A stretch of 63,810 bases of DNA, counting the filler, from Reclinomonas americana ATCC 50394 (lineage: Eukaryota): assembly GCA_048213135.1 (NCBI GenBank). It is 12 parts of 7 records of this genome, joined end to end, with 100 filler letters (N's around TTAATTAATTAA, not from the genome) between each part and the next. Parts side by side here need not be neighbours in the genome. Positions count along the whole stretch, not along the records: positions 49,842 to 56,779 come from PS015894.1; positions 56,880 to 59,434 come from PS015895.1; 10 more parts are not named here. One strand, 5' to 3'. The stretch's first letter is position 1. Each line of letters starts with the position of its first letter. The translations under genes were made by a program, and so were the position numbers. Shown here one piece after another: positions 1 through 63,810 of this stretch. The notes beneath the pieces are model-generated. The model ran no database searches, was not told the origin of the DNA, and worked only from the letters and a program-made list of their open reading frames with translations.

Positions 1-201
1 AAGGGGTGTGGGGGAGGAGGGGAAGGAGGAGGAGGAGGAGGAGGAAAAGAAGAAGAAGAAGAAGAAGAACAAGGAGAAGAAGAAGAAGAAGAACAAGTGC
101 AATGAGGAGAAGAAGGGGAGGCACACCAAGGAGAGATCAAGACAAGCAAGGAAGAAGAGGAAGAGGAAGAGACAGTCAAGAGAAAGACGAGAGGCACTGA
201 C

Positions 202-698
202 CATTCTCCGCAGCACACGCCTGCGCCACAGCCACCGCTGCGGCCATATTATACCGCCACAGTTCATGCACCGAGGCCACGCGCAGCACCAGCGTAAAAT
301 ACAAATTACCCACCGTCGTTGCACCCTCCACCTCATCCTCATCGTCATCCCTATCGAAATCAATCGTGCGCGGCGGCATCTTCACCTGCGCATTCGCAGC
401 TGGCGATGCAAATGATCGACCTGATCGACCTCGACCTGCACGTTGTTCCTCTGCCAATACGATCATTCCGTGTGGAGCATCATCGCGATCGACCAGCTCA
501 CGAGCATCGTCCTTTTGTTTGTTTGCGTTTTTACATTGTGAGCTGGCCTAGATGCGTTTCTTTATGTATTTCTTGCGCGTGTTGTCGTACCTGCGTTGAT
601 TCTGTGGATTGGTAGTAGACTGCGCGATGTCGACCGAGCGATTCCGTTTGGAGCTCTTGTTGGAAGCGGCGCCAGAGGAATGCCCCGCGCAAGAGCAT
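202..698 (-). CDS. Biotin protein ligase (BirA/HLCS family), 5' part; continues off the window start
   Basis: Exons 698-591 and 511-202 (GT-AG) give LGRHRAVYYQSTESTQ-DDARELV..HGMIVLAEEQRAGRGRSGRSFASP..GNLYFTLVLR..AAAVAVAQAC, matching the BPL motifs STQ/STN, AEEQxAGRGRxGR and GxLYF. Confidence 0.9.
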
Positions 699-1329
699 GG
701 ATTGATTGTTGGTTTCCAGAGGCCGATTGGTCGGTCGGGCGCGGAGACTCAATCGCTGATGAGCTGTTGCGTGTGGGTTGTGTTCGATTGCGCCGCGCGT
801 GTGCGTGCGTGTGCAAGGGAGAGGGCGGCATAGAGCGCGTGTGTGTTCTGGTGTGCTGTGTGTGTTGCTTGTTGGGCGTGTGCCGTTTTGTAACGGTCTG
901 GGCATCTCGTGCGCGTGTTGCGTGTGTGGCTTGCTTGTGAGGCGGGTGTGTGGTGGTGTGTGTGGTGCGCGATGCGGCGCGGCGTGTGGCGTTTCGTTGG
1001 TGACGTGTGTGTGTTGCTGGGCGCTGTGATTTCCGCTCTCTTCGCCCGTACTTTGCTGTCACTGTGTGTTCGTGTGCACATCGTGAGTGCGCGTATGTGT
1101 GAGAGTGAGAGAGTGGAGAGAGCGGAGTGTATGTGTGTGCGCGCGTGTGAGAGAGTGGTTGACATCTGGGGGCATGGCCACGAACACGCACGCACTCGCG
1201 CAGTCAGTGTGTTTTGCGTGTGTGCGAGGCGAGCTGCAGAGGAGAGAGTGCGAGTGAGAGAGACAGCAGCAGTGAGCGCGTTTTGCGCCCAAGTGATCTC
1301 ATTTTCGTTTTGTTCTTTTGCGCATTCAG

Positions 1330-4300
1330 CGTACACGGGCGACCTTGTTGGCGGTGAGTGTGTGCGCGTGAAGCATGCTGAGTACTCCTCTGTCTAATCC
1401 GTCATCTTAGGCAAGCGCCACGGTCGTGGCAAGCTGGTGCTGGAGAATGGAGACGTGTATGAGGGCGAGTGGAAGGTGCTTAGTTGATGATGACGACGAT
1501 GATGTTGTTGGCGAGAGTGTGTGTATTGACGCCGTGCGTGCTGAGTAGGACAACCGCATGCATGGCCGCGGCGTGTATGTGTGGTCGGATGGCGCCAAGT
1601 ACGACGGCGAGTGGAGGGATGGTCAGCGCACGGGTCAGGGCACACTCCGGGAGGTGAATGGATGGGTGTGCACGGGTCAGTGGGTGGATGGCGCTCTGCA
1701 TGGACAGGGTGTGCAAGATGGCGCCGATGGCAGTCGGTGCGTGGGCGGAGTACGGGGAGTGCGCGCGTGCGGCCGAGTTTGGTGACCGATTGATTTGACG
1801 CAGGTACGAGGGCGAGTGGGTCAAGGGCAAGAAGGAGGGCTACGGAGAGGTATCTTGCTTGCATGCATGCACCTCGATCACGACGGGATTCCTTACTCAC
1901 ACGCATGCATCGTCGTTGCTTTCCCGACATTGCAGTTCAGATTCCCAGGTGTGTGTGCACGCTGGGCACGCTGCGAGAAGCCGCATGCAGTTTCTGGGTG
2001 AGTGAGTGACTCACGTCATGTGGTTCCTGTGTGTTTCAGACGGCGAGCGATACACGGGAGAATGGAAGGTGTGCATCGTATCATCACGTCCCGCTGTCTA
2101 TGTGTGATTGAGCAAGTGAGTGACGATCGGTATGGTGATGTGCGTGCAGAACAATCGCCGACACGGCCAGGGCACATGTCAGTACGCCGACGGCACGATC
2201 TACAAGGGCCAGGTGGGGAAGCGATGGGAAGAAGGAACTCTGTTGCAGCAGTGTGGCCGACGCGTGTTTCCCTCTTTATCTGTGCAGTGGAAGAACGGTC
2301 TGCAGCACGGCCACGGCATGCGCGAGAATCCCAACGGCATGAAGTACGACGGTGAGGGCACGGCGTCATTGTATCCTCTTGCCACCGGCTGGTGCTCAAT
2401 GTCGTGCATTGTCCTTGTGCAGGCGAGTGGGTGGAGGGACAGCACGAGGGCGTCGGTCATCATGTGTGGCCCGATGGTGAGTGCATGCATGCTCACTGCC
2501 TGCAAAGTTTTCGGTGACGGACAGCATGCTCACTTTGGGTGTGCGCAGGTGCCGAGTACGCTGGAGAGTGGAAGGCCCACAAGATGTGCGTCCTTCTTGA
2601 TATTGTGCGCGTGTAGGAGTGCTCTGGGAACTCACTTGGGTGCATTGCTGTGCAGGCACGGCAAGGGCGTGTTGAGGCAAAAGGTGGGGGGAATGATTGA
2701 TCGTCGACTCTGTCGGTGGAGGACTGTGCATTTTCTGACACGTGGATACGGTGGTGAGTAGAATGGCGCAGTGTACGATGGTCAGTGGGAGTTTGGCAAG
2801 CGCAGTGGCTATGGAATCGCCACCGGTCCGGACAACACGAGATACGAGGTGGGTGACTGGGGGAGTCGCTGTTGTCCGCCAGGTTTCTGTTCGTGAGCCG
2901 ACGTGCTCACGTGCATGCGCAGGGCGAGTGGAAGCTTGACCGCAAGCACGGATTTGGTGTTTATCGCTGGGAGGATGGCGCCGTGTTGGTGGGTCATGTG
3001 TTTTTGCAGGAGTGCGATGTACGTGACCGCGACTGATGCGTTGTTTCGTCTCGTGTGCGCAGGAGGGTTACTTTGCCGACGGACACATGAATGGACCCGG
3101 CATTGAGACGGAGGCCGATGGTCGTGTGTTTGATGTCGTGTATCGTGATGGAAAGTGCATTCGCAAGGTGGAGCGCACGGAGCCGAAGCCCGTTGGTTTG
3201 TGTTTTTATTGCGACGCAGCACCGACCTGTCGGCATGGGAATTATCTCATTGGAATTTCCATGGATGCAGGCAACACGGATGCCCAAAAGGCAGCCATTG
3301 CGCGCATTGCTTCCGAATCGGTGCCAGCCAGCTCGTCTGGTCAGTCGGCAAGCACCCCATCAGGGTCGTCACACCAGGCCGAGGAAACCGAACGCATGCA
3401 GGAGGCTGTCACACTTGCAGCAAAGGTCGGCGCTCATGTCGTTGTTTGATTCAGTCAGTCTCGCGCTGTGGCGACTCACACGTGGTGCACAGGAGCAACA
3501 AAATCGCGAGGCCACATCGAATGCGTCCATGCCAGCCGCCTTTGCCGCAGATTCCAACTCGTTCGCCTCGGCACAGTCCTTCCTGCCGACTCAGCCAGCA
3601 CGTGGTGCCACCGGTTCATCTGGTGTGTGTGTGTGTGTGTGTGCACGTCACAGGTTTTCTGCTGCAAGTCAAAGACAGAGGACTGACTGTGGTGTTCCTC
3701 GCGATGTAGCTGCTGGAGCCGAGGCCGCTGTACAGAAAGGATTCAAGACGGTTCGGTTGCCCAACGGCGACATGTACGAGGGCGAGACAGTTGACAATCA
3801 GATGCATGGGTGTGTTTTTATGGCAGACAACTTGACCGCTGGGCGCTGACCTGACACCCTTTTGTATTCTGTCGGGTTTGCGTGCAGCTTTGGCACGTAC
3901 ACGTTTAGCGATGGCACAGTGGTGCGTCTCCTCCCGGTGTTTGCTTCGATGCAGAATGTGCGTTCTTACTCACTTGATCGTCATTGCAGTACGTCGGCAA
4001 CTGGGTTCACAACCAGAAGAGCGGGCGCGGTGTACTGCGTGAGCCGGAGGGAGTGACGTATGACGGCGAATGGTTTGTGGTGTGCCTGAAGAGCGTGGAG
4101 TAGGAAGTGTTGTGCTCACGTACTGTTTCCTCGCTAGGTACATGGATCACATGCACGGACGCGGCACACAAACATTCCCCGACGGGAGCTCGTACGAAGG
4201 AGGTTTGTGAAATGACGATGTTTTGTTTCCATGTCGGCGATCGCTCACTGTCGCCTTTGTGTCACAGAATTCCAGGTAAACGCAATGCAAGACACGTCCT

Positions 4301-5516
4301 GCATCGACGGACTTCATTGATTAATCATTGTTTGTGCAGGGTGGAGTCAAGCACGGCAAGGGTGTGCAGCGATTCGACGACGGAGGTTTGTTTGTCGCGA
4401 CGTCCTCATCGAATCTGCGCTCTTGCTGATCTTCAGTTGCACACTATAGAATGCTACGAGGGCATGTGGAAGAATGATGTGCGACACGGCCACGGAAAGG
4501 CGGTGTATGCTGGTGAGTNNNNNNNNNNNNNNNNNNNNNNNNNNNNNNNNNNNNNNNNNNNNNNNNNNNNNNNNNNNNNNNNNNNNNNNNNNNNNNNNNN
4601 NNNNNNNNNNNNNNNNNNNNNNNNNNNNNNNNNNNNNNNNNNNNNNNNNNNNNNNNNNNNNNNNNNNNNNNNNNNNNNNNNNNNNNNNNNNNNNNNNNNN
4701 NNNNNNNNNNNNNNNNNNNNNNNNNNNNNNNNNNNNNNNNNNNNNNNNNNNNNNNNNNNNNNNNNNNNNNNNNNNNNNNNNNNNNNNNNNNNNNNNNNNN
4801 NNNNNNNNNNNNNNNNNNNNNNNNNNNNNNNNNNNNNNNNNNNNNNNNNNNNNNNNNNNNNNNNNNNNNNNNNNNNNNNNNNNNNNNNNNNNNNNNNNNN
4901 NNNNNNNNNNNNNNNNNNNNNNNNNNNNNNNNNNNNNNNNNNNNNNNNNNNNNNNNNNNNNNNNNNNNNNNNNNNNNNNNNNNNNNNNNNNNNNNNNNNN
5001 NNNNNNNNNNNNNNNNNNNNNNNNNNNNNNNNNNNNNNNNNNNNNNNNNNNNNNNNNNNNNNNNNNNNNNNNNNNNNNNNNNNNNNNNNNNNNNNNNNNN
5101 NNNNNNNNNNNNNNNNNNNNNNNNNNNNNNNNNNNNNNNNNNNNNNNNNNNNNNNNNNNNNNNNNNNNNNNNNNNNNNNNNNNNNNNNNNNNNNNNNNNN
5201 NNNNNNNNNNNNNNNNNNNNNNNNNNNNNNNNNNNNNNNNNNNNNNNNNNNNNNNNNNNNNNNNNNNNNNNNNNNNNNNNNNNNNNNNNNNNNNNNNNNN
5301 NNNNNNNNNNNNNNNNNNNNNNNNNNNNNNNNNNNNNNNNNNNNNNNNNNNNNNNNNNNNNNNNNNNNNNNNNNNNNNNNNNNNNNNNNNNNNNNNNNNN
5401 NNNNNNNNNNNNNNNNNNNNNNNNNNNNNNNNNNNNNNNNNNNNNNNNNNNNNNNNNNNNNNNNNNNNNNNNNNNNNNNNNNNNNNNNNNNNNNNNNNGT
5501 TGTAGTTGTCTCGTGT

Positions 5517-5564
<48 letters not shown>

Positions 5565-6676
5565 GCTTCCTCGGTTCTCACTCCCTCACCTCTCCACAGA
5601 CGGAATGAGCTACGAGGGCGAGTGGAGGGATTCACGGCAGCACGGTCAGGGCACGCACCGCTGGCCCGACGGCTCAGTCTACGAGGGCGGCTGGTTCGAG
5701 CACCGCATGCACGGCTACGGCATTTTGCGCCGCGCCAATGGCGTCGTGTATGAAGGGTGCGCCAAGATTTTCACCGTCTTGAATGCATAGTGTTTGCCGC
5801 TCACGAGTTGAGGTGTGACACAGAATGTTCGAGAATGGTAAGCAGAATGGACACGGCGTGTTGAAGCTGGCCGACGGAGCGCGCTACGAAGGCGAGTTCC
5901 GCAATGGACAGCGACACGGCCACGGCGTCTACACTTGGGCTGATGGGTGAGTCCGGTTTATTCCCACCTCCGCAAGTTTCGTCGCTTTTTTACTCACTCG
6001 TTTTTTTGGTGCGCAGTGGCACCTACGAGGGCAACTTTACCGATGGTGCGCGCAGAGTCACCCCTTCCTTTCCCGCATGTGCGCACGCTTATGCATCCTC
6101 TTGTGCAGGCCTGATGGACGGCGAGGGCATTGAGCGCGAGAGCGACAAGATCTTTGATGTGGTGTACCGGGAGGGCCAGTGTGTCCAAAAGGTGGAACGA
6201 GTAACAGAGACCACGGCAGCGCTGGCCGCCGCTCACGTGGCCAAGGAGTTTGGTGGTTTGACGCTGGAGGGTGGCTCCGTGGTCACCGCAACACCGGCAC
6301 CGCCCGCCGCACCGTCAGCGTCCGCACCACCGTCGGTCGGCGGCTACATGTCGGCGCAGTCGGTTCATGTCGGCGCCGCCGGCGGCTCCAACATTACGCG
6401 CAACATGAGCATTGTCGACTTTGTGGCCGAGGTCGGCGTGCGCCGCAAGTGGCAGGCCGCTCAGATTCAGGACATTACCGCAAAACTGAGCGACAATGTT
6501 GCGTCTCAACGCACTCGCTGCCAACGCTCCTCGTGCCTCACTGACTTGCACTCTTTCTGCAGATGATTTGCGATGTGCAAACACTGCTGGAGAACACGGA
6601 CATTCTGACGACCGAGTGCGGCATTCCAAAGCCGGCCGCTCGCGTGCTCGAGCAGCATGCCAAGGAGGCCGAGTAA
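1330..6676 (+). CDS. Multi-exon MORN-repeat protein with possible C-terminal SAM-like domain; start not resolved, spans an N gap
   Basis: Many exons encoding YEGEW..HGxG repeats (e.g. [52 protein letters not shown]); last exon ends ..HAKEAE TAA at 6676. Confidence 0.9.
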
Positions 6677-7011
6677 TTCTTTTGTGTATCGTGGAATAAG
6701 TGTTGGGGAAGAGAAGTGTGATGTGCTTTTTTTCTCTCTTTTTCAACCATTTGTGCAGCACCATTAAAGAGAATGAGGGGAGAAGTACGCGCGCGCGCGC
6801 CTGTCGCAAACCAACGCACAACAGTCCGGCGAGCCATTTTTTACTACTCTGGCAAACTGACGCGCCGGCCTCAGAAGCGCATCGACTCACTGCCGTCCAT
6901 TTCGACGCGACGCCGTGATGGACTTCCTCTGTGCAGCAAGCGAGCAAGTCAGAAAGGGAGGCAGGGGGGAAAGAAAGAGAGGGAGAGGGAGAGAGAGAGA
7001 GGAAGGGAAGG

Positions 7012-7270
7012 GAGGAAATTGACAAGGAGAACAAGAGCATGATGTGAGAAACAAGAACACAAACTGGATGCAGAGGATGGGAAGGGAAAGGGAGAGAGAG
7101 GAAGAGGGAAGAGAGGAAATTGACAAGGAGAACAAGTGCATGATGTGAGAAACAAGAACACAAACTGGATGCAGAGGATGGGAAGGAAAAGGGAGAGACA
7201 GGGAGGGGAAGTGAGGAAATTGACAAGGAGAACAAGTGCATGAAGAACACAAACTGGATGCAGAGGGTGC
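7012..7270. repeat. Three imperfect ~100 bp tandem repeats
   Basis: aggaaattgacaaggagaacaag..catga..aagaacacaaactggatgcagagg recurs near 7013, 7114 and 7214. Confidence 0.85.
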
Positions 7271-8376
7271 AATGCGCACGAGGGAGAAGGGGCGCGCAAC
7301 AGGAGGAGATGGACACATACACAAAACACTGTCACACACAACTGTCCCCCCCTCCCCATCCCTCTTCCATCTCTCTCTCTCTCTCCCTCCCGAAGAAAGG
7401 GAGGGAGGAAAACACAGATCACAAACAAAAACGCACATTCGCTCACGCCACCCTTCCCCTCCCAAATTTCTCGTTTCCCCTTCCCCTCCGTCACCCTCAC
7501 CCCTCCTCTCTCTTTCTGTCTTTCTTTCTTTATCTCTCTCTCTCTCTTTCTCTCTCTCTCCACTATGACACAGATCACAAGCAAAAAACCGCACATTCGC
7601 TCACGCCACTCTCTCCNNNNNNNNNNNNNNNNNNNNNNNNNNNNNNNNNNNNNNNNNNNNNNNNNNNNNNNNNNNNNNNNNNNNNNNNNNNNNNNNNNNN
7701 NNNNNNNNNNNNNNNNNNNNNNNNNNNNNNNNNNNNNNNNNNNNNNNNNNNNNNNNNNNNNNNNNNNNNNNNNNNNNNNNNNNNNNNNNNNNNNNNNNNN
7801 NNNNNNNNNNNNNNNNNNNNNNNNNNNNNNNNNNNNNNNNNNNNNNNNNNNNNNNNNNNNNNNNNNNNNNNNNNNNNNNNNNNNNNNNNNNNNNNNNNNN
7901 NNNNNNNNNNNNNNNNNNNNNNNNNNNNNNNNNNNNNNNNNNNNNNNNNNNNNNNNNNNNNNNNNNNNNNNNNNNNNNNNNNNNNNNNNNNNNNNNNNNN
8001 NNNNNNNNNNNNNNNNNNNNNNNNNNNNNNNNNNNNNNNNNNNNNNNNNNNNNNNNNNNNNNNNNNNNNNNNNNNNNNNNNNNNNNNNNNNNNNNNNNNN
8101 NNNNNNNNNNNNNNNNNNNNNNNNNNNNNNNNNNNNNNNNNNNNNNNNNNNNNNNNNNNNNNNNNNNNNNNNNNNNNNNNNNNNNNNNNNNNNNNNNNNN
8201 NNNNNNNNNNNNNNNNNNNNNNNNNNNNNNNNNNNNNNNNNNNNNTTACTTTTTCGTTTCCCCTTCGCCTTCTCCTTCTCTCACCTCTCTCTCCCCACTT
8301 CCCCTTCCCTCTTCCCCCTTTGCCCTTCCCTCCCTCTCCCATCTCTCACAAGCAGAGTGATACACGCACACGCAAC

Positions 8377-10174
8377 TCGACATCGGGGGTCGCCGGCGTG
8401 GCGGTCCGCTTCATGCCCAGATCCTGATTCAGCTTCTTAAAGTGCACGCACTGCTTCATGACATACTCCAATATCCTCTTGGCGGCCACGTGCGGCATCA
8501 CCACGCCATCCTCGTTGTCCTTTTCGACGTTGATGTTGAGCACTTGTCTGTAGAGGTGGCAAATACGTGAGTGGCAAGAGATCACTTGGGAGGCACCGCA
8601 CTAACGACTCACCCGCACTGCTGTACATAGTAGACAATGTCCTCGCGATCGCACTTGTTGGTCAGCTGCGCCAACCGAGCACGCTCCGATGCAAACTCCT
8701 CGTCCAGGTCGAAAAGATCGAGTCCCGGTGGTGGCGGGTCACGCACAATCGGTGCAAACACCGCCGGCGTCAGCGGCGGCAGTGGCGTCTCGAACTGCGA
8801 GGTCGAAAACACATGATGAGGCGGTGCACACAGAGACGGAGAGACAATTAGAAACACAAAAAACCTCTGGCGGGATGAGTGTCAACGACTCGTGCTTCAC
8901 ACCGAGCTCGGCATACAGTGCCACCGTCTCTGGCACCAGCGCCATGTCAAACGTGAAAAGATCCTCGGAGAAGAGCGATAAGTAGTCCTTGGAGACCTCT
9001 TCGGTCTCCTGTAGACAATTCTTGGCTTTCTCTGCCAGACTCTGAATGTCGGGTACGAAGTTGTAGTCGTTCACCTGCAGAGACAATGGACAGTGGATGA
9101 GTGCGCGACGAAGAGAGGATTAGGAGGGAAGGCTATCACGGCACCTCGGGGTTCTTGGCATCAATGCGGTTCAGCTTGATGATCTCTGCCGTCTTGGCGG
9201 TGTCCACCATGCCCTTGGCCTTCAGCTTCACCTCCTCGCCCGCTTGCAGCAGCCATCGCATCACAATCTGCACACATGACATGCGTGAGCGGAGCCGCAA
9301 GGGAGAAAGAGAGTGGCGGGAGAGCGCACATCGTGAAGCGTGTTGTTTTCCTCTTTTGACCACCACGCATCCTCAAAGATCAACTCGCTGCCCATCACGA
9401 CCATGCGACCGCCGCCCTCCACCTTCAAACATGACAGCAGTCAAAACCAACAAGCAGCAACGAGTGCAACGGCAACACACAGACTAACTTCGCAAAAGGC
9501 GCACACTGGCCGGTTCAGTGGGTACGCGACAAAGCCGGTGGTCAGCACCGGGATTGCGGGCTTTTGTACATCCAGTGTGGCACCGTAGGGATAAACAAAG
9601 GTGAGGTTGTTGCTGCATGCGCAAGCGAGAAGTGAGAAGACTGCCGCGGTGTGCAGTGGCTGCACACTCCATAAAACGCAACGACATGCCGGTGACTGTC
9701 CGATCGGCGTACATGTCACCCACTGGCTTGCCGGCAGCCTGGTTGATCGCGCGATTGCACACACCGTTCGTGATGGCGCACTGTGGACGGACAGAGATGA
9801 GAAGGGCACAACAGGAGCAAAAGGGGTAAACGAGCGACAGCACCTCCTTGGGGTGGAAATACTTGTAAAACACAGCGCGAATGACAGCATCGCTCGACAC
9901 CGACACGCCGTACTCCTCCAGCAGAAAGTTGATGTTGGTGTTGTGCGACTTCTCACCGCCCTCACCAATCATCACCAGCAGACTCTTGCCCGCGGCCAAG
10001 AACGACTTGAGCGCGTCAAACTGCGGGCACACACGTGAGACAACATCTCAAGGCCGTCTGTGTCTCTCCCACTGGTGACTTGCCTCCTCGCCCTTGAAGG
10101 GCGCGTTGGGTCCATTGATCACAAACAGATCGCACTGTGAGAGCGCCGCCTCACTGATTTCATCGTCGTTCAAT
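8377..10174 (-). CDS. IFT52: Intraflagellar transport protein 52, partial (both ends run into gaps)
   Basis: NTNINFLLEEYG, DAVIRAVFYKYFHPKE, FVYPYGATLDVQKPAIPVLTTG..YPLNRP, FETPLPPLTPAVF, PPPGLDLFDLDEEFASERARLAQLTNKC; includes a GC-AG intron (GAG|gcaagt near 10083). Confidence 0.95.
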
Positions 10175-10395
10175 CTGTGTTGCAGGAAGATGATGATCAG
10201 TGAATGTCTTTTGTGAAGGGGAGGGAGAGAGAGAGGGAAAGAAGGAGGGAGAGGGAGAGGGGGTAAGGGTGAGGGAGAGGAAGAGGGAGAAGAGAGAGGG
10301 TGAGTGGGTGCACTGATCTCATCGTCGTTCAATCTATGTGTGTCGCAGGAANNNNNNNNNNNNNNNNNNNNNNNNNNNNNNNNNNNNNNNNNNNN

Positions 10396-10407
10396 TTAAT
10401 TAATTAA
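10396..10407. other. Artificial contig linker TTAATTAATTAA (also at 18496, 20561, 26395, 29402, 38433, 46128, 49786, 56824, 59479, 61552)
   Basis: Identical palindromic six-frame-stop 12-mer, always flanked by about 44 Ns on each side. Confidence 0.97.
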
Positions 10408-10451
10408 NNNNNNNNNNNNNNNNNNNNNNNNNNNNNNNNNNNNNNNNNNNN

Positions 10452-11392
<941 letters not shown>

Positions 11393-11501
11393 TTCGCGCG
11401 AATATCTGTGGACAGAGGACAGTGCAGCTCGCACTGTCCGTTTCGTTTGATTGTCTCTGGCGCGCGCGCACGCTCTCTTCACTCACTCTCACTCACACAC
11501 A

Positions 11502-11758
11502 ATGTGGCAACAAGTGTGCAATCTGGTCATTCGACCGCAGCGGTGTGTGTGCTCTGTGCACGCGCGTGTGTGTTATAAAAATACTCAAATTTGTTTGTTT
11601 TTGTTGTTTTGTTTGTTGTCTGGTGTGTGTTGTGTGTGTGTGTGTTTGGTGGTGGTTAGGTGTGAGTATGAGCTTCAGCACTTGGGAGCGGCGGATTTCA
11701 TCTTGGATGGGAGGACGTATAAGAGGACAGATGTGGAGGTGAGTGGGTGGGGAGGAGA

Positions 11759-11851
<93 letters not shown>

Positions 11852-12311
11852 TAGTAGTAGTAGTAGNNNNNNNNNNNNNNNNNNNNNNNNNNNNNNNNNN
11901 NNNNNNNNNNNNNNNNNNNNNNNNNNNNNNNNNNNNNNNNNNNNNNNNNNNNNNNNNNNNNNNNNNNNNNNNNNNNNNNNNNNNNNNNNNNNNNNNNNNN
12001 NNNNNNNNNNNNNNNNNNNNNNNNNNNNNNNNNNNNNNNNNNNNNNNNNNNNNNNNNNNNNNNNNNNNNNNNNNNNNNNNNNNNNNNNNNNNNNNNNNNN
12101 NNNNNNNNNNNNNNNNNNNNNNNNNNNNNNNNNNNNNNNNNNNNNNNNNNNNNNNNNNNNNNNNNNNNNNNNNNNNNNNNNNNNNNNNNNNNNNNNNNNN
12201 NNNNNNNNNNNNNNNNNNNNNNNNNNNNNNNNNNNNNNNNNNNNNNNNNNNNNNNNNNNNNNNNNNNNNNNNNNNNNNNNNNNNNNNNNNNNNNNNNNNN
12301 NNNNNNNNNNN

Positions 12312-12355
<44 letters not shown>

Positions 12356-14519
12356 AGAGATGAGATGAGAGACTGATTGATGGAGAAAGCACGCAGAGCT
12401 TGTGGGAGAGGGTCTGTGAGGCACTGTGAGTGTCAGAGGGAGGATGATGAACAGAGGGCGAGTGGGTTTTGCGCTGTGTTCTCGTGAGCGGGCGGACAAC
12501 TACTTGTCAGGAAGGCAACAGTGCTCCCACAGAGGAATGCGATGGGTGAAGAGTGGACGAGAGGAAGAACACAGTGCTGTCTGTCTCTCTGCGACCTCCT
12601 TGTGCATTCGTTTCTCTCCTTCCCTCTTTATCTCTTTCTCCCTCTTCTCCCTCGCCTCACTCTTCGCGTGTCATCTTCTTGTTTCCACTGCACGTTCTTG
12701 CGCTTACCCTTTTTTCGCCCCCCACAGCTGCCGAATGACCGCGGACTGACGCTGCAGTGCTCCCACTTTGAGCCCGCCGACGAGTGGCGTGCAGAGGTCT
12801 CCCTCTCTCTTTCCTTGACCAAAACCTCCTTCTCCCCTCCCCCCTCACTTATCATCTTCCACAGGCCGGCTCGCAACTACCATGTGTGATTTACTTGCAC
12901 GGAAACTGTGGATCGCGTCTCGACGCCATTGACGCCGTGCGCGCACTGCTGCCGTGCAACATCACCGTGTTTGCCTTTGATTTTTCAGGTCAGGCGCGCT
13001 TCATCACCATCCCGCTTCCCCACGTCGCCTCCATTGCTGACCGCCTCCTCCACCAGGGTCGGGAATGAGTGACGGCGAGTACATTTCTCTGGGCTACTAC
13101 GAAAAAGACGACGTGAAGACGGTGGTGGAGTACTTGCGGAGTACCGGTTCCGTGTCGACCATTGGATTGTGGGGTCGCAGCATGGGAGCGGCCACGGCGC
13201 TCTTGTATGCGCCGACTGACCCGTCGATTGCGGGCATGGTGTTGGACTCGCCGTTTTCCGACCTGCAGGTGCTGATGCAGGAGATTGTCAAGACACACAA
13301 GGTGCGTGTAGCTGCCTGCCGGACCCCCCGATACCGCAATCGTCTCATCTAGTCGGCGGTGCGCACAGAGTTGGGTGCCAAAATTCGCCATTAACATTGC
13401 CGCCAAGTTTCTGCGCAAGAGCATCAAGTCAAAGGCCGGTTTTGACATTACGTGCGTACAGCGCCATGCTTCTCTTGTCGTGATTGATTCTCGTCTCACC
13501 CACCAGTCGACGGCAGCCTGCTGAAGCCAATGGAGGCAGCCGCGCAGTCTTTTGTTCCCGCCCTGTTTGCGCACGCCGTCGACGACGATTTCATCCACAT
13601 TCACCACTCGCAGGATCTGTTGCGTCACTTTTCTTCCCTTTCGGTGTCATTGCTTTACGCTGACCGTGGCTCGACAGGCTGGAGGTGTACTCGGGCGACA
13701 AGAACCTGATCATGTTTGACGGCGACCACAACTCGCAACGGCCCGATCACTTCTTCACCTCGGTCTCCATTCACTTTCACAACACGCTGGTCGTGCCGAC
13801 CATGGGCTCCGGTAGTCCGCTGGCCGTCGACGCGTCGGTGGTCGAGGGTGCTGCCAATCGCGTAAACTCACCGCGTGCCCACGAGCGACCCGGCGAGCCG
13901 CACTTGCCGGTCGTGCATCCCAGTCCGGCCGTCATGAGGTGGGTGGCGATGTGAGGACAAGGAGGAGGGCGTAGAAAGAAGAAAGAGGGCTCACATGTGT
14001 GGGTGCGCCGTTGCAGAATCAATCCTGGGTTCGCACGCGACGAGGAGGACGACGATATTGCTGGGGACGATGTGATTCCGTTGGACTTGCAGCTGTCGCC
14101 GGCTGTGATTGGTGTGCACACGCTAGTGGATAGCACCGGATCGCTTTGCTCAAGACGCTCACACGTGTCGCGCCACCACCCAGCTCGCTTGATGGAGGGT
14201 GCCATGGCGCTGCCGACGGACGAGCACGGAGGCGGCGGCGGGGCCGCAGACGCTGCTGCGCCAGCGGGTGAATACGGACCACCACCTGGCATGTCATGGG
14301 ACGACTGGGAGGAGCAGCAGCTGGCCGAGGCGCTGCGGTTGTCCATGGAAGGGTGCGTGTGTGGGTGATGATTCCCGTCTGCGTGCTGCTCTGTGTAGTC
14401 GCTCACTCGCGAACAGTCTCTCCGCGTCATCGCCCAGCAAGAACGGTGGTGATGCGAGCGTCGGAACAGTGACTGGCGATGCTCCCGTTGGCGAGAAGCC
14501 ATCAGCGCCGCCATCGTAA
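11502..14519 (+). CDS. Alpha/beta hydrolase (serine aminopeptidase S33-like) with a C-terminal UIM-like motif
   Basis: MWQQVCNLVIRPQR, PCVIYLHGNCGSR, SDGEYISLGYYEKDD, nucleophile elbow GLWGRSMG, DPSIAGMVLDSPFS, FDGDHNSQRP; tail WEEQQLAEALRLSME. Confidence 0.92.
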
Positions 14520-14604
14520 GGCACAGCATAACATGTGTACAAAAACAAACCGTAAATCTTCGAGTGGATCTGAATTTTCCATTCTTGGTGAGTGTGAGTG
14601 ATCG

Positions 14605-31868: not shown

Positions 31869-33064
31869 TCATAACTCCATATCTTCGCCGCTGGCAAACC
31901 ACCGCCGCCACCCAGTCTTGGCCGGTGGCGCCAACGGATAGCGCAGGGCGAGGGCCACAGCCGACAGCGACCATAACATCCACACCGAGGACCACACCCA
32001 GTGCGGCACCAGCCCACCAAACAAATCGGCCACCGCGTGCGCATCCGACATGACAGACTGCAGCCGAAGTCAGGCAGGCGGGTGAGTGAGTGCGAACGGT
32101 CGGACGGCAGGGGAAAGATGGAGTGCGCGCCAACGCGCACCGGACGTCCGGCCACTTGCGCAAACGACGAATACAACACGCGCACCGACATGACCGCATT
32201 CAACGAGCACACAGCCGCCACAAAAGTGTAGGCGTAGGGTGCGTAAGCAGCCACTCGTTGCGCCATGCCCAGGTACAGCATGATAAAGGCGGTGCAGAGA
32301 ATCGCGAATGCGCCAAACCAATTGCGCACCCTTTATCCCATGATCAGCAGCAGCAGTGAGCGCAACGCGAAGAGCATGTATGCGTGCTGACTCACCAAAA
32401 CACCACCGAGGCCATCATGAGGCCGCCGATGATGGTCAGTCCAATGTTGGCGGTGCCGGGTCGCAATCGCAGCGCCAACAGCAGTGCACCCTGTGCATTT
32501 TGTTTGCATATATGAGCTCGAGTTTTGTGGCCTCCACTGGTGACACGCAACGATAAAGGCTGTGCCGGGGTAGCCGGCCGAGGAGACCAGAAAGGCCGAC
32601 CACCACGTGTCGGGACGCACCGTGTACGCCAGGCCACTCCCATCGGAGAAGATCTCCAACTGCAAAACGTGGCCTGCATCCCACGACAGTTGTCAGCAGC
32701 TGCAGCAGAAGAGGAAGCGTGCGCGTGGTCGCGCACTGCTGTACCTCCACACAGGATCGCCGCCACTCCATGCGCACACTCGTGCACCCATGTCGATAAG
32801 AGCGTCAGCTGTTGTTGTGTGTGTCAAATGAAGCGACGATTCCTTGTCTCACACACACGCACGCGCGCGCGCGCACAGAGAGTGAAGGAGGGAAGGAGAG
32901 AGAGCGCGCGCAACTGGCCACAAGATCCACCGTCCCCACGACCAGTTCTGCAGGAGCACCAACACCGCCAGCGCGGTGAGCAAGCGACGTTCGCGGCGCA
33001 TCACTTGCTGCCATGTGAGCTTGGTGCTTGTGGTGTATAGCTGGTTCACGGCGTCGCCCGCCAT
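31869..33064 (-). CDS. Peptidase M50B-like membrane metalloprotease
   Basis: Spliced ILWP-LTLLSTWVHECAHG (HExxH), DGSGLA, SSAGYPG, several hydrophobic helices, SDA motif. Confidence 0.88.
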
Positions 33065-33249
33065 TGCGAAGGATGAGGTGGAGGGGGCGGCGGGAGAGGA
33101 GACTGGAGGATGGAGGAAGAGAGTTGTCAGAGAGAGAGAGAGAGAGAGGAAGAGGGATGTTCTTTGTTATACGTAACGAGGTGTGCGCGTCGTGTGTAGT
33201 GCCTGTCCCATCGCAGAGAAGAAGAAGAGGAAAGAGAGTTCGTTGTTCG

Positions 33250-36200
33250 CCTTTTCTCGCACTTGGCGTGAAAGAAAGATTACCGTAGAGCAAGGCCGTT
33301 TCTTACTCACTCGGAGAACGGTGGGGCGCTGCGAGCGTAGCTTGTTCTCCGAGAGTCACTCCTGCGCCTGTCTTGTGCGTGATTGCACAGAAGACACGGG
33401 AGAAGTGTCCGCTGATGGACTTCCCCTTCTTAAACAGCGAGGATCTGTTCACTCCCTACGTTGTGTGCACACACTATGCACTGAGATGACACAGTGCTGT
33501 GTATCACAAGATGACATGCTGTGTGTGTGTGCTGAAAGGAATCTCTCTCTTTCTCTCTCTCTCACACACGAAGCGATCACACCCCATTGCCGCCGGTGGC
33601 ATCACTCTGGTGGCCTGCAAGCGAATTGCTTCCCTTGACGATGGGGCAACAATGTCGCCGAGAAGAGCTCGTCTGCTGGCATCGCGTGAGTTTTGCGAGC
33701 GACTCTATCTCCACCACCACCCCAAAACCTCGGAGGGAGATGCCGCTCGTCAAGTGGACCAGCTGTACCCGGCCGGGTTGAGCTGGTGGTGCACTCCAGC
33801 TGAGGCGATGACGAAAGACGAAACCATGCGGGAGGTGGCCATGGTCATTGACATTGGACGCAAAAAGCCGTCCGTGAGTCTCATGATTTGCTGGTGAGCG
33901 TGTGTGATGATCTCACACTCCATCGCAGCAACGAATTGAAGGACGCCATGCTGTCCACGTGCCAACGCCAGATCCGTGGTCGCCAAAGCGGCAACGAGAG
34001 TGGCGAGAAAACGTGTGGGCGGCGATTGGCGATGCCGAGCCAGGCAGTGTCGTCGCAATTCAGAGTCTGTCAGGAATTGTCGATGTTGGTGCGTTTGCCT
34101 TCATGTATGAGGCGCTTGATCGCACAGTGCTGACCTTCTCCACAGGCGACATCATCGTCACGTACTTGCACTACAGGCTGGGCGTTGATGCCGAGGAGGC
34201 ACTGGTCACGTACAGAAATCCAGACGGCTCGGCACGGTTTGATTGCGACGGTATCATGTATCGACGACTTCGCCGCGAGTTTCGTTTGCCTCGTACTGCC
34301 TCTCAGCCGTCCACTGAGCTCGGGGGCACGGAAGATGTGGCTGGCGACATTGTCAGGGCGTCCAAGGTTTGCTTCGAACGCTCTTGTCAGCGATTGCTTG
34401 GCTGACCCCGTCGCCAACAAAACAGATTGAAGGCGCTGTACGTAGAATCTTTGGCAACGAGAGCATTCGCTTTGCTGAGCGGTGCGAGCAAGCCATCGCC
34501 AGATACGAAGAACTGGCGGAAGGGAGACAGCCGTATCTGCACTTCTTCCTTCGACGAGTGATTCGCGAACTGATCGGCAGTGTGTGGGACGAGGGCGAGA
34601 TGGACGAGCTGCTGTACGCCCGGGAAACGTGCGCCAAGCTGCCTGCTGGAGACAGGCAGCGTGCACTGTTCGAAACAACCATTGCCTTGCTGCTCGAAGA
34701 TGCCTGCGGAGGTGGAGTCGCTGGCCACGGACAAGCGTGCGAGTCCATCGGCAGTTTGTGATGGCACGAGCTCGCCAACGGCTTTGGACTCTTCTGGCGG
34801 ATCGTCCAGCTCGGCTGCACTGTCAAAAGGCAATTCTGCAACAGTGACTGTTGGTGAGAGAGAGGATGTGCCTGCGAATCCTGTGCATTCTGCTCCTCCG
34901 AGTCCTCCAGAGCCGTAGCCTGCGTCATATTATTCAACTCGAGTCGTCGGATTGATGTGTGATGGCGCCGGCGGCCGCGGTCGATTGTCGTAGCTCCGAC
35001 AAGAGAAGCACGCAATGTAAGTGATGAGAGGAGTGAGGATAGTCTGGGTGTAGTGCACATGAGAGACGGTTTGTGACCTGCAGAGAGGCGACAAGAGACA
35101 GTGAGGATCCGGAAAGATCAGCACCACAGTCATGACTCGGAAAAATCGAGACAGTGCTCTCCTTGTCGTCGGTCTCGTCGATTTTCTTGCTCTTGTTCGC
35201 TTCTTTCGTGACATTGGGTGTGTGCTACGTGCAATGCCTGTCCCACCACAGAGAGAATGAGTTCGTTGATCACGCAACACCTTTTCTCGCACTTGGCGTG
35301 AAAGAAAATGACTGTAAAGTAAGTAGGCCGTTTCTTCCCCACTCAGTGAACGGTGGGCCGAAGTGACGCGCTCAGTTTGCTCTCCAAGAATCACTTCTGC
35401 ACCCAACAGGTGTGTGATTGCACAGAAGACACGGGAGAAGTATCTGCTGACACGAAACGCGCAGTGTTTGCATACAGTGTGAAAACATTGCATGGACGTC
35501 ATCAGTAGTGAGAAAATCTTCACTCCCTATGTTGCGTGCACATACACGACGCACTGAGATGCCACAATGCTGCCTGTGCTACATGGTGACACCGTGTGTG
35601 CTGAACGGAATCTCTCTCTCTCTCTCTCTCACACGCAGCGATCTCGCCCCATTGTCGCTGGCGGCATCACTCTCGTAGCCTGCAAGCGCATTGCTTCCCC
35701 TGACGATGAGGCAACAATGTCGCCGAGAAGAGCACGTCTGCTGGCGTCGCGCGAGTTCTGCGAGCGCCTCTATTTACATCGCAACCCCACAGCCTCGGAG
35801 GGAGATGCCGCTCGTCAAGTGGATCAGCTGTACCCAGCCGGGTTGAACTGGTGGTGCACTCCAGCTGAGGCGATGACGGAAGACGAAACCATGCGGGAGA
35901 TGGCGCTTGTCATTGACATTGGACGGAAAAAACCAGCTGTGAGTCTCGTGGACAGTCTCCAGTGAGCTCGTGCGGTGATCTCACACTCCATCGCAGAAGT
36001 GCATCGAAGGACGTCAAGTTGTCCACGTGCCAGCACCGTATCCATGGTCACCACTGCGACATCAAGCGTGGCGAGAGAAGGCATGGACGGCGATTGGCGA
36101 TGCAGAGCCAGGCAGTGTCGTAGCGATCGAGAGTCCATCTGGTCTCGACGATGTCGGTGTGTGTCCTCGTCATGGGCCGGCCGCAGTCGATCGCAGTGCT

Positions 36201-36790
36201 GACCTTCTCCACAGGCGAGATCATCGTCACGTTCTTGCATTACAGGCTGGGCGTTGATGCTGAGGAGGCATTGGCTAGCTATCAGAACCCAGACGGCTCG
36301 GAGCGGTTTGCCATCGGCAGCGACTTGTGGGAGCACCTTCGCGACGAGTTCTGCTTGCCGTGCGTTGCCTCTCAGCCATCCACCGACTTCGGCTCACACG
36401 GAGACATTTCGTTTGCCGGCGAGAACAGCGCGATTTTACGTGCGGGCCATGGTTTGCATTGCAATTGATGCCATCGGAGACATTTGCTGTGGCTGACTGT
36501 GGTGGAGTGACAACAGATTGAGGACGCAGTGCGGCCCATCTTTGGCAACGAGGGCATTCGCTTTGCTGAGCGGTGCGAGCGAGCCATTGCCAGATACGAA
36601 GAGCTGGCCGCAGGCAGACAGCCGTATCTGCACTTCTTCCTGCGACGAGTGATTCGCGAACTGATCGGCACTGTGTGGGACGAACACAACGCCGACGAGC
36701 TGCTGTTTGCCAGGGAGACATGTGCCAGGCTGCCTGCTGGAGACAGGCAGCGTGCACTCTTCGAAACAACCATTGCCTTGCTGCTCGAAG
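33250..36790 (+). repeat. Tandem segmental duplication, ~2.03-2.1 kb period (about 33250-34700 and 35280-36790)
   Basis: Anchor cttttctcgcacttggcgtgaaagaaa at 33251 and 35281; colinear similarity through gaaacaaccattgccttgctgctcgaaga. Confidence 0.95.
33652..34761 (+). CDS. Hypothetical protein, copy A of tandem pair (about 4 exons)
   Basis: MSPRRARLLASREFCERLYL..; exons more conserved than introns relative to copy B. Confidence 0.65.
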
Positions 36791-36807
36791 ACCAACATGC
36801 ATTGTGA
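35717..36807 (+). CDS. Hypothetical protein, copy B of tandem pair
   Basis: Same start, similar intron positions and shared GRQPYLHFFLRRVIRELIG block. Confidence 0.65.
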
Positions 36808-36846
36808 GAATGAATGCAGCACAATGCGACTCACACGATCACCACA

Positions 36847-36885
<39 letters not shown>

Positions 36886-37410
36886 CTACCTACCTTCCTC
36901 TCTCACACACACTAACTAAAACCTTAACCGTTACCGTACCTAACTACACCGACGACGTACGTCGTACTACTACCTTCCTTCTTCTCGTACGTCCTTCCTT
37001 CCTTCCTACCCNNNNNNNNNNNNNNNNNNNNNNNNNNNNNNNNNNNNNNNNNNNNNNNNNNNNNNNNNNNNNNNNNNNNNNNNNNNNNNNNNNNNNNNNN
37101 NNNNNNNNNNNNNNNNNNNNNNNNNNNNNNNNNNNNNNNNNNNNNNNNNNNNNNNNNNNNNNNNNNNNNNNNNNNNNNNNNNNNNNNNNNNNNNNNNNNN
37201 NNNNNNNNNNNNNNNNNNNNNNNNNNNNNNNNNNNNNNNNNNNNNNNNNNNNNNNNNNNNNNNNNNNNNNNNNNNNNNNNNNNNNNNNNNNNNNNNNNNN
37301 NNNNNNNNNNNNNNNNNNNNNNNNNNNNNNNNNNNNNNNNNNNNNNNNNNNNNNNNNNNNNNNNNNNNNNNNNNNNNNNNNNNNNNNNTCAACGCCGTCC
37401 ACTGCTGCAG

Positions 37411-37509
37411 GTCTCAAGTCCGCCAGTCTGCTCGAGAAAGCGCTAAGTCCGCGCTCTCGTAAAGTCCAACGACTCAAGAATCGATTGCGCAAGGGTCAGT
37501 GATTGCATT

Positions 37510-37541
<32 letters not shown>

Positions 37542-38262
37542 CCCCTTCCCAGTCCTTCATTCCTCCTCTTTCTCTCTCATAGTCACTCTCCTTCCCTCCT
37601 TCCCTTCCTCCCTGCCTCCTCTTCGCTTATCCTTTCTCCTTCACTTCCTGTCCCTCCCCCTCCCTCCCTCCTACCCTTCTCCTCTGTCTCACCTTGCCTT
37701 CTCCTCTGTCTCACATCACCTTCTCCTCTGTCTCACATCACCTTCTCCTCCTCCTCCTATCTCGCGTCGCAGATCGCCGCATTCCCTTCAAGATCAAGCA
37801 CGTGTACGAGGCCATGGGAGTGCTTCGCGCAGTTCTCTTTGAGATGGAGGAGCCTGTGTTGACATTTGAGGCGTACGAGCGGTTTATTGAGATTCAAGTG
37901 GAGAGCGATCCGGCGGTGCGTCGCCTCGGCTTCTCCGAGGCTCTCGACAAGCTGCCGACGGAGAACAAGTGCCTCGCGCACTGGCTGCTGTGGTTCTTGC
38001 ACATTCTGAGTGAGAACGCCACCATCAATGGGGCCACGTCGGTCAATTTGGCCCTATCGCTCGCCCCCGTTTTCCTCCGCACCAAGAACAAGGTGTGATG
38101 CGTGCGGGAGTTTTCCAGTTGTTATTCTTCTCCTCCTCCCTCTGCTCACTTGGTTTGTGTGTCCGTGAATGTCAGTTGGCCGCCGATCTGGTACAGAGTC
38201 ATCTCATTCTCAGCGCCGGCATTGTGAAGTCGCTCATTGATGACATTCCGCAGTTCCTGGCG
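37411..38262 (+). CDS. RhoGAP-domain exons, partial
   Basis: GVLRAVLFEMEEPVLTFEAY..LDKLPTENK..LLWFLHIL..N.ATSVNLALSLAPVFLR. Confidence 0.8.
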
Positions 38263-38488
38263 GTTAGTGTTTGGTTCTTCATGTCTCACACACACACTCT
38301 CTCTCTCTCTCTCTCGCACACGCACAGTTCTTCTCCTTCACTTCGCCTTCGTCATTCGCTATCCACTCCTCGCTCGCTCTCTCTCTCTNNNNNNNNNNNN
38401 NNNNNNNNNNNNNNNNNNNNNNNNNNNNNNNNTTAATTAATTAANNNNNNNNNNNNNNNNNNNNNNNNNNNNNNNNNNNNNNNNNNNN

Positions 38489-46066
<7,578 letters not shown>

Positions 46067-46649
46067 GTGTGAAGAAATGGGGANNNNNNNNNNNNNNNNN
46101 NNNNNNNNNNNNNNNNNNNNNNNNNNNTTAATTAATTAANNNNNNNNNNNNNNNNNNNNNNNNNNNNNNNNNNNNNNNNNNNNGGGAGAGGGAGAGGGAG
46201 AGGGAGAGGGAGAGGGGAGAGGGAGGAGGGAGAGGGAGAGGGAGAGGGAGAGAGAGAGGGAGAGGGAGAGGGAGAGGGAGAGGGAGAGGGAGAGGGAGAG
46301 GGAGAGGGAGAGGAGAGGGAGAGGAGAGGAAGAGGAAAGGGATGGGAGGGGGAGAGGTAGAGGGAGAGGAGAAGGAGAAGGAGAAGGAGAGGATTGCAGA
46401 AGAGAAGGAGAAGGAGAGGGAGAGAGAGAGGGGGAGAGAGGGAGAAGGAAGAGGGAGAGGAAGAGGAAGAGAGAGGGTGAGGGGAGAGGGAGAGGGAAAG
46501 GGTGAGAAGGGCGAGTCGAATCGGTGAAGGCAAGGAAGACGAGAAAGGTGCACGCGGGAAGGGAATGGGAAGAGGGAAAGGGAAGGGAAACAAAAGTGAG
46601 GGGGGAAAGACAAAGCAGTGAGAATGAGAAAATTTTGCGACGCTTGACT

Positions 46650-49267
46650 TGAGTATCGACACGTCTCGCAATGGCTGGCGATGAGCCGTTGCTATTCGTG
46701 ACCCTCACAAACCTGAATGTCCGCATTGTGATCAAACACCACGTTGTTCTTCACCAGCTTGAGGACCTTGCGCCCTTCTGTGTCCAAATACAGCTTCGTG
46801 TGCTCCATGCTATGCGAATCGACTCCATAGGCATACTTGAAGTCCACGCCACTGCGACGAGCGACACGCGTCAGCGGCGGTGACAAGTAATCAAGCTCAC
46901 ATCCCTGCACTGCGCAACTCGGCACCCTCCGGCAAAATCACACGCAAAACGTACTTGCGCGCGGCGACCTTGGCCAGCGCCGAGGAGAATGGGTAACGCA
47001 GCACCATCTTGCCGTCGTCGGGACGTTGGAACAGCACATCGTCAATCAGGGTGTTGTGGCCAAACATAATGTGCGTCTTCCAGCCGCCAAAGAGCGGATA
47101 GCGGGGGTACATGTTCAGCTGCGGCCAGGAAAACACAGCCGATCAGACAAGCAATGGAAAGATCTGTTCTTCGCATTGACGACGCAACAATGGCTCCCTT
47201 GTCGTCAAAAGCAACGGCCGAGGACGACACGTTGCCGATCTCGTCGCGGAAGTACAGCCCGTAGGTGTTGAGCGGCATGAATGCCACTGTGCTGCGCATG
47301 GCGTTGGCGCTCCACGTTTCCGGGTTACGAGTGTACTCCAGGCGAGAGAACGGCTGCTTCAGCCTGCACCAAGAGGGTCAGCGTCGTGCACTGCGATGAC
47401 GGTAGCAGCGCGAGGCCGACGCAACTTGGCGCCGACGTGCTTGATGGTGGCACTCTCCTCCACACGAATATTGCCCCAGTGCGAGATCTCAATCTCGCGC
47501 TCGATCAGCGGCGCGACCAGCAGCGGCTCGTTGTTTTCGGTCTGGATGGCCAGCTCGGACTCGGAGAACGGGGCGACGCCTGCGGGGCGACGGAGTGAGA
47601 GGAGGTGATGACAGAGGAAGAGAGACTTTCTCCTGTGTGGACAAAACTGTCGTACGGTCCAAATGTCAGCTTCTTGCCGTCGCGCTTGCTCGGCTCCTTG
47701 GCCGTGAAATGCTCGACGCGAGTGGTCGCCAGGGTGACCTCGGTCTCCTGGCGCACAGTGCGGTACGGCGAGAAGAAGTAGTGGTTGCCGAGGAAGAGCA
47801 CCGTCTGACGCTCGTTCTGCTCCATCTCCGACGGGTACGCATCAAAGCCCTCAATCAGCACAATCGTCACGCCAATGGCGGAGCGCTCGCCCGGGCCCAC
47901 TGGCTCCTTCAGCAGCACGTCGTAGAACTTGCCACTGTGTTGGGTTGGTGGTGAGGGAAGGAGAGGGATAGAGGGAGAAGGGAGGGAGAGAGAGGTGCGC
48001 AACTCCTTGACGACTTCCAACTCGGGCTCCGTCTCGGATTCCACGTGGAGGAAGGCCAGGCGTGAGAGCTCCAGGTCGTCGAATGCCAGCTGAGGGGGGG
48101 AGGGGAGGGAGTGAGGGAACAAAGGGCAAGGGGAGAAATGAGGACGTGGAGGATATAAACAAGAAAATGGCACGAAGTGAGGAAACAGAGGACGACGTGA
48201 ACGAAATGAGAGCACAGCGAGAGAGAAGAGGCGAGTGCTGAGAGGAGGAAGACGCAGCGCGACACCGCAGCATTGCAACAGCATGCGCGATAGAGAAAGT
48301 GGAGCGAAACGAGAGCACAGCGAGAGAGAAGAGACGAGTGCGGAGAGGAGGAAGACACCGTGTGTGAAAATGCGGCACTGAAAGAGAGCAGAAGGCAGAG
48401 CAACAGTGGAAGATGAAACGAAATGAGAGCACAGCGAGAAAGAAGAGGCGAGTGCTGAGAGGAAAAAGACGCAGCGCGACACTGCTGCACTGCAACAGCA
48501 TGCGCGATAGAGAAAGTGGAGCGAAATGAGAGCACAACGAGAGAGAAGAGACGAGTGCTGAGAGTAGGAAGACGCAGCGCGACAATGCTGCACTGCAACA
48601 GCATGCGCGATAGAGAAAGTGGAGCGAAACGAGAGCACAGCGAGAGAGAAGAGGCGCACATGGAAAAGAGGAAGACGCAGTGCGGCAATGCAGCGTTGCA
48701 AATATGGCAGAGGATGAACACGAGCAACGATCGACGTATGACGAGCGATCATCAGGAGGAGGAAGAGCGCATGAAGTGCAGGAAAGCCACGGAACAAAGA
48801 GAGAGAGTAAGGAAGTGTGTGTGCATGTGTGCGTCCAAGTGCGCATGATCGTGCCGGGCAGCGAGAGAGAGCGTGTGAGGCAGAGAGCACGATGCCACCT
48901 GTCACGAAAACCTGCAATTCCTCCGCCACTCATGACACACACTCGGAATCGCCTCACTCACACAGCACACAGACACACACGCACAAACACACAAACACAC
49001 TCAACTCGATACTTGGCCACCGACTCCTTTGCATCCTTGCTGTTGCGGAACCGAATCGAAATCTGGTACCCTACACACACACAAACACACACTCAGCAAC
49101 ACACACTCTCTCCCTCTCTCACACACAGACACACACACGCAACGAGCGAGATTCCTGCTCAGATCCAACTTGCGTTCCACACGCTCATTCACAATCGCAC
49201 TCTCCGCCACACACGCACACACAACAACAAGCAACACACAAACAACAAACACGCCACGTGTCATCAT
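46650..49267 (-). CDS. RPN1: Ribophorin I (OST subunit 1), 3' end missing
   Basis: Signal peptide plus IVNERVERKLDL; FLGNHYFFSPY, FGPYD, REIEISHWGNIRVEE, YFRDEIGNVSSS, PRYPLFGGWKT, ILPEGA, YLDTEGR. Confidence 0.95.
48195..48685. repeat. Imperfect ~110 bp tandem repeats within an RPN1 intron
   Basis: gagagcacagcgagagagaagag.cgagtgctgagag..gaagacgcagcgcgac..caacagcatgcgcgatagagaaagtggagcgaa recurs 4-5 times. Confidence 0.85.
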
Positions 49268-49652
49268 CTCGTCACCACCTGCAAAACACACAAAGAGAGA
49301 GAAGAGAGAGAGAGAGTGAGAGAGAGAGAGCGCAATGTCGACACACAAACACACACGCAGGAAGAATGTGTGTGTATGTGTGTGAGTGTGAGCAAGAGTG
49401 TGTGTAAGACGTGTGTGTGCAAGTGTGCAAGTGTGTGTGCAAGAGTGTGTGAAAGAGTGTGTGAAAGAGTGTGTGAAAGAGTGTGTAAGTGTGTGTGCAA
49501 GTGTGTGTGCAAATGTGCAAGTGCGTGCAAGAGTGTGTGCAAGTGTGTGTGCAAGTGTGCTTGTGTGAGAAAGAGTGTGAAAGAGTGTGCGCAAGTGTGT
49601 GTGCAAGTGCGTGTGCAAGTGTGTGTGCAAGTGTGTGTACAAAGTGTGCAAG

Positions 49653-49738
<86 letters not shown>

Positions 49739-49841
49739 GTCNNNNNNNNNNNNNNNNNNNNNNNNNNNNNNNNNNNNNNNNNNNNTTAATTAATTAANNN
49801 NNNNNNNNNNNNNNNNNNNNNNNNNNNNNNNNNNNNNNNNN

Positions 49842-51585
49842 CCTGGGCGAATACCGGAGTGTTGCTAACGCCGAGGAGCCCGGTGGTGAGCACCATCGGG
49901 CTGGCCGTGACGCAGTCGCGAACTGTCACGACCGCTGCGGCGTTGTTGACGGTGAGCGCACCGACCTTGCTTTGGCCGCAGATGACTTTGGTCCCAGTGC
50001 CCTCAATCACGATCGTGGCGGCGCCTGTGCCTTGCAGGTTGCAGTTCGAGGCTTCCACGTAGCCGCTGCCACTGAGCGTGAGTCCCTGCACGCTGCACGC
50101 CTCGAGGTACGTCGTGCCGCTGCCGCTGACGACGAGTCCGCCGGCGAACGAGCAGCCCAGCAGGCGCACGCTGCCGCTGCTGTTGATGGTCACAAGTCCG
50201 GTCAGGTTCACGATCCCGCCGCGCTCATAGTTGACGCTCGTGATCGTGAGATTCTGCTGGTTGAGGGACGTGTTCGCGGCGTACGTGCCCGGAAACAGCG
50301 CGACCTGGCGACCACTGCTCGACGCGATGGTGGCTGCCTGCGCGAGCGTGGCGACGGCGCTCTGCTCCGAGTACCCATTGTTGCTGTCGTTGCCGGTGAG
50401 CGCCGAGCAGTACACGACGTTGTTGAAGACGTTGTTCAGGTTTCCCATCGTGCCGCTCGGGATTGTGGGAAACGTGGCCAGGCTGAGGTCTCCGCGAAAA
50501 TACTGGCCAGTCGAACCGGTCGTGATCGTCGGCTGCCTGGTGGCGATCGCCGTGTCGAGCTGTCCCTTGGTCACGGCGTCCGCCGAGTCCGTCGCAGCGG
50601 CCAGGCCGCGAATCTGCTGCGTCGTGAATGTGATGGGGCCTGTTAGCGTGCCTCCGGAGAGCGGGAGCACTCCGGCCAGTTGCCCAGCGAGCACGAGATC
50701 GGCAGCTTTGCGAGCGTTTTCTTCAGCAACGATGGCGGCCGCGTTGGCATTGGACGCCGTCGTCAAGGTCGTTACGGCGGCCGAGCGAGTCGCGGCCTCG
50801 GCCGACAGCGCGGTCTGCAGGCTGCCGACTACGGGCGACACTTCGACCGCGTTGTTGAAGCCGGTGAAGACCGGCCCCGAGCTGCCGACGTACGAGAAGT
50901 CTCCGAGAGTCGGAGAGTTCGACGGTACCTTCGCGGTCAGCACCTGATCTGCCGCGATGCGTGCTGTCGTCTCGTCCGCGATCTGACCTGCGAGCGCGTA
51001 CGCGACATTGGACCGCACCTGCGCCTCCTCCTGGATCGCGGTGTTGAGGGCGCTGTCGGCGGCAATTCTGGCGTTTGCCTCAGTCGTCACCGCGGCCGCG
51101 CGTGTCGTCGCTTCGGAGGAGATCGCGCTCTCGCGTGTCGCCGCTTCGGAGGAGATAGCGGTCGTCAGCGTCGTGTCGGCCGACTGCCGGGCAGTGATCT
51201 CCGCGGCCAGGCCGGACTGCAGGGTCGTAATCGCCGATCCCTGGGCCGCAGACGCGGTCTGCAACTGGCCGATGTCGGTGGTGTGCGCCGCGACGTCGAG
51301 TGTGAGGGCCTGCAGCTGGTCGCCGACGTCCTCGCCGTCGAGCTGCAGCGAGCCGAAGACAGAGAGTGTTTTTGGGACTCCCTGCGATCCCACCTGCACA
51401 TCGCCGTTCCAGTCGATTGAGCCGTCAGGTGCTGACAGGCTTCCCGTCACGACTAGGTCGCCCACGATGTTCGTAACCGGAGCATCGATGGAAACGACAC
51501 CGGTCGAGACATCTTCGCTGATCGCCGCGACGCTTCCGCCGCCTCCGCCGGTGCCGGTGTTCGTGTTGCCGCCCCACGTGCTCAT
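49842..51585 (-). CDS. Putative virion fibre/spike: coiled-coil stalk plus right-handed beta-helix; truncated at contig end (>580 aa)
   Basis: About 8 ExxxR(xxAD) repeats, LPLSGGTLTG, DAVTKGQLD, then VYCSALTGNDSNNG..VATLAQA..LFPGTY, typical of a beta-helix N-terminal cap; likely ATG at 51585. Confidence 0.7.
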
Positions 51586-51629
51586 GCGTGCTGTGGCTCG
51601 GAAAAAAGACGCTCTAAAGCGGGCGGCGC

Positions 51630-52982
51630 TCAGCGCTCGACGACGACCTTGTTGCGGGAGAGCAGCAGGTTGCTCGATCCGTGGAGCAGGACGAAGACAT
51701 TGCAGGCGTCGCTGGCGCCCTTCGTCACAGTCAGAACGATGTTGTTGACCGGCTGGTCGCTCGACAGGCCCTCGCGCCCGACGCTGTTCACCGGCGAGAC
51801 GGGCGAGAAGAACGGGGCAGCCGTGGTCGCGTTTCTGGCAATGAGTGCGTCCACCAGCGTCGAGCTGTACGGTACGATGCTGTACTCGTCCTGCAGATCG
51901 CTCTCCTTGTTCACGGCCTTGCAAAAGTCGAGGAAACGCTCGTACGGCTCGCGGGACGCGTTCGTGCAGTCGATCGCCAGCTGGCTTGCCACCTGGCCGT
52001 TGATGCGCCACTGATACGCGGACACGGCGGCGCGAATCGAGCTCAGCGTCTTCCAGGCAGCGTAGGTCGTGGCGTCGTCGACGTCGCTGGGCCGAATGAG
52101 TGCCTGCAGCGCGTTCGAGTAGCGGGTCTGGGTGTTCACGATGATGTTGAAGGTTCCAGCCCCGCCCGAGAGATTGATCGCTTGCGCCTCCACGTCGCGG
52201 ACGCGCATGACGACGGCGGCCGTCGGGTCAAGTGTCGCGCGGTCGAGCCGATCGATCATGGCGCGCTCGATATCGGGGTGGACCTGCACGTACGGCACAT
52301 TGAGGCTCAGATTCAAGATCGTCACATCGGCAGCCTGGGAGTCGGCGTCTGTGCGGTTCGTGAACCGGTTGGAGTTGTTGAAAGTCACGCGTACCTCCAC
52401 CCGCTCCAGGAGCGACACCGGGAACGCGTTTTTCGTGCTTGTGAGGCACGAAAAGTCGTCCGGGATCGGAACGTGGAATCTCGAGACGGAGAGAGGGGGG
52501 GCGCCTCCGGGCTGCACCAGCGCCGGCATCGCGTAAAGCGGATTGCTCAGCGCCCCGGCAGCAGACTGGGTCACCATGCCCATCTGCGCGCCCTGCGTCA
52601 CTCCCCAGTCTTGGCCGTGGCGAGAGATGTACGACGACATAATCTCGGAAAAGCCGTTGGCTGTGTCGGGCGTGACCCGAGTGCCGTTGACCCAGATGTC
52701 GAGAGAGCGGAACACGCCCCAGGGCTCACACTTCAGGGTCGCCACGTTCGTCGAAGAGCGCAGGTCGAAGCTGAAGTACGCGCCCATGTTGCCGCTGGAG
52801 CGGGCGATCCACCCGGCCTGCGGAAGCACGAACGTGCGGGTCTGGTTACCCGCTCCGACCAAGATGTCGCCGGTGTTGTCCGGCAAAACCTGGATCCACT
52901 CGGTGTCGTAGATGGCTGAGCGGTCCGGGAGGTCGTAGTGGACCATCTCGTCCGCGCGCACTTTCTGTGTCGGGCGATGCAT
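51630..52982 (-). CDS. Putative double-jelly-roll major capsid protein (450 aa)
   Basis: Size, beta-rich pattern and PLV-like segments RTFVLPQ..AYFSFDL, GVFRSLDIWVNGT, FPVSLLERVEVRVTF, ILNLSLNVPYV, YQWRING; sits beside ATPase and penton. Confidence 0.8.
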   Translation of the reverse strand: MHRPTQKVRADEMVHYDLPDRSAIYDTEWIQVLPDNTGDILVGAGNQTRTFVLPQAGWIARSSGNMGAYFSFDLRSSTNVATLKCEPWGVFRSLDIWVNGTRVTPDTANGFSEIMSSYISRHGQDWGVTQGAQMGMVTQSAAGALSNPLYAMPALVQPGGAPPLSVSRFHVPIPDDFSCLTSTKNAFPVSLLERVEVRVTFNNSNRFTNRTDADSQAADVTILNLSLNVPYVQVHPDIERAMIDRLDRATLDPTAAVVMRVRDVEAQAINLSGGAGTFNIIVNTQTRYSNALQALIRPSDVDDATTYAAWKTLSSIRAAVSAYQWRINGQVASQLAIDCTNASREPYERFLDFCKAVNKESDLQDEYSIVPYSSTLVDALIARNATTAAPFFSPVSPVNSVGREGLSSDQPVNNIVLTVTKGASDACNVFVLLHGSSNLLLSRNKVVVER

Positions 52983-53019
52983 CTTGACGCGATGTGGGCG
53001 CACCCCCGAGCTCCAAATG

Positions 53020-53913
53020 TCATTCGTCCTCGCCCTCCGCGTCTGCGAGTTCGCGCTCGATCGACTCCAGCTCCGCCAGGAGGGCCCTCCGCTCTTCGGC
53101 GCTCAGCCGCATGCTGGCCGGGGGCGGAGTGGGAGCCGGCTGTCTACTTCGGCGAAGTACAGCCGATGATGGCAACGTGTCGAGAGCGCCAAACGGGTCG
53201 TCGGCTTGCTGCTGCAGGCTACCCGCGAACTCTGTCGCGGGCGGCCCCTCTGGCTCTGGTCGCTTGCCAAGAGCGCTGTCGTAGTACTCTCGCCACTTCG
53301 CGGAATCGCCACGCAGCGGCACGTTGTGCTGCGCATAGCTAAGGTGGCCGAGCTTGAACTTGAACGCCTGGATGGCCGCGTTGGCCGCCTGTCTCGCCAG
53401 GAAGCCGTCAATTTTGCCAGAGCTAATGCCACGGCGCGCGGCCGTCACGAAGTTTCGGTCAGCCTCTCTGAGCGCAGCTTCGCGCTCGCGTGCCGACGGC
53501 AGAGTCGCCGCGCGGGTGTATTCGATATCGTGCCGGCGGAAGAGAGCGTCGAGCGCGTCCTTCGGTGCCACGCGCAGGTCGGCCGGCGTCAGTGGCTCGT
53601 CGGCTGCGAGCTTGCGGCCGGCGGAATAACCGGGTCCGCCCCAGTTTCCGTACACCGGTATCTGCCCCTTGCGCAGTCCCTGGAACACATCAATCGCCGC
53701 GTTCGCCACCTTCTCTCCCTCTGCCGTGAGCGCAGCCTTTGCACCCTTGCGAAAAAGGTCGAGGCCTATGTCCAATCCACGGTCGAGGACGGCGCGGCCA
53801 TCAGCATTCTCGTACGCCCAGCGCGGGTCAGAGGCTCCCGCTCGCGGCCGACTCTCGGCCTCCAGCTCCGCCTCAAGCGCGGCGAGTCGTTGTTGGCGGC
53901 GCCGCCGGCTCAT
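53020..53913 (-). CDS. Viral phospholipase A2-domain protein (parvovirus VP1u/PLA2X-like), 297 aa
   Basis: Ca-binding loop YGNWGGPG and catalytic helix PKDALDALFRRHDIEY, followed by READ. Confidence 0.88.
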   Translation of the reverse strand: MSRRRRQQRLAALEAELEAESRPRAGASDPRWAYENADGRAVLDRGLDIGLDLFRKGAKAALTAEGEKVANAAIDVFQGLRKGQIPVYGNWGGPGYSAGRKLAADEPLTPADLRVAPKDALDALFRRHDIEYTRAATLPSAREREAALREADRNFVTAARRGISSGKIDGFLARQAANAAIQAFKFKLGHLSYAQHNVPLRGDSAKWREYYDSALGKRPEPEGPPATEFAGSLQQQADDPFGALDTLPSSAVLRRSRQPAPTPPPASMRLSAEERRALLAELESIERELADAEGEDE

Positions 53914-54617
53914 CGTCTTCGGCGAAGATTGGCTCGTCCATATCGTAGAAAAAGGCACGCGGGTCTCTGGAGTTGACGTGCAGGGTGTGATATGGGTGCC
54001 TGTCGCGCCGATTCATGGCTCGCACGATTGCGAGAGCCTCGCGGAACGCCTTCTTGCCCGCCGGGGACATCTCTGCGAGCAGCTCGACGTCTGCCTCCTT
54101 AGCCGAAGCGAAGCAGACGCAGCTCGTAAACTGCTGGCGCGCGAGCTTGCTCACGCACCCCTTGAGGTACTGCACGCTGGCCCAGACGGTCAAGCCCACG
54201 TGTCGACACCAGGTCAACAGATCATTGAGCTTCCGACTCGTGCGGAAAGCTTCCATGCTGTCGTCCAGAACCAGCAGGTCAAAGCGTGGCTTGCCGTCCT
54301 CGATGCTCTTCCGGAGCTGAGCGACGATGTCGTCGATGACCGCGTCGCTGTACTCTTCGTGGATCTGCTCCTTTGGGATGGCGATGCGGTGACGGAAGAT
54401 GTCGTACTTCCACTGGCTGTGGATGAAGTGTATCTTATCGAAGACCATCTTGTACGGCCCCTCCAGCAGCGTGGCAAGCAACTCGCGCGCTCTTGCCAGA
54501 GCCGGTTGGTGCGCACACGAGCAAGTGCTGGCCCACTTTGGGCAGCCCGTCGGGGATGGCCGCGTTCCGCCGGTCGCGGGCGCGCTGGTCCTCGCCGCCG
54601 TGCACCCGGGTTTTCAT
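53873..54617 (-). pseudogene. A32/FtsK-HerA DNA packaging ATPase with a frameshift near 54485-54490
   Basis: Walker A LLVCAPTGSGKS in one frame; Walker B LLVLDD and RHVGLTVWASVQ in another; the 745 nt span is not a multiple of 3. Confidence 0.85.
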
Positions 54618-54657
54618 GCTTCGCTTAGACGCGCCCCGATGGATCTCTAACCGTGCG

Positions 54658-55461
54658 ATGCCGTTCCTCACGTGCAGCAGCTTTGCCCGCGAGTCGGGCA
54701 GCGACTCGGATTTCCGCTTGAACACGAACAGCGCGGCCAGCCTCGGCCGAGTGCAGGATGCAGCGCAGTTCCGGCGCGTGCGGCTTGTGCAGGCGACGCT
54801 GGTGTGGACTGCGTACAACGTCAGCTCGTCGAACAACACGCTCCGCATCCAGGAGAGCGGGAGTGGCAACCCGGCGTTCGCGGCCACTCTGCCCGAGGGG
54901 AACTACGACATCACCTCCATGGTCACAGCGCTGAAGGCGGCGCTCGACACCGCCTCGGAGACGTACGGACTCGACCGCACTTACACCGTCGTGTTCTCGG
55001 CAATCACGTCGAAGATCACAATCAGCGCCACTGGCCAGTTCAAGGTGCTTGCGCCGTCTGGCGGGCGGCTCGCTGGGCTGAACCAGCTGCTTGGCTACTC
55101 GCTGTCGTCGGACTCTGCTGCGTACGCATCGTCGCAGGCTGGGCCGCGCGTGGTGAACATGGCTCGCTATCCTTACGCGTTCATTCACAGCTCACTCGTC
55201 TCTCCCTCCTCTGCCTGGAACGCGATGTACTCCAGCGACGCCGCCGGCACACAGCGCGGCGAGCAACTTCCCATCCTTGCGTCCATCCCAGTGGCTTCCG
55301 CGTCGTTCGGCGATGTGATGACGTGGGTGCCACCGCAAAAGCAATGGCACGACTTGAGCGACCCACGCATCTCGAATCTCTCGTTTTCCATGCGCGACGA
55401 GACGGGAGCGCTCATCTCTCTCAACGGCGCATACTGGTCCTGCGTGTTGGAGGTGGAGTGA
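54658..55461 (+). CDS. Putative minor capsid protein (penton), 267 aa
   Basis: YNVSSSNN, TLPEGNY, LLGY, FIHSSLV, ILASIPV, ISNLSFSMRDETGALISLNG..CVLEVE: pattern typical of Polinton/PLV/virophage pentons. Confidence 0.85.
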   Translation: MPFLTCSSFARESGSDSDFRLNTNSAASLGRVQDAAQFRRVRLVQATLVWTAYNVSSSNNTLRIQESGSGNPAFAATLPEGNYDITSMVTALKAALDTASETYGLDRTYTVVFSAITSKITISATGQFKVLAPSGGRLAGLNQLLGYSLSSDSAAYASSQAGPRVVNMARYPYAFIHSSLVSPSSAWNAMYSSDAAGTQRGEQLPILASIPVASASFGDVMTWVPPQKQWHDLSDPRISNLSFSMRDETGALISLNGAYWSCVLEVE

Positions 55462-57204
55462 GCAACCGGACAACCCCAACCGGACAACACCCAGGGCGCG
55501 GCTGAAGCAGTACGGCTGAAGCAGTAGGAAGCGGAGAAGAGGGAGTTGTCCGGTAGCCGCTTTTTTCGGGCGGCGCGCGGCCTCCGGCGGTGTGGCGCTT
55601 GCTGCTGCCTCGGGTGGGGGGGGGGGGGGTGGGTGGGGGTGGGAGGGGTCCGGGCGGGGGGGGCCGGCCGTAAGGCGGAAGCCGCGCGCCTAGTGGGCTG
55701 CTGTACCGTACACTCCCGTCTTGGCCCGTACAGCAGGNNNNNNNNNNNNNNNNNNNNNNNNNNNNNNNNNNNNNNNNNNNNNNNNNNNNNNNNNNNNNNN
55801 NNNNNNNNNNNNNNNNNNNNNNNNNNNNNNNNTTAGATCACGTACTCGAAAAATCTTGGTGACGTACTAGTCAAATCGACCAACCCACCCCCCCCCCCCC
55901 CGTTTCGCGCAGGTTGGAGGACATGCATGTGTGCGTATGTAGGACGCGTTCCTCTTGGAGGGGTGAAGCAAACAGTGACGCATCGATGGGTGCTGCGTAC
56001 GGAGAGTGCCATAGATGGTTTGTTGGCACGTCTGCTTGATGGGCAAGAGGAGAGAAACAAGCATGAAACCGGACAGCCTCTTCACTTGCAACTGATGAGT
56101 GGAGGGAAGGCTGGGGGAAGTGGAGCACTGCAGTCTCCGGGGAAGGGTTTGCACAGTTGATGGCAGGGGACTTCTGAACTGCATTTGCAGACGACGACAG
56201 ATATCGCAAATATTATTAATATCGATGTGCAGAAGGCACCAGCAACGCACTCAGGGCTTCTCACCACCACCATGGAGAAGATCGCCCTCTTCTTCTACAC
56301 AATACCCTTTTCGCTCTGCCAAACACATGCGACAGGCAGACGTCGAGGACACCTTCCTTCATCTCTCTTGTTCGATACGTTACTGCGCGGCAGTGGTCTC
56401 GTGCATCGCCTTTTGCGTCGATGCGTCTTGCCTTCTGTTGGTGTTGTTGAGAGACAGTCGACAGTGTCGCTGTTGCAAAGCGCGTGGATACCGTCATCCT
56501 CCCCTCCCCCCTTTCCCGGCAACCACACAACAGCAAGCAATCCTGGTGTCTCTCCAGCTCCGCCAGTCGCACCGCAATCTGATGCTTCGCCACCGCGATC
56601 TTCAACAGTGTCTTGCTCAGTGTCACAGGCGGGTGTCGCCCACTCGACTCCAGTTGCATGTACGCACAAAAGGCTTCCTCTGCGCGAGTCACACTGCATT
56701 CCGCCATGGCCGCAGTCGCCAGCACCAGAACCTGACTGGGATCCACAACGACAATAGTGGTAGGAGATGGCGAGGAAATNNNNNNNNNNNNNNNNNNNNN
56801 NNNNNNNNNNNNNNNNNNNNNNNTTAATTAATTAANNNNNNNNNNNNNNNNNNNNNNNNNNNNNNNNNNNNNNNNNNNNCTGGTTGAGGAGATGGCGATG
56901 GAATGGGAGGAGAATGCGATGAAATGGGGAGTGTAGGTGGGGTTGATTGGGGGAGGGCGAGGAGTGGTGGAGTGGGAGGTGCGGGTGGTTCGAGTCTGTT
57001 GGTTGTGCGAGTGGTGGTTGTGGTGTGGGAGGGAGTGGGTTCGATGACGGTGAGGTGAGGGTGGGAGGAGTGGTGGCAGCCCATTCTGTTGATGAGTGCG
57101 GTGAGTGAGTGAGGACATGATTGTGGTGAATGACAACCGACGTTGTTGAACTGCTGGTTGTGTGTGGACGTCGTGTCGATGGCGTTGAAGCTTGTGTGTT
57201 GTTT

Positions 57205-58966
57205 TTATTCGACGAGGAAGACTTCGTAGTCGGCCACTTGGAAGTACTGCGATCCCATCAGGGTCGTGTAGTCGCATGCAGCGCCGTCGGTGCTCTGGAA
57301 CGAGTTTCCAAGGCCGCTGTAGCTGCTGCTGTTGCTGTTGCAGTTGTCAGCCAAGTAAAGGTCGTGTCCACCTCCGAATGTAGGCCCATGCCCAGAGTAG
57401 TGATTCACGGCATATTGTTTCCCATCGTCCATCAGTGAAAAGCGTCGCGCAGTTGCCCCACTCCACGACGCGGAGAACAAGAAGCTTGTGCCAGATGGAT
57501 CGGCAATATAGCTGCCCGCAGACTGCCACGACACAGGCGTGTATCCACCACACACTCGTCCCGTCGACGATTTGGCTACAGTCAGCGTCGGCCTGCGCAC
57601 AGTCACACACTCATCAGTCACCGAACACAGCAAGCTGTCGCTCTCCAATCACTCACCCACGACTGTCACACCGCTGGTGGAATGTGGTTACCCTAAATCC
57701 ATCCCGACTGCCCTTGAACAGCAACGTCAGCTTGGGCACACTCCCACTGCCGCCTCGCGCTTGCTGCACCCACTGCAGCACCACTCGCGCATCCGCCGCA
57801 CTCAGCAGATCGCTGTCAATCTTCCTCTCCGCTCGCTCGCGCTCCTCACGCTTCCTGGCCTCACGTTCCCGCTCTTCTCGCTCTCTGGCCTGCCGCTCTC
57901 GCTCCTCCCGCTCTCTGGCCTGTCGCTCACGCTCCTCCTGCTCTCTTGCCTGCCGCTCCCGTTCGGCGGCCTCTCGCTCCTGGATCGCTCGTTCACGCAT
58001 CTCCAGCGGCTCGAGACGGGCAAGCAGCTGCGGATTGACAGGAGAGAGAGAGAGAGAGAGAGAGAGTGAGTGAGGGAGACGAGAGATGCACCTAAAAATC
58101 CGCTGACAGCCACAATCAGACCTCAGCAACACCTTTCTCGAGAGCTTCGCGCATGCGCCGCTCAGAAGCAAGTTGCTCGTCTGTGGCTTGTCTCGCTTGT
58201 CGTTCGTCAGCCAGTTGCTGGCGGCACTCGACGAGCATCCCCACGCAGTCGATTGTTTGCTCACGGGCAGCCTGCACCTCAGCTTGTCTCGCCTCTCTCT
58301 CCTGAGCCAGCTGCTCTCTGCTTTCGGCCACCAGCTGCGACAGCTCGCGCACTTGCATGTGCAGCGAGGGAAGCTCTCGCACTAGATCATGCAACTGTGC
58401 AAGCACACGCCCGAAATCAGAACCAAGGGAGAGCATTTCTCATCAAACAACTCACACCCAACAAACCTCTCGCAGTGGCCGCTCGACTCGCAACACATCA
58501 CACACTCGTTCATGCTCCTCCCTCTCGCCAACGATTCCACGCCATCCACACCCCAGTTCACCACCACGACACACTGTTTGCTGCAGTCGGCACTCCGATT
58601 CTGTCACAGAGACACCACATCAGTGTCACGATACACCGCTCTCTCCATCAAAGCACACTTACCAAGATGCCTCTGCATATCCGCCAGTGAACACTGCTGC
58701 TGACACCCACGAGGACACGCTCGCATGCACCCACTCCAGCTGTGCTCCACCATCTCACTTAACGCCATCCTCACGCCACACCCGAGTGGACACTCCCGCA
58801 AGCATCCACTCCATTCATGCTCTGCCGTGCGATCGAGCGTCATCTGCTGTCCGCACCTCTCGCATGCGTGCGGGCACTGCAAGAGGCCATGTGTGCGGTA
58901 ATAGTCGCCCACCGTCTGTTCATCCACAAGTGAGCAGAGAGAACAGCAAGACACACAGCTCTCCAT
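57205..58966 (-). CDS. TRAF-like Zn-finger, coiled-coil and TLDc domain protein
   Basis: Repeated CxxxC..H..C units; charged coiled coil; LLFKGSRDGF..FHQRCD.RGPTL..GGYT..SFLFS..GPTFGGGHDL..YEVF. Confidence 0.9.
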
Positions 58967-59558
58967 GACGAACACAAACCATGGGTGCGTGGCACAGCGG
59001 GCATGTGATCTATGTTTCAGTGGTCAGCAATCAAGCAAACCACGGACTGCGAAAGTACCACCTTCTCGCCTTCAGATTGCCATAAGTAATCAGGCTAAGT
59101 CGTGGAGCCTGCTTCAACGTGGCCAGCGACGTGACTCCGTCGCCACACAGATCCACTCCAGCCTCCGTCACATGCGCACTGTCGCAAGGAAAGAGAGGGA
59201 GCGAGAGAGAGGGACGTCGGTGACCAGGTCGTGCTCTGTCGTCGTGCAAGCATGATAATTCTCACCGGCACAAGTGGTGGAGCTCGTGAGAGCACATGAC
59301 AAAATCCGGAGCACACAGATCCTAAAACAGCGAAGAGTGAGAATCGGAGCTCTCTTCTCTCACTCTCTTCTCTCTCTCTCTGTGCTTCTCCCTCTCTCTC
59401 TCTGTGTGTGCTTCTCCCCCCCTATCTCTCTCTTNNNNNNNNNNNNNNNNNNNNNNNNNNNNNNNNNNNNNNNNNNNNTTAATTAATTAANNNNNNNNNN
59501 NNNNNNNNNNNNNNNNNNNNNNNNNNNNNNNNNNTCTCTCTCTCTCGTCTCTCTCTCT

Positions 59559-59602
<44 letters not shown>

Positions 59603-59608
59603 TCTTCT

Positions 59609-59658
<50 letters not shown>

Positions 59659-59676
59659 TTCTCTTGCTCACACTCA

Positions 59677-60515
59677 CCATGCACACTGGACACAGGTATT
59701 GCTCCCCGATCGCCCGTGACTCTCCCACGACGTGCTCCATCCACAAACGCGGTGGTGCTTGCGCGTCAGTCACCGGTCGACGACGTACGGCCTGAACAGT
59801 GCAGAACTCGTGCTGTTCCTCGTCGCCAGTGAGTGCGTTCCTCAAGAGCATGACTTGCCGCTCGAGAACAATTCCGTCGTCCTCGCCCACTGGTGGGCGA
59901 GGTGCAGCGGAGCCGCTGCCTTCGCCGCCTTTGACGACGCCCTCGAATCCCATACGTGCGTGTGGAAAGAAGAGAACCCAGGAAAGTGAACGACAGGTTT
60001 GTGGACCGGATGCGTCTGGTTGTCGGGTTGTCTGATGACGGGATGTCTCTGTTTGAATGCAAAGTACCATGATGTGCAGAGGGAGACGGTGAATGAGTAA
60101 GTGGCGTGCAGTGTGCTGCTCGCCAGCCAGACCGGACCAGAGTTTGATCATGTCACTTGAATTCGCCGTAAACATTTCTCACCTAACATACAGGTTTGCA
60201 GCTTTCACCACTCCTGTTGTTTTCATTCCTCCTCTCTATACGTCGGCAATCTCGCCCGCTCACTCCTCCTCGGCGGTCGCAGCGGTGCACCATTCGATCG
60301 CGTCACTACAATATCCTGTCCAAACTCAAATGAGCGCCAACACCGATCCCACTTCTCATCAAACCTCCACACACCGACATCATCTCCAACGCCGGCGTCA
60401 ACGCCGACAATCCCTCCGTCGCACCATTGTCATCGCGTCTCCGTTTCCGCGGCGGCGATGCCGTCGATTGCACCGACTGCGATTGAGTGGCCAGCGCGGC
60501 AAACGCTCGCTTCAC
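59677..60515 (-). CDS. Possible RING-finger protein, 5' part; exon structure unresolved
   Basis: Exon ending EQYLCPVCM|gtgagt; upstream NLS-like PPRKRRR. Confidence 0.45.
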
Positions 60516-60809
60516 GGCGCGCTCACGCTCTGCGCAGTTAGCACAGTGAGAAAGATAATTCCTGAAGTGGCAACATGAATGCCACCTCTCTGTCTCTCAC
60601 AGGCACAAGAAGCTTGCCCCAATCTTACCCTTACAACAAAAGTTCTCCTTTCTTCTCTTTTTCTTGCCTCTCCCAGACGTCCTCTCCGTCTGTCTGTTCG
60701 CCTGTCTGTGTCGTCGCTCTTTCGTACAGCACCAGTTGCTCAATCATCTTTGGTGACGCACCCCTTTTTCCCTCTCTCTCTCTACCTCCCTCCTCCCACC
60801 CCACTCACC

Positions 60810-61411
60810 CTGCTTCATCTGCAACGCCGACTTCACCTCCGGCACCCCACTCCCCGACGGCGTCGACATGGAAGCCTGCGACTCCACCGCCTGCTGCGAC
60901 GGCGTCAACTTGCTCAAGTGCTGCTGCGAGCACACCACATACGACTCTTCCTCCTCCTCCTCCTCTGCTTCCTTCTTCACCTCCTCCTCCTTAATCTGCA
61001 CATCGTCCCCGGACACCGCAGGAGCGCTGCGTGTCGGCGACTGTGGACTCGGTGGGCACACTGGCACGGCTGCGGGACTCGCAGGTGCGCAGGTGACCTG
61101 TGTTGGGGGAAGGGCGTGTGAGTTGTTGGCAAAAGTGAAGAAAGAGGGCGATCCAATCACTCACCGATTCGTCTGCCGGTGGTGGCGGACTGGGTGGACA
61201 GGCGAGAGGAAGAGGGCCGACAGGGCTCGGGGGTGCCACGGCCGGGGGTGCCGAGTCAGCGACGGCGGGACTGGAAGAGGGGAAAAGGACAAGGTGTGAC
61301 AAGCATGAAGAAGAGAGAGCAGACGGCGACAGGGGAAAGGAGGAAGGGGGAGAGAGGGTTGCCGAGACAGGCACATCGTAGAACAGGATTGAGAGAACAG
61401 AGTTATGGAGC

Positions 61412-61457
<46 letters not shown>

Positions 61458-61607
61458 CTGAGTGAGCGTGTGTGTGTGTGGGAAGGGAGAAGCAGACAGC
61501 ATACGGANNNNNNNNNNNNNNNNNNNNNNNNNNNNNNNNNNNNNNNNNNNNTTAATTAATTAANNNNNNNNNNNNNNNNNNNNNNNNNNNNNNNNNNNNN
61601 NNNNNNN

Positions 61608-61655
<48 letters not shown>

Positions 61656-63810
61656 AACAAGGGAGAAGAAAATGGCGTCCTAGGGAGAATGGAAGAGATC
61701 TCTGTCTCTTTCTCTGTCTCTCATTTTAACTCTGTTACATGCATGCCTGTCTCTTCACTCTTTATCTTTCTCTGTCTCTCCTCCCCTGTCTCTCTTTCTC
61801 TCCGTGTCTGTCTCATTCTGCTTACGTGTCTCTCTCGCGCTTGCTCACTCTTTATCTCTGTCTCTCAGTTATTGTCTCTCTCACAAATTGGGGAATGGAG
61901 AAGCACAGCGAAAGAAAAAGAGGAAGAAAGAGAGAGGGAGAGCGTGGGAGAAACAGAAAGGGAGCAGCAAGGGATAGGCAGACGGCACTAGAGGGAGTGG
62001 GGAAGCGATGGAGTGGAAGAGAGAACGAGGAGAGAAAAAGTGAGAGACAGAGGAAGAGCTGTGTCAGCTTCAATATTTCGCTCGACGGGTAACTCGCCGA
62101 TACTTCCAATCTCTGCCTGTCAACAAAAGTACGGAATGGTGTATACAGAGAGGCAGATCGGAGCCACAATCAGATGAGGAAATCGAAAGAAGAAGGAACT
62201 GGAGAGACTGACTGTTGTTCACGACGAAGCAAGTCGACGTAGTTCTTCTTGTTCGGCAATTGCAAGCAACAAGCTATAGCACTGAAGTATCGTCAAAAGG
62301 GGATCGTCGATAAACTTTGCTATCGCAAGGGAAAGAAAGGAGAACATTTGCAGAGCACAATCTCTTCACCTCCTCTGACCAGCCACGAGAGAATCGTCGA
62401 CAAACTCTGCAATCGCTCAACGGAGCGAATGGAGAACTCTTGCAGAGCACAATCTCTTTCCTCCCTCTGACCATCCATGAGAGAATCGTCGACAAACTCT
62501 GCTATCGCAACGGAAAGAAAGGAGAACATTTGCAGAGCACAATCTCTTCACCTCCTCTGACCAGCCACGAGAGAATCGTCGACAAACTCTACCATCGCTC
62601 AACGGAGCGAATGGAGAACTCTTGCAGAGCACAATCTCTTTCCTTCCTCTGACCATCCATGAGAGAATCGTCGACAAACTCTGCTATCGCTCAACGGAGC
62701 GAATTTAAAACTGTTGCAGAAGACAACCTCTTCCCATCCTCTGGCCAGCCACGACAGAATCGACGACAAACTCTGCTGTCGCCAATGGAGCGAAAGGAGA
62801 ACTCTTGCAGAGGACAATATCTTTCCCCCCTCGCCACTCTGCTATCGCTCAATGCAGCACACTCACTGATCACAACCTCTTCTCCCCTACCCCCCTCTCT
62901 CTCTCCGCTCACCTCGGGCTCTCACTCGCCTCCGCCTCCGCCACCACCACCACCGGTGTCGTCGGTGTCGTCGCCATTGCCTGCTTCCTCTGCCGCACCT
63001 CCTCCTCCAGCTGCTTAAACACCGCCTTGCTGGTGGCCTCGCCATCTGCACTGGAGGGTCAGCAAACGATCTCCATCCTCCTCTTCCACAACCACTCGCA
63101 ACTGTCTTGATGCCGACGCGCACGCTCCACACGGTGCTCCTCCTCCAGCAGTCCGCGAATCATGTCCGACACCGAGAGCGGGTCGGGCGAGTCGCACTGC
63201 GCATTGTACTGCACCACAAACTCGCGATGCCGCCGCTCCAGCACCTTCGCGAGTGAGCCATGCGGTGGAGTGAACAGAGAACAGCAGCAAAGCAACGCAA
63301 CTGAACGAGTGCCGGTGGCCGGCAAGTCCCACTTGCGCATCTCCTTGCGCAGCTGTGCGTCCGTCATCATGCTGTAGACGAGGGGTGGCAGGTGCTCGCG
63401 CTTGACGCTAAACAGGGAAAGGGATGCAGTCAGAAAACAGGGCAAAGAGAGTCAGAGAGAGCAAGTCAATGAAAATGACAAAAAGAAAGAGCGAAGCACA
63501 AAGATTTGGAAAGGGGGGAAGAGATAGAAAACCTGAGACAGAGAAAGCGAGCCCCAATGACAAGGCTGTGACCAGAAAACACAGATTGAGATGGAATAGC
63601 GGCAGCCAGCTCCACATTAACAATTGTAACTAACGGGAGAGACTGGCCAGACATAACAAAACAGCAAAATGTGATCTTGCAAAACACCCTCACTTCCTCT
63701 CTCACCACTCCCATCCTCACCTGACAACAGCAGGCGCTGCGACCGGAGCCAAAGCTTCCATCACCTGCGACTGCACAACCGGAGAGGCATTGCTTGCTCC
63801 AGCAGCAATT
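60810..63810 (-). CDS. RAD18: RAD18-like E3 ligase, SAP region and probable low-complexity C-terminus; begins beyond the window end
   Basis: LPPLVYSMMTDAQLRKEMRKWDLPATGTRS-VLERRHREFVVQYNAQCDS..; FKQLEEEVRQRK. Linking exons 60810-61300 across the linker is inference. Confidence 0.8.
62298..62850. repeat. Intronic minisatellite with 90/92 bp alternating units, about 6 copies
   Basis: gagaatcgtcgacaaactct at 62389, 62481, 62571 and 62663; degenerate copies near 62300 and 62755. Confidence 0.92.

Follow-up and report, generated by a model that had tools for sequence, protein, structure and literature searches.

A probable virion gene module of a divergent polinton-like virus on one scaffold of a flagellate genome assembly

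The scaffold at positions 49842-56779 of the window (the whole 63,810-nucleotide stretch of Reclinomonas americana ATCC 50394 DNA analysed here) carries a block of tightly packed genes, and it raises the question of what these genes encode and whether they reside in the flagellate's own genome. An initial annotation had read them as a polinton-like virus module set into host DNA. Small polinton-like viruses (PLVs) are plentiful in protist genomes and waters, and are debated as a defence against giant viruses and, equally, as kin of giant viruses' ancestors. Our principal reading, to which we give a probability of roughly 0.85, is that the scaffold holds about 5.9 kb of a small polinton-like double-stranded DNA virus of the Bamfordvirae (polintons, PLVs and virophages), comprising its virion module for morphogenesis and entry. 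The description of the source as a protist assembly is reasonable, given the eukaryotic genes (IFT52, ribophorin I, cyclin, RhoGAP) on other scaffolds of the window.

Five long intronless open reading frames fill positions 49842-55461. As had been noted, they nearly abut: 44, 37 and 40 nt separate them, and in one place there is an overlap of 41 nt, where the start of the PLA2-like gene runs over the stop of the ATPase gene. Tandem repeats are absent from inside the coding part of this scaffold, and microsatellites are present in the neighbouring ones. The GC content of the viral scaffold is 0.635, against 0.52-0.59 in the other scaffolds, a difference that goes with its nearly all-coding content; GC3 is 0.74-0.86 in the called viral frames and 0.79 in host exons.

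The argument for a virus begins with the gene at 51630-52982 (minus strand), which encodes an apparently full-length protein of 450 amino acids. Its AF2 model, built from 15 sequences, has a pLDDT of 78.4 and a pTM of 0.81. Foldseek comparison of this model with the PDB returned the capsid proteins of SGIV and PBCV-1 at E about 6e-17, Sputnik at 6e-13 and PRD1 at 2e-12, whilst the best match in BFVD had an E of 9e-22. With VIA-align the highest scores were to Faustovirus (Z 27.7, rmsd 2.9, 338 residues aligned), PBCV-1 (27.1) and ASFV p72 (24.6), followed by Sputnik (19.7), mavirus (18.0), PRD1 (17.4) and the adenovirus hexon (13.8). The alignment to solved double jelly-roll capsid proteins spans residues 20-450. 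The double jelly-roll expected of this gene was thus found, and the predicted model shows the protein to have the capsid fold. The 15-sequence profile matched no capsid protein among PDB sequences, and the assignment therefore rests on predicted structure.

The view that this capsid protein is divergent was well founded. A search of 1.84 billion representatives brought out 14 relatives at E up to 0.001; P0001, the best of them, shares 38% identity in an alignment over residues 13-445. No Pfam family, those of giant-virus capsid proteins included, matches the protein at E up to 1, and its family went undetected both by word search and by six pattern scans of IMG/VR. Searches of Pfam, PHROGs and NCBIfam gave nothing significant for the capsid protein, the PLA2-like protein or the fibre. 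As far as these sequence collections reach, the capsid family is a rare one. The longest contigs bearing its members measure 15678, 13674, 16621, 15846 and 14289 bases; P0001 and the sole penton relative, P0015, are each reported on two contigs, with a shared longest length of 15678 bases. The viral scaffold is a divergent member of a widespread type of virus.

An A32-type (FtsK/HerA) DNA-packaging ATPase is encoded at 53873-54617 (minus strand), with GSGKS as Walker A and LLVLDD as Walker B. It is read in two frames, Walker A lying in one and the remainder in another, and the shift of one base falls inside a GCGCGCG run (54484-54490) directly past Walker A. The C-terminal 191 residues match Pfam Pox_A32 over profile positions 73-194 (E 2.4e-7; 30.9 bits, where the cut-off is 22.8). 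When the gene is read through with an X placed at the break, the first 158 residues follow Pox_A32 positions 17-137 unbroken (E 2.9e-5, 24.1 bits). A further match is to phrog_2666, 'terminase large subunit' (E 1.7e-7). Both halves exceed the Pfam cut-off, and by these profile matches the enzyme belongs to the A32 packaging family, as the initial annotation had it.

The putative penton, or minor capsid, gene lies at 54658-55461 on the plus strand and encodes 267 amino acids. It has a single homologue, P0015, which is 54% identical with 100% coverage and the same N-terminus; judged against this one close relative, the gene is full length. Further afield, it matches chain 8h2i_bG 'P1v1' of the PBCV-1 capsid (E 0.026 for the protein alone, 0.009 with a two-sequence profile) and Pfam DUF5901, where neither the protein itself (E 9e-4) nor P0015 (E 0.0067) reaches the cut-off. 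Confidence in the AF2 model is low (pLDDT 47). Its best VIA-wide matches, EhV-201 8rbt_S (Z 7.7), PBCV-1 6ncl_a6 (7.4), the mavirus penton 6g41 (7.2) and 8h2i_bG (6.4), are capsid-shell proteins, all at Z below 8 and in the middling range. BFVD yielded 16 matches at E up to 0.001, albeit with a TM of only about 0.3, among them an adintovirus protein (1.3e-5), the mavirus minor capsid protein (1.3e-4), the MELD virus penton (2e-4) and adomavirus LO5 (2.2e-4). The protein is probably, with moderate support, a single jelly-roll protein of the five-fold vertex, as had been expected of this gene.

Between the capsid and ATPase genes, at 53020-53913 (minus strand), lies the gene for a PLA2-like virion protein of 297 amino acids, with a basic N-terminus, a central domain and a partly proline-rich C-terminus ending in an acidic stretch. 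Read from the translation, the central domain contains Y88-G-N-W-G-G-P-G95, H128-D-I-E-Y132 and D152. The motif reading is based on what we take to be the parvovirus PLA2 consensus, YxGxG ... HDxxY ... D, with its calcium-loop glycines and catalytic His-Asp dyad. In the ESM Atlas the whole protein scored 0.88 with 189 shared features, in a cluster 88% of which is PF08398 (Phospholip_A2_4), and residues 60-200 scored 0.91 with 196 shared features, PF08398 being present in 27 of the 30 matches. The PF08398 model itself was not matched, Pfam giving no hit for the whole protein at E 1 or for the domain at E 10; word search gave no homologue, and no phospholipase was among the PDB sequence matches. 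A parvovirus-type phospholipase A2 domain is probable, with moderate support, and the PLA2 gene claimed for the module likewise. On the assumed consensus, the protein resembles the parvovirus VP1 unique region (PF08398) in its glycine-rich loop, HDxxY and later Asp, but differs in being a separate protein rather than the N-terminus of a capsid protein.

The last frame, at 49842-51585 (minus strand), encodes the fibre-like protein, of which 581 codons are readable (49843-51585), the C-terminus being lost at the scaffold end. A Gly-rich N-terminus is followed by an Ala/Thr-rich stalk (about 91-310) and then by an intertwined neck (about 305-370); the C-terminal part (396-581), rich in Gly, Ser, Thr and Val, is presumably a beta-helix. 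Hydrophobic periodicity is weak (3.6 and 11.1 residues). Modelled as a homotrimer, residues 95-400 scored 0.73, the best of three controls reaching 0.00, with an interface in the fibre model every 3-4 residues over 95-220 and 252-307; in the trimer runs contact agreement was at least 64% and partner pLDDT at least 70. Of 30 proteins solved as same-chain pairs, 21 attained this mark, as did none of 23 solved as single chains, although the fibre was modelled in three copies, unlike the calibration set, and coiled-coil fibres resemble solved structures, so that the pass may reflect memory. Sequence matches are weak: Pfam YadA_stalk at E 0.0076, below the cut-off, and three PHROG families of unknown function at E 0.007-0.04, with none in the PDB or NCBIfam. 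The modelling supports, albeit more weakly than for the capsid protein, a parallel trimeric fibre formed by this long Ala/Thr-rich protein, and thus a fibre in the module.

With a double jelly-roll capsid protein, an A32 ATPase, a probable penton, a probable PLA2 and a trimeric fibre-like protein, the polinton-like identity of the module holds. In the working that we propose, capsid protein trimers and penton pentamers would build an icosahedral shell, into which the ATPase would pump the genome. Fibres at the vertices would bind the host surface through their C-terminal, presumably beta-helical, part, and the PLA2 protein, carried in the virion, would by analogy with the parvovirus VP1 unique region breach the vesicle membrane on entry.

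The spacers may hold a common signal. TTAGA occurs three times on both strands of 5896 bases, each time on the sense strand and 32-33 nt before an ATG. One copy (51617-51613, minus strand) lies in the capsid/fibre spacer at 51586-51629 (minus strand), with the ATG of the fibre gene 32 nt downstream. The other two, one per strand, lie in the 40-nt divergent spacer between the ATPase and penton genes (54618-54657), at 54625-54629 (plus) and 54650-54646 (minus), each 33 nt before the ATG of its gene. The capsid gene has TTGGA at -34, so that T-T-[AG]-G-A stands 32-34 nt upstream of the ATG in four of the five genes. The count is ordinary (3 against 3.5 +/- 1.8 in shuffles), and the placement alone is odd, in a set of five genes only. 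We infer a shared promoter or start-site element.

The borders of the module have to be read with care. The window is joined by 11 linkers, each of 44 N, TTAATTAATTAA and a further 44 N, and thus strings together 12 separate scaffolds. What was described at position 49842 as a sudden change from host to viral DNA is an artefact: this is the first base of the scaffold and lies beside an artificial linker, so integration is not demonstrated. No junction ties the scaffold physically to host DNA, the left join being artificial and the right part lying beyond a gap, and 55737, the right border claimed for the module, adjoins a 95-N gap within the scaffold. The non-coding tail past the penton gene (55462-55737, GC 0.71), which ends at this gap, contains two 14-nt tandem duplications (55463-55493 and 55499-55526) and a G-run (55612-55648). 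Across the gap, 55616-55637 can pair with 55880-55901 in a C-run (95% complementary), a pairing that may arise by chance in low-complexity sequence or may have given rise to the gap. The post-gap segment (55833-56779, 947 bases, GC 0.55) has four open reading frames of at least 150 amino acids, none with a Pfam match at 1e-5, and blastn finds nothing like it elsewhere in the window; it may represent host flank, non-coding DNA of the virus or a scaffolding error. The viral scaffold, with its virus fragment of only 5.9 kb, shows no replication gene, integrase, protease or terminal repeat. That the scaffold stops short accounts for the missing replication and integration genes, and the absence of these or of a protease from the genome is not implied. 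The practical lesson is that scaffold borders here are artificial linkers, and host-virus junctions apparent at them carry no meaning.

Adintoviruses are animal-tropic, are defined with pPolB and a retrovirus-like integrase, and have a PLA2X with a pX-like C-terminus. The window element shares with them a virion protein with a (here probable) parvovirus-like PLA2 domain beside the capsid genes, PLA2X being reported in adintoviruses in passages of PMC8502044, but its companion scaffolds point to a flagellated protist (IFT52), and pPolB and integrase are not on the fragment. According to excerpts of 10.64898/2026.06.19.733378 and PMC7805220, a phospholipase gene is capsid-associated in roughly half of the Gosseviruses, commonly in group 2 Maverick-Polintons, and also in VC35, so that the Gossevirus group and group 2 Maverick-Polintons (Polintoviricetes-related) resemble the element in encoding a phospholipase domain protein with the capsid genes. 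The cysteine protease, a Gossevirus core gene, is not on the window fragment, however, and the window capsid model lies nearer to the capsid proteins of giant viruses than to those of mavirus or adenovirus. Virophages (Maveriviricetes) likewise score below giant-virus capsid proteins, through Sputnik and mavirus, and their protease is not on the fragment. PLVs (Aquintoviricetes and allied groups) resemble the element in their compact capsid, penton and ATPase module, their protist hosts, contigs of at most 14-17 kb bearing the relatives and, since phage-like fibres are reported across PLVs in parts of PMC12220804, a fibre gene; they differ in that the window capsid family escapes Pfam, word search and IMG/VR scans. 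Because, on these partial sources, PLA2 and phage-like fibres are already described in polinton-like viruses (PMC7805220, PMC8502044, PMC12220804), their pairing marks no new lineage, and the initial suggestion that it might does not stand.

In the best-surviving alternative, possible though somewhat improbable, the virus was free or episomal, or belonged to a different organism in the culture, and was co-sequenced as its own scaffold outside the flagellate chromosomes. It is consistent with the undemonstrated host junction, with four of five genes that are intact, and full length where relatives exist for comparison, with a scaffold that has no sequence in common with the other 11, and with relatives whose contigs reach at most 14-17 kb, about as long as a whole small genome. 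Codon use, on the other hand, tracks host exons: the RSCU correlation between the viral genes and 631 host exon codons is 0.82 (0.71 for G/C-ending codons alone), which fits a virus of this host rather than an unrelated contaminant, albeit such agreement could arise in any GC3-rich genome. The ATPase frame change, if real, would disable packaging, and 947 bases of differing composition lie beyond the gap. In excerpts of PMC10120064, moreover, endogenous PLVs commonly assemble as short separate contigs, and nearly half of MCP hits in draft protist assemblies fall on fragments no longer than a virus genome. On account of host-like codon use, the single frame change and this habit of endogenous PLVs, we lean modestly towards an element endogenous in the flagellate genome.

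That the module is a decayed fossil, kept as inert host DNA after losing particle formation, is unlikely. The frame change past Walker A and a module standing alone on its scaffold would suit it, but the other four frames are open (581, 450, 297 and 267 codons), neither capsid nor penton is truncated in comparison with its relatives, and the frame change sits in a GC-dinucleotide run of a gap-rich draft, many frameshifts in draft-assembly PLVs being assembly artefacts in the same excerpts of PMC10120064. That the stretch derives from the genome of a giant virus (Nucleocytoviricota), or from an endogenous insertion of one, is very improbable: the capsid model is nearest to Faustovirus, PBCV-1 and ASFV, the penton's sequence matches are to a PBCV-1 chain and DUF5901 only, the ATPase is of the A32 family, and parts of the 2026 preprint 10.64898/2026.06.19.733378 describe PLV-sized groups with giant-virus-related capsid modules, yet five genes back to back in 5.6 kb follow the layout of a small-virus morphogenesis module, giant-virus capsid families go unmatched in Pfam, the relatives' longest contigs are of 14-17 kb, and that preprint reports phospholipase as capsid-associated in Maverick-Polinton-related groups.

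The preferred reading thus remains a small polinton-like virus, one in which the capsid model is giant-virus-like and the PLA2 gene polinton-type. It is doubtful that the scaffold samples an unclassified PLV lineage with genomes of perhaps about 15 kb, resident in the flagellate genome, with a capsid recognisable by structure only, a mosaic of giant-virus-like capsid and penton with a Maverick-Polinton/Gossevirus PLA2, and its own TTAGA at -33. Were the tie to the flagellate confirmed, the capsid family with its 14 relatives would be a host-anchored addition to a poorly sampled branch.

The scaffold at positions 49842–56779 is best read as a fragment of the virion module of a small polinton-like virus (PLV), a reading to which we assign a probability of roughly 85%. 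Polintons, PLVs and virophages are described as defined by a compact module encoding a double jelly-roll capsid protein, a penton and an A32 ATPase (PMC11161782). Five ORFs, with ATG starts in the standard code, fill 5.6 kb (49842–55461). Four lie on the minus strand: a fibre gene (49843–51585; 581 codons, running off the scaffold end), a capsid protein gene (51630–52982; 450 codons), a PLA2-like gene (53020–53913; 297 codons) and an ATPase gene (53873–54617; two frames with one frame change). The probable penton gene (54658–55461; 267 codons) is on the plus strand. The spacers measure 44, 37 and 40 nt; the PLA2-like and ATPase ORFs overlap by 41 nt. Third-position GC in the five called frames is 0.74–0.86, a strong coding signal, and the numerous further ORFs on both strands are a chance product of 65% GC sequence. 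The coding part contains no tandem repeats, and a tRNA scan of the scaffold returned none.

Searched as a single sequence, the 450-residue capsid protein has no significant match in Pfam, PHROGs or NCBIfam, no homologue in a word-indexed protein search and nothing meaningful among PDB sequences. Of 1.84 billion representatives searched exhaustively with phmmer, 14 proved to be relatives (E up to 0.001), with the top match at 38% identity across residues 13–445. The resulting 15-row profile found no capsid protein among PDB sequences, and the family is therefore recognisable by fold only; seven of the relatives likewise match no Pfam family. An AlphaFold2 model built from the relatives' alignment (pLDDT 78.4, pTM 0.81) retrieves with Foldseek the major capsid proteins of SGIV and PBCV-1 (E ~6e-17), followed by Sputnik (6e-13) and PRD1 (~2e-12), with a top match in a viral library at E 9e-22. 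When residues 20–450 of the model were compared with solved capsid proteins by VIA-align, Z values were 27.7 for Faustovirus (rmsd 2.9, 338 aligned), 27.1 for PBCV-1, 24.6 for ASFV p72, 22.8 for SGIV, 22 for vaccinia D13, 19.7 for Sputnik, 18.0 for mavirus, 17.4 for PRD1 and 13.8 for the adenovirus hexon. The double jelly-roll which the initial annotation had expected of this ORF is thus borne out on the predicted structure.

The relatives also give an indication of genome size. P0001, the best of the capsid relatives, and P0015, the only close relative of the penton, both derive from Logan assemblies. Each has two contigs, of which the longest is 15678 bases; this shared contig number and length make it most likely that they belong to one element. 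The longest contigs of other capsid relatives are 13674, 16621, 15846 and 14289 bases, which suggests that these contigs are whole genomes of roughly 14–17 kb. In a tree of the 15 capsid sequences the window protein groups loosely with the relatives P0001/P0006, P0002/P0003 and P0012, outside a separate, well-supported clade of eight (98/95). Scans of IMG/VR and of JGI metagenomes found no relative. One metagenome contig (L001, 1–3126) was rejected as a chance match to the short pattern AGMGWRGM; it encodes proteins of 437 and 471 residues which, judged by eye, resemble bacterial ones (radical SAM-like and methyltransferase-like).

The C-terminal 191 residues of the ATPase match Pfam Pox_A32 over the curated cut-off (E 2.4e-7), whilst the Walker A motif GSGKS is encoded upstream of them in a different frame, the two frames meeting in a GCGCGCG run (54484–54490) directly after Walker A. 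With the break bridged by reference and an X placed at the break, the first 158 residues align to Pox_A32 positions 17–137 in a single stretch (24.1 bits, over the cut-off), which indicates one gene with a single frame change. An intron is rejected on the same alignment, the frames joining inside the conserved stretch that follows Walker A. The N-terminal part gave nothing meaningful against PDB sequences. In draft assemblies, many of the frameshifts that endogenous PLVs show are reported to be artefacts (Bellas et al., PMC10120064); given this report and the gap-rich assembly, the frame change may be either an assembly error or real decay.

The 267-residue protein is probably the penton. A word-index search gives it one close relative, P0015, with 54% identity, full coverage and the same N-terminus. 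Named sequence similarity is limited to the PBCV-1 capsid chain 8h2i_bG 'P1v1' (E 0.026 alone, 0.009 with a two-row profile) and to DUF5901, which both the penton and P0015 match below the cut-off. The AlphaFold2 model, built from just two sequences, is poor (pLDDT 47). Its best matches among 48161 chains are nonetheless capsid-shell proteins, namely EhV-201 8rbt_S (Z 7.7), PBCV-1 6ncl_a6 (7.4), the mavirus penton 6g41 (7.2) and 8h2i_bG (6.4); these Z values fall in the range which the tool calls middling and, with such a model, are leads only. A viral library adds 16 matches at E up to 0.001, with TM-scores of ~0.3, including a Tetraselmis viridis virus S1 protein, an adintovirus protein, the mavirus minor capsid protein, a MELD virus penton and adomavirus LO5.

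The PLA2-like protein contains the motifs Y88-GNWGGPG95, H128-DIEY132 and D152, which fit the glycine loop and His-Asp dyad of a parvovirus-type PLA2. Pfam yields no match to the protein, not even to the domain alone at E 10, and there is none among PDB sequences or in the word search and no significant one in PHROGs or NCBIfam. A feature search of the ESM Atlas, by contrast, gives the whole 297-residue protein a score of 0.88 to a cluster where PF08398 is present in 88% of the members, and residues 60–200 a score of 0.91 (196 shared features), PF08398 being the family in 27 of 30 matches. Motifs and feature matches lend moderate support to a putative parvovirus-type PLA2 domain.

The fibre has a Gly-rich N-terminus, a 220-residue Ala/Thr-rich stalk with weak hydrophobic periods of 3.6 and 11.1 residues, a neck with a weak, below-cut-off match to YadA_stalk (E 0.0076), and a Gly/Ser/Thr/Val-rich C-terminal part, the putative beta-helix of the initial annotation, which the end of the scaffold truncates. 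It has no significant match in Pfam, PHROGs or NCBIfam, and nothing meaningful among PDB sequences. A three-copy model of residues 95–400 scores 0.73 (best of three controls, 0.00), passing a mark that 21 of 30 proteins solved as one-chain pairs reach, as do none of 23 solved as single chains. At least 64% of contacts are shared between model runs, the partner pLDDT is at least 70, and the interface recurs every 3–4 residues, in register, over 95–220 and 252–307. The modelling supports a parallel trimer, although solved fibres are similar, so that the pass may reflect structures already familiar to the predictor, and three copies are unlike the calibration.

A possible regulatory signal accompanies the genes. 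TTAGA occurs at three sites in all on the two strands of 49842–55737, where shuffled sequences give 3.5 +/- 1.8, and all three (51613–51617, 54625–54629 and 54646–54650) are on the sense strand, 32–33 nt ahead of an ATG, one each for the fibre, ATPase and penton genes. TTGGA is found at -34 of the capsid gene (52999–53003 region). Judged on five genes, TTAGA/TTGGA is a candidate shared promoter or start-site element. The 276 non-coding bases after the penton gene contain two 14-nt tandem duplications and a G-run (55616–55637), which pairs with a C-run (55880–55901) across a gap of 95 N (55738–55832), with 95% complementarity over 22 nt. The pair may have caused the assembly break at the gap, or may be chance low complexity; a terminal hairpin was set aside, the arms being 22 nt of low-complexity sequence with no further pairing visible.

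The borders of the module require a different reading from that first given to them. Six-frame stop linkers serve to string separate scaffolds together, and 11 identical copies of one, 44 N + TTAATTAATTAA + 44 N, occur across the 63810 bases (10352–10451, 18452–18551, 20517–20616, 26351–26450, 29358–29457, 38389–38488, 46084–46183, 49742–49841, 56780–56879, 59435–59534 and 61508–61607). The window is therefore 12 separate scaffolds and no single piece of chromosome. The viral scaffold, of 6938 bases, has a GC content of 0.635 versus 0.52–0.59 in the other eleven, with which it shares no blastn similarity. The left border of the module is base 1 of the scaffold (49842) and the right border the edge of the 95-N gap, whilst the (GT)n microsatellite and ribophorin I exons to the left of 49842 lie on another scaffold. 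What the initial annotation took for an abrupt change from host to viral sequence was thus produced by a linker and is uninformative on integration. Any feature spanning or abutting linkers in this record is an artefact, and other findings there need the same check. On the scaffold to the left, a 103-nt unit is repeated in tandem (4.7 copies) and GT/TGTGTGTGAG microsatellites form long arrays (48202–48701, 49367–49737).

The remaining scaffolds have a eukaryotic character. A Pfam scan covered the 115 ORFs of at least 150 aa outside 49842–55737 (from 229 ORFs of at least 120 aa). Ten carry eukaryotic families at E up to 1e-5, namely MORN, IFT52 (twice), EXOSC1, cyclin, WD40, SPRY, RhoGAP and ribophorin I (twice), and none of the 115 carries a viral family. 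These scaffolds therefore derive from a eukaryote whose genes are split and which has an intraflagellar transport gene. Exons appear as fragments in longer stop-free stretches for IFT52 (9444–10047), ribophorin I (47362–48929), cyclin (27727–28632) and EXOSC1 (25200–26348), all on the minus strand, and for RhoGAP (37583–38095) on the plus strand. Host exon stretches (631 codons) have a GC3 of 0.79. Codon preference in these stretches parallels that in the viral genes (1786 codons), with a correlation of r 0.82 overall and 0.71 among G/C-ending codons alone. This agreement fits a virus tied to the host, whether free or endogenous, though any GC3-rich genome would correlate somewhat. Beyond the gap lie 947 bases (GC 0.55), whose four ORFs of at least 150 aa match no Pfam family and which by blastn resemble nothing else in the window. 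Nothing in the window joins the scaffold physically to host DNA, and the balance tilts slightly towards an endogenous element over a free virus.

Beyond the module itself, phospholipase is a known capsid-associated gene: it is drawn in polinton maps of 2013 (PMC3671162), is named PLA2X in adintoviruses (PMC8502044) and is described as shared by Gosseviruses and virophages (PMC7805220); the accessible text of a marine time series with 2,355 distinct PLVs mentions a single PLA2-like enzyme (10.64898/2026.05.28.728513). Phage-like fibres are described across PLVs (PMC12220804). PLV-sized groups with giant-virus-like capsid modules are also on record, as are outliers in which structure alone confirms the capsid proteins (10.64898/2026.06.19.733378). 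Every part of the element therefore has precedent, and the earlier suggestion that PLA2 and fibre together might mark an undescribed lineage loses its footing, both being known from such elements (PMC8502044, PMC12220804). What is still unusual is the rarity of the capsid family, and the predicted combination of parts: the solved proteins nearest to the capsid model are those of giant viruses (Faustovirus, as against mavirus at a lower Z), whereas the PLA2 gene, of which this element has a putative counterpart, is typical of polinton-related groups.
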